Assembly: GCA_964014485.1 (NCBI GenBank) | Contig: CAXHAT010000018.1 | Location: 1 to 58,246, forward strand | DNA from: an uncultured Deferribacteres bacterium | GTDB taxonomy: Bacteria > Zhuqueibacterota > Zhuqueibacteria > Zhuqueibacterales > Geothermadaptataceae | Direction of reading: 5' to 3' | DNA: 58,246 nt | In this document: piece after piece, positions 1 through 58,246 of the stretch | Layout: every line of letters begins with the position of its first letter | Position numbering within the stretch: the first letter of the stretch is position 1 | The notes under the pieces: generated by a model | What the model was told of the DNA's origin: nothing | Database searches by the model: none | The model's input: the letters and a program-made list of their open reading frames with translations, nothing else | Program-made: the position numbers and the translations under genes

Positions 1-160
1 CGCAAAACAACGTACAATGATCACTGACTTCAATCAAAAATATTCATCGGAACAAATTGGGTGGTGGAACGATAGTTCATTTTAGAAATTTAGGTTATAT
101 ACCTGTGTTCACAGAAATTTGATAATGCATTGAAAGAGTATGATTGCAAGAGATAGAAAG

Positions 161-403
161 ATGAGTGATCATAGAAATATCATTACAATTGAACCCGGTA
201 AGCGGGGAGGCGAACCGTGCATCCGCAGTATGAGAATCACGGTCGGCGACGTCCTCGGCTGGCTGGCGGCGGACATGAGCTATGATGATATACTCATCGA
301 TTTTCCTGAGCTGACCCGCGATGATATTCGGGCGTGTTTAGCGTACGCTGCGGACAGTTCAAACAAAGCCAAAATTATTGGCCGTCATGAAGCTGTTGCT
401 TGA
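161..403 (+). CDS. DUF433 family antitoxin
   Basis: ITIEPGKRGGEPCIRSMRITVGDVL...ILIDFPELTRDDIRACLAYAA is the DUF433 signature; ATG at 161 is more likely than 140. Confidence 0.85.
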   Translation: MSDHRNIITIEPGKRGGEPCIRSMRITVGDVLGWLAADMSYDDILIDFPELTRDDIRACLAYAADSSNKAKIIGRHEAVA

Positions 404-410
404 TCAAAAC
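387..410 (+). pseudogene. N-terminal remnant of DUF5615/PIN-like toxin
   Basis: MKLLLDQN overlapping the end of the DUF433 gene is the typical start of DUF5615 (VapC45-like) toxins; similarity is lost after 8 codons. Confidence 0.6.
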
Positions 411-577
411 GAAGAATATTTTTGTGGCGTTCGTACATTTGACGGAAGTTGGTTCGCAAATATCTTGAACAAGATAATTTTGCTTGATTTCGTCTTGCGT
501 ATTTTACAAACTCAGGCTGCTTTTACGGCAGGAAAAGAAAATATTCAAATCGTTTTTAAAATTCAGCAGGGGGTTTT

Positions 578-820
578 ATGGAAAACGCGATGCTTTTTAA
601 TACATACGAAAACGTCAAGAAACTCAAGGCTTCCGGTTTCACGGAAGAACAAGCGGAAGTACAAACGCAAATTTTAGCTGAATTGGTAGACAAGCAGTTG
701 GTTACCCGGCAACATCTCGATGAGCGCCTCAAAGAGCTTGAATATCGGCTCATTATTCGGCTTGGAACAATGATGGTCGTCGCTGTTGGGGCGATCGCGG
801 CGCTTGTAAAGATTCTGTAA
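578..820 (+). CDS. DUF1640/CCDC90 family coiled-coil protein with C-terminal TM helix
   Basis: FNTYENVKKLKASGFTEEQAE...LVTRQHL...RLIIRLGTM motif; G-rich RBS upstream. Confidence 0.8.
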   Translation: MENAMLFNTYENVKKLKASGFTEEQAEVQTQILAELVDKQLVTRQHLDERLKELEYRLIIRLGTMMVVAVGAIAALVKIL

Positions 821-1106
821 GTTATCTTCAGGAACTGGGATTGATCTTCAAAGGCTGTCTTTAGCTGAGTCCATCACTTCAACAAAAAGTTCATTAAACA
901 AACTGTGCGATATATCAAACAATCGATTATTCGGGTTTGATAGCAGTTCAAGATTATTGAAAAGCTTTTTGGTTATACAGTGAACCGTTAGTTTTGTTTT
1001 CCTTGCTTATGAGATGCCAGAAATTACCTAATAAGTATTTGAAGCTGATACATCTTGTAGAATGAATTGAATTAAGGTTCGATGCAGTTTTACGGGGAAA
1101 CAAGCC

Positions 1107-1796
1107 ATGAACGCACGAAAGAAGTTCTTACCAATCTTCATCTTTGGATTCTCACTAACTTTAACCAGGTGTACAAACACAACAGAGCAAGTGTATTTTC
1201 CATTGGAAGAAGGGCTTGCATGGCGTTACCAATTTGATCGTAAATCAAACTGGGTCTTGCATAGTGGGCAGGGTAATGTCAATGTAACAATTTCAGGCCA
1301 AAGAGAAATCCATGGAAAAACGACTATGATTCAAAAAATAGATGTCAGCGGTCAAAGTTCGTTTACTTTTCTGGTTGAGGATACTACAGGCATATATGAG
1401 TTTGCTCGACAGTCATCTACGGATATGGAACCTCAGCTCAAAAGCTATCCAAATTATTTGATTAAATACCCAATTACCTTGGACGAAACTTGGAAGACCA
1501 TTCAAAAATCTAGTATTGACGATGGTGTCCTTATAAATTGTATGACATTTGTCGAGAGCATAGATGACCTTGTTACAGTTCCTGCAGGTACGTTCGAGCA
1601 ATGTGTGAAAATCAAATCTTTTGGGAAAACTTCAAGGCAAAAACGTATTGCGTTTTCTATTGTCACTGAAGAATATTCTTTAGAGCTTACCGATTGGTAT
1701 GCAAAAGGCGTTGGTTTAGTGAAAACAATAGCAAATGAATCTCTAAATAAGACACAAGTCGAAACCGCACTACAGTTGGAAGAGTATTCAAGATAA
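1107..1796 (+). CDS. hypothetical exported (lipo)protein, beta-rich
   Basis: Hydrophobic N-terminus with Cys; YFPL..G..WRY, VTVPAGTFEQCVKI and WYAKGVGLVK motifs are common in uncharacterised secreted beta-sheet proteins; AT-rich. Confidence 0.7.
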   Translation: MNARKKFLPIFIFGFSLTLTRCTNTTEQVYFPLEEGLAWRYQFDRKSNWVLHSGQGNVNVTISGQREIHGKTTMIQKIDVSGQSSFTFLVEDTTGIYEFARQSSTDMEPQLKSYPNYLIKYPITLDETWKTIQKSSIDDGVLINCMTFVESIDDLVTVPAGTFEQCVKIKSFGKTSRQKRIAFSIVTEEYSLELTDWYAKGVGLVKTIANESLNKTQVETALQLEEYSR

Positions 1797-1895
1797 AGCA
1801 ATGGCAAGTCAAATGTTTATGTAAATAGCTTTTTGATTTTTCTGGGTACTTTCATGAATAACGGGGCGTTCAAAATCTAACGTAATCTGATCATC

Positions 1896-4800
1896 CTATT
1901 TCACCACCGTCATCCGCAAACTCTTCACGAAATTCTCACTTCTCAGAACATAATAGTAAATCCCTGAACTCACCGGCAGGCCGGATTCGTTGCGGCCGTT
2001 CCAGGCGGTTTGGTAGAAACCGGCGGGTTTGGTCTCGTTGACCAGCGTGCGTACGCGGCGACCGAGAATGTCGTAGACTTCGAGCACCATGGCTGCGTCT
2101 TTGGCGAGCTGGAATTTGATCCAGGTTTGCTGTGCGCGCGCCGAGAACGGATTTGGATAGTTTTGCGACAACTTGAATTCCTGTGGAGCTAAAACATCGA
2201 TCACGTCCTTCGTCCTCCGCCTTCCGTCCTTCGCGGCGAGAATCGCAGCGGATTCCACGCCAATAACGGCGGCGTAGGCATCGAAATACGTCTCGGCCAT
2301 CACGTCGTAGCCGCGGTCGTTCGGGTGCAGGTCTTCGGCCATGTAGTCGTTGCCGTTGCCCGTAAAAAGATCGGGATTGTTGTCGAACGGCGTGTAGTGA
2401 TCGACCATGTGAACCGGCTCAGACTGACCGGTGATCGCGCCAGCGGCAAAGTCGTCGATCAGGCGGATGATTTCGTCGTTCAATTCCACCGTTTCATTTT
2501 CCCGGTCGCCGCGCGGGACGATTTGGCTGACGAAGATGTGCTCGACAAAATTGCCTTCCGTGCCGTCGCGCCACTGCAGAACGTAATTCACCAATTCGCC
2601 GACATTGCCGGCGGTGGAGTGCGCCATTGTTTGGCCGCCGTTGTTGCTGTAGGGCGAAAGGTTGGTTTCCGCGGTTAAGTCGTTGGCGCCGAGATGGATC
2701 ATCACGACAGACGGCTGGTACAAGTCGAGCGTCTCGGCAAGATCGTTCACGCCAGTGCCGGAGCCGTTGCCAAAACTTTGCGGATAAAAATCTTCGAGGT
2801 TTTGGCCTGGATAAAAATGGCCTTCGTACGGCGACGCGCCTTCCGGCCCGACAAAATCGACGCTTTCCCCCGCTGAGTGCAGCATGTTATACAATTCCGG
2901 GCGGAAGCCCAAACCGTCGGAACTGCCGACGCCGTCGGTGATGGAATTGCCCACCAAAAGAACGCGCTTGCCCGACGCGCCCTCCGGCTTCAATTTCACT
3001 TCGATAGCGTTGATGATCGGATTTTCCAGCACGTTGTTGAAATCAATGTCCAAAACGCCGTCCGTGACCGAAACGTCAAAATTGTAAACCAGCGCCGCGT
3101 CGTGTCCGGCGACAGCGTGAACGTCGAGGTCGTTCAGTACTTGCTGGCCTTCCAAATCCACGTCGAACTTGCGCTTGCCGGATTCCTGGTAGTAGGTTTC
3201 GGCGAAAAGCAATTGCACCGAATACGTCCCGGATTGCGGCACGGTGAAACGATAATGATCGAAGCGGTAGCGATTGAATTGGTACAAAACGTCGTCTTCG
3301 GTGTTAGCCACCGGATCGCTGGTTTCGGCCGTTCCGCTGCGCGAGCCTTTGTAGCCCCACGAGCCGACTTGATACTCTTGATCCGCATCCCAATCGCGCC
3401 CGTCGACGCCGGTGTATTGCCCGTCCGCGACGTTGACGCGCTGCACCCAACTCGCTTCTTCGAGCGTCGTGAAGGTGAAATCATCACTCGTCGCCAGGTT
3501 GCCGCTGGCGTCGCGGGAGAGCACGCGGAAGTGGTAAGTGGTTGAAGGTTCCAGGTTTGAAAGTTGAACGCCGTGCTCAGTTTCCAGCGCAGGGTCGAGC
3601 GTGGTCGCGTCGCCGTAATTCGTGTCGAGGCCGTATTCGACCTGCGAATCCGAGGCTTCGTCGGTGTTCCAGACAATCGACGCGCTGCTCGAAGCGATGT
3701 TTTGCGCGGCGACGTTTGAAATGACCGGCGGCGTTGCGTCCGGCGCGGGCGTGGTGAAAGTAAAATCGCCGCTGGTGGCAAGATTGCCGGAAGCGTCGCG
3801 CGACTTGACCCGGAAATGGTACGTCGTCGAATGTTCCAAATTATCGAGTTGAACATTGTGCGCCGTGACTTGCGCCGGATCGACGGCGGTCGTGCTGCCG
3901 TAACTCGTGTTCGTGCCGTATTCGACCTGCGAATCCGAAGCTTCGTCGGTGTTCCAGGAAATCGTCGCTGATGTTTGCGTTACATTGCTCGACGCGACGT
4001 TTGAAATGACCGGCGGCACCAGATCCGGCCCGGCGGATTTGACTTCGATTCCGGAAATCATTGCGTTTTCGAGCACATTCTGGAAAGTCACGTCGAGCAC
4101 GCCGTCGGTGACTTCGGCTTCGAAAGTATAAACCAGCGCGACGTCATGGCCAACTTCGGCGATAATATCGAGGTCATCAAGAACGCGCGTTCCTTCGATG
4201 GAAACGTCGAAAATGCGCTTGCCCGCTTCTTCGTGATACTCTTCGCAAAAATGCAATTCCACCATGTATTCACCGGCGGACGGCACGGCAAAACGGTACG
4301 CATTGATGCGGTAACGATTGGTTTGGTAGAGCGCGTCATCCTCGGTGTCGGCGATGGCGTGATTCGTATCGCCGGTTCCGCTGCGGCTGCCGTCATAGCC
4401 GAATTCGCCGTCATCTTTCTGGTCGGCGCTCCAAATTCTGCCGTCCACGCCGGTGTATTCGCCGCCGCCAACATTGACCCGCCGCGCAAATCCCGGCGGC
4501 GCGCTGGTGGTGAAAGTAAAATCATCGCTCGTCGCCAAATTGCCCGCCGCGTCACGAGAAAGGACGCGATAATGATAAGTCGTGTTAGCGGTCAGTCCGG
4601 CCAAAGCCTGGCTGTGCGAAGTCACGAGATTCGGATCGAGAATGGTCACGTTGCCGTAATTTGTGTCGGGGCCATACTCGATTTGCGAATCCGCAGCTTC
4701 GTCCGTGTTCCAGACAATGGTTGCGCCGGTCGCGGAGATTTCGTTGGCCTGCACGTTTGAAATCACGGGCGGCGTTTCGTCCGGCGTTGCGGTGGTAAAA

Positions 4801-7800
4801 GTCTGGTCGGCGGAAGACGCGCCGTTGTTGGCGGAGTCCCAGTTCCAGACGCGGAAATGATAGGTTGTCGCGGGGGAAAGCCCGGTCAAAATCACGCTGT
4901 GCTGCGTGGTCAAATCGGTTTCCAACGCCGTCCAGGAACCGTAGTTTTCGTCCGCGCCAAATTCGATTTGCCGCTGGGCCGGTTCGTCGGTCTGCCAGGT
5001 AATTGTCGCGGATTCGTCGGAGATATTTGTGACTTGAATGTTGGAAATCACCGGCGGCGTTGCGTCGTCCGAGAGCCAGCGCACGCGGTAAACGTTCGCG
5101 TGGGTTTTGCCGAATTCGTCGAAGCCGTTTTCGCCGTAAAGATCGGTAAAATAAAGCGCGTCCGGGCCAAAGGCGAGGCCGAGCACCGTCGCGACCCCGG
5201 CGCCGGTGTAGTTCAGAAACTCGGTTTGATTGACGACCGCGCCGCTTGCGTCCAGTTCAAATGCCTGGATCTTTTTCCCCGAAGAATCGGGGCCGGTGAT
5301 GAACGGATCGGCGACCAAAGCCGCGAACAGCCAGCCGGGAAATTGCGGATCGAAAGGCGTGTTTTCGTTAAAATCAACCGCGCCGGGCACGACGACTTCG
5401 TCCCAGTATTGAATCGCGCCCGTCGTCAAATCGGGATCGATCAAACGCCAGCCGTGATCCTGCCCCGCCTCGATTTTCACCAAACGGTCGCCGGTGTCCG
5501 GGCCGTTGTCGCTGACGTAAAGTTTGCCGTCCGCCGCACGCCACGCACCGCCGAAGGGGTTGCGCATCCCGGTGGCGTAAACGTAGGAATCGGGAAACGG
5601 ATTGTCGCCGGGTTTCGAACCGTCGAGATTGAGCCGCAGAATTTTGCCGCGCAAATCGTTCGGATCGGGCGCGCTCGCGGGCTGCTGGCCGTCGCCGACG
5701 TTAGCGTAGAGCAAGCCGTCCGCGCCGATGGTGAGCGCCTGGATTTGGTGCGAATAATCCGCCGGAATCCCGGTCAAAACATCTTCTTGCGATGAAGACG
5801 TGCGCCCGCCGTCCGTGCTTTTCAAACGAGTAATCTTGCTGAAAATCGCACCGCCGTCTTCGTAATCCAGCGAAACGAGCACGTCGCCGTTGTTAGGATC
5901 GACGACGACGCCGCGCAGTCCGGCCTCGGTTTCGCCGGGATCGAAATTGAGCAAACCGCCGGCGTAGGTCGTTGTTTCGTAATTGCGCTGCACCATCACC
6001 ACCTCGCCCTGCTGCAAAGTGACGTAAAAATATGGATCACTCTCGTTCGGCCCGGGATTCGGGATAAACGCAATGTTCAACGGCAAGTGAAGATCGGTGA
6101 CGACCGGGACGATCTCAAAATTCTCCGGCACGCTCCAACTGTTTTGCGTGTCGCGAATGGTCAAAGTATAAGCCTGCTCTAGCGTCGCCGCGGGGTTTTG
6201 GCTGTCGCTGACGCGAACGGTGAAATTGAAGCCGCCAATCGCCGTTGGCGCGCCGGTGAGCGCGCCGTCCGTTCCCAGAACCAAGCCGTCCGGCAATGCC
6301 CCGCTGGCGATCTCAAAATTGTAGTCCGGCAGCCCGCCCCACACCACGATCTGCTGACTGTAGACAATGTTGATCTCACCGTCAGACAGACCGGTTGTGC
6401 GAAATTCCAGTGCGCGGAACGGCGCAACCGGCGTTTGAACCGCGCCTTGATCGATCCACTTCGCGATCAGGTCGATTTCGTCGTCGGTTAAATTGGCCAT
6501 TTTGCTGCCGACCGACGGATTCGGATTGACGATTTTTTCATGCAGCCAGCTCATCACATGATCGAAAGGCTTGACGAGCAGATAGGTCGGCTCCTGCGTG
6601 CTGGCGACGTTCACGGTTTGTGCGAAAGAAACTTCCGCCGACAAATCCAGATCTGCGGGCGGCGACGGACCGGAATGACAGCGGACGCAATTGCGATCAT
6701 AAATTCCTTGCACGTTGGCGTAGGCGACGTTGCCGTCGGAAGCTGTTGTGAAGAGAAAATCATCGCTGGTCGCCAGGTTGCCACTCGCGTCGCGGGAATG
6801 GACGCGATAGTGGTAGGTGGTTGAAGGTTGAAGGTTTGAAAGTTGAAGGTTGTGTTCGGTGATCAGTGTTGGATCGAGCGCGGTCGTGCTGCCGTAATTT
6901 GTGTCGAGGCCGTATTCGACTTGTGAATCGGCGGCTTCATCCGTGTTCCAGGAGATCATCGCGGAAGATTGCGTCAGCCCGCCCGCTTGCACGTTCGAAA
7001 TCACCGGCGGCGTTGCGTCGATTTCCTGGGTCGTGAAAGTTAAATCCTCACTTGTCGCCAGATTTCCGCTCGTATCTTTCGACAAAACGCGGAAATGATA
7101 GGTCGTTCCTGAACTCAACCCGCCGACGCCGTGCGCATGGTTTTGCACGAAAGCAGGATCGAGCGTCGTCATGCCGCCGTAGGTTGCGTCCGGGCCAAAT
7201 TCGATTTGCGAATCGGCGACTTCGTCGGTGTTCCAGGTCACGGTCACGCTGTCCGGGAAAATTTCCGTCACGACAACATCAGAAATATCCGGCGGCGTGA
7301 GGTCGGGAATGATGGTGGTGAAGGTAAAACCGCTGCTGAGCGCGAGATTGCCGCTTTCGTCTTTCGAGAGGGCGCGATAGTGGTAGGTCGCGCCGGGCGT
7401 CAAGCCGGTCAACTCAACGCTGTGCGACGTCACCAACGCCGGATCGAGCGGACTGATGCTGCCGTAATTCGCGTCGAGGCCGAACTCGACCTGCGAATCG
7501 GCGGGTTCGTCCGTGCTCCAAATGATGGTCGCCGTTTCCGCGCCAACTTCCGTCGCCGCGACATTGCTGATTTGCGGCGGGGCCGTGTCCGCCGCCGAAC
7601 GCACTTCGATGGCGCTGATGATCGCGTTTTCCACGATTTTTCTAAACTCAACATCGAGCACGTCGCCGGTCACGGTCACTTCAAAAGTATAAACCAACGC
7701 CGCGTCATGCCCGGCTTCGGCGATAACGTCGAGATCATCGATAACATTTTGGCCTTCGAGATCGACGTGAAATCGGCGCTTGCCCGCCTCGGTGTGATAT

Positions 7801-10800
7801 TCTTCGCAAAAATGCAGCGTCACGATGTAGTCGCCCGGTTCAACGTCAAAACGGTAGGAATCGAGACGGTAGCGATTGGTTTGGTACAAAACGTCGTCGT
7901 CGGTATTCGCAATCGGATCGTTGGTGTCGCCGGATCCGCTGCGTGAGCCAACGTAGCCGTACGTTCCCGCGCTCCATTTTTTGTCCGCATCCCAAATTTG
8001 TCCATCGCCGTCGGTGTAGCTGCCGCCGCCAACATTCACGCGCTGCTCGTAACTCGGCTGCGGCGGGGCGGGCGTGGTAAAAGTGAAATCATCGCTGATA
8101 GCCTGATTGCCGCTCGAATCGCTTGAAAGCACGCGAAAATGGTAGGTCGTATTCGGCGACAAATCGCTCAGTTGCTGATTGTGCGCCGTGACCAAGTTCG
8201 GATCGTGCGCGGTCAAATTGCCGTAAGCCGTGCTCACGCCAAACTCAACTTGCGAGTCCGCCGCTTCGTCGGTGTTCCATGAAATCGAGGCGCCGGTTGA
8301 AGTGATGTTTGACGAAACGACGTTTGAAATCACCGGCGGCGTTTCGTCGCGTTCCAGCGTGGTGAAAGTGAAATCCGCGCTCAAACCGAGATTGCCGCTG
8401 GCGTCCTTTGAGCGGGCGCGAAAATGGTAGGTCGTGTTCGGTTCAAGCCCGCCAACGCCGTTTTGATGCGCCGTCAAAAGCGCGGGATTCAAGGCGGAAA
8501 AACCGCCGTAATTTTCGTCCAAGCCAAATTCGATTTGATCGTCCGCCGCTTCGTCGGTGTTCCATGTCACGGTCACGCTGTCCGTAAAAACTTCCGTGAC
8601 GACGACGTCCGAAAGCACCGGCGGCGTTTCGTCCGGCGCCAAAGTCGTGAAAGTAAAATCCGTGCTTTGCCCCAAATTTCCGCTGGCGTCACGGGAGAGC
8701 GCGCGGAAATGATAGGTCGTGTTTGAAGCCAAACCGCCAAAACCGACGGTGTGCGTTGTTGTCATCGACGGATCAAGCGCGGAAAAATTGCCGTAGCTTG
8801 CGTCAAGGCCAAATTCAACCTGCGAATCGGAAAGCTCGTTCGTGTTCCAGGTGATTTTCACGCTGTCCAAATAAACTTCCGCGACGGCGACGTTTGAAAA
8901 AGTCGGCGGGGTCAAATCCGGCGCATCCGTCGTAAAAGTGAAGTCGGCGCTCATGCTCAAATTGCCGCTTTCGTCGCGGGAGAGCGTGCGGTAGTGGTAA
9001 GTTGTTCCGGGTTGAAGGTTGGAAAGTTGAACGTTGTGCGCCGTCACCAGAGAAATGTCGAGCGTGGTGATGTTGCCGTAATTTGCGTCGAGACCAAATT
9101 CGACCTGCGAATCCGCCGGTTCGTTGGTGTTCCAGGAAACGGTTGCGCCGGTTTCGCCAATATTGCTTACGTTGACGTTTGAAATCTCCGGCGCGACGCC
9201 GTCCGCTTCCGAGCGTACTTCAATGCCGCTAAGAATAGCATTTTCAAGCACTTTGCGGAAATCAACATCAAGCCTGCCGTCCGTTACTTCGGTTTCAAAT
9301 TCGAAAACCAGCGCTGCGTCGTGCCCCGCTTCTGCGATTACGTCAAGATCGTTGATGACCTGTTGGCCTTCAATATCAACGTCGAATTTTCGTTTGCCGG
9401 ATTCGGTGTAATACTCCTCGCAAAAATGCAATTGCACGAAGTACGTACCGTTTTCAACCGTGAAACGATAGCCGTCGATACGGTAGCGATTCGTTTGATA
9501 AAGCGCGTCCGCGTCGGTGTTGGCGATGGGATCGTTGGTGTCGCCGACGCCGCTTCTTGAGCCGTCGTAGCCCCAATCATTTCCGGCTGACGCTCGATCC
9601 GCCGCCCAAACCGTCCCGTCCGGCGCGGTATAGTCGCCGCCGCCGACATTGACGCGCTGCAAGTAGGACGGCCCGCCAACCGCAGCCGTCCGAAAAACAA
9701 AATCTTCGCTCGGCCCGCGATTGCCCAATTCGTCCGTCGACCACACGCGATAATGATAAATCGTATTTTCCTGCAAGCCGGTCAATTCCTGGTTGTGCGC
9801 AAGCGTGAGCGCCGGATCGAGGGTCGTGAAACTGCCGTAATTTGTATCGAGACCGTACTCAACCTGTGAATCGCCGGGTTCGTCCGTGTTCCAGGAAATC
9901 GTCGCGCTGTTCATGGCGATGTTTTTTGCGGTGACATTGCTGAACGCGGGCGGCGTCTGATCTTCCGGCCTGGTGGTAAAAGTAAAATCGTCGCTGGCTG
10001 CTTGATTTCCTCGCAAGTCGGTTGAAAGAACGCGGAAATGGTAAGTGGTCTCGGGCAGCAAGCCGCCAAGTCCTTGCTCATGCTGGTTCACTGACTCGTC
10101 TTTTCCGACCACCGAGCCGTAATTCGCATCCAAGCCAAATTCGACGTACGTGTCCGCCGCTTCATCAGTATTCCAAACAATGGTGACGCTGTCGGGGAAA
10201 ACATTGCTGGTCTGCACGTCGGAAATGGTCGGAGGCGTAAGATCAGGATCAGTGGTAGTGAAGGTAAAATCTTCGCTCACCGCACGGTTGCCGAATCTGT
10301 CAGTTGAAACAGCTCTAAAATGATAAGTCGTCGAGGGCTGCAAACCGCCAATGCCGTCAAAATGCGTCGTCACCAAATCCGGATCGACTGGCGTGAAATT
10401 GCCGTAGTTTGCGTCCAAACCGTACTCGATCTGCGAATCCGCCAATTCGTCCGTCGTCCAGGGAATGGTCACGCTGTCTTCGAAAACTTCCGTAACGGTC
10501 ACGTCGGAAATGGTCGGTGGGACGAGATCAGGCAGCGTCGCAAAGACGCAATCGGCGCTGACGGACTGATTGCCGTTCAGGTCTTTTGACAAAACGCGTA
10601 AATGGTACGTTGTGTTCGGCTCCAGCCCGGTGATCGTTTGATCGTGGTTTAGCACCAAGGCGGGATCGAGTTCAGAAAAAGTCCCGTATGATAAATCCAG
10701 GCCGTATTCTACTTGTGAATCGGCGTTCTCGTCCGTATCCCAAGTCACGTTCACGGAAGTTTCGGTAATATCGTTGAGGCGAATGTTCGAAATTTCCGGC

Positions 10801-13800
10801 GGAATCTGATCGAGCGGAAAAGTCGTAAAAGTCATGTCGCCGCTGACGGCCAGGTTCCCGGCTCCGTCGCGCGAGAGCACGCGAAAATGATAAGTCGTCT
10901 CCGGTTGCAAATTCTCAAGTTCCTGGGAGTGCATGAAAACAAGCGTATTATCCAACGCCGTCGTGCTGCCGTAATTTTGGTCAAGACCGTATTCGATTTG
11001 TGAGTCGGCTTTTTGATCGGTATCCCAGGTAATCGTCGCGCGATCAGACGATGTGGGCGCAGCAACGATATTCGAAATGGTCGGCGCATTGTTATCACCC
11101 ACGCGCAATTTCACTTCGATGGCGGAAACCAGGGCGTTCTCGATGACATTCCGAAAAGTCACGTCCAGGACGCCGTCCGTCACTTCAACGTCAAAATTGC
11201 GGACATAAGGCGCGTCGTGACCGACCTCGGCGTGAATATCGAGATCATCGAGAACAGTGCTTCCTTCCAGGCTGACGTCAAAAACGCGAAGTCCGTCATC
11301 CTTGTAGTGCGTTTCGGCAAAATGCAATTCAACGGAATAAGTGCCGCTGCCTGGGACGGTGAATCGGTAATCCTTGACGCGAAAACGGTAATTCTGATAG
11401 AGCGCGTCGTCCTCAGTTTGCAGAATTTCGTCGCTGGTCGAGCCGGTCTGAGTGCCGCCGCCGTCGTAGCCCCAAGAGCCTTCAAAATACGATTTATCGG
11501 CGTCCCAGATCCGTCCGTCCCCGCCGGCAAACGAACCCGCGCCGACATTGACGCGCTGGGTGTAATGGGGCGATTCGAGCGTCGTAAACGTGAAATCTTC
11601 GCTCTGGCTTTGATTGCCGTCTTCATCCTTTGAAATCACGCGAAAATGGTAAAGCGTCGCCGGAAGCAGGCTCGTGAGCGTCTGGCTGTGCGCCAGCACC
11701 GGATTCGTGTCGAGCACGGTTGAATTACCGTAATTTGCGTCGAGACCGTACTCAATTTGCGAATCAGAAGGTTCATCAGTGTTCCAGACAATGATTGCGG
11801 TGGTGGAAGCGATGGAATTTACCGAAACGCCGGAGATAATCGGTGCGGTCATGTCAGGCGGCAGCGTGGTAAAACTGCGATTCGAACCCTTCGATTCATT
11901 GCCGTTTGCGTCGCGCGAAACCACGCGATAGTGATAAGTCGATTGCGGGCTTAATCCAGTAATCTGGTGCGTGTGCGCCGTTCGTAATTCCGTGTCCAAG
12001 TCAGAAAAATTGCCGTAAGTTTCATCCGCGCCCCATTCGATTTGCGAGGTCGCCGCTTCATCCGTGCTCCAAGTGATCGTGGCGGTGCGCTGGGAAACAA
12101 TGTCTTCCTGAACGCCAAAAACGAAGGGCGGGGTCGCGTCGTTCAAACCCTCGGTCGAGAGCAAAAGCGCCATGTCCGGGCCTTCGCCGAGCGGTGAGTT
12201 AAATGTGCGCGGTTGGCCATAAGTAATTTTCTCTTCAGCATACTCTTCAAAAGTCGCCGGATTGATCCAGCGCGGCAGAAGCTCGCCGGGGCCGCCGTCG
12301 ATCAACAATTCAACGCCGCCGCCGTTCGGCAAATAAACGACAAACTGCTCGTCGGCTGGAGAAGCGGAGCCCAAAGCGTCGCCGGAAACGATAAAACTGT
12401 TGTCCGGCGCAAGATTTGGCCAATTGACCCGCTGGGTAAAAAATTCATACAAAAAACTGTACTGGCTGGTCTCGGTTTCGCTGCTGTTCACCTCAACTTC
12501 CGCCGATTTGATCATGCTCGTGCCGTCGAAACCGGTCGCGAGAAACGCGCCTGAAACCACCAGCCGCCACGCACCGCGCCGCAAGTAATCGGCGTCAAAT
12601 TGCTGATTGTTTGGCGGATTGTTGTTTCTGCCGTCGAAATGCGCGTAGCCGTATTCCAGGTTCAAGACCGGCTTGTTATGAATGCGATCATATGCCACGC
12701 CTTCTTCCAGACCGGCTGCGTCGCCGAAGCGCGGCAGAAAATCGGGGCCGGAATTCGCACCGTAATGCTGCTGGATGAGTACGTCGATGTCGGGGTAATC
12801 GCCGTAAAGATCGCCCGCCGTGCCGCCCGGAACAATCGGCTGGCCTTCCAAGCTGTAACCGGCGAACGGATGCGTGCCTATGAGGTGGCGGTAAGGATCG
12901 ATGCTGCGAATAAACGTCGCGCGCGCCTTCGACCAGTCAACGTCCGTACCCTGAACCAGGTATTTTCCGTCCGGGTATGTTTCGTATTCATTGGCGATTG
13001 TCCACAAGGCCAGATTTGGGTAGGCCGTATAGCGCGCGACGAGATAACGCAGGAAGTTTTCTTGCTGCTCGTCCGTCATCGGCGGAACGTGGAAAAGGCC
13101 CGCTGCGTCGTAATAATTGAAAAGGATCAGCTCAAACGTCATGCCTTGCGCTAAACCGAATTCGAAGATTGAATCGAGCTTGGCAAAATAGGCCGGATTG
13201 ATGCGGTCGCGATCCGGCGCCGTGCTCGTGCCTTCGTAGGGAATATTCTCATTGAATTCCCATTCCACTTCGATGCGCATGTTGTTGAAATTCTGCGACT
13301 TATGTGCCGAAATTGCCGCTTCATAATCAGATTGCTCGACGTCCATAATGCCGTAGTTTGTCGTCGCCATCCAAAAAAACGGCGTGCCGTCGTCATGCTC
13401 GAGAATATATGGATTCGCTGCGCCAACGCGAATGAATCCGTGCTCCGCAACAGAGGGTTCCGCAGTGAATTCACCGAAAGCGGAGAGACCGTTGTCGCTG
13501 CCGGAAATGTTGAACGTCCATAAACCGGGGGCCGTTGGCGTAAAACGCAGCTTCCAATTGTCGCCGCCGTCCCAGTAGCCGGGAACTTCGTAATTTTCGC
13601 CGGACGGTCCGGTAAAAACGCCGGTGACACTGGCGTCCAGCCATGGATTGCTGTAGTTTCCTTCATCCACAAAATTGAATTCGACAGGCCGCCACTGCAC
13701 GGTTTCCGAAGCGTTTCCGATGACCGTGATATTTGCTGAACCGGATTCTCCGAGACCGTTTTGCGCGGTTGCTGAAATTGTGTTTTCGCCTTCAATCAAC

Positions 13801-14057
13801 GAAATCGTTGCTTGAAACGCGCCGTTTTGAACCGGCACGCGCACTTCGTTGACGTCAATCGAATCCACGGTCGCATCATCAACGGTTCCTTCAACCAATA
13901 ACGATTGTCCCAAAACGGTGGCGCCGTTCTGCGGCGATGTTATTTGCACGTTGGGCGCGATGGGAAGTGAGTTCGCGAAAATTGTAGAGGGTAAAGCGGC
14001 AGGAATCAAAATGAGGGCAAAGGCGAGCAATTTACTCGATGCAAAACGGTCTTTCAT
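1896..14057 (-). CDS. giant secreted multidomain carbohydrate-active/redox protein (Ig, DUF5060, DUF4038, collagen-binding-like, 18x FN3-like, 5x malectin, cytochrome c, Ig, glucose/sorbosone dehydrogenase, SGNH, T9SS CTD)
   Basis: Uninterrupted ORF. ATG at 14057 with GAGGA RBS and a signal peptide. Motifs: DDGTPFFW / WTIANEY / NLEYGY, W-x-T-D-E...TYHFRV repeats, QRVNVGG...LHFxE...R.FDV malectins, CVRCH, GMRNPFG, GNSITDG...DLHP, SQNYPNPF...SGIYYY. Confidence 0.92.
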   Translation of the reverse strand: MKDRFASSKLLAFALILIPAALPSTIFANSLPIAPNVQITSPQNGATVLGQSLLVEGTVDDATVDSIDVNEVRVPVQNGAFQATISLIEGENTISATAQNGLGESGSANITVIGNASETVQWRPVEFNFVDEGNYSNPWLDASVTGVFTGPSGENYEVPGYWDGGDNWKLRFTPTAPGLWTFNISGSDNGLSAFGEFTAEPSVAEHGFIRVGAANPYILEHDDGTPFFWMATTNYGIMDVEQSDYEAAISAHKSQNFNNMRIEVEWEFNENIPYEGTSTAPDRDRINPAYFAKLDSIFEFGLAQGMTFELILFNYYDAAGLFHVPPMTDEQQENFLRYLVARYTAYPNLALWTIANEYETYPDGKYLVQGTDVDWSKARATFIRSIDPYRHLIGTHPFAGYSLEGQPIVPGGTAGDLYGDYPDIDVLIQQHYGANSGPDFLPRFGDAAGLEEGVAYDRIHNKPVLNLEYGYAHFDGRNNNPPNNQQFDADYLRRGAWRLVVSGAFLATGFDGTSMIKSAEVEVNSSETETSQYSFLYEFFTQRVNWPNLAPDNSFIVSGDALGSASPADEQFVVYLPNGGGVELLIDGGPGELLPRWINPATFEEYAEEKITYGQPRTFNSPLGEGPDMALLLSTEGLNDATPPFVFGVQEDIVSQRTATITWSTDEAATSQIEWGADETYGNFSDLDTELRTAHTHQITGLSPQSTYHYRVVSRDANGNESKGSNRSFTTLPPDMTAPIISGVSVNSIASTTAIIVWNTDEPSDSQIEYGLDANYGNSTVLDTNPVLAHSQTLTSLLPATLYHFRVISKDEDGNQSQSEDFTFTTLESPHYTQRVNVGAGSFAGGDGRIWDADKSYFEGSWGYDGGGTQTGSTSDEILQTEDDALYQNYRFRVKDYRFTVPGSGTYSVELHFAETHYKDDGLRVFDVSLEGSTVLDDLDIHAEVGHDAPYVRNFDVEVTDGVLDVTFRNVIENALVSAIEVKLRVGDNNAPTISNIVAAPTSSDRATITWDTDQKADSQIEYGLDQNYGSTTALDNTLVFMHSQELENLQPETTYHFRVLSRDGAGNLAVSGDMTFTTFPLDQIPPEISNIRLNDITETSVNVTWDTDENADSQVEYGLDLSYGTFSELDPALVLNHDQTITGLEPNTTYHLRVLSKDLNGNQSVSADCVFATLPDLVPPTISDVTVTEVFEDSVTIPWTTDELADSQIEYGLDANYGNFTPVDPDLVTTHFDGIGGLQPSTTYHFRAVSTDRFGNRAVSEDFTFTTTDPDLTPPTISDVQTSNVFPDSVTIVWNTDEAADTYVEFGLDANYGSVVGKDESVNQHEQGLGGLLPETTYHFRVLSTDLRGNQAASDDFTFTTRPEDQTPPAFSNVTAKNIAMNSATISWNTDEPGDSQVEYGLDTNYGSFTTLDPALTLAHNQELTGLQENTIYHYRVWSTDELGNRGPSEDFVFRTAAVGGPSYLQRVNVGGGDYTAPDGTVWAADRASAGNDWGYDGSRSGVGDTNDPIANTDADALYQTNRYRIDGYRFTVENGTYFVQLHFCEEYYTESGKRKFDVDIEGQQVINDLDVIAEAGHDAALVFEFETEVTDGRLDVDFRKVLENAILSGIEVRSEADGVAPEISNVNVSNIGETGATVSWNTNEPADSQVEFGLDANYGNITTLDISLVTAHNVQLSNLQPGTTYHYRTLSRDESGNLSMSADFTFTTDAPDLTPPTFSNVAVAEVYLDSVKITWNTNELSDSQVEFGLDASYGNFSALDPSMTTTHTVGFGGLASNTTYHFRALSRDASGNLGQSTDFTFTTLAPDETPPVLSDVVVTEVFTDSVTVTWNTDEAADDQIEFGLDENYGGFSALNPALLTAHQNGVGGLEPNTTYHFRARSKDASGNLGLSADFTFTTLERDETPPVISNVVSSNITSTGASISWNTDEAADSQVEFGVSTAYGNLTAHDPNLVTAHNQQLSDLSPNTTYHFRVLSSDSSGNQAISDDFTFTTPAPPQPSYEQRVNVGGGSYTDGDGQIWDADKKWSAGTYGYVGSRSGSGDTNDPIANTDDDVLYQTNRYRLDSYRFDVEPGDYIVTLHFCEEYHTEAGKRRFHVDLEGQNVIDDLDVIAEAGHDAALVYTFEVTVTGDVLDVEFRKIVENAIISAIEVRSAADTAPPQISNVAATEVGAETATIIWSTDEPADSQVEFGLDANYGSISPLDPALVTSHSVELTGLTPGATYHYRALSKDESGNLALSSGFTFTTIIPDLTPPDISDVVVTEIFPDSVTVTWNTDEVADSQIEFGPDATYGGMTTLDPAFVQNHAHGVGGLSSGTTYHFRVLSKDTSGNLATSEDLTFTTQEIDATPPVISNVQAGGLTQSSAMISWNTDEAADSQVEYGLDTNYGSTTALDPTLITEHNLQLSNLQPSTTYHYRVHSRDASGNLATSDDFLFTTASDGNVAYANVQGIYDRNCVRCHSGPSPPADLDLSAEVSFAQTVNVASTQEPTYLLVKPFDHVMSWLHEKIVNPNPSVGSKMANLTDDEIDLIAKWIDQGAVQTPVAPFRALEFRTTGLSDGEINIVYSQQIVVWGGLPDYNFEIASGALPDGLVLGTDGALTGAPTAIGGFNFTVRVSDSQNPAATLEQAYTLTIRDTQNSWSVPENFEIVPVVTDLHLPLNIAFIPNPGPNESDPYFYVTLQQGEVVMVQRNYETTTYAGGLLNFDPGETEAGLRGVVVDPNNGDVLVSLDYEDGGAIFSKITRLKSTDGGRTSSSQEDVLTGIPADYSHQIQALTIGADGLLYANVGDGQQPASAPDPNDLRGKILRLNLDGSKPGDNPFPDSYVYATGMRNPFGGAWRAADGKLYVSDNGPDTGDRLVKIEAGQDHGWRLIDPDLTTGAIQYWDEVVVPGAVDFNENTPFDPQFPGWLFAALVADPFITGPDSSGKKIQAFELDASGAVVNQTEFLNYTGAGVATVLGLAFGPDALYFTDLYGENGFDEFGKTHANVYRVRWLSDDATPPVISNIQVTNISDESATITWQTDEPAQRQIEFGADENYGSWTALETDLTTQHSVILTGLSPATTYHFRVWNWDSANNGASSADQTFTTATPDETPPVISNVQANEISATGATIVWNTDEAADSQIEYGPDTNYGNVTILDPNLVTSHSQALAGLTANTTYHYRVLSRDAAGNLATSDDFTFTTSAPPGFARRVNVGGGEYTGVDGRIWSADQKDDGEFGYDGSRSGTGDTNHAIADTEDDALYQTNRYRINAYRFAVPSAGEYMVELHFCEEYHEEAGKRIFDVSIEGTRVLDDLDIIAEVGHDVALVYTFEAEVTDGVLDVTFQNVLENAMISGIEVKSAGPDLVPPVISNVASSNVTQTSATISWNTDEASDSQVEYGTNTSYGSTTAVDPAQVTAHNVQLDNLEHSTTYHFRVKSRDASGNLATSGDFTFTTPAPDATPPVISNVAAQNIASSSASIVWNTDEASDSQVEYGLDTNYGDATTLDPALETEHGVQLSNLEPSTTYHFRVLSRDASGNLATSDDFTFTTLEEASWVQRVNVADGQYTGVDGRDWDADQEYQVGSWGYKGSRSGTAETSDPVANTEDDVLYQFNRYRFDHYRFTVPQSGTYSVQLLFAETYYQESGKRKFDVDLEGQQVLNDLDVHAVAGHDAALVYNFDVSVTDGVLDIDFNNVLENPIINAIEVKLKPEGASGKRVLLVGNSITDGVGSSDGLGFRPELYNMLHSAGESVDFVGPEGASPYEGHFYPGQNLEDFYPQSFGNGSGTGVNDLAETLDLYQPSVVMIHLGANDLTAETNLSPYSNNGGQTMAHSTAGNVGELVNYVLQWRDGTEGNFVEHIFVSQIVPRGDRENETVELNDEIIRLIDDFAAGAITGQSEPVHMVDHYTPFDNNPDLFTGNGNDYMAEDLHPNDRGYDVMAETYFDAYAAVIGVESAAILAAKDGRRRTKDVIDVLAPQEFKLSQNYPNPFSARAQQTWIKFQLAKDAAMVLEVYDILGRRVRTLVNETKPAGFYQTAWNGRNESGLPVSSGIYYYVLRSENFVKSLRMTVVK
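2995..12140 (-). repeat. intragenic array of ~95-aa FN3-like (purple acid phosphatase N-terminal-like) repeats interspersed with malectin domains
   Basis: 18 copies of PP.IS.V....W.TDE.ADSQ.EYG.....H...L..L.P.T.YH.RV.S.D..GN...S.DFTFTT counted in the translation; ~285-bp DNA periodicity with shared stretches such as GCCGTATTCGACCTGCGAATCCGA near 3630 and 3915. Boundaries approximate. Confidence 0.9.
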
Positions 14058-14484
14058 GCGATCCTCGGTGTAGTTAACGTGCCGTTGTCTGTTCAACTCG
14101 AAAGCGTTTACATCTCATTCCAACACAGCCATGGCGGTTGTGAGCGTCGGAAAGAGAACAAAAAGCGCAAGCGGCTTAAATTGGGCGCACCAAATCGACG
14201 AATTCTTCGCCGGGAGCCCGTTCGAAAAGCACTTCGCTTTCACAAAAGCTGATCAGTCCATTGATCGTTTGAAAGCAGGATCGTCCCTGAAAATAGACAA
14301 AATATAATCGGATGAGACGTCCGTACTCTTCATGCGGCGAATCAGTCCGATTTTTTTAGAAATGTTCTGTTTATGGTTTGGTCGCCAGATTAACTTTTAA
14401 TAGCTGCAAAGCATGTTATTGCGCACTTCATTAGGCGTTAGAAGACGAAGATTTGACTCGATTGTGTAAATCCGTGCGGCGCAT

Positions 14485-15471
14485 TTATTTCAAAACTTCG
14501 GTTTGAGGGTTGTTCAAGCTCCAGTTATACCAAAATGTGTCGAAGCCGGTAAACACGCGCAACTCGGATTTATCATTTTTTTCAAATGTTTTTGATTCCG
14601 GATTGAAAACAAGGCCGGACGCCGTGCGCCATTTTCCGTCCCGCCGCACAAATTCGTCGTTTTCTGCAATAAACGCGACAGTCGATTCAAACATTTTTGA
14701 TTTTGGCGCGCGATACAGAAAAAGACTCGCCTCGCCAACATCAAACATCGCTCCATTTTTCAGTTTTTTCTGTGCTATTGCGTATGCGCGCCCTTTGTAA
14801 TGGAAGGCAAAAACAGGTTCCTTAGTGCGCATGCGCTTATCGTTGGCAAAAAGTCCGCGGTACCCTTCCGGTGAAAGGAAATAACCTTTGTACCCGTCGC
14901 GTCCGTCTTCACGCCCGTCAACGGAGAGCACGAGGGTTTCGGGATGTTGCGCAATCCAGTCTCGCCAGCGCATTTTTTTGCCGTAAGGCAGTTCCTGCAT
15001 TTTTGTCCCTAGTTCGCTTCCTGCAATAGCGGCGCTTTTCATCAATGACCAATAGCTGTCGGTCTCAACGTCCTGCATCACAAGCGAAGCGTTGATGAGT
15101 CCGCCCGAAGGCTCAAAGTGAAATTCTTTGCCGTTGTATTCTCTGCCGTAAACTACGGCGGCATTTGCCAGCGGTCACCAAACTGCCGCGAATGACACTT
15201 CTCCAATGCGATCATTAACCACTTCATGGGCGTTCAATAGATTCAGACTGTACGCTCTTGCCTGCCCGTTAATCACGACTCCCAACACCCAACTGTTTTT
15301 GCTGATTTTTGCGTCAGCGGCAGGCACGTACACTGGCTCATGAATCGCGGCGATTCGGCCTCGAGGTACAATTTGCCGGAAATCTTTCATCGGATTTTCA
15401 GTCTCTTGCGCAAAGGCGCTCGAAGTGACAAAAAGTAATCCCAGGACAACAGCTTTTTTTAGTTTTTGCAT
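14485..15471 (-). CDS. DUF3179 family exported selenoprotein (Sec at codon 99, TGA 15175-15177)
   Basis: ORFs 15175-15522 and 14485-15081 are in the same frame, separated only by TGA. Readthrough gives HEVVNDRIG...AVW-U-PLANAAVVYGRE...FEPSGGLINASLVMQDVETDSYWS, with U at the first Cys of the family CPLC motif. Signal peptide; GGAG RBS before ATG 15471. Confidence 0.88.
15145..15159 (-). promoter_or_regulatory. candidate bacterial SECIS hairpin
   Basis: mRNA GCCGUA-GUU-UACGGC: 6-bp stem starting 15 nt after the UGA with G first in the apical loop, matching bacterial SECIS geometry. Confidence 0.65.
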
Positions 15472-15633
15472 GCTCATCTCCATACAGGTCATTCTAAAAT
15501 CACAAGATTCACAACACGGCAATAGAAAAGATTATTCGCTAAAAACGGCCAAATCGCAGTCATTTTTGAAACGGCAAGGTTCGGCGTATTGAGCGCCGTG
15601 AAATTAATTATTCTTCACGAATTTTTCTTTGAC

Positions 15634-15662
15634 TTGATGATGATGATGCGGTTTTATACATT
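15634..15662 (+). promoter_or_regulatory. possible sigma70 promoter for the TPR gene
   Basis: TTGATG-17 bp-TACATT about 50 bp upstream of the ATG at 15710. Confidence 0.35.
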
Positions 15663-15709
15663 TGCGATCAATATTTTCAATCGTAACGCTGTGAGACCAT
15701 CATCGGAAT

Positions 15710-17641
15710 ATGAAACACCGCTCTGTCATCAAGCCTCATTTTCTGCTGATTTTCGCATGTCTTCTCTTTGGCGCCTCCCTCCTGCCCGCTCGACAAAGCT
15801 CGTCTCAAACATCCTTGGAAAATGCTTTGTCTTACATTCTTTCAAGCGATCAAAAAAGTTTTGATCTCTCTCGAGCAATTCTTCTCCTTTCCGTCGAAGC
15901 CAAACGAGAAATTTTCAATCAGGAGTTCAATCTTCAGCGTTACGCCGACGAGCTAGACCGATTTGCTCGCGAGGCCGCCGAAGAGCTCGCCGGAATCGAT
16001 GATCCGGAAAAACGAGTTCTGGCGCTCAACAAATACTTCTTCGAAAAGCTGGCCTTCTCAGCCGACGCGGCGGATACAAACGGCGTCAACCCGGACAATC
16101 TTTTTCTCCCCGCCGTGCTCGACCGCAAGAAGGGCTATTGTCTATCGCTGTCCATTCCATACCTTTGCATTGCGCAACGGCTCGATTTGCCTTTTTACGG
16201 CGTCCCGGCTCCGGGGCATTTTTTTATCCGCTATGATGACGGCGCAAAGCAGATTAACATTGAGGCGACCAATGGCGGCGCCAAGCTTACCGATGATTTT
16301 TACGCCGAAAAATACAACTTGTCGCTGCCGCATGATTTTTATTTAAAAAACGTTGGTCTGAAGCGAACCGCCGGCGTTTTTCTCAACAATTTGGGCAATA
16401 TTTATAACAGAAATAACCGCCCCATCCAAGCGATTCAGATTTTCGAAACCGCGCTGAAATTAAACCCGGACTATCCCGAAGCGCTCACGAATTTGGGAAG
16501 CGTTTATCTTAAAACCGGACAAAAAGAGCAAGCGCTGCAGCGGCAAGTCCGTGCGGTCGAATTATCACCGAACCTGGTGGAAGCGCAGGTGAATTTGGCC
16601 AATGCCCAAATCGCCAACGGGAATTTCCTGGAAGCGCGTCTCGCTATACGCCGAGCTTTGAGCCTCGATCCCAAGCGTGCCACCGTTCATCTCGCGCTGG
16701 CAAAAGTTTACTTTGAACAGCAGCATTTCAATAATTCGCTTGAGACGCTGAGAAAGGTCGTCTCGCTCGATTCAAAGCTCACGCCGGCGTACATTTTAGC
16801 GGGAAATAATTATCGGGAACTCGGCGAAGCGCAGCGCGCATTGGAGCAATTTCAAAAAGCAATCGCCCTCGCCCCGGAAGATTTAGACGTCTGGCTAAAT
16901 TTGGCCTACCTGTACATTGATCTCAACAAAAACGCTGACGCCCTGCGCGCCTACGAAAAAGCGCTTTCGCTTGATCCCGATATTCCGGAAGCGTTGGTTA
17001 ATTATGGAACGCTGCTGCGGCAATACGGCCGAATCAAAGAAGCGGTTGGCGCCCTGGAAAAGGCGGCGGCTCTGAAACCCGACCTTTCATCAGCGCATTT
17101 CAATCTCGGTATGTTGTATTCAAAGCATCTTGATCGCCAGGACGACGCGATTGCCGCTTACAAAAGCGCTCTCTCTTTCCAGCCGGATTTGGCGGAAGCG
17201 CATCATAATCTCGGGGTTTTGTACCACTTGAAAAAAAACGATTTGACGCGCGCCGCGGATCATTACAAACTTACCTTGCGCCTAAAGCCCGACGTTTTTG
17301 AAGCGCATCTCAATCTTGGCATCGTCTACTTTACTATCGGCAAGGTGAGACAGGCAAAAGCGTCTTTGGAGAAAGCCCTAAAAATCAACCCAAAATCGGA
17401 AGAAGCGCATTTCAATCTCGCTCTTATTTATGGTGAAATAGGCGATACAAAACGCCAGCTCGCCGCCTACCACAAAGCCGTCACCCTGAACCCGAAAAAC
17501 GGGACGGCGCATTACAATCTCGCCATCGTTTACTACAACCAGCAAGCATTCGAGAAATCAATTAAATTCTGCGACAACGCACGCAGGCTTGGTTACCCAA
17601 TAAACCCGGACTTTTTGCAAGCGCTGCAAAGACATCGTTGA
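15710..17641 (+). CDS. exported transglutaminase-like (SirB1/Transglut_core2) protein with TPR array
   Basis: Signal peptide; LNKYFF...NLFLPAVLDRKKGYC...PGHFFIRY; then many TPRs (AxxNLG...AL.L.P). Confidence 0.85.
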   Translation: MKHRSVIKPHFLLIFACLLFGASLLPARQSSSQTSLENALSYILSSDQKSFDLSRAILLLSVEAKREIFNQEFNLQRYADELDRFAREAAEELAGIDDPEKRVLALNKYFFEKLAFSADAADTNGVNPDNLFLPAVLDRKKGYCLSLSIPYLCIAQRLDLPFYGVPAPGHFFIRYDDGAKQINIEATNGGAKLTDDFYAEKYNLSLPHDFYLKNVGLKRTAGVFLNNLGNIYNRNNRPIQAIQIFETALKLNPDYPEALTNLGSVYLKTGQKEQALQRQVRAVELSPNLVEAQVNLANAQIANGNFLEARLAIRRALSLDPKRATVHLALAKVYFEQQHFNNSLETLRKVVSLDSKLTPAYILAGNNYRELGEAQRALEQFQKAIALAPEDLDVWLNLAYLYIDLNKNADALRAYEKALSLDPDIPEALVNYGTLLRQYGRIKEAVGALEKAAALKPDLSSAHFNLGMLYSKHLDRQDDAIAAYKSALSFQPDLAEAHHNLGVLYHLKKNDLTRAADHYKLTLRLKPDVFEAHLNLGIVYFTIGKVRQAKASLEKALKINPKSEEAHFNLALIYGEIGDTKRQLAAYHKAVTLNPKNGTAHYNLAIVYYNQQAFEKSIKFCDNARRLGYPINPDFLQALQRHR

Positions 17642-17739
17642 TTAAAAACGTCTCTGGTTTTATAGTCGGTTTGCATTGCAATCGGGCAATTTTCTCGTTA
17701 GTTTCCGTCCGCAAAATCAAATTTTCTACTGGAGCGTTT

Positions 17740-18129
17740 ATGAAAATTGCAAAAGAAGGTCAGCAATTGCTGGTCTTGGGCGACCGCGTTTTGATCAAGC
17801 CTGAAAATGCGACGGAACGCACAGAAGTCGGGCTCTATTTGCCGCAGACGGTTTTGGAAAAAGAGCAAGTGCAAAGCGGCTGGGTCGTTTCCATGGGCCC
17901 GGGCATTCCGTTGCCTGACCCGGACGTTGGGAATGACGAACCCTGGAACCCAAGATCTGAAGAACCGCGCTTTCTGCCGATGCAGGTTGAAGAAGGCGAT
18001 TTTGCATTATTTCTCAAAAAAGCGGCGATTGAAATCAAGTGGGACGACAAGAAATATCTCATCGTACCGCAGTCTGCAATCCTCATCGTCATCCGCGACG
18101 AGATTGAAGACGACGCTCTCGAATTTTAG
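17740..18129 (+). CDS. groES: co-chaperonin GroES family protein (orphan, long form)
   Basis: LGDRVLIKP...TEVGLYLP...GWVVSMGPG...VEEGD; GGAG RBS before ATG 17740. Confidence 0.8.
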   Translation: MKIAKEGQQLLVLGDRVLIKPENATERTEVGLYLPQTVLEKEQVQSGWVVSMGPGIPLPDPDVGNDEPWNPRSEEPRFLPMQVEEGDFALFLKKAAIEIKWDDKKYLIVPQSAILIVIRDEIEDDALEF

Positions 18130-18182
18130 GATTCTTACCAAAAACAGGACGATCACATAACAACAATTCTCAGGAGGACAAA

Positions 18183-18392
18183 ATGGAATACGGGACTGTT
18201 CGAGTATGGGAACCGGCAAAAAGGTTCGGCTTTATCACATCCGATGATGACGAAGAATTATTTTTCCACCCCGGCGACCTTCACCCCTCTGTCGGCGGTA
18301 AAAAATTACAACCTGGACAGCGCGTGGCGTTCGATATTAAGAGCGACATGAAAGGCGACAGAGCCGTCAATATTAGATTGCTCAAACGTTAG
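18183..18392 (+). CDS. cold-shock domain protein
   Basis: GTVRVW...FGFIT...LFFH...LQPGQRVAF...AVNI; AGGAGG RBS. Confidence 0.9.
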   Translation: MEYGTVRVWEPAKRFGFITSDDDEELFFHPGDLHPSVGGKKLQPGQRVAFDIKSDMKGDRAVNIRLLKR

Positions 18393-18436
18393 CGCTACCA
18401 AAACGACATTAAAAGAAAAGGAATTCGGAGTTCTGA

Positions 18437-19159
18437 ATGAATCAGAAAATTACGCTGAAATCTCTCGCCAAAATGATCGATCACTCGCTGGTCGGTCCGA
18501 CAATAACCGACGACGACGTGATTCAGGGCTGTCTTTTAGCCAGAGAATTTGACGTTGCGACGGTCTGCGTCAAGCCTTACACCATTCCACTTACGGAAGA
18601 TTTGGTGGACGGCACGGACGTGCAAATCTGTTCCGTTGCCGGTTTCCCGCATGGTTGCAGCTCCGTCGGCATGAAAATGATCGAAGCGGAAAACGCGATT
18701 GACGCCGGCGCCGCGGAGATCGATTTCGTCGTCAATTTGGGCAAAGTGGTCGGCGGCGATTGGGCTTACGTTTCACGCGAGATTAAAACCATCAACGATT
18801 CCGTCAAGCGGATGGGAGCAATATCGAAGGTGATTTTTGAGAACGATTTCTTGAATGACAATCAGATCATCAAACTCTGTAAAATTTGTTCCGAGCACCA
18901 GGTTGCTTTTGTCAAGACTTCGACGGGCTACGGATTCGTAAAACAAGAAAACGGCTCCTACGCATATCAAGGCGCAACCGACCATCATTTAAAACTGATG
19001 CGCGAACACGTCGACCCTACAATCCAGATCAAGGCCGCAGGCGGCGTTCGTACTTTGGATGATCTACTAAGAGTTCGCGAGTTAGGCGTAACACGCATCG
19101 GCGCCACTGCAACAAGAGAGATTCTTGAAGCAGCAAAACAACGCGGCTTTCCTGCCTAA
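18437..19159 (+). CDS. deoC: deoxyribose-phosphate aldolase
   Basis: IDHSL, GFPHG, GAAEIDFV, KVIFE, FVKTSTG, IKAAGGVR, RIGAT. Confidence 0.92.
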   Translation: MNQKITLKSLAKMIDHSLVGPTITDDDVIQGCLLAREFDVATVCVKPYTIPLTEDLVDGTDVQICSVAGFPHGCSSVGMKMIEAENAIDAGAAEIDFVVNLGKVVGGDWAYVSREIKTINDSVKRMGAISKVIFENDFLNDNQIIKLCKICSEHQVAFVKTSTGYGFVKQENGSYAYQGATDHHLKLMREHVDPTIQIKAAGGVRTLDDLLRVRELGVTRIGATATREILEAAKQRGFPA

Positions 19160-19185
19160 TTTTATCAAACCTAAAGATTTCAATC

Positions 19186-20043
19186 ATGAGACTTTTTCGT
19201 TTCGGCGAACCCGGCCGCGAAAAACCGGGCGTGCTGCTGAATAGCGGCAGACACATCGACGCTTCAAGCATTGGCCAGGATTACGATGAAGCATTTTTTG
19301 CAAATAACGGCCTGGCAAAGCTCAAAGCCTGGACAGACGAGAATGCAGGTGCGGCAAATGAAATTCCCGACAATTCGCGATTCGGAGCGCCGATTTGCCG
19401 ACCGAGCAAAATCGTCTGCATCGGCTTGAATTTTACTGACCACGCAAAAGAATCGAACATGCCGATTCCTGATGAGCCGGTGATCTTTTTTAAATCAACG
19501 ACCGCGTTGTGCGGACCAAATGATCCGGTCATTATTCCCAAGGGCGGAGAGAAGACGGATTGGGAGGTCGAACTGGCGGTGATTATTGGCAAGCGCGCTT
19601 CTTACGTTAGCACGGACAAAGCGCTCGATTACGTCGCGGGATATGCTTTGCACAATGATTACAGTGAACGTGCGTTTCAATTAGAAAGCACGGGACAATG
19701 GGCCAAAGGTAAAAGCTGCGACAGCTTTGCGCCTTTAGGGCCATACCTTGTCACGCCGGATGAAATCGGTGATGTGCAAAACCTTTCGATGTCGCTTCGT
19801 GTGAACGGAGAATTCAAACAGCGTGGCAATACCTCAAACATGATTTTTGGCGTCGCGGAAATTATTAGCAGTGTTAGCCGATATATGACGCTGCTTCCCG
19901 GCGACGTCATTTCCACAGGAACGCCCGCGGGCGTTGGCCACGGCTTCAGGCCACCGCAGTACATTCAGCCGGGCGACGTCATCGAACTTGAGATTGACGG
20001 CTTGGGGAACGCTGCGCAAAAAGCGGTTGCTTGGAGCGGATGA
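19186..20043 (+). CDS. fumarylacetoacetate hydrolase family protein
   Basis: KIVCIGLNF.DH, DWEVEL, NDYSER, GKSCDSF.PLGP, LLPGDVISTGTP.GVG. Confidence 0.93.
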   Translation: MRLFRFGEPGREKPGVLLNSGRHIDASSIGQDYDEAFFANNGLAKLKAWTDENAGAANEIPDNSRFGAPICRPSKIVCIGLNFTDHAKESNMPIPDEPVIFFKSTTALCGPNDPVIIPKGGEKTDWEVELAVIIGKRASYVSTDKALDYVAGYALHNDYSERAFQLESTGQWAKGKSCDSFAPLGPYLVTPDEIGDVQNLSMSLRVNGEFKQRGNTSNMIFGVAEIISSVSRYMTLLPGDVISTGTPAGVGHGFRPPQYIQPGDVIELEIDGLGNAAQKAVAWSG

Positions 20044-20095
20044 GGAAAATTTCGTTTGCTCAACCAAGCGCTGTCGATGCTTTTACTTTGAAATA

Positions 20096-22435
20096 TCACT
20101 CGCGTCGAAAACGGCCTAAAATCGTGTGATCGGGATTGACAACGACGCTCCTTGGCCTTTGCTCGAAAGGCCCAAGCTTAAGCTGCTCAGGGGAATCTGA
20201 AACCCAAATCCTGCCGCTCAGATCGACCTTGTTTTTGAAACGAACTTTGAGCGGAACAGGCATAGCCAATTGAGCCGAAGTGTTGGTTTGTCTTATTTCG
20301 CCAACAATCCAAAATCCGTCTTGCTTCCGCTCAATTTGCCAATGATAAACATAAGCCGGGATTTGATTATTCAGCAGCCAAAATTCAAAAAACGGCGTTA
20401 AGTCTTCGTCCGCGAATTGATTGGCTATTTCGACAAAATCACGCGTCGCAGGATTTTTATCGTGGTATTTTTCGCGGTACGCCCGCAACACTTGCCAAAA
20501 TTTTTCGTCACTTCCTGAGCTGTCGTTAGAGAAAATGAAACGGAGCATGTGCAAAACGTAAGCGCCTTTTTCATAAACGTTTAAATAATAGTCAATCGGC
20601 GCTTTTTGCCCCAAGCGATAACCCAGCGCAATAGGCCCGGCCTTCATTCTTTCGCTATTCGTTAAGGCTGCTTTTGAAAAGCCAAACCTTTGCATCCCCA
20701 AGCTCACGCCAACATTGCCGCCGCGCAAAAGATCGTCCCGCCAGGACTTGACGATTTTCTTGAAGATATCCGGTCGTTTCATCGCGTCCTTGATGATCAA
20801 CGCGGCCATGTATTCCGCGAACGCTTCACTGAGCCATTGATCGCGATACCCTCGCCAACCAACGTCGTTTCCCCACCATTGGTGCGCCATCTCGTGATTT
20901 CGCAATTCTTCCAGAACCCCGGCGCGCGCCTGCTGAAATCCAAGTTGTGAAAGTTTGATATAACCGGGAAAGGACTGGCTTTCGGTTCCCGGCGTTTCCA
21001 CGACGCGCAAGTAGTCGCGAAAATAGGGATGAATTTTCTTTGAAAGAAAAGTCGCGCTTTGCGCCATGTTGCTCGCAATGCGCTCAAACGCACTTCCCGA
21101 GCTTGATCGTTCGCCGAAAACTTCGATTTGCAGCGAATCGAGTCCATAGTTGGTCGAACTTTTAAAACGCCCAAGTGAAAAGATGACGGCTTTGACCGGC
21201 GTTCTCTGGATATAGTAGGACAACTTTTCATTATGCTCCGTCCATTCGCGGAGCAGCTCGCCCTGCGTCACCAAGCGTCGATTTTGGGGGTATTTGTAAA
21301 CGATTTTGTAGCGGGCGCGACGAAGATTACCCAGCCGCGGATGCCAGTGCGTCGTCTCTTTCAGGTAGAGATTACCGGCGCGTGACGGCTCCATCAGATC
21401 TCCGGCGTAGTGGAAATTGAGCCTGAGCGTATCCACTTGTGCAGTCGAATCCGGGGAAAAGACGACCAAGCCCTGCTGATTTTTTTCCTGAATATAAAAG
21501 AGCGAATCGCCATAAATCGTGGTGACGCGTTCTACTGTGGCGTGCGGGGAAAGCTGGAAATAGACGGCCTTGATTTCACGAAATCCGCTGTAGATATCCA
21601 CGCCCAGGTCAGCTTCAACACGTCCGTTTTTGCGGATCGTCATCCAACCGTTGTACCGTGTGATGCGAAAATCACTCTCAGGATTCGGTGCAGAATAATC
21701 GCCGAGGGGGTAGCGGCAGAGCGTATAAAAGGGTGAGCCGATCTGTCTTTTGGCAAATTGATAGAACTGCACGCTTTCACTCCCCGCTGGATCAAAAAAA
21801 TAATAATACCACGGCGAAGAGCCCCCAAGTTCGGACGCCTTGCGAAAATAGAAGGCGGTGAATTCTTCCAACCCCAAGTAGTTTTCTGAAAGCAATCTTG
21901 CCGGAAGGTTGTAGCCCGCCTTGTCCAGCAATGCTTTTTGCGCTTCCTGGGCAAAATCCAAAACGCGATTGAGCCGCTCAGTCTTTGTATTCTTTTTTTC
22001 GAAAATCAATTTCCGCCAGAGCGAATCCGAGAGAGAGCGAAAGACGCAAGATTCGAAGGTCATTTCAAGCGTGTCCTGGCGCGTGAATCGCTTCAATTGT
22101 TCGCGCTCGACTTTGTGTCTCGGCGCAAACTTAACTCTTCCTCGCCCCTGAAACACGAATCCCGATCCGGCGCTGTCCAGACCGGCGATTTTTTGAATTT
22201 CTCCTTTTTCGAGGGTGATTTTAAAATCAGGCAACTCGAAAGAAAAAGATTCGGTTAGCAAAACCGGCGAATCAAGTGGTGTGGCGGCTTTTAGTACAAC
22301 GTATTCTCCGGGCAATCGTTCATAGCGTCCCAACCCGGGCGTTGTTTGAGCGTGGGAAAAACCCGAATTGAATAATGTCGCCCCGCACACGGCGAGCACA
22401 TTAAAATATATCCGGCGAAGCGCCGCGGTCATCAC
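20096..22435 (-). CDS. secreted M1 family Zn aminopeptidase
   Basis: HEMAHQWWG...WLSEAFAEY (HExxH-x18-E) and YEKGAYVLHMLR; signal peptide. Confidence 0.88.
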   Translation of the reverse strand: MMTAALRRIYFNVLAVCGATLFNSGFSHAQTTPGLGRYERLPGEYVVLKAATPLDSPVLLTESFSFELPDFKITLEKGEIQKIAGLDSAGSGFVFQGRGRVKFAPRHKVEREQLKRFTRQDTLEMTFESCVFRSLSDSLWRKLIFEKKNTKTERLNRVLDFAQEAQKALLDKAGYNLPARLLSENYLGLEEFTAFYFRKASELGGSSPWYYYFFDPAGSESVQFYQFAKRQIGSPFYTLCRYPLGDYSAPNPESDFRITRYNGWMTIRKNGRVEADLGVDIYSGFREIKAVYFQLSPHATVERVTTIYGDSLFYIQEKNQQGLVVFSPDSTAQVDTLRLNFHYAGDLMEPSRAGNLYLKETTHWHPRLGNLRRARYKIVYKYPQNRRLVTQGELLREWTEHNEKLSYYIQRTPVKAVIFSLGRFKSSTNYGLDSLQIEVFGERSSSGSAFERIASNMAQSATFLSKKIHPYFRDYLRVVETPGTESQSFPGYIKLSQLGFQQARAGVLEELRNHEMAHQWWGNDVGWRGYRDQWLSEAFAEYMAALIIKDAMKRPDIFKKIVKSWRDDLLRGGNVGVSLGMQRFGFSKAALTNSERMKAGPIALGYRLGQKAPIDYYLNVYEKGAYVLHMLRFIFSNDSSGSDEKFWQVLRAYREKYHDKNPATRDFVEIANQFADEDLTPFFEFWLLNNQIPAYVYHWQIERKQDGFWIVGEIRQTNTSAQLAMPVPLKVRFKNKVDLSGRIWVSDSPEQLKLGPFEQRPRSVVVNPDHTILGRFRRE

Positions 22436-23568
22436 GATCTGTACCTTTGCTCCAATTCTTTAAAGCGCCGTATTTGTTCCTTGCCAAGATTCTCGCATTC
22501 TTCAAGAGTAAACGATTCACAATCAAATCCCAGCATCTCTTTCATCACCTCGATGGTGTAGGACGTAAAGTGTACGCGACCGTTTTCTTCAATTTCCTGG
22601 ACGCCGTCATAAGTGTGGGCTTCCTTGTTGAGCCGAATCGCTTCATCCAGGCTGATTTCTTCAGGCAGATCGACTTCAACGCCTTTTGCGTTCATTGCGA
22701 TTGGATAACCGCCGGGCAGACCATTCGGCCCGGGTGAATGCAAATTCACGACTTCTTTTGAAAGCAGCGCCTTCAAATTCTGAAGCGTTGAAGAAGCGCT
22801 GACCGCAGAAAAAGAAGTGCCCGATGAATAGAGCAAGATGGCTTCCTTCATCAATTTGAGCGTATCAAATTGCCCCGTGACGTTTTCCCCGTTTGCCGTA
22901 ATTTTCATAAAGTACGGAGCGCCTTCACGATACCCGGCTTCGCGCCAGAGCACCCAGTGAACGTGGTGCGCAACCATTTTCAAGCTGACTTCCGACCTCG
23001 GAAGATTCAGTTTGCGCGAGACCAATGTGCGAACCGCAGGCTCGATGAGTGCGACATTGCCAATCCCTATCGTCGGCGACAACCCGCCGCCTTTGAGCGT
23101 TGGATTGGTTAAATCTGAAAGCGACGTGTTAATGAAGTGCGGCTGAATCTCAGCGGCTTGAATCGCCTGTGCGAGCTTCATCGCCAGCGGCAATTGAACG
23201 GGCAGCCAAGCGCCAAGCCCAGCCGAACTCAGCCGCGTGTACACCTCCTCCGGCAAGCGCCTGATCACATGCCAGGTTTGCAGCACCGCGCAGTTGATGA
23301 CAACGTCTGGGCGGCGTTTTTGAAGTATTTCGGCGGTTCGAGCAACGTCAAACAAATCCAATTCCAAAGCCGTGACGCTGGGATGTTTATTGTGAAGCGC
23401 TGCGCCAATCACGGCGTTGTTGACCTTGGCTTCCAGGCTTTTTAGATCGACGTCTGCGGCAATAATATCAATTTCCAGTTCGTCACGAACAAGAAATTCG
23501 AGAAGGTATCGCCCGACTTCCCCGACGCCGGCAATGAAGACGGAAGGCTTTTTCGAAGTGGTGCTCAT
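22432..23568 (-). CDS. NAD(P)-binding oxidoreductase (saccharopine/lactate-malate dehydrogenase-like fold)
   Basis: N-terminal Rossmann IAGVGEVG; C-terminal HSPGPNGLPGGYP; substrate unknown. Confidence 0.7.
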   Translation of the reverse strand: MSTTSKKPSVFIAGVGEVGRYLLEFLVRDELEIDIIAADVDLKSLEAKVNNAVIGAALHNKHPSVTALELDLFDVARTAEILQKRRPDVVINCAVLQTWHVIRRLPEEVYTRLSSAGLGAWLPVQLPLAMKLAQAIQAAEIQPHFINTSLSDLTNPTLKGGGLSPTIGIGNVALIEPAVRTLVSRKLNLPRSEVSLKMVAHHVHWVLWREAGYREGAPYFMKITANGENVTGQFDTLKLMKEAILLYSSGTSFSAVSASSTLQNLKALLSKEVVNLHSPGPNGLPGGYPIAMNAKGVEVDLPEEISLDEAIRLNKEAHTYDGVQEIEENGRVHFTSYTIEVMKEMLGFDCESFTLEECENLGKEQIRRFKELEQRYRS

Positions 23569-23604
23569 GGATTAGCCTCAACTTATCTTTCTTTCAATTT
23601 GAAA

Positions 23605-23646
23605 TAAAAATAGAAAGCCCCTGCACAAAGATTCGAGCAGGGGCTT
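23605..23646 (-). terminator. intrinsic terminator after the TonB-dependent receptor
   Basis: AAGCCCCTGC / GCAGGGGCTT 10-bp stem followed on the minus strand by UCUAUUUUU. Confidence 0.75.
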
Positions 23647-23680
23647 CATCAGTCATACTGACTCCAATATTGCAGGCATC

Positions 23681-26368
23681 TTAGAAGCGATATACCGCAC
23701 GCAGATAAGCCATGCCTCCGTTGTAGCCGATTGGCGTACGACGCGGATACGGCATCCCTTGCGACAAGCGAGTCTCAATTCTGTCGGGGTAATTGTCGAG
23801 AATATTGTTAGCGCCAAGGATCAGGTTTAGATTCTCACTGACGCCGTAGTTGAACTCAAGGTCAAGGAGAATTTCTTTGCCGATCTCTTCTTTGTCGCCG
23901 CGTTCGTCCACGGTGCCGCCATAGTAATTACCTCGCAGCATACCAGACAACTTGCTGGTTATCCCTTGAACAAACGTCGCGGTGGCGCGATGCTTCGGCA
24001 AATTCTCTTCGATGTTCGTGATCGTGCCAGCGGAGACTGGCAGTTGTCCGCCAACTTCGCGTTGCCGGAGCACTTCCGTTTTGTTGTAGTTGTAAGCTAC
24101 GCTGAAATTGCTCCTGGTTCCGTTTGCATGGAACTTGTTAAAAACCGCGACCACGTCCACGCCTTGGGTTCGCGTATCAAGCGCGTTGGTGTAGAACGCC
24201 AGCTCTGCAAACTCTCGGAATATATTCGGGTAGGTGACAGGATCGACGGGAAGCGATCTGGATTTAATAATGCGCTGATCCACGTTGATCCGGTAAGCGT
24301 CAACCGTCAGGTTCAGGTTGTTTGAAGGACTGGTCGTAAAACCAACGCTGAAGTTCACGGCGTCTTCCGGTTCCAGCGCCGCGCCGCCAAAAGCGACTGC
24401 CAGCGGATCGTCCGGACGAACCGTACCTTCCTGCACTTGCTGACCAGTCACGCCGTCAAAGGAAGTCACAATCGTCGTCACGTTCGACTGTCCCGGCGTT
24501 GGCGCACGGAATCCTGTAGAAACCGCCCCGCGAAGTGCGAACTTGTTGACCGGACTGAAGCGGGCGGCAAGCTTACCGTTAGTGGTCGTGCCAAAATCAG
24601 AGAAATCTTCGAAGCGGCCAGCAGCTTGAATCAAGAGTTGCTCGCTGACGTCCCATTCGGCGTCCAGGTAAACCGCCGTGTTTTGACGCTCGAAAACGCC
24701 GGCTTCATCGCGACTGGTGCCGCGCATGCCGTTGGCGGCCAAACCGGTTGCAGTGTAATTCTCCCCGGTTTCAGGGTCAATTAAGAGGTGGACTCTGGCC
24801 CAAGGGCCGGCCGCCCATGACTCTTTTTGACCTTCAAACATGGTGTAGACTTCTTCGCGCCATTCAACGCCGAAGGCCACGCTAAATGCGTCAGAGACTG
24901 GATATGAAAAATCCGCGTTGTAATTTGTCTCGGTCTGCTGCAAATCGCCAATGTCAAAATTGAACGGCGAGTCAGGCCCCCAAGACAGGTTCAGCGAACC
25001 AAGAAGCGTGTAGGAGAGTCGGTGTCGCCCGTGACTTGCGCTAACGTCAAAATTCAAACCGTTGTCAAAATTACCCTTCACGCCAACGACGCCGCTAAAA
25101 TCTTTGCTGTCTCCTTCAAGGCGCGGCGTAAATCCCAGCGGGAAAGTATCGCCCCAGGAAAAATTGCCTTTCGAAGGATCGTTGGGATCCAAAGGAATTG
25201 GCGTCAAAGCTCCGGTTCTTCCCGGCGCGCGATAAAAGAAGCTGTAGTTGCCGTAAGTATCCGCATAATTACCAAATGAATAAGCTTCAACAACATCGCT
25301 CACTTGCAGCCCGGCGTTCCAGACTGATCGAAAACCGTTGCTTCTCGGACGGCCCCAATTCATCGCCGTGTCCCAATCATCGACCGGAGCGCCCGAAGTC
25401 CAGCCCTTGTAGCCTTCCGCTGCCGAGGCGTGTTGTTCGCCCCGAGAAAGCTCAGGATTGCTGTTATATTCACCGCTCAAGTTCAGGAAGCCCTTACTCG
25501 TAAGAGGCAGGCCGATATTGAGACCGATCTTCGCATCGGTTTCTCCGCCTCTGCCGTTGGGCGCCGTGTACCAGCGGCTTGTCGTTGTCTGAACTTCAAT
25601 GCCTTCAGAGTTGTCTTTCAAAATAAAATTCATCACGCCCGCGATGGCGTCGGAGCCATACTGGGCGGAAGCGCCGTCACGCAAAACTTCAAATCGCTTC
25701 AAAGCAATGCTTGGAATCATGCCGACATCCACAGCGTGTGCGCCGACGTTCATCGCAGCGCCGAAATGCGAGATCAGTGCAGAACGATGGCGGCGTTTGG
25801 AGTTAACGAGCACCAGAATATCATCCGGCGGCAGTCCGCGCAATGACGTCGGGCGAATAAACGCGGCCCCGTCGCCGGTCAGCGGCGTTGCGGTAAAAGA
25901 CGGGACGATATTTTTCAAATTCTCAGTCAGGTCGCCGTTACCCTGACGTTCAATCTCTCTCGCGCTGAATGCATCGATTGGAACAGGAGATTCAAGCACA
26001 GTGCGCGCACTGCCGCGCGTTCCCGTGACGACAATCTCGCCCAACAAAATTGTATCTTCTTCCAAAGAAAAGTTCAACGTCGCCGTCTGCCCTGCGGTGA
26101 CTTGAACGTCTTGCGTCATGGTTGTGTATCCGATAAAACCAGCTTCTACTTTGTAGGCTCCGGCGGGAACGTTGCGAATCGTAAATTCGCCGTTCTGGTC
26201 GGTGGCGGCCCCTCTTGACATGCCTTCAATCTTAACGTTCGCCCCTGGAAGAGCGTTGCCGTTAACGTCCGTTACTTTTCCACTGATTGTGCCGCTTTGT
26301 GAAAAAGCAGCCAACGGTGCGCACAATAAAACAATGAGTATCGTAAACCATTTTCGTTTCATTCTCAT
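23681..26368 (-). CDS. TonB-dependent receptor with N-terminal carboxypeptidase-regulatory-like domain
   Basis: Signal peptide, GTISGKVTD...LPGANV, EIVVTGTR, plug LVLVNSKRRH / EVLRDGASAQYGSDAIAGV.N, C-terminal Y-R-F. Confidence 0.93.
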   Translation of the reverse strand: MRMKRKWFTILIVLLCAPLAAFSQSGTISGKVTDVNGNALPGANVKIEGMSRGAATDQNGEFTIRNVPAGAYKVEAGFIGYTTMTQDVQVTAGQTATLNFSLEEDTILLGEIVVTGTRGSARTVLESPVPIDAFSAREIERQGNGDLTENLKNIVPSFTATPLTGDGAAFIRPTSLRGLPPDDILVLVNSKRRHRSALISHFGAAMNVGAHAVDVGMIPSIALKRFEVLRDGASAQYGSDAIAGVMNFILKDNSEGIEVQTTTSRWYTAPNGRGGETDAKIGLNIGLPLTSKGFLNLSGEYNSNPELSRGEQHASAAEGYKGWTSGAPVDDWDTAMNWGRPRSNGFRSVWNAGLQVSDVVEAYSFGNYADTYGNYSFFYRAPGRTGALTPIPLDPNDPSKGNFSWGDTFPLGFTPRLEGDSKDFSGVVGVKGNFDNGLNFDVSASHGRHRLSYTLLGSLNLSWGPDSPFNFDIGDLQQTETNYNADFSYPVSDAFSVAFGVEWREEVYTMFEGQKESWAAGPWARVHLLIDPETGENYTATGLAANGMRGTSRDEAGVFERQNTAVYLDAEWDVSEQLLIQAAGRFEDFSDFGTTTNGKLAARFSPVNKFALRGAVSTGFRAPTPGQSNVTTIVTSFDGVTGQQVQEGTVRPDDPLAVAFGGAALEPEDAVNFSVGFTTSPSNNLNLTVDAYRINVDQRIIKSRSLPVDPVTYPNIFREFAELAFYTNALDTRTQGVDVVAVFNKFHANGTRSNFSVAYNYNKTEVLRQREVGGQLPVSAGTITNIEENLPKHRATATFVQGITSKLSGMLRGNYYGGTVDERGDKEEIGKEILLDLEFNYGVSENLNLILGANNILDNYPDRIETRLSQGMPYPRRTPIGYNGGMAYLRAVYRF

Positions 26369-26704
26369 ACCTCTCTGCGTAGTTCATTGTCAAATTTTAA
26401 AACGCTTTACCCAGCTCCGATGCGCCGTTGCTAAGAGAAGTGGTCTGAGCATTCTCGTAAGAAAACCATCCAACACCTCCGTCAAAGTTTTTAAAAGTCA
26501 CATAATTGTTACAAAGAATAGATATCAACCACACGCGAACCTTTCAACTCAATTGTGACGGAGTCCAGGATATCGTTTATTTGAGAATAATTTCAAATTC
26601 AACATTCTTGATGATTTTCATCGCCTTATTTACTGCCCCCGCTCGATTTTGATTGCGTCTTAAGCAATCTCGAGATAGCCTTTTTCACATAAATCGTTAG
26701 GTAA

Positions 26705-26878
26705 CTGATGTTACGCACTTTTGGAAATTTCTCAAACAGCACCAGAGAAACGTCGCTTTTACGTCATTCCCGCGCAGGCGGGAATCCAGTCAATCGCGCA
26801 CAGCCCCTGGATTCCCGCCTGCGCGGGAATGACTTTGACAGGAGTTTTTTGGGCTTCATAGCTGGCGCGTAACATCAG
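26705..26878. mobile_element. 174-bp MITE copy 1 with internal REP doublet
   Basis: Perfect 12-bp TIR CTGATGTTACGC / GCGTAACATCAG; 8-bp direct repeat TTAGGTAA at 26697-26704 and 26879-26886; internal 27-bp inverted repeat 26763-26789 / 26807-26833. Confidence 0.88.
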
Positions 26879-26908
26879 TTAGGTAAATCTTTGTAAGCAA
26901 TCAGTTCT

Positions 26909-27877
26909 ATGATAATCAAACGTTTCGGCGTCGTCTTATTATTGGCTTTTTTCTCAGGTTGTGGAAATCAGGATCATGTCACAATCGAGAGCGGCTTTCA
27001 AGTGACCCATCGGCTCGCCCTCGGGCGCGCGCCGCACGGAATTCGCTTCAGTGAGACCGGAGAACGAGCTTTTGTTTGTTTGTCCGGGGACGGTCAGGTC
27101 GCCGAAATTGACCTTGAAATAATGCAGATCATTAAAAAACATCCTGCCGGCGTGACGCCGCTCGATTTGGTTTGGCTAAACGAAAACCAGGATTGGCTGG
27201 TCACACAATTTCAAAGAGACAGTCTGATTTTGCTGCAAGAAGCGGAGACCTTTAAGCGCGCCGGGCGAGGCGCATCATTGTTCGATCCGCGCATCGTCGA
27301 CGGCGTCGGTTGGGTGACTTGCGAATTCGCCGACACGCTGATCGGCTTTGATACAAAATCGAATGAAATTGTTGCACGGTATGCAACCGGCCAACGTCCC
27401 TACCCTGCCGATGTGACAAGGGACGGGAAGACAGCGTTCGTGCCGAACAGAACAGACGCAACCGTTTCCGTCATTGATCTCGAATCCGGGAATACAGTAA
27501 AAACCGTCAAAATAGGCGCTGATCCTGAGGGCGGCGCTCTGACGCAGGACGACGCATTTTACCTCGCGGCGTGCGGCGGAACCGACGAAGTGATGTTTAT
27601 CGACACAAAATCATTGGAAGTTGTTGCGAAGGTCTCAGAGCGTATTGGACCGCGTCCTTTTTCCGTGCTTGTTTCAAAAAATAATCGCTACGGACTGGTG
27701 AATAATGCCGGGGGAAATACTGTTTCAATCATCGATATTGCACTGCGCCGGGTCATCGAAGTTGTCGAGGTTGGGGAGCAGCCAATTGTTATGCGGGCGC
27801 ATCCGGACGGCAAGCGCATCTTTATTTCTAACGAAAAAAGCGATGACCTGGCTATTTTAGAAATACCCGGCTCCTAA
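26909..27877 (+). CDS. YVTN/YncE-type beta-propeller lipoprotein
   Basis: Lipobox FFSGC; repeats G..P....T.DGK.AFV.N....TVSVID. Confidence 0.85.
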   Translation: MIIKRFGVVLLLAFFSGCGNQDHVTIESGFQVTHRLALGRAPHGIRFSETGERAFVCLSGDGQVAEIDLEIMQIIKKHPAGVTPLDLVWLNENQDWLVTQFQRDSLILLQEAETFKRAGRGASLFDPRIVDGVGWVTCEFADTLIGFDTKSNEIVARYATGQRPYPADVTRDGKTAFVPNRTDATVSVIDLESGNTVKTVKIGADPEGGALTQDDAFYLAACGGTDEVMFIDTKSLEVVAKVSERIGPRPFSVLVSKNNRYGLVNNAGGNTVSIIDIALRRVIEVVEVGEQPIVMRAHPDGKRIFISNEKSDDLAILEIPGS

Positions 27878-27889
27878 AGGAGATTTGTC

Positions 27890-29695
27890 ATGGAAGATTC
27901 TCAATTCAGCGACGAGAAAAAAAGTTTTTGCGGGCAATGTGTCAATCAATTGAAAAGTTCAGTCGCAACATTCCTTGTACTTGGCTTTACGCTGCACGCC
28001 GCCCCTGCGTTTGCGTCATTGCTAAACGACTCTCTCCAAACTGAAGCGCAATACTTGCAAGCATTGACCAAAGCCGATGAAGCCGAATTTCGTAAGAACT
28101 TCGAGACTTACTTTCTTCTCATTCTTTCAAAAAAACAGAAAAAAGCCTACGCTAGTTATAGCTCGCTTGAAGATCGTAAGGTCTACATTGAAGCATATTG
28201 GAACGCCGCCAACCCCAACCCGCTTTTTCCGGAAAACGACTGGATTTTAGAGTTCAATCGAAGGGTTGAACACGCTAAAACAAACTTTCCCGCGCCGCGC
28301 TCTCCATTTGTTGATGCTCGCGGCAGGTATTACATCAAGTACGGCAAGCCGAGGAGGCGATTCGAAGATCCGGGCGGCCATGTATCGGCGAATTTTTTCA
28401 ACAAACCCAATATTCAAAAATGGTTTCAAACGCAAAACGTGACCTATTCGCTGGCGCCGAACGAAACCTGGTCGTACGAAAACGTTGCTGACAACCTGAT
28501 CGTTCATTTTGTGCGGGAAGGCAACGTTTTTCGCGAAGTGAGCGGGCTTGTTGACATGATCGAATCGGGCTTTCGGAACAATCAAGCGGTTGTGCAGGGC
28601 ATGCGTCGCGAACCTAACTGGCAATATTGGCTGTGGGCTGACATGATCAAGCGTCGCACGGGCATCTCGCCGATCATCAATTTCTACCGCGGAAAAATTG
28701 ACCTGCTCGAGACTACATTGATTCAAGCGGCGGGATCTTCAAATCCCCAAATGTATTTGTTGACAAACGCGGAAGAAGTTGCCGTTCCGCAATCCGTGTT
28801 GCATAGACGGGCGATGGAGCTCGACATGACCGTCGACATGATCAAGAAACGTGCACCGTCGGCGGCGCACGATCCCGTACAAGGCGAAAGCAAAATAGAA
28901 TTTGACCATCGCGTTTCTCAGTTTCGCGGGCCGAACGGCAAAACGCGCATCGACATTACATTGTTAAGCAAGCTTAAAAAGAATTTGCTGAAGAAGGGCA
29001 AAAACAAGGTCGGCGACGCACTTGATCTCAAATTTAGCGGTATGCTGCGAGACGCAAATTTCCAATCGATCATCAAAAACGAAACGGCTTTTCTACTCGA
29101 ACGCCAACAAGCAAAGCGTGCGAATTTGGAGAGCGCCGCAGGATCGCTTGCATTGCTTGCGGCGCCACAGACGGTGGAAATGACTTTGCAAGTTGAAGAA
29201 GTTGTCAGCCAGAAGCTGGGGTTTTCGAGGCACATGGTTGATATTCGGGACTTTTCAGGTGAGGGCTTACAAATCAGCGATGTGAGTTTTCTGCTTGAAG
29301 CCAAGAATGAAAGGCTTAGACAGGCGCTCCCCGTCACGCAATTCGAAGGTTTAACGACGAGTCCGTACCCATGGGTAAAAATCAAGAAATCCCGCCCCCC
29401 GCTCTTTTATTTTGAGATTTATAATCTTAAAGACGCCGGGATGGCGGAAGATGTCGAAATTTCGTACAGGATCAGCTCATTCTCCGGCAGCGTTCCTGCT
29501 GAAGGAAGCGGAAAAAGAAAAAGTTCGGTGAGTTCGACTTACACACGCACGGTCGGCGGAAACGTCATGCAGGAATTGATCGAAATCAACCTGGCCAATG
29601 TTTCCAAAGGGCGGCGCTTGCTTGAGATCACCGTTTCCCATCCCGGTGACCGCTCCATCAGCGCAACCGTGAACCGATTAATTGAAATTGATTGA
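27890..29695 (+). CDS. GWxTD domain-containing protein (divergent motif)
   Basis: YIEAYW...PNP...EN...EFNRRVEHAKTNF...VDARGRYYIKYGKP...ETWSY; AAGGAG RBS. Confidence 0.8.
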   Translation: MEDSQFSDEKKSFCGQCVNQLKSSVATFLVLGFTLHAAPAFASLLNDSLQTEAQYLQALTKADEAEFRKNFETYFLLILSKKQKKAYASYSSLEDRKVYIEAYWNAANPNPLFPENDWILEFNRRVEHAKTNFPAPRSPFVDARGRYYIKYGKPRRRFEDPGGHVSANFFNKPNIQKWFQTQNVTYSLAPNETWSYENVADNLIVHFVREGNVFREVSGLVDMIESGFRNNQAVVQGMRREPNWQYWLWADMIKRRTGISPIINFYRGKIDLLETTLIQAAGSSNPQMYLLTNAEEVAVPQSVLHRRAMELDMTVDMIKKRAPSAAHDPVQGESKIEFDHRVSQFRGPNGKTRIDITLLSKLKKNLLKKGKNKVGDALDLKFSGMLRDANFQSIIKNETAFLLERQQAKRANLESAAGSLALLAAPQTVEMTLQVEEVVSQKLGFSRHMVDIRDFSGEGLQISDVSFLLEAKNERLRQALPVTQFEGLTTSPYPWVKIKKSRPPLFYFEIYNLKDAGMAEDVEISYRISSFSGSVPAEGSGKRKSSVSSTYTRTVGGNVMQELIEINLANVSKGRRLLEITVSHPGDRSISATVNRLIEID

Positions 29696-29726
29696 GCTTT
29701 TGAGAAACTCATGTCGTCAGTATTTC

Positions 29727-30347
29727 TCAACGAACCGGCTCGTCATCCAAATATAGGCGAGATGAGACAATAATTTCTTCGACAGGCTGAGGCACAAGGT
29801 ATTTGATGGATTTTCCCGCCTGCACCGAGGCGCGAATGTGAGATGAAGAGATTTCAATTCTTGGAGCGTTCAGGATAACTGCGGGGGCAATTTCTTCAAA
29901 ATGTCGCTTTTTAATTTCATGCTCGACTCTTGGGTAAACCGCTAATTGACACAATCTGAGAATTTCATCCGGCGCGCGCCAACTCCTGAAAGTCAAGAAA
30001 TTATCGGCGCCGATAATCAGAAACAGCTTTGATCCGGCATATTCTTCAGACTGTTGAATCCATTTGATCGTGTCGATGGAATAGCTAACGCCTTGCCGGT
30101 CAATTTCTAAATGCGAAGCTTCAAAACACGCATTGTTTGCTATGGCCTCGTTGACCATTTCCAAACGTTGCTTGGCGTTTGCGAGTCGTCTTCCAGGTTT
30201 ATGGGGCGGTTGAGCGGCGGGGATAAAAAGGACTTTTTTGAGGTTTAAGTCAGAAATTGCCGTTTGGGCTACGATCAAATGTCCGATGTGCGGCGGATCG
30301 AAACTTCCCCCGAAAATTCCAATGCGATTTTCTGTAGTATGCGTCAA
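29727..30347 (-). CDS. nadD: nicotinate-nucleotide adenylyltransferase
   Basis: IGIFGGSFDPPHIGH, PPHK, IIGADN, ISSSHIR; start inferred at TTG 30347 just after the bamD stop. Confidence 0.93.
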   Translation of the reverse strand: MTHTTENRIGIFGGSFDPPHIGHLIVAQTAISDLNLKKVLFIPAAQPPHKPGRRLANAKQRLEMVNEAIANNACFEASHLEIDRQGVSYSIDTIKWIQQSEEYAGSKLFLIIGADNFLTFRSWRAPDEILRLCQLAVYPRVEHEIKKRHFEEIAPAVILNAPRIEISSSHIRASVQAGKSIKYLVPQPVEEIIVSSRLYLDDEPVR

Positions 30348-30357
30348 GGCAGCCGCA

Positions 30358-31167
30358 TCAGTTTTTAATGCCGTTGGCCGTTGTTTCCAGCTGCGCTTTT
30401 TTAGCCGCATTCTCAATTTGATTGGCCAGAGATTTTGCGCGGCCCAAGTAGCTCGTTTCCGGAAACTGCGCTAAGAAATATCTGATTGTTCCACGCGCTT
30501 CATCATATTCTTCCAATTTCAGAAGACAATAGGCCCGCCAATAATAAGCGTCCTCAGCAAATCTTGTAAATTTGAAGTATTTCACCACGTCGTCATAAGA
30601 ATTGATTGCAGCCCGCCAATATCCGGCTCTGCGGTAATGCTCTCCTGTATCAAATTCTTTCTTGGCAAGCTTGGTGTTTGCATCCAAGAGCTTCTGCGTT
30701 GCGTCATCCACGAGTTCGCTTTCTGGATACTCGTCCAGAAACTGTTCGAACGCATCAATCGCTTTTGTCGTATACTCCTGATCGAGCGAAGCTCTTGGGG
30801 AGAGCTTGTAATACGCAAAGCCCATTTTGTACTGCGCATTATCCGTAAAATTGCTTCGCGGATAAACTCGTAGGAGCTTTTCATATTCGGCGGCTGCGGT
30901 GATGTACTCCTTCATATTGAAGAAGCTCTCAGCGAGGTAAAATTGCGCCGTATCAACAAAACTGCTGCCGGGGTTGTTTAGAACCAAAATTTTAAACTCG
31001 GTGCTCGCCCTGAGATTTTTCTTTTTTTCCAGAAGCTTCATCGCATGTTCAAGGCGATCTCGCGCAGGCATTGTGCGAACTTTCTGCGTTCCTCCACATG
31101 CAAACAGAAGGGCGTAAACGAGTAGAGCAATAAAAAACAAAACTTTATTCGATGAAAAGGCCATCAT
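30358..31167 (-). CDS. bamD: outer membrane protein assembly factor BamD
   Basis: Lipobox LFAC, TPR helices, YPRS...AQY, LDQEYT.KAI..F..F...YP.S. Confidence 0.85.
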   Translation of the reverse strand: MMAFSSNKVLFFIALLVYALLFACGGTQKVRTMPARDRLEHAMKLLEKKKNLRASTEFKILVLNNPGSSFVDTAQFYLAESFFNMKEYITAAAEYEKLLRVYPRSNFTDNAQYKMGFAYYKLSPRASLDQEYTTKAIDAFEQFLDEYPESELVDDATQKLLDANTKLAKKEFDTGEHYRRAGYWRAAINSYDDVVKYFKFTRFAEDAYYWRAYCLLKLEEYDEARGTIRYFLAQFPETSYLGRAKSLANQIENAAKKAQLETTANGIKN

Positions 31168-31173
31168 AAACTC

Positions 31174-31815
31174 TCATTGACTGCGTAAGCGAAAAAGTAA
31201 AAAAGCCGTCGTCGTTGTGGCGGCGGCAATGAACAGCGTCCCCAAGATATCTCGTTTGCTTCGACTGAAAAACTTGACCGTTTGTGCAAAATCAGGCTGA
31301 TTGTGCTCTGCGCGAGCCAAAGCTTTTCCCTCCGGCAAAACGCGCTCGGCGCGAATCGAATCCACGCCTGTTTTAACGATCCCGCCATTTTTATCAGATA
31401 GCAAGTAGCGGATGTCGACGGCGAGTTCCTGAACGACTTTTCCAGAATTTTTACTTGCCGTAAAATCCCATTTTTCAAAAATCAAATCGACGTTCAAAGC
31501 GTTTTTCGTGTATGTTGCCGAATCGGCGTCAGACGTTTTAAGCAAAATCTGGCGTTTGTTATCCAGAGCCGCCTTCACAAAAACATCTCTGGCAAAAATT
31601 GGCGCATCTTGATACTCAGAGCTCAACCTTGATTGACAACTCAGCACCAGTAAGGCGCTCCCGCGCTGCAGTGCATCAAGAGCCAAAATACGTTGAGAAC
31701 TTTTTTCCAACGCATCCCTGATGAACTCCAAATTGCTGTAGCTTTGAGTATAAGCGGTGTTGGAAATGAACAGGCTGACTATGAACAAAAAAACTTTAAA
31801 ACCTGAGTTGTACAT
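31174..31815 (-). CDS. hypothetical exported/membrane protein
   Basis: Signal peptide and hydrophobic C-terminus ending LLFRLRSQ; operonic with bamD. Confidence 0.65.
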   Translation of the reverse strand: MYNSGFKVFLFIVSLFISNTAYTQSYSNLEFIRDALEKSSQRILALDALQRGSALLVLSCQSRLSSEYQDAPIFARDVFVKAALDNKRQILLKTSDADSATYTKNALNVDLIFEKWDFTASKNSGKVVQELAVDIRYLLSDKNGGIVKTGVDSIRAERVLPEGKALARAEHNQPDFAQTVKFFSRSKRDILGTLFIAAATTTTAFLLFRLRSQ

Positions 31816-32833
31816 GAAAACCGTGAATATAAAAAGTCTTGCCCGTCAATTCCTTTCGAAGGACTGCATAATTTAGAAAAAAGTTTTCATGCACGAATTT
31901 ATTCCCTGGATTCCAAAAACGGTTCAGGTTCAACAAGCCCACGCCGGCGGAATAGGAAATTGCGTTTTCTTCAGGTTGATATCGAATGCCGCCACGCAAA
32001 GCGACTTGAGAGAAAAAAAGCTTTTCAACGCCTGCGTGTACAGTTTCACGTAAAGAATCCTGGCTTACGGCGATATTCTGCAATCCGAATAAGAACCTGA
32101 GATGCTTTCTCGCAAACCAGGCGGCGCCGATATTGAGAGATTCATTTCCCAAGCCTTCGAGTTGCATCCGATATTCAGGCGTCTCCTCTGGTGCAATGAA
32201 CAAGCTGACGCCAACATTTAGAGAATTCGCAGGCTTTAGCAATACGCCGTAACTGGCGCCGATTCCAGATTTTCGTACTCCTGATTCATCTGACGAATAA
32301 TTGACATGCAAGCTCGCGCCAATTGAGACTTCTTGTGCAAGCCGGAACCGGACAGCAAATGTGTTGAAATGACTTTTATAGACCGAATCGAGATGAAGCT
32401 TATCAGTCTCATTGAAAAACATCGAATCGATAAAAGCCGGTTCAAACAGCGAGACGGCAAAGTCAAAGCCTCGCAAAGTTATGTTAACGCCTTTGAAAAG
32501 CGCCAGAAACTCAGTAAAATGCTCTCTAAAACCGCTGACCGACTTCTCGAAGAATCGCATCGGCCGTTTTGCGATAATCATTGGGGCCAAAGGCGATAAA
32601 AAGAACGTGACGCGAAAATCTTTATTTTCGCGATATAAACTGTACGCCGCAGGGTTTGTTTGCAGCGCGCCTAAATCATCCTGCAGGCCATTTGCGGCGC
32701 CGCCCAGACTCAATGCACGCAATCGCGCTGAGTTGAGTGGAAGATAAACTTGTTCTTGCGCTATAGCTTCCGAAGTTATAAAAATTCCTGCAAACCCAAT
32801 CCATGCCAGAGCCAGCTTCGCCTTCTTATTCAT
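31796..32833 (-). CDS. putative outer-membrane beta-barrel (PorV/FadL-like)
   Basis: RALSLGGA...DDLGALQTNPA resembles the PorV/FadL N-terminal motif; amphipathic strands, terminal Phe; start inferred at MNKK. Confidence 0.65.
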   Translation of the reverse strand: MNKKAKLALAWIGFAGIFITSEAIAQEQVYLPLNSARLRALSLGGAANGLQDDLGALQTNPAAYSLYRENKDFRVTFFLSPLAPMIIAKRPMRFFEKSVSGFREHFTEFLALFKGVNITLRGFDFAVSLFEPAFIDSMFFNETDKLHLDSVYKSHFNTFAVRFRLAQEVSIGASLHVNYSSDESGVRKSGIGASYGVLLKPANSLNVGVSLFIAPEETPEYRMQLEGLGNESLNIGAAWFARKHLRFLFGLQNIAVSQDSLRETVHAGVEKLFFSQVALRGGIRYQPEENAISYSAGVGLLNLNRFWNPGNKFVHENFFLNYAVLRKELTGKTFYIHGFHVQLRF

Positions 32834-33055
32834 GAGTTTTCCAAGTTCGTTACACAGACGCAATCCTTAACTCCGTCCGAACGCAAACGTTCCAATCTTC
32901 TGATTATCATGAAGCGTTTGGAAACGGTCGAAGCGTTTGTTGATAGAACCAGGATGGGTCTCCACAGCGCATTGCTAATGGAACGCGGAATATACATAGG
33001 GAAAAATCTAAATAAAAGGAAAAGTGTTTTATCTTGTCGAGGATGAAGGGGAGAA

Positions 33056-34081
33056 TTAGGTAAGTTCCACCTCGCGGCCGGTTCTTGCTGACAGATACAT
33101 TGCTTCGAGAATTTTCAAGCGCTCACAAACTTCAGCGCCGCCGGCTTGAAGAGGCATATTTTTTCCGATGCAATCAGCAAAATGCTTGAGCTCATTTTTG
33201 TATGAGCGTTTGTACCTGACAGTGTCATTTTCTTCTTTTGTTGGCACGATGTTAATCAAATTTCCATGCATGTTTTTGTAGACTCGCAATGGATTTATAT
33301 GAGCCGTGCCTTCCGTTCCGTAGAGTCGCGTGTAAAGACTGTTGCGCTCCGCAAGTATCGCCCAACTCACTTCTAATGTAAGTGATGAACCGTTTGCAAA
33401 ATGGATCAATGACGTCGCCGTGTCTTCAACGTCCGCCGCACTGACCAGATTTGATGTTACTGTTTTGACTGCTACGGGTTTAATGTTTCCTAACAACCAC
33501 CACGAAACGTCCAGCATTTGGCTTCCCAAATCCATAATAACCCCGCCGCCGGAACGCTTTTTGTCAAAAATCCAATCCTTGCCGACGCGAGAAAGGTTCT
33601 TTTTCAGAAACCACCCGCTCTGAGCATAAAATATATCGCCAAGATCGCCGCCGTCAACAAAAGCCTTCAAGGTGATGGCGTCTCGCCGAAACCGAACGTT
33701 ATTCGCGACCATCAGGCCTTTGCCGTATTTCTCAGCCGCATCAACCATCGCTTTGGCGTCGGCGTAACTTGTGGCCATCGGTTTCTCAACAAGAACGTGT
33801 TTGCCGGCGGATAATGCTTCAATCGTCAAATCTTTGTGCGTGTCGGTTTCAGTGCAGATGTCAATCGCATCAATCTCGGGCGATTTCAACATATCTTCGA
33901 ATGAACTGAAATACTGTGGTACGTCGTATTTTTCGGCAACCCACTGCGCTTTTGGCGCTACTTTGTCGCAGAGTGCTACCAAGTTCGCCCCAAGAACTTT
34001 TTTCCAGAGAGGGATGTGGACAATTTGCGCTATTCGTCCGGCCCCAATCAGACCGATGCGCACTTTTTCATTTGAACCCAT
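33056..34081 (-). CDS. Gfo/Idh/MocA family oxidoreductase
   Basis: IGLIGAGRIA, AGKHVLVEKPMA, GGGVIMDLG. Confidence 0.93.
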   Translation of the reverse strand: MGSNEKVRIGLIGAGRIAQIVHIPLWKKVLGANLVALCDKVAPKAQWVAEKYDVPQYFSSFEDMLKSPEIDAIDICTETDTHKDLTIEALSAGKHVLVEKPMATSYADAKAMVDAAEKYGKGLMVANNVRFRRDAITLKAFVDGGDLGDIFYAQSGWFLKKNLSRVGKDWIFDKKRSGGGVIMDLGSQMLDVSWWLLGNIKPVAVKTVTSNLVSAADVEDTATSLIHFANGSSLTLEVSWAILAERNSLYTRLYGTEGTAHINPLRVYKNMHGNLINIVPTKEENDTVRYKRSYKNELKHFADCIGKNMPLQAGGAEVCERLKILEAMYLSARTGREVELT

Positions 34082-34082
34082 T

Positions 34083-34523
34083 TTATCTACAATCCAAGAA
34101 GCTTCTAAGTATAAATGCGGCTGCGAGTCGGTCTACCTCGCCTTTGGATTTTAGATTCTTTTTTCCTATGTCTTTCAAATGTCGTTCCGCTTGCAGAGAA
34201 GTCAGCCGTTCATCAAAAAACGTAATCGGCGTTTTAATTTTTGCGCGCAGTTGATCTGCAAATTTCTTTGTACGCTCTGTCATTTCACCAGCAATTCCGC
34301 TCATCAAGACCGGGTTCCCGAGAATAATCCCTTTGACTTCCTTCTCCTTACAAACCTCGGCAATTTCTCGAACTCCCTCCTTCAGCGTCTGTCGAATAAA
34401 AATGGTTTTGAACGCCTGAGCCGTGATTTGTAATTCATCAGTTAAAGCGAGGCCGATGCGGCTTTCTCCGAAATCTACAGCCAACAACCTGCCGTTTCGC
34501 GGAATGTCCTGATCTGTGAGCAT
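34083..34523 (-). CDS. ruvX: YqgF/RuvX family pre-16S rRNA maturation nuclease
   Basis: LAVDFGESRIGLALTD, DERLTS, VDRLAAAFIL. Confidence 0.93.
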   Translation of the reverse strand: MLTDQDIPRNGRLLAVDFGESRIGLALTDELQITAQAFKTIFIRQTLKEGVREIAEVCKEKEVKGIILGNPVLMSGIAGEMTERTKKFADQLRAKIKTPITFFDERLTSLQAERHLKDIGKKNLKSKGEVDRLAAAFILRSFLDCR

Positions 34524-34533
34524 GCGCCTATCG

Positions 34534-34869
34534 TTATGATTCTTGAGTCTGGTTGTTAGTCGTTTCGAGAGGCTGCTTCAAAACTTCTTTGAGGAGTTTT
34601 CCCGCCTTAAAATGCGTTTTCCTGCGCGCAGGCACATAAATAATCTCGCCGGTTTTGGGATTTCTGGCTTTGGGCTTCGGCTTTGTCGTCTTGACTTCAA
34701 ACACTCCAAAATCCCGAATCTCAATACGAATTTCAGGGTCGGCCTCTTCCATAAACTCCCGCAATGCGGTAAAAACGCCGTCGACAATCCGTTCAGTTAA
34801 GTAAATTTTCTCATTAACGACCCTAGCCGTTTTTTTCGCGACGTCTTTCTTGGTAATAGTTCTTTTCAT
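34534..34869 (-). CDS. HU/IHF family DNA-binding protein (IHF-beta-like)
   Basis: RIEIRDFGVFEV...ARNPKTGE...FKAGK. Confidence 0.9.
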   Translation of the reverse strand: MKRTITKKDVAKKTARVVNEKIYLTERIVDGVFTALREFMEEADPEIRIEIRDFGVFEVKTTKPKPKARNPKTGEIIYVPARRKTHFKAGKLLKEVLKQPLETTNNQTQES

Positions 34870-34987
34870 CGAGCAGACTCCCTTTCAAGTTGAGAATAAT
34901 TTCCCTTAAACTATTAATTTCATTTTATTTTGCAAGGTTTTATTTACTGATTTTTCAGGCCTGCCACAGCCCTTTAATTTTCAGCTT

Positions 34988-37153
34988 TTAAAAATTTGCT
35001 GTTCCATTCAGCCGCTCGACCCCAATTACGCCGTTCACTTTCCCGATATTGTGTATGACTTTATTTAAATGTTGAAGATTTCTCACTTCTATAATCAAAT
35101 TTGTCGTTACAAGCGTATCTTGCGTTTTCGTGTTCAAGCTGACAATATTTGTTCGGGTCAACGAGATTTTTTCTGTAATATCGCGCAAAAAATCCTTGCG
35201 GTCTTCGCCAATCAAATGTATGCGAACAATGAAGTGCTTGTCCTTTTCAACATCCCATTCCACATTGATGCATTTCTCCGGCGTTTCCAACAACTTCTCA
35301 ATATTCTTACAATTCGCTCGATGAACAATCACCCCTCTCCCTCGAGAGATAAAGCCCAAAATATTGTCGCCGGGAACAGGTTGGCAACATTTTGCAAAAT
35401 TGATCAGCAGGTTATCAAGCCCCTGCACGCGCACGCCGTTGGCTGCGCCCCTCGCTCGCGAAATGAACTTTTTAAGGAATGAATCATCTCCGGGAGTCTC
35501 TTCTTCTTGCGGCGAAATTTTCCGAAGAATGCTCTGAATAGAAATTTCTCCCCGGCCAATTTCCGCATAAAATTGTCCCAAATCATTGTGCCCAAACGTG
35601 TGAGCGATTTCTTTAAGCTCCTCGCCGGATTTTTTGATATGACGGCGCTTGAACTGCTTATGCAAAATTTCTTCGCCCAGCTTTTGGCTCTGCTCATAAA
35701 AGGAATCCCGCTGCCACTTCCTGATCCTGCTGCGCGCCTTTGACGTACAAATAAATGTCAGCCATTCCGGGTTTGGCTTTTGTGAAGCGGAAGTTATAAT
35801 TTCTACAGAATCTCCGCTTTGTAATTTGTAGTCTAAGGGGACGATTTTACCGTTCACTTTAGCGCCGATGCAATGCATCCCAACGTCTGTATGAACGGAA
35901 AAGGCAAAATCTACTGGTGTGCTTCCAAGCGGCAGCTTAAACAGATCTCCCTGCGGCGTGAAAACAAAAACCTCGTCCTGAAATAAATCGATTCGCAGGT
36001 TTTCCAAGAACTCATTTGGATCGTTGGTTTCTTGCTGCCACTCTAAAATCTGTCGCAGCCAGGCAAAATGCTTATCGATTTCTTCATCTCTCGCGCCGTC
36101 TTTTCCCTGTTTGTAACGCCAGTGCGCCGCAATCCCTTCTTCCGCCGTCCGATGCATCTCGTCCGTTCGAATCTGCACTTCAACCATTCTTCCGCGCGGC
36201 CCGACGACAGTCGTGTGGAGCGATTGGTACATGTTCGACTTCGGCGTTGCGACGTAATCTTTGAATCTCTCCTGAACCGGAGTGAATAAATTATGCACCA
36301 GGCCCAGAACGTAGTAACACTCCTCAACTTTTTTAACCAGAATCCGGATGCCGATGAGGTCATAAATCTCTTCAAAGGCTTTTGACCGGGTCTTGAGTTT
36401 TTGATAAATGCTGTAGAAATGTTTTGAGCGTCCCGTCATTCGTGCGCGGATACTGGCTTCCTTCAAAGCTTTGCTCAAAGGTTCGGTGAATTCCTGGATG
36501 TAACTTTCACGATCCTGCTTCTTTTCGTCAAGCTTTTTGACCAGTTCCTGGTAGGCCTCCGGCTCGAGAATCTTCATGCAAAGATCTTCCAACTCGGCTT
36601 TAACTTTGGCCATCCCTAAACGGTGGGCAAGCGGAGCATAGACTTCACGCGTTTCTGAAGCGATGCGCCTTTGTTTGCTTTCGGCAAGGTGCCCCAAGGT
36701 CGTCATGTTGTGCAGTCGATCAGCAAATTTGATCAAAATGACGCGAATGTCTTTGACCATGGAAAGTATCATTTTGCGAAAATTCTCAGCTTTTCGCATT
36801 TCGATGCTTTCGAACTTCAACTCGCTGATTTTTGTAACCCCGTCAACCAAAAGCGCAATTTCATCGCCGAACTCGTCGGCCACTTCGGCGAGTGTAACGC
36901 CTGTGTCTTCGACGACGTCATGCAGCAAACCGCCGACAACGGTGTTGTAGTCCATCTTGAATTCCGTCAGGAGCTTCGCGACCAAAAGCGGATGGCTATA
37001 GTACGGCTCTCCGGACTTCCGCAATTGATCCTTGTGCGATTCTTCCGCGAATACAAAGGCTTTTTTCAACAAAGGTTCATCGACATAGTAAGAATAGCGC
37101 TTGAGTCGCCGGACGATGAGTCGCTCTATTTTCCGAAAATCCGATTCATCCAT
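34988..37153 (-). CDS. rel: bifunctional (p)ppGpp synthetase/hydrolase Rel/SpoT
   Basis: HD domain (LLHDVVEDT), DRLHNM, YQSLHT, EVQIRT, TGS (TPVDFAF), CCQPVPGD, ACT. Confidence 0.96.
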   Translation of the reverse strand: MDESDFRKIERLIVRRLKRYSYYVDEPLLKKAFVFAEESHKDQLRKSGEPYYSHPLLVAKLLTEFKMDYNTVVGGLLHDVVEDTGVTLAEVADEFGDEIALLVDGVTKISELKFESIEMRKAENFRKMILSMVKDIRVILIKFADRLHNMTTLGHLAESKQRRIASETREVYAPLAHRLGMAKVKAELEDLCMKILEPEAYQELVKKLDEKKQDRESYIQEFTEPLSKALKEASIRARMTGRSKHFYSIYQKLKTRSKAFEEIYDLIGIRILVKKVEECYYVLGLVHNLFTPVQERFKDYVATPKSNMYQSLHTTVVGPRGRMVEVQIRTDEMHRTAEEGIAAHWRYKQGKDGARDEEIDKHFAWLRQILEWQQETNDPNEFLENLRIDLFQDEVFVFTPQGDLFKLPLGSTPVDFAFSVHTDVGMHCIGAKVNGKIVPLDYKLQSGDSVEIITSASQKPNPEWLTFICTSKARSRIRKWQRDSFYEQSQKLGEEILHKQFKRRHIKKSGEELKEIAHTFGHNDLGQFYAEIGRGEISIQSILRKISPQEEETPGDDSFLKKFISRARGAANGVRVQGLDNLLINFAKCCQPVPGDNILGFISRGRGVIVHRANCKNIEKLLETPEKCINVEWDVEKDKHFIVRIHLIGEDRKDFLRDITEKISLTRTNIVSLNTKTQDTLVTTNLIIEVRNLQHLNKVIHNIGKVNGVIGVERLNGTANF

Positions 37154-37174
37154 AATTCGAAGGAATTTGAGAGG

Positions 37175-38578
37175 TTAAAAGGCGGGAGGTTCTGCAGGGA
37201 ATTGCATGTCTTCATGCTGCATTTCGAGGTTCTCAAATCGAACGAAACGTTTTTGAAACAGCAAATTGACATTTCCAATCGGCCCGTTTCTTTGCTTGCC
37301 AATAATAATTTCAGCAAGACCTTCATGCTCTGCCGGCCCGTAGAAATCTTCACGAAAAACAAACATCACGACGTCAGCGTCCTGTTCAATCGCGCCGGAT
37401 TCACGCAAATCGGAAAGCATCGGACGTTTGTCCGTGCGAGATTCGACTGCGCGCGAAAGCTGAGAAAGTGCAATAACCGGCACATTCAACTCTTTCGCCA
37501 GAGCCTTCAGAGACTGCGAAATCATTGAAATTTCTTGCTGACGGCTCTCATTTCGCGGGCCGTGAAGCAATTGCAAATAGTCAACAATGATCAGCCCGAC
37601 GTCATGCTCGGCTTTTAATCTTCTTGCTTTCGCCCTCAACTCCAAAATGCTGATCCCCGGCGTATCGTCAATAAAAACCGGCGCGCTGTGCAAACGACCG
37701 GCGGCGTCCGCGAGCCGCGTCCATTTGTCAGGCTCGAGAGAGCCGGTTCTCACCTTCTGCGCATCAACGCGCGCCTCAGAGCACAACAAACGCAGCGCCA
37801 ACTGATAACTCGCCATTTCAAGGCTAAAAATCGCCACGCCGACGCCAAACAAAACAGCCGCATTCCCGCCAATATTTAAACAAAAAGCCGTTTTTCCCAT
37901 CGAAGGGCGTCCGGCAATAATGATCAAATCGGAAGGTTGAAAGCCGGAAGTGAGCTCGTCCAATTTCTTGAAGCCGGACGGAACGCCGGTGAGCGCGCCT
38001 TTTTTGTGGTGCGAATGATATTTTTCAATCGTCTCGAAGGTTTCCTTGATAATGGAGCCAATGCCGCGAAAACCTTTGCGCAGTCCCCTTTCGGAAAGTG
38101 CAAAAATCTTCTGCTCCGCCGTATCGATAAGCTCAGACGCTTTTTCGGAAGATTCGTAGGCGAGTCCGCTAATTTCAGTCGAAATATTGATCAATCGCCG
38201 AAGGAGGGATTTTTCAAGTACGATTCGGGCGTGATACTCGACGTTTGCCGCGGAAGGGATATTGTTCGAAAGCTGCGTTAAAAAATAATTGCCCCCAATC
38301 TCTTCCAGCTTTTTCTCTTTCTGTAACGCATCGCCAACCGTCAAAATATCTATGGGTTCGGTCTTGGCAAAAAGTTCTTGCATAACCCGAAAAATTTCCC
38401 GGTGCGCCCCTTTATAAAAATCGTCCGACTGCAGAATCTCCAACGCCTTACCCACGGCTTCTGGCGCAATCAACATGCTGCCAAGAACCGCTTTCTCCGC
38501 AGTATTGTCCTGCGGCGGCATCCGGTCGAGAACCGGCTCGTCTTGAATGGGGACGTTCTTTTCTTGTTTCTTTGCCAT
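37175..38578 (-). CDS. dnaB: replicative DNA helicase
   Basis: AGRPSMGKT, FSLEM, VDYLQL, SQLSR, SDLRESGAIEQDAD, KQRNGP; no intein. Confidence 0.97.
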   Translation of the reverse strand: MAKKQEKNVPIQDEPVLDRMPPQDNTAEKAVLGSMLIAPEAVGKALEILQSDDFYKGAHREIFRVMQELFAKTEPIDILTVGDALQKEKKLEEIGGNYFLTQLSNNIPSAANVEYHARIVLEKSLLRRLINISTEISGLAYESSEKASELIDTAEQKIFALSERGLRKGFRGIGSIIKETFETIEKYHSHHKKGALTGVPSGFKKLDELTSGFQPSDLIIIAGRPSMGKTAFCLNIGGNAAVLFGVGVAIFSLEMASYQLALRLLCSEARVDAQKVRTGSLEPDKWTRLADAAGRLHSAPVFIDDTPGISILELRAKARRLKAEHDVGLIIVDYLQLLHGPRNESRQQEISMISQSLKALAKELNVPVIALSQLSRAVESRTDKRPMLSDLRESGAIEQDADVVMFVFREDFYGPAEHEGLAEIIIGKQRNGPIGNVNLLFQKRFVRFENLEMQHEDMQFPAEPPAF

Positions 38579-38580
38579 TC

Positions 38581-39354
38581 TTAAACCATCGGCGGCTTAT
38601 CGCCGATTTTCTGATCGTAATCCTTGCGGAATTTTTTCATGTCTTCGAAGACTTGCCAAAACAGCGATTGCTGTCTCAAAAGCGCCGCCGGGTGGTAAGT
38701 GACGAATGTTGTTATGCCCTCATAAACATAATTTTTTGTGCGTAACGAGGCCAAACTTCCTTCAAGCCCAAGAAGATATTTCGCGGCAATTTTTCCAAGA
38801 CAAAAAATATATAGCGGTTGGATCAAGGCAATTTGTTTTTGCAAATGCGGCAGACACTCAGCGGCTTCTTCCGGCTCAGGATTGCGATTTTGCGGCGGGC
38901 GACATTTAACAATGTTCGCGATAAAAACTTCGTTGCGCGCGAATCCCATTTTTTTGAGCATCCGATCCAGGACTTGTCCCGCAGCGCCGACGAAAGGCTT
39001 GCCTTGCAAATCTTCCTCGCGCCCAGGTCCTTCTCCGATAAACATCACTCTTGCCTGCGGGTTTCCTGTCCCGAAGACAAAATTTTTACGCGACTTGGCA
39101 AGAGCGCATTTTTCACAATTTTTTATCGAATGAAAAAACTCAACCAACGACGCGGTTTGGTTTTTGATCGGCGCGCTTGCTTCTCTTGCTTTTGTAGAAA
39201 GCGGTTTAATGACCGGTACGGCGGCGCCTGGTTGCGGCTGGGCGCTCAAGGCCGAAGTATCCACACCAAGCAATAAATTCTCTGCGCCGTAAACTTCCGC
39301 TTGTTGTTGCAGAAACGCGATGGTTTTTGCTTTCAGAGCGTCAAATTCGTCCAT
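38581..39354 (-). CDS. uracil-DNA glycosylase family 4 (Fe-S)
   Basis: CxxC, GEGPG.EED.QG.PFVG, N.VKCRPP.NR.P, TYHPAALL. Confidence 0.93.
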   Translation of the reverse strand: MDEFDALKAKTIAFLQQQAEVYGAENLLLGVDTSALSAQPQPGAAVPVIKPLSTKAREASAPIKNQTASLVEFFHSIKNCEKCALAKSRKNFVFGTGNPQARVMFIGEGPGREEDLQGKPFVGAAGQVLDRMLKKMGFARNEVFIANIVKCRPPQNRNPEPEEAAECLPHLQKQIALIQPLYIFCLGKIAAKYLLGLEGSLASLRTKNYVYEGITTFVTYHPAALLRQQSLFWQVFEDMKKFRKDYDQKIGDKPPMV

Positions 39355-39356
39355 GC

Positions 39357-40571
39357 TTAGGCTGCGGTTTTGGAGCTTCGCAATTTCGCGACGCGGTTCA
39401 AAATATCCAACGCTACCAAACGTTTGTCTTTCACTGGAAAATTTTCTTTTGCGCCGTCGGCAAAAAGAAATTGTACTTTGTTCGTTTGCGCTGCGAAACC
39501 GGCGTTTGGCGTTTTGGGATTGTTCAGCACAATCAAATCGAGTTTCTTTGCACGCAGTTTTTTAGTGGCGTTGGCCGTCTCGTTACTCGTTTCCAAGGCA
39601 AATCCAACATGAATCGCCGTTTTCTTGCGGTTCGCAACTGAACGAAGAATGTCTGGATTCTTTGTCAACCTCACGCCAAGCTCTTCCCCGCCCTTTTTGA
39701 TTTTTTGCTCCGAAGTCGTTTCCGGGCGAAAATCACTAACGGCGGCAGACATAATCAAGACTCCGTCATCGGGATAATTTTGCTCGACAGCTTCCAGCAT
39801 CTCAAGGGCCGTTACAACGGGAATATGCTCCACAAATTCCGGCGGACTCAATGACGATGGCCCGCTAATCAACGTCACGTTCGCCCCTGCGGCAACCGCC
39901 ATTTCTGCGATTGCAAAACCCATTTTTCCAGTCGACCGGTTGGTTAACATGCGCACGGGATCAAAATATTCTTCAGTCCGGCCTGCGGAAACGACGACAT
40001 TTACGCCAGCCAAATCGTTCGTTGCGAATTGCGCTCTTACGACGGCGGCAATCAGCTTTTCAGTCTCGATCAACCGGCCCATGCCGTCCTTTTCCAAATC
40101 CGTCGCCAGTTGCCCGGACGCAGGCCCGGAAAAAAAGAAGCTCCGCCGTTTCAGCGTTTCGATGTTTTCGACGGTCGCATGATTCTCCCACATTTTTGTG
40201 TTCATGGCGGGAGCGATAACTATCGGCTTTTCTGAGGCGAGCACGGTGGAAGAAACGATATCGTCCGCGAATCCGTGCGCAAACCGGGCTATTGTATTCG
40301 CCGTCGCCGGAGCGATGATCACAACGTCCGGCCAGTCGGCCAGAGAAATGTGCTCAATCTGGCTGCGATTCGCATCAAACATTTCCGTAGCGACCGCGTT
40401 GCCGGACAATGTTTGCAATGTGATCGGCGTAATAAAATTCTGTGCGTTTCGGGTTATCATCACGCGAACGTCAGCCCCTTCGCGCTTGAGGTCGCGGATC
40501 AACTCGCACGACTTATAAGCCGCGATTCCGCCGGTGACCCCGACAAGCACATTTACGCCGGAAAGGATCAT
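39357..40571 (-). CDS. coaBC: phosphopantothenoylcysteine decarboxylase/synthetase
   Basis: GGIAAYK, APATAN, PAMN, NRSTGKMG, AAVSDF, GFALE. Confidence 0.96.
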   Translation of the reverse strand: MILSGVNVLVGVTGGIAAYKSCELIRDLKREGADVRVMITRNAQNFITPITLQTLSGNAVATEMFDANRSQIEHISLADWPDVVIIAPATANTIARFAHGFADDIVSSTVLASEKPIVIAPAMNTKMWENHATVENIETLKRRSFFFSGPASGQLATDLEKDGMGRLIETEKLIAAVVRAQFATNDLAGVNVVVSAGRTEEYFDPVRMLTNRSTGKMGFAIAEMAVAAGANVTLISGPSSLSPPEFVEHIPVVTALEMLEAVEQNYPDDGVLIMSAAVSDFRPETTSEQKIKKGGEELGVRLTKNPDILRSVANRKKTAIHVGFALETSNETANATKKLRAKKLDLIVLNNPKTPNAGFAAQTNKVQFLFADGAKENFPVKDKRLVALDILNRVAKLRSSKTAA

Positions 40572-40574
40572 TTT

Positions 40575-40856
40575 CTACTCATCTTCTTCGGCTTCGACAT
40601 ACTCGCCGATGAGGTCGCCGTCGGTAAACTCGGCCATGGCGATAGCGGAAGGCTTGGGCAAGTTGGCCATTTTTTCTTCAAAACCGGCCTTTTCAAAATC
40701 GTCGTCAAAGTCGCCCATGTCGTCAAACGTTTCCTGCTCCAGCATTTCACGTTGTTCCATGTTGATCTGCCGCGCGCGTCGCGCAATGATCACGACGGCG
40801 TCATAGACAGTGCCTGCAGATTCCCGGACTTTTTCCAAATCAACGGTTGTAATCAT
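40575..40856 (-). CDS. rpoZ: RNA polymerase omega subunit
   Basis: VYDAVVIIARRARQIN...LPKPS.IA..EF; located between gmk and coaBC. Confidence 0.85.
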   Translation of the reverse strand: MITTVDLEKVRESAGTVYDAVVIIARRARQINMEQREMLEQETFDDMGDFDDDFEKAGFEEKMANLPKPSAIAMAEFTDGDLIGEYVEAEEDE

Positions 40857-40867
40857 TTTCTACTCCT

Positions 40868-41449
40868 TCAATTTTGTATTTTTTCATGGTATTGATTGAC
40901 TATTTCAACAACTTCTCGCGTCGCCTTTTCAAGATCATCATTAACGACGGACTGATCATACGAGTCGGCGTGTCCGAGTTCAAAATCGATTGCCGATAAT
41001 CTCTTTTCTATCTGGGCGTCGGTCTCCGTCTTGCGCCCGCGAAGGCGCTCTTCCAAAATTTCTCGACTAGGCGGCTGAATAAAAATCAACAAAGCGTCAT
41101 CGCCGCACTTTTCTTTAATCTGCAAACCGCCCTGTACGTCTATATCCAAAAAAACAATTTTCCCGGCGTCGATAAGCTTTTGAACTTGGGCCTCAAGCGT
41201 GCCGTAATACTTGCCGTGCACTACCGCCCACTCGAGAAATTCACCGTTTTCGATTTTTTCTTGAAAATCTTCCCAGGCGAGAAAAAAATAATCTTTCCCG
41301 TCAAGCTCGCCGGTGCGCGGCTCCCGCGTCGTCGCCGAAATGGAATAAACAAATCGCGCATCGTTGCACGCAAAAACGCCTTTCAAAACGCTCGTCTTTC
41401 CGCCGCCGGAAGGTGCGGAAATCACAGCCAAAAATCCTTTCTTTCCCAC
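40868..41449 (-). CDS. gmk: guanylate kinase
   Basis: SAPSGGGKT, SATTR.PR.GE.DG.DY.F, YYGT, DIDVQG. Confidence 0.96.
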   Translation of the reverse strand: MGKKGFLAVISAPSGGGKTSVLKGVFACNDARFVYSISATTREPRTGELDGKDYFFLAWEDFQEKIENGEFLEWAVVHGKYYGTLEAQVQKLIDAGKIVFLDIDVQGGLQIKEKCGDDALLIFIQPPSREILEERLRGRKTETDAQIEKRLSAIDFELGHADSYDQSVVNDDLEKATREVVEIVNQYHEKIQN

Positions 41450-41458
41450 GTTGTCAAC

Positions 41459-42337
41459 TCACTCGATGTTCTGGATTTGCTCTCTTAGTTTTTCAACTTC
41501 TTCTTTGATTTCTACGACTATGTGCGCGATTTCGGCGTCATTCGCCTTTGCGCCAATCGTATTCGCCTCCCGGTTCATTTCCTGAAGTAAAAAATTCAGC
41601 TTTCGACCGGCAGGCTTGGGCGAAACGACGGCTTCCAAGAACAGGGTATTGTGACTCTTGAATCGAATACATTCCTCGGTCACGTCGAGGCGATCTGCAA
41701 GTATCGCGACCTCCATCTCCAGCCGGCCTTCGTCCAAATCATTGCTCTGCAGCAACTTGTCAATACGCTCATACAGTTTTTTCGCATCCGCTTCGGACCG
41801 GTTCTCCGTTTTCTCCTCAATAGCGGCAATTTTTTCAGTGAGCAATTGAATCCGATGTTCCAAATCCTTGCGAACTTCTTCGCCCTCTCTTTTGCGCATT
41901 CTGTTCAGAGCGTCCAGCGCCGAAGAAAGCGCGGTTTTGATTGCGCTCCAGGCTTCGTCGGGAAGCGTTGAGGTTTCGCTTTGCTTAAAAATATCCGGGA
42001 ACATCAAAAGATGGCTTAAGTCGATCGGTGCAGATGCGCCCGAAATTGTACGCAACGATTCGAGCAGTTCCGTATACCCCTTGGCTTTTTTTTCATCCAA
42101 TACTTGACCGGTGTTCTCGCCCAAATCTCCCTGAAGCATCAAGTTCACCGTCACCCGCCCTCTGGTCAGACGACTTTTTATCAAATCCCGTAGTTCGTGT
42201 TCGCCGCTTTCGGCGATCTTGGGCAGTTTCATCGCCACGTCGAGAAAGCGGTGATTGACTGATTTGATTTCTACGGTTGCTTCGAACGTTTCAAAATCGG
42301 CCACGCCCTTGCCGTAACCGGTCATACTAATGATCAT
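41459..42337 (-). CDS. yicC: YicC/YloC family endoribonuclease
   Basis: SMTGYG, SVNHRFLD, GRKLNFLLQEMNREANTIGAK, REQIQNIE. Confidence 0.95.
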   Translation of the reverse strand: MIISMTGYGKGVADFETFEATVEIKSVNHRFLDVAMKLPKIAESGEHELRDLIKSRLTRGRVTVNLMLQGDLGENTGQVLDEKKAKGYTELLESLRTISGASAPIDLSHLLMFPDIFKQSETSTLPDEAWSAIKTALSSALDALNRMRKREGEEVRKDLEHRIQLLTEKIAAIEEKTENRSEADAKKLYERIDKLLQSNDLDEGRLEMEVAILADRLDVTEECIRFKSHNTLFLEAVVSPKPAGRKLNFLLQEMNREANTIGAKANDAEIAHIVVEIKEEVEKLREQIQNIE

Positions 42338-42528
42338 AAAAATGACGTCCTGATGATTGATGCGTGCGGCGGCGCGGCTTGAAGAACCGGCCTTTTTGCT
42401 GGAGGTTTCTGTATTCCACGCCTCAGTTACAGCGCATCAAATTTTGAGACGAAGATACAGAATGCAACGAGATCAATGCTCCGAAACTCTCGTCTGCCGT
42501 TATGAAATGTCTTCAATAAAGATCGCGG

Positions 42529-42557
42529 ATTATAGCAATAATATCCTGAAGAGTCAA
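42529..42557 (-). promoter_or_regulatory. sigma70 promoter for the yicC-gmk-rpoZ-coaBC operon
   Basis: TTGACT-17 bp-TATAAT with extended -10 TG. Confidence 0.75.
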
Positions 42558-42668
42558 ACAAAAATTTCGACAAAATGCGAGCTTAACTTGTTGAAAAACA
42601 AGGAACAAGTTTAGGCAAAAACGCAACTTTTAGGCGAGAGATGATGCAAACCGAATTCGTAGAGCCAT

Positions 42669-42863
42669 CTACCTGACACTTTTTTGTAAGCTGCATTTTC
42701 GAGACGTCGACAGGCCCCGTTTTGTTATTCAGAAGGAATCTTTGTTATCGCCCAATACAGATCACGCTCAAAAGTTCAAGGGTTGGATCAAATAGATCCT
42801 TCCAGCATGACAAATCCGGCCTTTTCGCCAGCTTTAGAAGCCTATACAAAAAGTGTCGGGTAG
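42669..42863 (+). ncRNA. rod-like structured element (candidate 6S-like ncRNA or decayed palindromic mobile element)
   Basis: Six nested collinear helices over ~195 nt, including a 19-bp closing stem; non-canonical pairs are G-U when read on the + strand. Confidence 0.35.
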
Positions 42864-42895
42864 TGAACTCAGAGTCATCAGGCGCCGCGTCTCTA

Positions 42896-43930
42896 CTATT
42901 TTCTGCGGTATTTAGGCTCTGAAATGGTGAGATGAACGGAAATTCGGTGGGTGTCGCCGAGATCGGAGTGGCTCATGAACGCATAATCTACCTGTAACTT
43001 GGGCAGATGCAAACCAGCGCCGGCGGAAAAGTACCCTGCATCTGAACCGGCGCGCAGAGCGATTTTTTCTTGCAAGACATACTCTAACCCGGCGTGATAA
43101 TCGAGACTTGCGGGCCCGGCTGCAAATTCGGCGGCAAAGTCGCGACCTTCAAAACGAATGTCCGCATCGACGGCGGGCATGAGCACGCCTTTCAAAAATT
43201 CGGCTTTTAACGGCAAAGCAGCGCCAATTTTTAGCGTTGGAACAATCAATTCCTTGCGACCTGTATTCCACGCCAAAATCGTCGTTGTTACGTCCTGAAA
43301 ATTCGCTCCGACCAAAAGTTTGTCGCCGACTTTTCCCTGCGCGCCAATGTCAAACCCGATTCCCCACGCGCTCACATCGTGAAAAGCCTTATGGACGATT
43401 TTCACAGAGCCGCCGTAGGAAAAGTTTTCCGATTTACGCTTACCGTAGCTCAAGAAAAAACCATATTCCGCGTCTGAAAAATACTCGGCGGCAAAAGGGC
43501 TGTTTATACGCGTGACGCCGTCTTCTTCATACGCTTCTCCCAGCGCCAAATCCGAGCGCGGCAACAGCGTGAATGGGATGTCGTCCACGCCAAGACGAAT
43601 GACGCCCAAACCGAGGGTCGCGTTTTTGCCATAGGGCAATGCAACAGCGCCAAAATTGAATTTGACAATGCCGGAAAAACGCTGCGCGTGCATGAACAAA
43701 GCTTCGGGATATTCAAGCGCTGACAATCCTGCCGCATTCCAGTAAACCGCGCTCACGTCGTTCGCAAACGCCGCCGAAGTTCCGCCCATGCCCAAAGCGC
43801 GCGCGCCTGCGCCGGTGCTCAAAAATTCGCCAGCGTATTTTGCCGTTGTCAAAGATTGCGCAAAAACGCCGAGCGCCAGGAACGCCTGCACGACAAAAGC
43901 GAAAATTGTCAAAGTTCTTTTAAATTGCAT
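42896..43930 (-). CDS. PorV/PorQ (UPF0164) family outer membrane protein
   Basis: GEFLSTGAGARALGMGG...DVSAVYWNAAGL...VDYAF...LGDTHRIS. Confidence 0.85.
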   Translation of the reverse strand: MQFKRTLTIFAFVVQAFLALGVFAQSLTTAKYAGEFLSTGAGARALGMGGTSAAFANDVSAVYWNAAGLSALEYPEALFMHAQRFSGIVKFNFGAVALPYGKNATLGLGVIRLGVDDIPFTLLPRSDLALGEAYEEDGVTRINSPFAAEYFSDAEYGFFLSYGKRKSENFSYGGSVKIVHKAFHDVSAWGIGFDIGAQGKVGDKLLVGANFQDVTTTILAWNTGRKELIVPTLKIGAALPLKAEFLKGVLMPAVDADIRFEGRDFAAEFAAGPASLDYHAGLEYVLQEKIALRAGSDAGYFSAGAGLHLPKLQVDYAFMSHSDLGDTHRISVHLTISEPKYRRK

Positions 43931-43971
43931 TTGGGGAGACCTCTATGTTTCGCGGCGGCGCGAGACACATT

Positions 43972-46593
43972 CTATTTTTCAGCAAATTTCTCTTTCATTT
44001 CAGCAAGCTTAAGCAACGCCTGCATCGGCGTTAAATTGTTAAGATCGATCCTTTTAATGTCTTCGACAAGCTCTTTTTTCTCCTGCGCAAAAAAGTCGAG
44101 CTGGTTTCGGTCGTCCTTGGTTTTGGACTTTCTCTTCAACGCAATTTTCGGTTTGTGGTTCGGCGTCAGTGCATTTTGCTCCAAATTAGACAAAATTTCG
44201 CGTGCGCGATAAATCACCGGAGACGGCAGACCGGCCAATTTCGCGACCTGAATTCCGTAAGAATGATCCGCGCCGCCTTCGACAATCTTGCGCAAAAAAA
44301 TGATCTGATCGCCCCACTCTTTCACCGCAATATTGTAATTCTTGACGCGCGGCAAAATCATCTCGAGTTCGGTCAGTTCATGGTAATGCGTTGCAAACAT
44401 CGTTTTTGCGGCGACGCGATCATTTTCATGCAAATATTCTACGACTGACCATGCAATAGACAGCCCGTCGAATGTGCTGGTGCCGCGTCCAATTTCGTCG
44501 AGCAAAATCAACGATTTTTGCGTGGCATTGTTGAGAATGTTCGCCGTTTCGTTCATCTCCACGAGAAACGTACTCTCGCCCGCCGCCAAATTATCCGAAG
44601 CGCCGACGCGCGTGAAAATTTTATCGACAACGCCAATGGTTGCGGATTTGGCCGGTACAAATGAGCCGATCTGCGCCATCAAAACGATGAGTGCAACCTG
44701 GCGCAAGTAGGTCGATTTTCCAGCCATGTTCGGGCCGGTGATAATTTGAACCTGCGAATCGTCCATGCCGATTTGCGTGTCGTTGGCGACGAATTTTTCG
44801 CCGAAAGGCAGTAATTTCTCAATCACCGGGTGCCGCCCTTCGACGATTTCAAGGAGATTCGAATCGTTCAGGCTCGGTCGGCAGTATTTGTTTTCATCGG
44901 CGAGGCGAGCAAAATTGAGCAAACAATCCAGTGCCGCGATCATCCTGGCGTTGGTTTGAATTTTCAAGCTTTCGGTGGCCACATGCTGGCGAATCGTCTG
45001 GAAAAGTTCATACTCCAATGCGATGATCTTCTCTTCAGCATCGAGAATTTGCTCTTCGTATTCTTTCAATTCCGGCGTGATAAAGCGCTCGGCGTTAACC
45101 AACGTTTGCTTGCGAATGTAATGCTCCGGCACTCTGGGCAAGTTGGGTTTTGTGACCTCAATGTAGTAGCCAAAAACCTTGTTGTAATTCACTTTTAGCG
45201 AGGGGATGCCGGTCTTTTCGCGCTCGGATTTTTGGAGTTGAAGAATCCAGTCTTTGCCGGAAAATTTAATTTCGCGCAAGCGGTCCAATTCTTCATGAAA
45301 GCCTCTTCGGATCACTCCGCCGTCCGTGATTGCCAACGGCGGGTTTTCTTCAATGGCTTGCCGAACTTCTTCAGAAATTGTTGGCAGTGGATCGAGTGAC
45401 GAATGAATTTCCGCTAAGTATTTTGCTTCCCGGCTCGAAAGCTCGGTTTTGACCCGATCTATTTTTTCCAGCGAAGCCGCTAAGGCGTTCAAGTCTCGCG
45501 CGTTGGCACGTTGCGTCGTTACTTTCGTATTGAGACGTTCGACGTCGCCAATGCGGCTCAGGCTTTCCGCAAAGTTCGCGATGCTTCCTCGATCTTGCAA
45601 AAGCTCTTCGACGGCGTCGAGGCGTTTTGTAATCTCCTGAACATTTATCAGCGGGCGAAGCAGCCAATTTCTGAGCAATCGCGCGCCCATCGGCGTCAAA
45701 GTTTGATCGAGCACGGAGACCAGAGCGCCGCGTTTATCGCCGCTCAGAGAATAGGCAAGTTCAAGATTACGCTGCGTCGCCTTGTCCAAGCCGACAAAAT
45801 GATTTTCTTGATCGCGATAAAGCGTGCTGAGATGTTCCAGGTGAGATTGTTGGTTTTCCTGGAGGTAATGCAAGATCGCTCCAGCCGCTGAAACGCCGCC
45901 GGACATGTCTTCACAGCCAAAACCCTTCAAAGTAAGCGTCTGGAAATGCCGGGTCAATTTTTCGTAAGCGTAGTCGCGGTTGAAAACCCAGCTTTCCACG
46001 GGGCTCAGGACGCAGCCGTCCGGGAGAACGCCGTCGCTCCTGAGTAATTCTTGTTGTTCATCTGAAATAAGGATTTCCGCCGGGCGAACCAGCGTCAAGT
46101 AATCATTAAAACGCCCTCGCGGGATTTCGCTGGTGCGGAACTCGCCGGTTGAGACGTCGACGGTGGCCATTCCAACGTCATTGCCCTCAAAAAAAACCGC
46201 CGAGAGATAATTGTTCTGCCTGCTGTCCAAAAGCTCGTCGGCAAGCGCCGTTCCCGGAGTGACGATTTCCGTGACAGCGCGTTTGACGATCGTCTTCGCC
46301 TTTTTGGGATCTTCAACTTGTTCGCAAATCGCGACGCGGTAGCCCGCCTTGATCATTTTTGCGAGATAGTTGTCCAGGCTGTGGTAGGGAAATCCGGCCA
46401 GCGGCACAGCGCCCGCCTTGCCGGAAGAACGCGAAGTTAACGTAATGCCGAGCACTTCCGCCGCGGTTTTCGCGTCTTCGTAAAACATCTCGTAAAAGTC
46501 GCCCATGCGAAAAAACAGAATCGAACCTTGATTTTGCCCTTTGATTTCAAGGTACTGTTTCATCAACGGCGTTGTCTGATCTTTTCCGGCCAT
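43972..46593 (-). CDS. mutS: DNA mismatch repair protein MutS
   Basis: TPLMKQY, FRMGDFYE, TGPNMAGKST, DEIGRGTST, SYGI.VA. Confidence 0.97.
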   Translation of the reverse strand: MAGKDQTTPLMKQYLEIKGQNQGSILFFRMGDFYEMFYEDAKTAAEVLGITLTSRSSGKAGAVPLAGFPYHSLDNYLAKMIKAGYRVAICEQVEDPKKAKTIVKRAVTEIVTPGTALADELLDSRQNNYLSAVFFEGNDVGMATVDVSTGEFRTSEIPRGRFNDYLTLVRPAEILISDEQQELLRSDGVLPDGCVLSPVESWVFNRDYAYEKLTRHFQTLTLKGFGCEDMSGGVSAAGAILHYLQENQQSHLEHLSTLYRDQENHFVGLDKATQRNLELAYSLSGDKRGALVSVLDQTLTPMGARLLRNWLLRPLINVQEITKRLDAVEELLQDRGSIANFAESLSRIGDVERLNTKVTTQRANARDLNALAASLEKIDRVKTELSSREAKYLAEIHSSLDPLPTISEEVRQAIEENPPLAITDGGVIRRGFHEELDRLREIKFSGKDWILQLQKSEREKTGIPSLKVNYNKVFGYYIEVTKPNLPRVPEHYIRKQTLVNAERFITPELKEYEEQILDAEEKIIALEYELFQTIRQHVATESLKIQTNARMIAALDCLLNFARLADENKYCRPSLNDSNLLEIVEGRHPVIEKLLPFGEKFVANDTQIGMDDSQVQIITGPNMAGKSTYLRQVALIVLMAQIGSFVPAKSATIGVVDKIFTRVGASDNLAAGESTFLVEMNETANILNNATQKSLILLDEIGRGTSTFDGLSIAWSVVEYLHENDRVAAKTMFATHYHELTELEMILPRVKNYNIAVKEWGDQIIFLRKIVEGGADHSYGIQVAKLAGLPSPVIYRAREILSNLEQNALTPNHKPKIALKRKSKTKDDRNQLDFFAQEKKELVEDIKRIDLNNLTPMQALLKLAEMKEKFAEK

Positions 46594-46597
46594 ATTT

Positions 46598-47482
46598 CTA
46601 TCGAATGTCCCTGCCCCAGTTCAATTTCGATTTTAGTACGTCAAAAAAAGTGTGTCCTTCGCGTTGCAGCAACGGTACGCGATAACCCGCGTCGTATAGC
46701 CGCAATTCTTCCCGCGGGTTTAGCGTCGCCACTCTGCGTCCGTCGGCGCTTACTACCATTTCTCCTTTTTCAGAAGATGAAGCGGCGATTCGAATGCGCG
46801 CGTTTAAATTAACAACGACCGGACGCGTTGTTAGAGAATGGGGACAGATCGGCGTGATGATGAGTGCATCCAAAGCAGGCTCGATAAGAGGCCCGCCCGC
46901 AGCCATCGAATAGGCTGTTGAGCCTGTCGGCGTTGAGACGATGATTCCATCGGCAATAAATTGCGCAATATCAACGTTGTCGATCCAGAGCCGGATGCGC
47001 ATAGCCTGGGAGGCTTGCATTCTCGAGACAACAAAATCATTCAACGCGTAAGCGCGTTTCCTTCTTTCGCTGCTCTTGCTTAGTATTTCGCCGCCGAGAA
47101 CATAGCGTTTTTGCAGCGTGGCGCGTTGCCCTGTGACTTCTTCAAAAGCGGCGCGAAAATCTTCCGGGACGACGTCCGCGAGAAAGCCGAGTCCGCCGAA
47201 TTTGACGCCGAGAATAGGCGCGCCGTCCTTCTCCGCCAGCCGTGCAGCGAGCAAGATCGTACCGTCCCCGCCAAGCGTGATGAGCAAATCGACGTCTTGA
47301 AACAGCTTTTTACTTTTTTTGGGGCAGATAGTCAAACCGGAAACGCCTGCGGAATCGATCATTTCGGCGAGGTCGGCGGGAATGCGTATTTGATGATCTT
47401 GAGCGGCGAGCCAAGCGATCCACTCGGAAAGATAATCACGAATATCGTGACGTTTGGGATTTCCAAAAAAACCGATGCGCAT
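46598..47482 (-). CDS. nadK: NAD+ kinase
   Basis: LGGDGT, LGFL, ALND, DGIIVSTPTGSTAYSMAAGG. Confidence 0.95.
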   Translation of the reverse strand: MRIGFFGNPKRHDIRDYLSEWIAWLAAQDHQIRIPADLAEMIDSAGVSGLTICPKKSKKLFQDVDLLITLGGDGTILLAARLAEKDGAPILGVKFGGLGFLADVVPEDFRAAFEEVTGQRATLQKRYVLGGEILSKSSERRKRAYALNDFVVSRMQASQAMRIRLWIDNVDIAQFIADGIIVSTPTGSTAYSMAAGGPLIEPALDALIITPICPHSLTTRPVVVNLNARIRIAASSSEKGEMVVSADGRRVATLNPREELRLYDAGYRVPLLQREGHTFFDVLKSKLNWGRDIR

Positions 47483-47487
47483 GGGTC

Positions 47488-47715
47488 TTATTCTTCAAAT
47501 TCCAGCAAATCCAACTGAAAGCCCTGGTTGTTTCGCACGAGTTTTTTGAGTTTCCGTTCCGCATCGTCGAGGTGTTTCGCGCATTGGTTGGCGAGCGTCA
47601 TGCCTTCTTCAAAAGCGCCGATTGCTTCGTCCAATGGAATGTCGCCGCTCTCCAGTTTCTGGACAATTTCTTCCAGACGCTCTAAAGATGATTCAAAGGT
47701 CGTTTTTTTGGCCAT
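47488..47715 (-). CDS. xseB: exodeoxyribonuclease VII small subunit
   Basis: FE.SL.RLEEIV..LE.G.IPLDEAI..FEEG. Confidence 0.94.
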   Translation of the reverse strand: MAKKTTFESSLERLEEIVQKLESGDIPLDEAIGAFEEGMTLANQCAKHLDDAERKLKKLVRNNQGFQLDLLEFEE

Positions 47716-47725
47716 TTCAAAAATT

Positions 47726-48952
47726 TCAGTTTTTCCGGTTCAACTCTCCTTCAAGAGTTCCATCGGAGAATGTTATTTCTACGGCATGTTTGGCGTTTAC
47801 TTGTGAGACGCTCGACAGAACCTTGCCGTCTTCAGCGTCGCGAATAACAACAAAGCCGCGCTTTAAAATGCTTTCATAACTCAAGGCGTTGAGTTCCCTT
47901 TTCAACGCTTCGAATCGCATGCGTTCCTTTGCCGCGTGTGCAGACGCCGCTCTTTGCATGCGCAAGCTGAGTTCGTCTAGGCGTTGAGAGTATTGTTTGA
48001 CAATGTCGCGAGGGCGACGCAAACCATAGCTTAATTGCAGCCCGTTCAGTTTTTCGCGCGCCTGCGCCGTCTGAGCTTTCGTTAAGCTGTAAGCACGCGA
48101 AATCTGCTGTGAAATCAAAGCGAAAACTTCTTTTGAATCGGGTACGGCGAGTTCAGCGGCGGCGGAAGGCGTCGCGGCGCGCACGTCCGCAACAAAATCA
48201 GCTATGGTAAAATCCACTTCGTGGCCGACGCTCGAAATAATCGGGATTTCAGAGTCGTGGATGGCGCGCGCCACGATTTCTTCGTTAAACGCCCACAAAT
48301 CTTCCAATGAACCTCCCCCGCGCCCAACGATCAAAAGATCGACATTACCGTAGTCATTGAATTCGCTGATAGCGTCCGCGACGTCTTTTGCCGCGCCGTC
48401 TCCCTGAACGAGCGCCGGTCTTAGAATGAGCTCCGCGGCCGGCCAGCGCCGACGAAGCACGGAGAACAAATCGCGCAACGCAGCTCCGGTCGGTGAAGTG
48501 ACAATGCCGATGGCTTCAGGAAATTGCGGCAGTTCTTGTTTATGCGATTCATCGAACAAGCCTTCTTCCAGCAATTTTTCCTTTAATTGCTCAAACGCCA
48601 TTTGCAGCGCGCCAACTCCTGAAGGGTGCATTTCATGTACATCGAGCTGGTATTGACCTCGCCGCTCATAGACGGTGATGCGCCCGTGAAGCAACACCTT
48701 CATGCCGTTGACCGGTTCAAAACGCAAAAGAGCGTTTCGCCCCGCCCACATGGTGCAAGACATGGTCGCCTTGGCGTCCTTAACGGAAAAATACATGTGC
48801 CCGGAACTGTGGTGGATGAAGTTGGATATCTCGCCTTCGATCCACATGTGCGGCAATTGCGATTCAATCAGTTGTTTGATAAGCTTGGTCGCTTCAGAGA
48901 CGCTCAAAGTTCCGCGTTCTTGCGACAAGGGCAGGTCGATAAAATCTCTCAT
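47726..48952 (-). CDS. xseA: exodeoxyribonuclease VII large subunit
   Basis: GEISN...SGH.YF..KD, RGGGS.EDLWAFN, GHEVD, TPSAAAE. Confidence 0.96.
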   Translation of the reverse strand: MRDFIDLPLSQERGTLSVSEATKLIKQLIESQLPHMWIEGEISNFIHHSSGHMYFSVKDAKATMSCTMWAGRNALLRFEPVNGMKVLLHGRITVYERRGQYQLDVHEMHPSGVGALQMAFEQLKEKLLEEGLFDESHKQELPQFPEAIGIVTSPTGAALRDLFSVLRRRWPAAELILRPALVQGDGAAKDVADAISEFNDYGNVDLLIVGRGGGSLEDLWAFNEEIVARAIHDSEIPIISSVGHEVDFTIADFVADVRAATPSAAAELAVPDSKEVFALISQQISRAYSLTKAQTAQAREKLNGLQLSYGLRRPRDIVKQYSQRLDELSLRMQRAASAHAAKERMRFEALKRELNALSYESILKRGFVVIRDAEDGKVLSSVSQVNAKHAVEITFSDGTLEGELNRKN

Positions 48953-49076
48953 TTCGCTCCGGAATTCGCAGAAACGGTCAGCCCGCTTTCCCCATTACAC
49001 CAAAAGTCCTGTCGCTGTTTGGCGTGTGTGATCCGGCTGCGGCGGCGACAGGACGATTTCAAATATATTTTCTTAT

Positions 49077-49250
49077 CTCATGTTACGCAATTTCGGAAAT
49101 TTTCAAAATAGCACCTGAGAAACGTCACTTTTGCGTCATTCCCGCGCAGGCGGGAATCCAGTCAATCGCGCACAGCCCCTGGATTCCCGCCTGCGCGGGA
49201 ATGACTTTAACGAGAGTTTCTACGGCGGCACGGCTATCGCGTAACATCAG
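49077..49250. mobile_element. 174-bp MITE copy 2 with internal REP doublet
   Basis: TIRs CTCATGTTACGC / GCGTAACATCAG (1 mismatch); flanking direct repeat TTCTTAT(CTC) at 49070 and 49251; core 49135-49205 identical to copy 1. Confidence 0.85.
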
Positions 49251-49253
49251 TTC

Positions 49254-49622
49254 TTATCTCTTTTTTCTTTTTAACAGAACGTCTCGGATACAGGACAGCA
49301 GATTGGATAGATCAGAAGATTTTACAACGTAGGCGTCTGCGATGCGGCCGCGCCAGTTGTCCTTCCAGGCGCCGTAGGCAGTGTGTAGAATAATCGGCAG
49401 ATTTTCGTTCAGATTGATAATTCTGCCCATCAGATCAAGCCCGTCTTCGCCGTTCAACTGAATGTCCAACACGGCAACGTCCGGTTTATATCGCGTCACG
49501 ATGTTTAACGCTTCAGCGCCGTTGCGCGATGCAAACACTTCGTATCCTTCGTCTTCCAATTCCTGCTGGTAAAGCAGCCTCTGGGCCGCTTCATCCTCAA
49601 CAAGTAATACTTTTTTACTCAT
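49254..49622 (-). CDS. single-domain response regulator
   Basis: VLLVEDE, AVLDI, ILHTAY, AYVVKS. Confidence 0.92.
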   Translation of the reverse strand: MSKKVLLVEDEAAQRLLYQQELEDEGYEVFASRNGAEALNIVTRYKPDVAVLDIQLNGEDGLDLMGRIINLNENLPIILHTAYGAWKDNWRGRIADAYVVKSSDLSNLLSCIRDVLLKRKKR

Positions 49623-49643
49623 AACTCCTCTAATGCTTAATCA

Positions 49644-51845
49644 TCACACGATTATGTCCTCATAAGGGCTGTGTCGCCCGTTCGTGCTCGAATAATCAGT
49701 CGTTTCCATTGGCAGCGCGATCCGGAAAACCGTGCCGTGCCCGACTTCGGAAATGACTGTAATTTCACCTCCATGGTCGTTAATGATTCTCTGGGAAATA
49801 GCAAGGCCGAGACCCGTGCCGTGTTTTTTTGTTGTAAAAAAAGGATTAAAAATCACCTTGCGTTTATCGGGCGGGATGCCGCCGCCGTTGTCAGCGATTG
49901 TCAAAACAAAATCATCGTTCCGGTTCTTCGTATCAATGCGTACAAGGCCGTTCGCATTAATTGATTGTTCGCTATTTCTAAGCAAGTTCAGCAAGACTTG
50001 TCGCACCTGTGCTTCGTCGAAGAAAAACTCATCGTTTGCCGCTTCCAAATCGATTTGCAGGTCGATGTTGTTTTGCTCGAATCCATTTTGCACTTGCTCG
50101 CAAACCGATTTCACGGTTTGATTCATTCTAAAAAGACCTTTTTCAGGGCGCGGAAGTTTTGTGAAATTCAGAACATTTTCAAGTATTTTTTCGAGACGTA
50201 GAACCTCGTCCGCGATAATCTCCGCCGGCATGTTGCGCTGATGAATTCGTCCCGCTTTTTTAACCAGTTGGCGAGCGAATCCGCCAATCGTCACCAACGG
50301 GTTTCTTATTTCATGCGCGACATGCGCCGCCATTTCGCCAATTGCCGCGAGCTGCTCAGAGCGTATGAGCCGATCTTGCGTATCCCGCAACGCTTCATAA
50401 GCGTGCTCCAACTTGCGCTTTTCGATATTTAGTTGCGTGTGAGCCCGCGCACGATCAAGTAAGTTCGCAGCTTGCCCGGCAAAAACGATCAACAGTTCAA
50501 TTTGCCCCTTGTTGATCGGCTTACTATCAAACTTATTATCGCACACAATCATGCCGAGCAATCTATTGTTTGCGACGAGCGGCGCGGCAATAAAATCTTG
50601 TAAGTCCAACTCTTCGGCGGTTGGTAATCCGTCTTCGTATTTCGCCAAATCAGCCGCTTGGCCTCGAAAAACGCCTTTGCCGCGAATTTTTTGAATCACC
50701 GGACAAGAAGAGGTCAGCAAGAACTCCGATGAACGCGCCAATCGATTGACCGGGTGATTTTCTGCGGGCCGGTCATGACCATACTTGGCAAGGAATTCTC
50801 GCAACGACAAATTTTCTTGTTCCAGCTCATCCCAGATTCTCAGCGCATCAGCCCTGCTCTTGGGACCCACGCCCATTTTGCCAACGAGCTTCCCTTCTTT
50901 CGGATCCGCCAGAAAAAACAACGCTCTCTTAAATCCCAAGCCCTGCCCGGCAGTCGTCGCCGTCAAGATGAGGTGGATCAGCGAGTCAACGTCAAACGCG
51001 TCTTGCATAGCCATTGAAATCTGTGCAAGCATGTTACGCTGGTGTTGAACGTGTTCTCGCTCAGAAACGTCTTCGACCAAACCGATCACGCCTTCATTAC
51101 CGGCGTCGCTCTGAGGTTTCATTGGCACGAAACGCGCATTCAAAACTGCATTCTCGCCGTTTGGCAGCGTCCAATGAAAAAGTTCCTTCGTCCAAGTCGA
51201 TTTGCTTTCAAGCACAGCTTTTACGCCTGCTGAAATGAAACTTCCTTGCACGACGGAATGAGTTGCTACGGCGTCTTCCGACAGTTTCTCATCCGGCTGC
51301 GAAGAAACAAGGGCGTTAAATTTTGGATTTGACTCCAGGATTTTTCCTTGCGCGTCAGTTGTGATGATTCCGACCGGCGCATTCTGGATGACGTGCTCCA
51401 GATGCTCTTTCGTCGCGCGAATTTCATTCTCCAAACGCCTGTTTTTCTTTCGCACATCGGCGATTATGAAAATATTCTCAAGCAGATTGCTGAGTTCGCG
51501 CAAGCCGAACGGCTTCTTTAAACACGCCGAGGCGCCTTTGTTAATCAACCGCTGCTTTAGTTCGTCTTCGCCGCCTTTCGCCGTCAGAAAAATGACGGGC
51601 GTGTCTCGCACCTCGTGAAATTCCGGTGAGTACCGCAGGCGACGAAACGCCTCCTCGCCATTAATGCCCGCCATCATATAATCAAGCAGAACCACATCCG
51701 GTTTCTCCTCGATGACGGCGCGCAAACCGCTCTCCCCAGTAAACGCCGAAATCAAATCGTATCCGGCTCTTTCGAGATAGGCTTGTGCGAGGTCGTGCAT
51801 GATTTGCTCATCATCCACGAGCAAAATTTTATGAGAGCGTGCCAT
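49644..51845 (-). CDS. hybrid sensor histidine kinase (REC-PAS-GAF-HisKA-HATPase)
   Basis: N-terminal receiver (LVDDE, LLDYMM, KPF), [21 protein letters not shown]...[14 protein letters not shown]. Confidence 0.92.
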
Positions 51846-51891
51846 TAGTTTGAATGATTATGGGCGGGGTAAACTTGTAAAGAATGATGAG

Positions 51892-51923
51892 TCATCCCAT
51901 TCGAAACCATTCAAATGGGATGA
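51892..51923 (-). terminator. stem-loop after bS22 (terminator or processing stem)
   Basis: Minus-strand UCAUCCCAUUUGAA-UGGU-UUCGAAUGGGAUGA, 14 bp with one G-U; weak U tract. Confidence 0.5.
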
Positions 51924-51949
51924 TCAAATTCGAGTTGCAGAAAAGCAGT

Positions 51950-52045
51950 CTATCTGTTTTTCTTCTTGTGGCGATTCTTTCTTAGGCGTTTTTTGCGCTT
52001 GTGTGTGGCAATTTTATGTCTTTTTCTCTTCTTACCGCTCGGCAA
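51950..52045 (-). CDS. 30S ribosomal protein bS22 (AURKAIP1/COX24, mS38-like), 31 aa
   Basis: TTG start 7 nt after AGGAGGTG; MPSGKKRKRHKIATHKRKKRLRKNRHKKKNR*. Confidence 0.9.
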   Translation of the reverse strand: MPSGKKRKRHKIATHKRKKRLRKNRHKKKNR

Positions 52046-52095
52046 TCGAATTCACCTCCTTAGAGTCCGCTAAAAAGTTCCAGTTTCAAATTTGT

Positions 52096-52398
52096 TTAAA
52101 CTATAGCCTCGGGCACAGACAGCCCTTTATCCACTGACGCTCGCAAATCTTTCGACGCACGAAAAACCGGCGATTTGTGCGGCGGAACGTTCATCTTTTT
52201 CCCGGTTTTCGGGTTGATCCCGCGACGACCGTTACGGTTGACAACTCGAAAACTGCCGAATCCGCGAATGGTCACGGAATCGCCTGTAGAAAGCGCATAA
52301 TTTACCGTTGCTAAAAAGCCGTCCACTACGGCGGCCGTTTCAAGCTTTGTGAGCCCGGTTCCTTCAGCAACAATGTCAACGATATCCGTCTTGGTCAT
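52096..52398 (-). CDS. HU family DNA-binding protein
   Basis: MTKTDIV, VTIRGFGSF, GINPKTG, PVFRASK. Confidence 0.92.
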   Translation of the reverse strand: MTKTDIVDIVAEGTGLTKLETAAVVDGFLATVNYALSTGDSVTIRGFGSFRVVNRNGRRGINPKTGKKMNVPPHKSPVFRASKDLRASVDKGLSVPEAIV

Positions 52399-52424
52399 GA
52401 CGCGCCTCGCTATTTTTTAGAGTT

Positions 52425-53312
52425 TTACATGACAAGCTGGTAGCGCAGGATTGGTTGTGTCTGTATATTATTTAAAACGCTCTCTACATCCTGAAATAAC
52501 AAGTCAAACAAAGTGACTTTCTTTTTGTAAGGTCGAACAACGTCAGGCTCGCCGGAAATGCCTGCTGCATCAGCGGCAATTCTAAGGACGTCTTCAAAAG
52601 TTCCCAGACCGTCGATCAGCCCAAACTCTTCAGCCTGTTTTCCAGTATAAATTCGTCCGTCGGCCAAACTTAGAATTTCATCTCGCTTCAGTTCGCTTCT
52701 CGCCGCGACAATCACATCGACAAACTGATAATAAGCGTCATCCACAAAAGCCTTCAACACGCGCCGCTCTTCTTCTTTCAAAGGGCGGCTGCTGTCGCCA
52801 ATGTCTTTAAATTTTCCGCTTTTAATATTGTTGTACTTCAAGCCGATTTTCTCATAGAGTCCGGAATACTCAGCCAGGCTCAAAATCACGCCCAGACTGC
52901 CGGTGGTCGTTCCGGGATTGGCGATGATCGTATCCGCGGCGCATGCAACGTAGTAACCTCCGGAAGCCGCAGTTTCCGACATGCTTGCAGCGACAAAGAT
53001 ACCGTCATCTTTAGCCCGCTTTAACGCTTCATAGATTTCCTGGCTCGCCACCACTCCGCCGCCCGGACTGTTTATCCGGACAACCAACGCCTTTATGCTT
53101 GCGTCATTCCTGAAATCGTCAATAATCTTGACCGTTGACAAGCTGCTCAGGATCACTCCCTGAATTTCGACAACGCCGATGCGTTTCCCAAATGAAGCGA
53201 TCGGCAGGGCGCGCGAACTGCTCCCGCCCGAGGGCGAGAAGATCAGCGTGACAAATACAAAACCCGCCAAAAGTAGCAGGCCGATCATGAATATTTCGGA
53301 AAACTTTCTCAT
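52425..53312 (-). CDS. sppA: signal peptide peptidase SppA (36K type)
   Basis: RINSPGG, AASGGYY, GSLGV, KSGKFKD, ADGRIYTG.QA. Confidence 0.93.
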   Translation of the reverse strand: MRKFSEIFMIGLLLLAGFVFVTLIFSPSGGSSSRALPIASFGKRIGVVEIQGVILSSLSTVKIIDDFRNDASIKALVVRINSPGGGVVASQEIYEALKRAKDDGIFVAASMSETAASGGYYVACAADTIIANPGTTTGSLGVILSLAEYSGLYEKIGLKYNNIKSGKFKDIGDSSRPLKEEERRVLKAFVDDAYYQFVDVIVAARSELKRDEILSLADGRIYTGKQAEEFGLIDGLGTFEDVLRIAADAAGISGEPDVVRPYKKKVTLFDLLFQDVESVLNNIQTQPILRYQLVM

Positions 53313-53328
53313 CGTGCTAGGAGAATCT

Positions 53329-53404
53329 GCTTATGGAGACCAACGCTTCAGTGTTGGTTCGGCATGGATGCTTGTCGCGACGATAAATCGTCGCACTCCA
53401 AAGC
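53329..53404. repeat. inverted doublet of GGAG-tagged REP-like palindromes
   Basis: TGGAG-ACCAACGC-TTCA-GTGTTGGT ... GCGACGA-TAAA-TCGTCGC-ACTCCA; outer GCTT.TGGAG / CTCCA-AAGC pairing. Confidence 0.55.
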
Positions 53405-53438
53405 GCTCAACTCAAGTTAAATTAACAAAATAACGCGG

Positions 53439-53467
53439 ATAATACAAAACGCGTCGACAAATGTCAA
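53439..53467 (-). promoter_or_regulatory. sigma70 promoter for sppA-HU-bS22
   Basis: TTGACA-17 bp-TATTAT. Confidence 0.75.
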
Positions 53468-53511
53468 GCGGATTGACCTTTGCCATGACTCATGGCAAGC
53501 AACAAAAAAAC

Positions 53512-55215
53512 TTATCTCACGACGGCCAATTTCGTCGCATCGTTAAAACCGGAGTCCGTCTGCAAAATGACAAAATAGATTCCTCCAGGCGCTTGTTCAC
53601 CGGCTGCATTGTTCCCGTCCCACACGAATTGGTTCGGGCCGGCGGGCTTGCGACCTTCAAGACTCTCCACCAGCCTTTGCCCGGCTTCAGTCACGACTGC
53701 GATGGTAACGTCAGCAGTTTCCGGCAAATTGTAGGAAATGGCCACCACACTGTTTTCGCGCAGATTGAACGGGTTTGGCCGGATTGTTTGGAAGCCGTCG
53801 CCGCCCAATTCGATTTCCCTCAGCGACAGCCCGACATTGAAAACTTCATGATCCAGCGAATTGGCTGAACCGGCGGGATTTTCGGGGATATTGCCGTTTA
53901 CGACGACGAGATTGACGCGACCTTCGTTCTCAGTGACAGTCAAAACATACGGCGCATTCTCCACGACAATGTTTGATACGCCAAGATCGCCGCTCAAGTC
54001 CTGCGGAGCTCCGGCCAATCGAAAGCCGCCGGGAAAAGCGGCAGCGGTCGTCGCCGAAAAATTCTTTGAAGCGTCCGTCTCAATATCGTAAAACCTGCCT
54101 GACAACGCCCGCGTGGAATCAGCAAACGTCGTGTCATTCAGTACAGTGAACGAATTGCGAACGCCCACGTCGGGATACAAGATTGCGTCATCAAAAAACT
54201 CGCCTTCGACGGCGCGCGTTCTCGTGTAAAGGCACCAGGTATAAAATTCCGCCAAAGCGTCCGCAAAGCTCGCTTTCTTTGTTTCAACTTCGTTAACTAT
54301 CGCCGTAATCGGAGCGACTTCCGCATAGCCTTCCCACATGCTCTGAAAACTTGCAACGCCCTGCGTGTCCACCCAATACTTAAAAAAAATCGAAATCCCG
54401 TATTCGTGCCAGCCGTCTTGAAAGTGCAGCGGACGATCTAATTGCCTAAAAACGACCGGCAAGTATTGCAAATAGTCGTTGATTTCCGGGTAGGCGTCGT
54501 CTTCAAACCACACGGCGCTCATTTCAAAGAAAAACTGCTCGCGCGAATTGCGATAATTATAGGCGAATTGCACGGCATGAAAATACTCGTGCGCAACGGT
54601 AACGCGCACAGCGTCCAGCCCTTCGGTAAAAAAACCGCCGGCAAAATCATTTTCAATTTCGAGGTAGGCCGAGCGCTTGCCGTCGACAAATTCCGACGAG
54701 GTCAGACCGTAGTAAATCGCAATATCCACGAAGTAAATGTCGAACTCCTGACCGTCAACGCCGCCGTCGGGATTGTGCGGGCGAAATCCATAGGTATTGA
54801 CTAGCAAATCATAAGAATTCTCCGCCGCAATCGCCGCTTCATAAACAAAATCCGGCACGCCGTCGGGATTGGTCGATTCTGTCGGAACCGCGTCATTCCC
54901 GGCCAGCGTATAATGAATACGAAAATTACCGTTTGCCGATACATAACTGTCCGTCAGGGCGGGACGCTGGGCGTAAGTTTTCAAAAGCTCAAGATGATCG
55001 TCGCGAGCATTTTCTCGATGCTCTTTCAAAAAGAGCAAATCTCCAGTTCCGCATTTTTGATGGGGCGTTTCCCCACTCAACAACGCGTCGATGCGCGCAA
55101 ATCTATCGTCAGCGGCCGCTTTCTCCTCCGCGGCGACTGTTCCGAAGGCAAATCCAAAGCACAGGTTCAAAATCAAGATGCAGCGTGGAAAGATCCGTCC
55201 TTTCATCCTTATCAC
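53512..55215 (-). CDS. secreted MXAN_6640-like Zn metalloprotease with T9SS/FlgD-type CTD
   Basis: Signal peptide, KCGT propeptide, FRIHY, AHEYFHAVQ...E..AVW.ED, C-terminal PNPF...WDG.N..G...GGIYF. Confidence 0.82.
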   Translation of the reverse strand: MIRMKGRIFPRCILILNLCFGFAFGTVAAEEKAAADDRFARIDALLSGETPHQKCGTGDLLFLKEHRENARDDHLELLKTYAQRPALTDSYVSANGNFRIHYTLAGNDAVPTESTNPDGVPDFVYEAAIAAENSYDLLVNTYGFRPHNPDGGVDGQEFDIYFVDIAIYYGLTSSEFVDGKRSAYLEIENDFAGGFFTEGLDAVRVTVAHEYFHAVQFAYNYRNSREQFFFEMSAVWFEDDAYPEINDYLQYLPVVFRQLDRPLHFQDGWHEYGISIFFKYWVDTQGVASFQSMWEGYAEVAPITAIVNEVETKKASFADALAEFYTWCLYTRTRAVEGEFFDDAILYPDVGVRNSFTVLNDTTFADSTRALSGRFYDIETDASKNFSATTAAAFPGGFRLAGAPQDLSGDLGVSNIVVENAPYVLTVTENEGRVNLVVVNGNIPENPAGSANSLDHEVFNVGLSLREIELGGDGFQTIRPNPFNLRENSVVAISYNLPETADVTIAVVTEAGQRLVESLEGRKPAGPNQFVWDGNNAAGEQAPGGIYFVILQTDSGFNDATKLAVVR

Positions 55216-56540
55216 TTCTTTTTATAAACAAATGTCAGCGGAACGCCCCTGTAGGGAAAACGCTCCCGGAATTGATTTTCTATGTATTGGCGGTAGTTTT
55301 TCTTGATCGAATCCGGAAAATTGGCGAACAGCGCGAAAACCGGCGGCCCGTACTTGACCTGCGTCATGTAGTTAATTTTCACTTCCTTGCGATCCATTGA
55401 CGGCGGCTGATAACGCCGAACAATCTCCTGCAAAAAATTATTCAACTGGCTCGTGGAAACGCGTTCTCTACGAGTCTGGTAAACTTTTCGCGCCTCGTCC
55501 AGCACCTTAAAAACGCGCTGTCCGGAAAGCGCTGAGATGAACATCGTCGGGTAATGCTTCAAGAAAATCAGTTCGTCGCGTAATTCACGCTCAAACTCTT
55601 TCGCCGTGCCGGCGTCTTTTTCGATCAAATCCCATTTATTTGCAGCGAAAACAAGACCCTTCTTAAACCGCAAAACTTCATTAATGATCCGCTTGTCCTG
55701 ATCCGTCAATCCTTCCTCAACGTCGATCAAGACTATCGCCACATGGCAGCGCCGGATCGTTTCCAGCGTTCGAATCGTGCTGTAATACTCAATATGGTCG
55801 ACAACTCGGGATTTGCGTCGCAAGCCGGCCGTATCGACCAAAACCAAATCTTCCTTTTGGTGGCGAATTTTTGTGTCAATCGCGTCGCGCGTCGTGCCGG
55901 GAATATCCGTCACGATATGCTTGTCCTCGCCCAAAATCGCATTGACAAACGACGATTTCCCAACGTTCGGCTTGCCGATAATCGCAAGGTGCAAAACGTC
56001 TTCTTCTTCAATATCCAGATCCCGGGGCGGGCGTTTTAGATCATCAGAAATGCAAGCGAGAATGTCGTCCAGTAAATCCCCGACATTGCGCCCGGTTTCC
56101 GCCGCAATCGGGCGCGGCTCGCCAAGACCAAGCGCATGAAATTCGTGTAAATTCAGATCAAGTTTTTGCTTGTCAAGTTTGTTCACAGCGAGAAGAACCG
56201 GCTTGTCGATGCGAATGAAAAATTGCGCAATTTCTTCATCCATTGCCGTTAAGCCGTCGCGCCCGTCGGTAAGAAAAACGACCACATCCGCTTCATCGAT
56301 GCTAATTTCTACTTGTCGCAGAACTTCTTTGCCGATTTTATCATCGACGTTGGGGAAGTAGCCGCCGGTGTCGATCAGAGTAAACTCAACGCCCGACCAG
56401 TCGGCGTCGGAATATTTCCGATCTCGCGTCACACCGGAAAAATCATCGACGATGGCTTCGCGTTTTTGAATAATACGATTAAAAAGCGTGGATTTCCCAA
56501 CATTCGGGCGCCCCACGATAGTGACCACTGGTTTTCTCAT
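55212..56540 (-). CDS. der: ribosome biogenesis GTPase Der
   Basis: Two G domains (GRPNVGKS/DTGG/NKLD and GKPNVGKS/DTAG/NKWD) plus KH-like C-terminus. Confidence 0.97.
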   Translation of the reverse strand: MRKPVVTIVGRPNVGKSTLFNRIIQKREAIVDDFSGVTRDRKYSDADWSGVEFTLIDTGGYFPNVDDKIGKEVLRQVEISIDEADVVVFLTDGRDGLTAMDEEIAQFFIRIDKPVLLAVNKLDKQKLDLNLHEFHALGLGEPRPIAAETGRNVGDLLDDILACISDDLKRPPRDLDIEEEDVLHLAIIGKPNVGKSSFVNAILGEDKHIVTDIPGTTRDAIDTKIRHQKEDLVLVDTAGLRRKSRVVDHIEYYSTIRTLETIRRCHVAIVLIDVEEGLTDQDKRIINEVLRFKKGLVFAANKWDLIEKDAGTAKEFERELRDELIFLKHYPTMFISALSGQRVFKVLDEARKVYQTRRERVSTSQLNNFLQEIVRRYQPPSMDRKEVKINYMTQVKYGPPVFALFANFPDSIKKNYRQYIENQFRERFPYRGVPLTFVYKKK

Positions 56541-57847
56541 GCAGCCAACAAGGCCTCCGAATTGAGGTGGGTAAAAATTAGCGAAAAGTCGCTATTGATG
56601 GCGTGGATAGAGGTGTTAAGCGCGCGTTCAAGCTGCGGCAGCGACCAATTGTCCAGAAAAACGCCGTCGTCGTTTACACAGTTTTTCGGCAAAAAAATCA
56701 TGTCGCCGTTTTCACGGCGGGAAAGGTTCTTGTAAATATCTTGCCCGGTCAGCAGGCCTGTGATGCGGATCGTTTCGCCGTAAAAATCGTTTTTGACAAT
56801 GACTAACTCCGCCTCAAAATTTTCAACCCGATTCAACGCGCTCACAATTTCACGCTCAACAATATCGCCCATGAGCGTACCGGAAACGAGCGTGACTTTT
56901 TTCCGTTTTTTTAAACGTTTGGGTAAATCAGGCTGGACTTCGTGGAAATCGTTCAACAATCCGCGCACCATGCCGACGCCGTTTTCAAGCTGGTCAAAAG
57001 CGTCGTAGCGCTCTTCCGTCGGCAATTCTCGTTTCGCCAAGATGTAGAATTCGTCCGACGGATAGACAAAATTGATCCCCAACGATTCTTTAAATTTGGC
57101 GGCATGAACGTCAGCAAAATCAATCATTTCTCCGGCATATTTTGGCGTAATCGGTTCTAACTTCGTCAAGCCCTCTCGATGTTTTGTCAGCCCCAGCGGC
57201 ACAAGCGCTACGCTGCGAAGTTGCGGGAAAAACTTTGCCAACCCTTTAAAGGTTTCAACCATAATCTCGCCGTCGTTATGCGTCGGGCAAACGACAACCT
57301 GCGTGTGTAATTCGATACCGTTTTGGGTCAAAAACTCGAGCTTTTCGAGCAGACGATCGTCTTGCCGCAGGCCGAGAAGAAATTTCCGCACTTCAGGTCG
57401 GATCGCGTGGACGGAAATGTAGAGCGGCGAAAGTCTTTGTTCCACGATACGCTCGAGATCGCGTTTGGAGATATTGGTGAGCGTGACATAGTGCCCAGCA
57501 AGAAACGACAGGCGGAAATCTTCGTCGCGGAAATAGAGGCCGTCACGCATCCCGGCGGGATTTTGATCGACAAAACAAAACGGGCAGTCGTTGCCGCACA
57601 TTCGAACTTTGATCGGCTCGAAATCCACGCCCAGCGTCTCGTCCGGCTCCTTCTCAATTTCGATCACAACCGGCTCACCGTCCTGTTCAATTTCAAGCTC
57701 GACGAACTCATCGGCGATGTGAAAACGGAAATCCAAAACGTCTTGCAATTTCCTGCCGTTTACGGCGCGCAAAACGTCCCCGGCCTTCAGTCCGATCTCT
57801 TCCGCGATACTGCCTTTGTCTATGCCGACTATCTTCATAAAATTCAA
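56537..57847 (-). CDS. PDZ + DUF512 putative radical SAM protein (TIGR03279-like)
   Basis: N-terminal PDZ-like segment, CGNDCPFCFVDQ (CX3CX2C), DEDFRLSFL, SDEFY, QLENGVG; start may be 57838. Confidence 0.88.
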   Translation of the reverse strand: MNFMKIVGIDKGSIAEEIGLKAGDVLRAVNGRKLQDVLDFRFHIADEFVELEIEQDGEPVVIEIEKEPDETLGVDFEPIKVRMCGNDCPFCFVDQNPAGMRDGLYFRDEDFRLSFLAGHYVTLTNISKRDLERIVEQRLSPLYISVHAIRPEVRKFLLGLRQDDRLLEKLEFLTQNGIELHTQVVVCPTHNDGEIMVETFKGLAKFFPQLRSVALVPLGLTKHREGLTKLEPITPKYAGEMIDFADVHAAKFKESLGINFVYPSDEFYILAKRELPTEERYDAFDQLENGVGMVRGLLNDFHEVQPDLPKRLKKRKKVTLVSGTLMGDIVEREIVSALNRVENFEAELVIVKNDFYGETIRITGLLTGQDIYKNLSRRENGDMIFLPKNCVNDDGVFLDNWSLPQLERALNTSIHAINSDFSLIFTHLNSEALLAA

Positions 57848-57886
57848 AGAATACGAATACTTACGTCCAGCGCCAAAAAGATTGAA

Positions 57887-57915
57887 AATATAGTTAATCC
57901 GATACTCAATGCCAA
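57887..57915 (-). promoter_or_regulatory. possible sigma70 promoter for the DUF512-der operon
   Basis: TTGGCA-17 bp-TATATT. Confidence 0.4.
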
Positions 57916-58246
57916 AATAATTTTTAACCTGAATTATTCATGAATTGCGTTTTTGAGAAATTTTTGCACGGAATCTATGTGCTTGATTGACGTCATTCGT
58001 TGTTTTGCTTGATTGCCGTTTTCCTTGGCCGTTTATGGCGCTTTTTGTCGCTGGATTTTTTGACTTTTTGTATCATGTTTCTTTATTCTGTCGCTGTTTT
58101 TGGCTGCCCGTCCGCACCATTCCCGTTCACCCAAGCGCCGGGCTGCTTTTTTGTTAAAAACACGTCCTTTCCCCGTCCGCGTGCGGCTATGCGCTCGATC
58201 TCAGTATTTCCAAAACCCGGAAAGCGCGCTGCAATTCATTTTTGAC

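Follow-up and report, generated by a model that had tools for sequence, protein, structure and literature searches.

Does the 12-kb gene considered here, which comes from an uncultured marine bacterium, encode a single exported protein that binds, de-esterifies, hydrolyses and then oxidises a glycan, as the first-pass annotation of the window (the whole 58,246-nucleotide stretch of DNA analysed) had proposed? The gene is intact and its product is 4,053 residues long; the longest version of the open reading frame (1896..14096, minus strand) uses an upstream TTG start and gives 4066 aa. Residues are numbered as in P0001, and subtracting 13 gives the count from Met-1. Pfam and NCBIfam profiles confirmed each module that had been listed, the nucleotide ranges given for DUF5060, the barrel, GSDH and SGNH agreed with ours within tens of bases (Table 1), and the domain profile matches bear out the description of a single exported polypeptide that combines three modules of enzyme type and five of lectin type with FN3 spacers. 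With moderate confidence, we lean towards reading the product as a real and unbroken cargo of the T9SS, in the form of a multi-modular carbohydrate-active protein of great length at the cell surface, which would act as outlined below.

Table 1. Modules of the 4053-aa chain from N to C terminus, with coordinates in the window.
Feature	Position	Strand	Basis
Whole coding sequence	1896..14057	-	4053 aa; ATG 14057-14055, stop 1898-1896; ORF list and translation
Sec signal peptide (MKDRFASSKLLAFALILIPAALPSTIFA)	13974..14057	-	By inspection: basic n-region, hydrophobic core, A-x-A-like end
Ig-like domain, Glucodextran_B / Big_7	13719..13955	-	Residues 48-126; Pfam 59 and 24.9 bits
DUF5060 beta-sandwich	13503..13700	-	Residues 133-198; PF16586, 66-69 bits
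Clan GH-A (beta/alpha)8 barrel, PF13204	12435..13433	-	Pfam residues 229-518, 87-91 bits
Hydrolase-unit C-terminal beta-sandwich, PF12904-like	12156..12374	-	Model strands 456-528
FN3 modules 1-2	11562..12131	-	Pur_ac_phosph_N/fn3 matches, motif map, alignment
Malectin 1	11088..11561	-	PF11721, starts at residue 848
FN3 modules 3-7	9666..11087	-	Pur_ac_phosph_N/fn3 matches, motif map, alignment
Malectin 2	9195..9665	-	PF11721, starts at residue 1481
FN3 modules 8-11	8055..9194	-	Pur_ac_phosph_N/fn3 matches, motif map, alignment
Malectin 3	7581..8054	-	PF11721, starts at residue 2019
FN3 modules 12-14	6732..7580	-	Pur_ac_phosph_N/fn3 matches, motif map, alignment
c-type haem domain (C2470-x-x-C2473-H2474, distal M2533)	6441..6731	-	Single CxxCH
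He_PIG Ig domain (follows the haem domain, precedes the propeller)	6153..6362	-	Residues ~2587-2647; PF05345, 33.8 bits
Six-bladed GSDH-fold propeller	5076..6134	-	PF07995, residues 2688-2915, 102-109 bits
FN3 modules 15-16	4494..5063	-	Pur_ac_phosph_N/fn3 matches, motif map, alignment
Malectin 4	4023..4493	-	PF11721, starts at residue 3206
FN3 modules 17-18	3453..4022	-	Pur_ac_phosph_N/fn3 matches, motif map, alignment
Malectin 5	2988..3452	-	PF11721, starts at residue 3553
SGNH esterase	2292..2963	-	Residues 3712-3935; PF00657 and PF13472
T9SS type A C-terminal sorting domain	1899..2159	-	TIGR04183; FlgD_ig 40-43 bits

FN3 and malectin modules together account for about 2,500 residues of the 4,053-residue chain. 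All 18 FN3 modules are of the Pur_ac_phosph_N type (E 9e-155) and stand in blocks of 2, 5, 4, 3, 2 and 2. The five malectin stretches passed the PF11721 cut-off with 95–112 bits apiece and 465 bits together (E 8e-141), and are 52–69% identical among themselves; the nearest solved structures to Malectin 5 were the C-terminal domain of a GH2 enzyme (5uj6) and animal malectin (2jwp). The set of export features predicted for a T9SS type A cargo was found in full: a TIGR04183 sorting domain (33 bits against a cut-off of 23), a signal peptide recognised by inspection, and a SprA translocon encoded in the genome (693 bits), which also holds at least 150 T9SS tails. Judging from these signals, the signal peptide would route the chain via Sec into the periplasm, where haem attachment would take place, and the C-terminal domain would lead to passage via the type IX system, followed by surface anchoring or release; a haem-attachment family was found in the genome.

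A chain of this kind might also be a polyprotein precursor, exported in one piece as a delivery or stoichiometry device and then cut into independent enzymes and lectin/FN3 fragments. Processing of large T9SS cargo is known from the gingipains, the modules are self-contained and occur on separate genes in relatives, and the tail formed by the SGNH module and the C-terminal domain is a shared cassette, 78% identical in the paralogue C16 with the esterase motif residues included. However, the FN3 modules run head to tail at a constant period of 95 residues without any linker or recognisable cleavage site, and processing was not seen in any of the data here, which leaves cutting after export an unlikely account. 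We return to the single surface protein, whose enzyme-type modules were compared with known structures as follows.

The N-terminal hydrolase unit matched PF13204 at 87–91 bits, against a gathering cut-off of 26.5, and its DUF5060 match likewise exceeded the family cut-off. N369/E370 (in ANE) and E481 (in NLEYGY) were invariant in 40 aligned sequences, which bears out the earlier choice of the ANE and LEYGY glutamates as catalytic candidates; E370 is the candidate acid/base and E481 the candidate nucleophile, and E303 of ManDH5, the residue mutated in its crystal entries, aligns with E370. Foldseek with the AF2 model of the hydrolase (pLDDT 76.6) returned ManDH5 at the top (9gpg, E 1e-31), followed by 4n0r and then the GH140 structures 5msy and 8t9w. 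The unit is built like DUF5060-type GH-A enzymes, with a DUF5060 sandwich, a barrel with NE...E and a C-terminal sandwich, and these filled Foldseek ranks 1–7. ManDH5, a Dictyoglomus GH5 beta-mannanase (PDB 9gmj, 9gpa, 9gpc-g), and BVU_0362 (4n0r) share this three-part fold and the NE...E pair (E 1e-31 to 1e-29, TM 0.69–0.77), but are stand-alone enzymes of ~510–570 residues; since they are just 18–20% identical to the hydrolase here, specificity, including that of a beta-mannanase, is non-transferable. ManDH5 is known from PDB entry titles, and a literature search found no publication on it.

Kinship with GH140 apiosidases, as first suggested, turned out not to be the nearest. The GH140 enzyme BT_1012 (3kzs, 5msy) shares PF13204, the fold and a PF12904-type C-terminal sandwich but has the catalytic pair Asp187/Glu284 (PMC4032388) and lacks DUF5060, whereas the present unit has DUF5060 and Glu370/Glu481 in place of the GH140-type Asp and Glu; BT_1012-type structures also ranked below ManDH5 and 4n0r in Foldseek. 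In PMC4032388, the acid/base site of PF13204 members is given as Asp in 82% and Glu in 17%. PF12904 is carried by many homologues of the hydrolase unit, a Pfam search of this protein itself gave no match to it, and in other phyla homologues of the unit are fused to glucuronoyl-esterase-type domains. On its catalytic pair and predicted structure, the hydrolase looks more like the DUF5060-type GH5 mannanase ManDH5 than a GH140 apiosidase.

At the other end of the chain, the SGNH module has its Ser, Asn and His in place: block I is represented by S3718 in GNSITDG, block III by N3805 in GANDL and block V (acid-x-x-His) by E3921/D3922-x-H3924 in EDLHPN, the acid at position -3 (E3921-x-x-H3924) being Glu rather than Asp. 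It scored 38.5–43.8 bits with PF00657 (cut-off 23.6) and 37.7–39.7 bits with PF13472 (cut-off 32.9), and the nearest solved chain was 2vpt, which we take to be a CE3 acetyl-xylan esterase (E 5e-8, the alignment covering residues 22–126 only).

Between these two lies a cassette of a haem c domain, a He_PIG Ig domain and a propeller. The only CxxCH motif of the chain is at 2470, and the haem domain scored below the profile cut-offs here (Cytochrome_CBB3, PF13442, 20.4 vs 27 bits; PF00034, 17.8 vs 21.3 bits); in the relative P0123, Cytochrome_CBB3 reached 28.1 bits. C2470, C2473, H2474 and M2533 were each retained in at least 90% of ten aligned relatives (9/10), and the model confidence for this domain was below 50. 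The propeller matched GSDH (PF07995) at 102–109 bits, against a cut-off of 25, and 3a9g both by sequence (E 1e-25) and, with the propeller model, in Foldseek (E 7e-23, TM 0.84). It has the fold of the soluble PQQ dehydrogenases (A. calcoaceticus sGDH, 1c9u; P. aerophilum, 3a9g; E. coli Asd, 2g8s) and keeps the equivalents of His144, Arg228, Asn229, Gly247 and Pro248: H2783, R2845 and N2846, invariant in ten relatives, align with sGDH H144, presumably the catalytic His, and with R228 and N229, which we take to adjoin the quinone.

Other positions have changed relative to sGDH, namely Q231 to F, E253 to R, N255 to V, R406 to T and R408 to L. In our own alignment, on which this arginine audit rests, the R406/R408 columns hold T2970 and L2972 (T or S in 10/10 cassette relatives), the 'GR.R' motif retained in 92% of 26 aligned GSDH homologues is absent, and the D-E-x-N motif (sGDH D252 E253 N255) reads D-R-L-V, with the Arg invariant in the sub-clade. 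The last 157 residues of the propeller gave chance-level matches to solved structures (E >= 0.16). A search for pqqC gave no match in the 97%-complete genome, nor in any of 14 control genomes, which were thus uninformative as controls; pqqE-like matches in the genome fell below the cut-off, and the control searches were again uninformative. The sugar dehydrogenase named in the first-pass annotation is uncertain: the GSDH fold and the His, Arg and Asn are kept, but the R406/R408 equivalents and the Glu of DE.N are gone. Because both PQQ-holding arginines are missing, and with them 33 of the 77 positions conserved among 25 canonical GSDH sequences (including R406/R408, Q231 and the Glu of DE.N), PQQ-dependent sugar oxidation by the propeller is not assured.

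The full cassette was retained at 55–58% identity in eight genomes of the same order and at 40–41% in two more. A contig scan with the cassette as query returned propellers at no more than 42% identity, none of them covering the haem part, and the nearest propellers outside the order (L030–L033) lie in frames without any CxxCH, so that a haem partner is not always needed in the sub-clade. Sequence comparison places the propeller in a divergent GSDH sub-clade, which is linked to haem c across the whole of an uncultured bacterial order; that the haem c/He_PIG/propeller cassette would be a conserved redox unit of the order is the least certain of our conclusions.

Loss of the canonical PQQ-holding arginines would also suit an adhesin or surface fibre, in which the array of lectin and FN3 modules would serve mainly to attach to particles or other cells, the propeller would be an HHIP-like sugar binder rather than an oxidoreductase, and the enzymes would be accessory. 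So would the large share of FN3 and malectin in the chain and the many giant FN3/lectin T9SS proteins of the genome, some of which had no enzyme match at the threshold used. Yet the barrel glutamates are invariant, the esterase tail with its motif residues is shared with C16, the propeller retains the His, Arg and Asn that act on the quinone in sGDH, and it is joined across the order to a conserved CxxCH/Met haem domain, which would be superfluous for a pure lectin; we consider an adhesin even less probable than a polyprotein.

Very improbable, finally, is an assembly artefact in which several genes were joined into one frame via repeats: the source genome, assembled from a metagenome, consists of 465 contigs at low depth (~5x in the marine metagenome run X1), the encoded protein is highly repetitive and a few X1 contigs continue into unlike sequence, but the 12.2-kb frame is free of interruptions and its repeats are only 60–76% alike in DNA. 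Exact repeats within the gene reach 26 nt at most; elsewhere in the genome, the longest exact match was found with a word length of 41 but no longer with 55, which puts it at 41–54 nt, and it occurs in the C16 paralogue only. Contigs from X1 covered 30/30 bins with no joints and no indels, and, being all shorter than 1 kb and probably from the same source sample, provide cover without joints rather than an independent span. Three contigs on record, the longest of 90,831 bases, encode an identical 4053-aa protein (P0002); these contigs may share source data and so do not count as independent. A repeat-driven chimera, the outcome that would have overturned the first-pass annotation, is very unlikely on these repeat and contig comparisons.

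Taking the chain as one intact T9SS cargo, we considered its setting. Giant frames are abundant in the genome, with 111 open frames of at least 1,200 aa. The gene has a G+C content of 55.7%, against 50.2% for the genome, and horizontal transfer was rejected as the explanation because nearly all giant frames lie at 50–61%. No PUL or SusCD adjoins the gene, no second instance of the all-in-one chain was found, and a literature search on the combination of malectin, T9SS, FN3 and GH returned nothing related, as did one on DUF5060.

In a related genome (G154), three adjacent giant genes share out SGNH, DUF5060-PF13204, malectin and the cassette, the middle gene having a DUF5060 barrel and the cassette within one chain; the barrels there are 23–35% identical to this one and represent other subfamilies of the same Pfam families. 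In another (G165), a CBM60-cassette frame lies directly next to one encoding DUF5060-PF13204-CBM60, and further cassette proteins bear CBM60 or GH43_C2 modules. Since neither PF13204 nor DUF5060 was found at E <= 1e-5 in any of the ten cassette proteins of the protein library, the hydrolase-cassette link is a minority arrangement. Because other giant T9SS genes within the order hold the same modules in different arrangements, as the G154 set does, the kit is real, yet a fixed reaction order does not follow from it: the proposed series of binding, de-esterification, hydrolysis and oxidation can only be inferred, and relatives hold the modules in other orders and on separate genes. Nor is the chain a stand-alone new system, being one among many giant mosaics of the genome. 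Its newest element is the link between hydrolase and haem-propeller; as a whole, it is a variant of multi-modular T9SS carbohydrate-active proteins.

In our preferred reading, the five malectins and 18 tightly packed FN3 spacers would give the surface protein a multivalent grip on a polymeric glycan, the likeliest target being perhaps an acylated hemicellulose-type polysaccharide from detritus. The CE3-like SGNH module would strip acyl groups and the N-terminal DUF5060/PF13204 module, a putative retaining glycosidase with its Glu/Glu pair, would cleave the backbone. The cassette would probably oxidise the released sugar or a derivative and pass electrons via haem c to an external acceptor, which is the least certain step.

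The comparison with a cellulosome did not hold, as neither cohesin nor dockerin was among the 22 Pfam families found (E <= 0.01); the known kind is a multi-modular T9SS cargo. As in the clostridial cellulosome, many enzymes and binding modules are brought together at the cell surface, but here cohesin, dockerin and scaffoldin are all missing, one polypeptide joins the modules covalently and export is by T9SS. Closer are the T9SS-linked cellulases of 'Candidatus Paraporphyromonas polyenzymogenes', which are likewise large and secreted, with several carbohydrate-active modules, both catalytic and binding, ahead of a terminal type IX sorting domain (PMC5831590). Compared with these, the present chain is far longer (4053 aa), comes from another phylum, has 18 FN3 and five malectin modules, carries a DUF5060/PF13204 hydrolase where they have classical cellulases and adds the haem c-propeller cassette.

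For the cassette, the nearest parallels are the fungal pyranose dehydrogenase CcPDH, with the order AA8 cytochrome b, AA12 PQQ propeller and CBM1 (PMC4332668), and the secreted CBM-GSDH-cytochrome c proteins of Teredinibacter turnerae (PMC12055684). They have in common with this chain an extracellular six-bladed propeller with its own cytochrome and carbohydrate-binding modules, alongside polysaccharide hydrolases. They differ from it in that here an Ig domain separates haem c from the propeller, the cassette is part of a chain that also carries a hydrolase and an esterase, the propeller sub-clade lacks the canonical PQQ arginines, and LPMO_10 was not found in the genome. A tentative possibility, to which we give a little more weight than to post-export cutting, is that the chain is a bacterial, covalently fused counterpart of the fungal strategy of hydrolases plus a cytochrome-dehydrogenase: the product of a surface-tethered glycosidase and esterase would pass to a built-in haem c-propeller oxidoreductase, wiring polysaccharide breakdown directly to an extracellular acceptor. 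As part of the same tentative proposal, the propeller would represent a previously unrecognised GSDH sub-clade with a remodelled pocket, in which three canonical arginines have been lost and R2871, K2941, K2942 and R3006 gained, and the acceptor might be a mineral, humic matter, an outer-membrane cytochrome or an oxidative polysaccharide-cleaving partner.

A striking architecture is by itself no proof of a dedicated pathway; relatives distribute comparable enzyme kits over several giant genes, and this chain is unusual as an all-in-one. The giant T9SS proteins of this lineage are combinatorial shuffles from a common module pool, and the analysis delimits a sub-clade of the GSDH fold whose pocket residues have changed in concert. 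If the modules cooperate, it would offer a single-chain test bed for the effects of spacing and multivalent lectins on enzyme synergy, and a test of whether bacteria, in the manner of fungi with CDH and PDH, link the hydrolysis of glycans outside the cell to electron export by way of haem.

The window comprises the entire contig C18 of an 8.4-Mb source genome (G000; 465 contigs, 97% complete), and the giant gene within it is a single frame whose product is numbered here from an upstream TTG; counted from the ATG, it has the length of P0002, a recorded protein of identical sequence. Pfam scans over the full chain, and Pfam and NCBIfam scans over five cut-outs, recovered every module that the first-pass annotation had listed, at coordinates it had placed correctly to within tens of bases, and a motif map gave exactly its grouping of the FN3 domains into blocks of 2/5/4/3/2/2. 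We hold it moderately probable that the protein is a multi-enzyme, which would be exported by the T9SS and then anchored at the surface or released. Its five lectins would grip a polymeric, hemicellulose-like and probably acylated glycan, which cooperating modules of the same chain would de-acylate and cleave, and a haem-linked oxidoreductase, with its presumed cofactor and electron acceptor, would act on a product of this cleavage. Of this picture the data establish the domains, the catalytic residues of two of the enzymes, the signals for export and the kit's recurrence in relatives. That the chain is a polyprotein, cut after export, seems rather unlikely.

Location and content of the giant gene and other features
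Feature	Location	Length (aa)	Content
Giant gene	window 14096 to 1896, - strand (ATG at 14057)	4066 (4053 from ATG)	Pfam: Glucodextran_B/Big_7 Ig, DUF5060 + PF13204 'apiosidase-like' barrel, 18 FN3 (Pur_ac_phosph_N type), five malectins, He_PIG Ig, GSDH, SGNH; one CxxCH; type A T9SS sorting domain (NCBIfam TIGR04183, 33 bits vs cut-off 23)
Split DUF3179 gene	window 14485-15081 and 15175-15522, - strand		profile positions 97-292 in one frame, 3-61 in the other
Region downstream of giant-gene stop codon	window 1-1900		AT-rich, ~40% G+C vs 50% in genome
Small DUF3108-like frame	window 1107-1796
C16 paralogue	G000:C16:38885-45973	2363	four malectins, FN3, SGNH-CTD tail
Largest G000 open frame	G000:C38:17780-33709	5310	Big_1 and DUF7693 only (Pfam, E <= 1e-6)
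Second match to cytochrome c assembly family PF01578	G000:C181:14842-15387		one in-frame TGA
Three co-directional giant T9SS genes, side by side	G154:C15:31200-56475
G154 gene A		3006	FG-GAP/ASPIC, FN3, CBM96, SGNH, DUF5060-PF13204, CTD
G154 gene B		2878	FG-GAP/ASPIC, FN3, DUF5060 + divergent GH-A barrel, cassette, CTD
G154 gene C		2373	three malectins, FN3, SGNH, DUF5060-PF13204, CTD
G165 frame overlap	G165:C188 (L121 2636-2832)		DUF5060-PF13204-CBM60 frame and CBM60-cassette frame

For the hydrolase unit (DUF5060 and the PF13204 barrel), 40 aligned sequences show no variation at N369/E370 (ANE) and E481 (NLEYGY), in agreement with the earlier choice of ANE and LEYGY as candidate catalytic Glu motifs. 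The top structural match of its AlphaFold model (pLDDT 76.6) was ManDH5, a DUF5060-bearing GH5 beta-mannanase (E 1e-31) whose E303, the residue mutated in PDB 9gpc, pairs in alignment with E370; BVU_0362 (4n0r) came next, and the GH140 apiosidases 5msy and 8t9w ranked behind both (E 1e-22). Published work on the family gives Asp187/Glu284 for the PF13204 member BT_1012, and an Asp at the Asp187 site in 82% of members (PMC4032388). Because its catalytic pair, Glu370/Glu481, differs from this Asp/Glu, the barrel by its sequence falls in a Glu/Glu minority of PF13204; the relation to GH140 proposed at first thus stands as membership of PF13204, but the apiosidase label was rejected on account of this pair and the closer structural match to ManDH5 and BVU_0362.

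A search of 5.8 billion proteins found no relative of the hydrolase unit in any other protein of 2236-7116 aa, and 273 shorter proteins with one (E <= 1e-10). The 120 matches listed of these 273 show 33-37% identity and are mainly DUF5060-PF13204-PF12904 proteins of 520-1000 aa, with frequent fusions to a glucuronoyl-esterase-type domain or Peptidase_M14; the few that carry an organism name are from Verrucomicrobia, Phycisphaerales and Chloroflexi. PF13204 occurs once in G000, in the giant gene, and the hydrolase family turns up in 91 of 167 genomes of the phylum, where frames of 1000-3900 aa often carry it; identity to the giant protein's barrel reaches just 33-34% in the best match.

The SGNH module carries S3718 (GNSITDG), N3805 (GANDL) and E3921-D-L-H3924, and the CE3 acetyl-xylan esterase 2vpt, which aligns in part (E 5e-8), is the closest chain of known structure. 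Among themselves the five malectins share 52-69% identity, and the malectin-like chains of known structure nearest to them are animal malectin and a C-terminal domain from a GH2 enzyme, and the 18 FN3 modules (39-73%, median 53%) follow head to tail at a fixed 95-residue period with zero linkers. A paralogue on contig C16 has an SGNH-CTD tail 78% identical to that of the giant protein, and its first ~420 residues gave no Pfam match.

Within the redox cassette (haem c domain, He_PIG Ig domain and GSDH-fold propeller), the haem residues C2470, C2473, H2474 and M2533 are each conserved in at least 90% of 10 aligned sequences, in which the propeller residues H2783, R2845 and N2846, aligning to sGDH H144, R228 and N229, are invariant. 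The haem part was poorly modelled; for the propeller, the model resembles PQQ sugar dehydrogenases (3a9g, TM 0.84). Compared with 25 diverse GSDH homologues, the propeller keeps 44 of 77 family-conserved positions and has changed 33; its pocket differs from sGDH at Q231 (now F), E253 (R) and N255 (V), and T2970 and L2972 replace the 'GR.R' pair (R406/R408), the ligands of the PQQ carboxylates in sGDH. The sub-clade has conserved basic residues of its own (R2871, K2941, K2942, R3006). The earlier description as a sugar dehydrogenase with haem c therefore holds for the fold, the His/Arg/Asn residues and CxxCH/Met, but not for the 'GR.R' pair and the 33 changed positions. The pocket is non-canonical, and neither dependence on PQQ nor oxidation of a sugar can be taken as given; a redox role seems likely because the haem partner is conserved, and we consider it decidedly unlikely that the protein is chiefly an adhesive fibre with a lectin-like propeller. 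The identical pocket pattern is found in planctomycete and Catellatospora propellers, and the sub-clade with the changed pocket is not limited to haem fusions. Four such propellers from outside the order (Planctomycetaceae, Lacipirellulaceae, Bythopirellula and Catellatospora; 37-42% identical to that of the giant protein, in frames of 716-1347 aa lacking CxxCH) have its changed pocket residues. In G000, with uninformative controls and 97% completeness, pqqC gave no match and pqqE-like matches fell below cut-off; a haem-attachment family is present, and LPMO_10 was not found there.

With the 601-residue cassette (haem domain, He_PIG and propeller) as query, HMMER was run exhaustively against 1.84 billion representatives and retrieved all of it in seven other proteins (853-3057 aa, 53-58% identity) and the greater part in two others (56-58%); one further protein matched at 41% identity. 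Nine of these ten have Pur_ac_phosph_N-type FN3 domains and a FlgD_ig T9SS tail, and in P0141 no tail is seen; some add CBM60, GH43_C2 or FG-GAP/ASPIC modules, and none of the ten has PF13204. Across the 167 genomes, which include the unpublished G158 and G162, the full cassette is confined to the window's own order (eight genomes at 55-58% identity, two at 40-41%), and the propeller occurs without the rest of it in three genomes of another family; G000 has a single copy, in the giant gene.

Parts of the kit also lie side by side in relatives. In G154 (same order, different family), the barrel of gene B is 23% identical to that of the giant protein (E 4e-15), with SEYE opposite NEYE. In G165, a genome 59% complete, the hydrolase and cassette frames overlap by ~200 nt in different reading frames and may be two genes or one frameshifted gene. 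The grouping of a hydrolase with esterase, malectin and cassette is thus a recurring theme, in which module order and subfamilies vary and the hydrolase is absent from most cassette proteins.

That the giant frame is an assembly artefact, such as the repeat-driven chimera that the first-pass annotation had allowed for, is highly improbable: its repeat copies are only 60-76% alike in DNA, no exact repeat within it exceeds 26 nt, the longest stretch shared exactly with the rest of the genome (seen at word length 41, gone at 55) lies only in the C16 paralogue, and contigs from a run labelled marine metagenome (each <1 kb; the source sample is the probable origin) cover 30 of 30 bins of the gene to at least 99%, with zero joints or indels. 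The identical protein is on record from 3 contigs, the longest of 90,831 bases. Horizontal transfer, suggested by a G+C of 55.7% vs 50.2% for the genome, was rejected because the genome's giant genes share such G+C.

No PUL adjoins the gene, whose neighbours are a TPR/transglutaminase protein, housekeeping genes and, directly upstream, the split DUF3179 gene, where an assembly error, a pseudogene or a frameshift could explain the split. A TonB receptor is encoded 10 kb from the giant gene. G000 has SprA and 111 open frames of at least 1,200 aa. Of its 248 candidate T9SS tails, 150 were scored and every one passed, so that the genome has 150 or more, and its secretome of giant proteins is unusually large. 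Other giant FN3 arrays there carry F5/8-C lectins, metallophosphatase, beta-helix or subtilase modules. Its large frames include PKS/NRPS genes (C3, C114), and the second half (2650 aa) of the largest matched zero Pfam families at E <= 1e-6.

Multi-modular T9SS carbohydrate-active proteins are a known kind (PMC5831590), and secreted CBM-GSDH-cytochrome c proteins of Teredinibacter, likened to fungal CcPDH (PMC12055684), resemble the haem-propeller cassette in their GSDH-cytochrome c link. The architecture, initially put forward as uncharacterised, is accordingly of a familiar kind; what is new is the all-in-one chain, unmatched elsewhere in the searches made, together with the tie of a DUF5060 hydrolase to a haem-propeller cassette, covalently or by synteny, and the remodelled propeller pocket.

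Follow-up and report, generated by a model that had tools for sequence, protein, structure and literature searches.

Two apparent open reading frames (ORFs), at 15175-15522 and 14485-15081, lie side by side in the window, the 58,246-nucleotide stretch of DNA from an uncultured Deferribacteres bacterium that was analyzed here. The gap between them is 93 nt, or 31 codons. The question is whether they are pieces of a broken gene, two separate genes, or one intact gene in which a TGA codon is decoded as selenocysteine (Sec). The last was the original prediction.

Gene Structure and Genomic Context

Both ORFs are on the minus strand, which was unstated in the original prediction. Translation of 15474-14485 revealed one frame of 328 codons with a TAA stop, the gene being at 15471-14485, and its sole internal stop is the TGA at 15175-15177 (codon 99). 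The two ORFs are indeed one frame broken only by this TGA. The product has 328 residues, with U99 within AAVW-U-PLANAAVVY, and has zero cysteines. The profile of the DUF3179 family (PF11376), which has 11,070 representatives at 50% identity, matches the separate halves at positions 3-61 (49 bits) and 66-292 (101 bits) in the same register. The joined frame matches positions 3-292 of 292 with 172 bits against the curated cut-off of 27, which bears out the claim that the 31 intervening codons are open and match the family.

Of the possible starts, the ATG at 15471 is favored because a Shine-Dalgarno-like GGAG (15478-15481) is 6 nt upstream of it; the alternatives are ATG (15477 or 15483) or TTG (15522). 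By eye, residues 1-21 (15409-15471) are a likely signal peptide, with a basic start, a hydrophobic core, and A-F-A ahead of Q22. Residues 1-30 show low confidence in the AlphaFold model, and the N-termini of orthologues are similar. It is likely from these features that the DUF3179 protein is exported via a cleavable signal peptide.

The DUF3179 gene stands alone between a divergent gene for a tetratricopeptide repeat (TPR) protein and a large secreted-type gene. The former (15710-17641, plus strand) encodes 643 residues, in which many TPR repeats come after a transglutaminase-like core. The latter (1896-14096, minus strand) is an ORF of 4066 residues with apiosidase-like, many fibronectin-III, malectin, glucose/sorbosone dehydrogenase, GDSL, and C-terminal FlgD-Ig domains, and it looks like a giant secreted carbohydrate-active protein. 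A promoter and terminator scan gave results at chance level.

Conservation of the TGA Codon

A scan of species genomes kept 79 loci, of which 57 are full-length and over 40% identical and 22 are distant and partial. The codon at the site in the 57 full-length orthologues is TGA in 54, and TGC, TGG, and TCT in one each. The expected conservation of TGA was therefore observed, and the TGY alternative is borne by one orthologue (TGC). The 54 TGA orthologues come from several phyla at 41-58% identity and have both halves conserved; a second stop was observed in only one of them (L086). Their motif is UPLAN in 53 and UPLSN in one. The site in the 22 distant partial loci is occupied by Ser (20), Gly (1), or Cys (1).

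The three exceptions among the full-length orthologues differ in their context. The TGG orthologue (L085:5208) has an intact hairpin and a genome with selA, and is either an error or a loss. The TCT orthologue (L089:5253) is a long-branch copy. The genome of the TGC orthologue (L065:5262) shows partial selA and selB matches only.

Other samples gave a similar picture. A 401-genome sample of another phylum yielded 20 matches, 18 with TGA, and all 12 newly found ones have TGA. Among 60 relatives, six matches were better than E 1e-100, each with one TGA, at codon 99; five of these six duplicate loci of the species scan and were not added to the counts. In run X1 of the public reads, one contig covers the TGA without any difference; it is not counted as support, since X1 may be the source sample. 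No RNA data set was listed as containing the sequence.

At the protein level, the 120 best matches have Cys (59), Ser (4), or a gap (1) at the site, and 56 do not reach it. U99 is thus aligned with Cys, as anticipated, in 59 of the 64 best matches that cover the site. The 56 short ones, which do not extend back as far as codon 99, are as expected for pieces called downstream of TGA; public databases do split this gene, as had been foreseen for standard gene callers. Records of named close homologues carry the labels KSB1, Calditrichota, and Acidobacteriota. Across 54 Sec and 58 Cys sequences, position 99, E83, N86, P100, L101, N103, and D134 are invariant. The CPLC-type motif expected at the site was not observed in this protein. 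The predicted Sec99 is instead in W-U-P-L-A-N, that is UxxA, with no second Cys in a cysteine-free protein.

DUF3179 Paralogues and a Possible Sec/Cys Exchange

Seven further DUF3179 genes are present in the genome. In two short ones, TGA likewise occupies the site and is accompanied by a stem resembling that of the main gene. These two (L012, G000:C28:33052-33432; L013, G000:C32:1153-1614) are short single-repeat lipoprotein-like paralogues with U-P-L-V, and their stems, GCUG/CAGC and ACUG/CAGU, enclose the loop CCGUGUA. L009 and L011 (G000:C115:7904-9978) are a tandem DUF3179 pair in which the motif is CEAC and a signal peptide is not obvious. By eye, they are upstream of likely acyl-CoA dehydrogenase and adenylation enzyme genes. 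P0149 (1587 residues) and P0160 (1004 residues) contain six and four DUF3179-like stretches, respectively.

A quick tree was built with the site masked and has a long outgroup branch. It places the majority of Cys forms together in a single branch within the Sec forms, tentatively implying the direction from Sec to Cys. Within one cluster at 90% identity, full-length Cys proteins occur together with 225-residue pieces such as a TGA would leave, all known as proteins only. Such a mixed cluster suggests repeated exchange between Sec and Cys.

Sec Machinery of the Genome

The original prediction implied selA, selB, selC, and selD elsewhere in the genome, and all four were found. The assembly is 8.4 Mb, 97% complete, with 0.8% contamination. 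Profile searches detected selA (567 bits), selB (332 bits), and selD (377 bits), each above its cut-off. ARAGORN detected one tRNA-Sec with a UCA anticodon (L146, G000:C55:33588-33683), and RF01852 matched it at 68.8 bits, above the cut-off of 47. The retrieved sections of PMC9012183 report selABD in KSB1 genomes and state that selC is absent there. If the source genome belongs to KSB1, that absence may be an annotation miss.

The selD gene (L004, G000:C68:143-1069) has its own in-frame TGA in an N-terminal C-G-U context and is a predicted selenoprotein gene. A hairpin, AGCCC-GGUC-GGGCU, begins 12 nt past this TGA. UGA thus has both meanings in this genome, because selD reads one TGA internally and ends at another.

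Among the 54 genomes with a TGA orthologue, 50 have selA above the cut-off; none of the 22 distant-locus genomes, which are small, related assemblies, does. Three of the four TGA genomes in which selA is not above the cut-off have selB, so 53 of the 54 have selA or selB. Within the class, this co-occurrence says little, because 55 of the 61 genomes sampled from the class have selB regardless.

It is very improbable that the UGA at codon 99 is read as Trp, Cys, or Gly, through a changed code or leaky readthrough, or that the two halves are separate proteins. The orthologue with TGG (L085) would fit a non-Sec reading, and in-frame GTG and ATG starts past the TGA would fit separate halves. However, tRNA-Sec is the only UCA-anticodon tRNA found, TGA still terminates selD, and the residue aligned with U99 is Cys, not Trp. 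A break between the halves would moreover cut one predicted domain.

The SECIS-like Hairpin

In bacteria, Sec is inserted by SelB carrying Sec-tRNA, which binds to a hairpin located 3' of the UGA. By this mechanism, a hairpin in the coding region of the DUF3179 gene, acting as a Sec insertion sequence (SECIS), would recruit SelB-Sec-tRNA, and UGA 99 would be translated as Sec. The sequence GCCGUA-GUU-UACGGC at 15159-15145 begins 15 nt 3' of the UGA, the position given in the original prediction. The inner A-U pair and 3-nt loop of that earlier drawing did not hold, the pair being formed in only 13 of 53 distinct rows of the alignment described below. The predicted bacterial SECIS (bSECIS) at 15145-15159 is a 5-bp stem, GCCGU/ACGGC, with the loop AGUUU, as indicated by conservation and a codon test. 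Its loop begins 21 nt past the UGA (20 nt spacing), and the loop of the family is N-G-U-N-U.

According to the accessible text of PMC13188914, the bSECIS model has a loop of 3-9 nt, a stem of 4-16 bp, a G followed by U among the first loop positions, and a distance of 16-37 nt from the UGA, with an energy limit of -7.5 kcal/mol. The hairpin here has a 5-nt loop, a 5-bp stem, G in the first two loop positions, and 20 nt spacing. Its folding energy is -6.7 kcal/mol for the bare 15-nt hairpin, -8.2 with 4-nt flanks, and -12.3 for 36 nt. Taken alone, the hairpin is modestly above chance (z of -1.0 to -3.1 depending on the segment folded). A loose SECIS-like pattern follows ~3.3% of the TGA triplets of the genome in a 5% sample. 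A strict hairpin pattern follows 32 of 306,538 TGA triplets, a count not used as a probability because the pattern was defined after seeing the gene.

The support for the hairpin comes from conservation, the fold of the single gene being only modestly above chance. In the alignment of 55 TGA genes (53 distinct), 89% of the cells of the 5-bp stem are paired, and nine cells are changed on both sides in a compensatory manner. None of 500 shuffles was paired to as high a degree, and slid controls gave 14-62%. One pair of the stem, at columns 20-32, fails to form in 29 of the 53 rows, and the RNAalifold consensus has only three pairs at -0.43 kcal/mol. The conserved element is thus considered to be a short stem with an N-G-U-N-U loop, as the pair at columns 20-32 is often broken and the inner A-U pair is unconserved.

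Because the peptide A-V-V-Y-G forces much of the stem, a codon-usage test was performed, with amino acids fixed and with the own codon usage of each gene. In 48 of 53 genes, Watson-Crick pairing holds at all four core positions, versus 7.3 expected; with G-U allowed, the four pairs form in 53 of 53 versus 25.5 expected. Such stem counts overstate the case, since the rows are related and not independent. All six rows with Ser (AGY) use GCT for Ala, which restores the pair, and GCT is used at 10-17% elsewhere in those genes. The six rows fall in three places of the tree. At the level of codon comparison, these results show that synonymous selection acts on the hairpin.

Two Cys genes were seen as DNA (L065 and L125), with one broken pair each, too few to serve as a hairpin control. 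A search for further Cys-gene DNA as a control yielded one locus in a metagenome scan and no new Cys gene in the phylum sample.

That the TGA is a nonsense change or an assembly error in a pseudogene can practically be dismissed: the assembly was made from reads of low depth (about 6 in the best public read set) and the public annotation carries a 197-aa fragment (P0002), but the same TGA at the same codon in most orthologues of several phyla, the conservation of both halves with a single case of a second stop, and the synonymous selection on the hairpin argue against it, and conservation is considered to have refuted it already. The TGA at 15175-15177 is almost certainly decoded as Sec in one intact gene, as judged by comparative analysis. 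The alignment of U with Cys, the Sec machinery, and the conservation of TGA (54/57) all support this selenoprotein reading of the DUF3179 gene.

Predicted Protein Structure

The AlphaFold model from a 112-row alignment has a pLDDT of 93.2 and a pTM of 0.88. A single-sequence model (pLDDT 39.5) was unusable. Two domains are predicted. The first, residues 69-169 (14965-15267), is Rieske-like and holds U99 without the CxH and CxxH motifs. The second, residues 200-328 (14488-14874), has neither Sec nor Cys.

When the model was compared with 48,161 solved chains, 18 matches reached a Z of at least 5, and every one of them is a Rieske-type protein. The best match is 3dqy (91 residues of model 69-169, rmsd 3.0), with a Z of 7.0, and a Z below 8 may reflect a common arrangement. 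Foldseek gave no match at E 0.001 or better and returned propeller-type noise only. A profile-profile comparison with 30 Rieske domains was not significant (probability 0.55%); its best alignment puts residue 99 on the first ligand Cys. No match to PF00355 was found in the 112 aligned members, and no solved relative was found by protein or profile search at E up to 10. The modelled fold of residues 69-169 thus bears a moderate resemblance to Rieske domains. A Rieske cluster is not expected, because there are no CxH/CxxH ligand motifs and no Cys.

Residues 200-328 show a weak profile-profile match to the first domain (E 0.002, probability 14%), and the two short paralogues of this genome cover only the first half of the PF11376 profile. 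The second domain is probably a diverged repeat of the first. Among the 57 orthologues, 32 have no Cys past the site and 22 have a distant Cys pair in the second domain, which is likely structural.

In the secondary structure of the model, strands 84-89 and 92-99 form a hairpin, which would bring His82-Glu83 beside U99. His82 is observed in 114 and Glu83 in 113 of 134 family domains.

Possible Function

It is quite possible, although tentative, that the protein is an exported enzyme in which a single selenolate reduces an oxidized substrate, with an outside thiol partner restoring the selenolate afterwards. After removal of the signal peptide, the protein would sit in the periplasm. Sec99 would lie in the Rieske-like domain, which has no cluster, and the conserved His82-Glu83 would be on the strand next to it. 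The selenolate would attack an oxidized substrate, such as a peroxide, sulfoxide, or disulfide, and the outside thiol partner would re-reduce Sec99. An outside partner is proposed because the protein has no cysteine.

It is unlikely, by comparison, that Sec serves as a soft ligand which, together with His82 and Glu83, binds or detoxifies a periplasmic metal or metalloid (Hg, Cu, or As) without redox cycling. A single selenol with no resolving Cys, the family-wide conservation of His82 and Glu83, and the weak profile alignment of residue 99 with the first metal-ligand Cys of Rieske domains are consistent with such binding. On the other hand, the second Rieske ligand loop appears to be D-x-E-T, as read from the sequence, and the gene clusters listed for the 58 subfamily loci, inspected by eye, show no recurring genes for metal resistance or arsenic.

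The idea that Sec is a non-redox nucleophile of a hydrolase or transferase, helped by His82 and Glu83, is more doubtful still. Ser replaces Cys/Sec in 20 of the 22 distant homologues and 23 of the 134 family domains, an exchange that can occur with catalytic nucleophiles. Nevertheless, other branches carry CxxC at the site (CPLC, CTLC, or CEAC), a typical redox signature, and PMC9312934 describes the majority of bacterial selenoproteins as presumed redox proteins.

The gene neighborhood of the 58 orthologous loci showed no broadly common partner. An ECF sigma factor-like gene is divergently upstream in 10 of the 58 loci (L046, L048, L054, L056, L059-L062, L064, and L069), mostly with anti-sigma-like and PDZ-like genes, as read by eye; this group is absent beside the gene at 15471-14485. 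Matches to carotenoid oxygenases in NCBIfam (E 0.0005-0.14) were weak and were set aside as chance, and no NCBIfam match was near the cut-off. A query of the protein atlas with the Cys homologue P0003 returned DUF3179 clusters only.

Extending the proposed selenolate enzyme to the whole family is more speculative. DUF3179 could possibly be a Rieske-derived scaffold in which the iron-sulfur cluster was lost while the position of its first ligand was retained for a catalytic selenol. On that view, the UPLAN branch would be a widespread, exported selenoenzyme that does not depend on cysteine and has a fold other than that of thioredoxin, with Sec as the older state and Cys as the later one.

Comparison with Known Systems

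That Sec-containing DUF3179 members exist, as the original prediction stated, agrees with published tables. DUF3179 is listed as a selenoprotein family with the motif UxxC/T in the retrieved parts of both PMC9312934 and PMC13188914, and those listings give no function or structure for it. Both cite the Olavius symbiont study PMC1976440, in whose accessible text DUF3179 is not named. In PMC9230427, a DUF3179 protein appears as a table mention only. NCBI names some homologues "DUF3179 domain-containing (seleno)protein". A literature search across the main text of articles found no DUF3179 functional study and no UxxA form.

The gene at 15471-14485 is therefore well supported, on sequence grounds, as a UxxA, Cys-free variant of a listed selenoprotein family. 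The call is sound and amounts to an annotation fix, not a discovery, and the UPLAN gene brings no new recoding principle. It corrects a systematic annotation error, as 56 of the 120 best database matches are without the N-terminal part with the likely active site, and it adds the UxxA form to a listed but unstudied family. With one Sec, no Cys, and a confident model, the protein is a clean test case for the role of DUF3179.

Like the listed DUF3179 selenoproteins, the protein covers nearly the whole PF11376 profile, has Sec at the first motif Cys, and has a predicted coding-region SECIS 3' of the UGA. The listed ones are UxxC/T, whereas this one is UxxA (Ala102). Since C or T at the third residue past Sec is absent from all 54 TGA orthologues, the UPLAN gene is classed as a variant. 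Compared with the bSECIS model, as far as the retrieved text of PMC13188914 describes it, the geometry is alike, but the stem here is very short and the bare energy is just short of the limit.

In the predicted structure, the first domain is similar to the Rieske ferredoxins of toluene dioxygenase (3dqy) and naphthalene dioxygenase (2qpz) and to the nitrite reductase small subunit (3c0d), over 91-97 residues with rmsd of 3.0-3.8 and Z of 6.5-7.0. In contrast to these Rieske proteins, to which it is 7-9% identical, the DUF3179 protein is without CxH, CxxH, and Cys, and adds a predicted signal peptide and a second domain.
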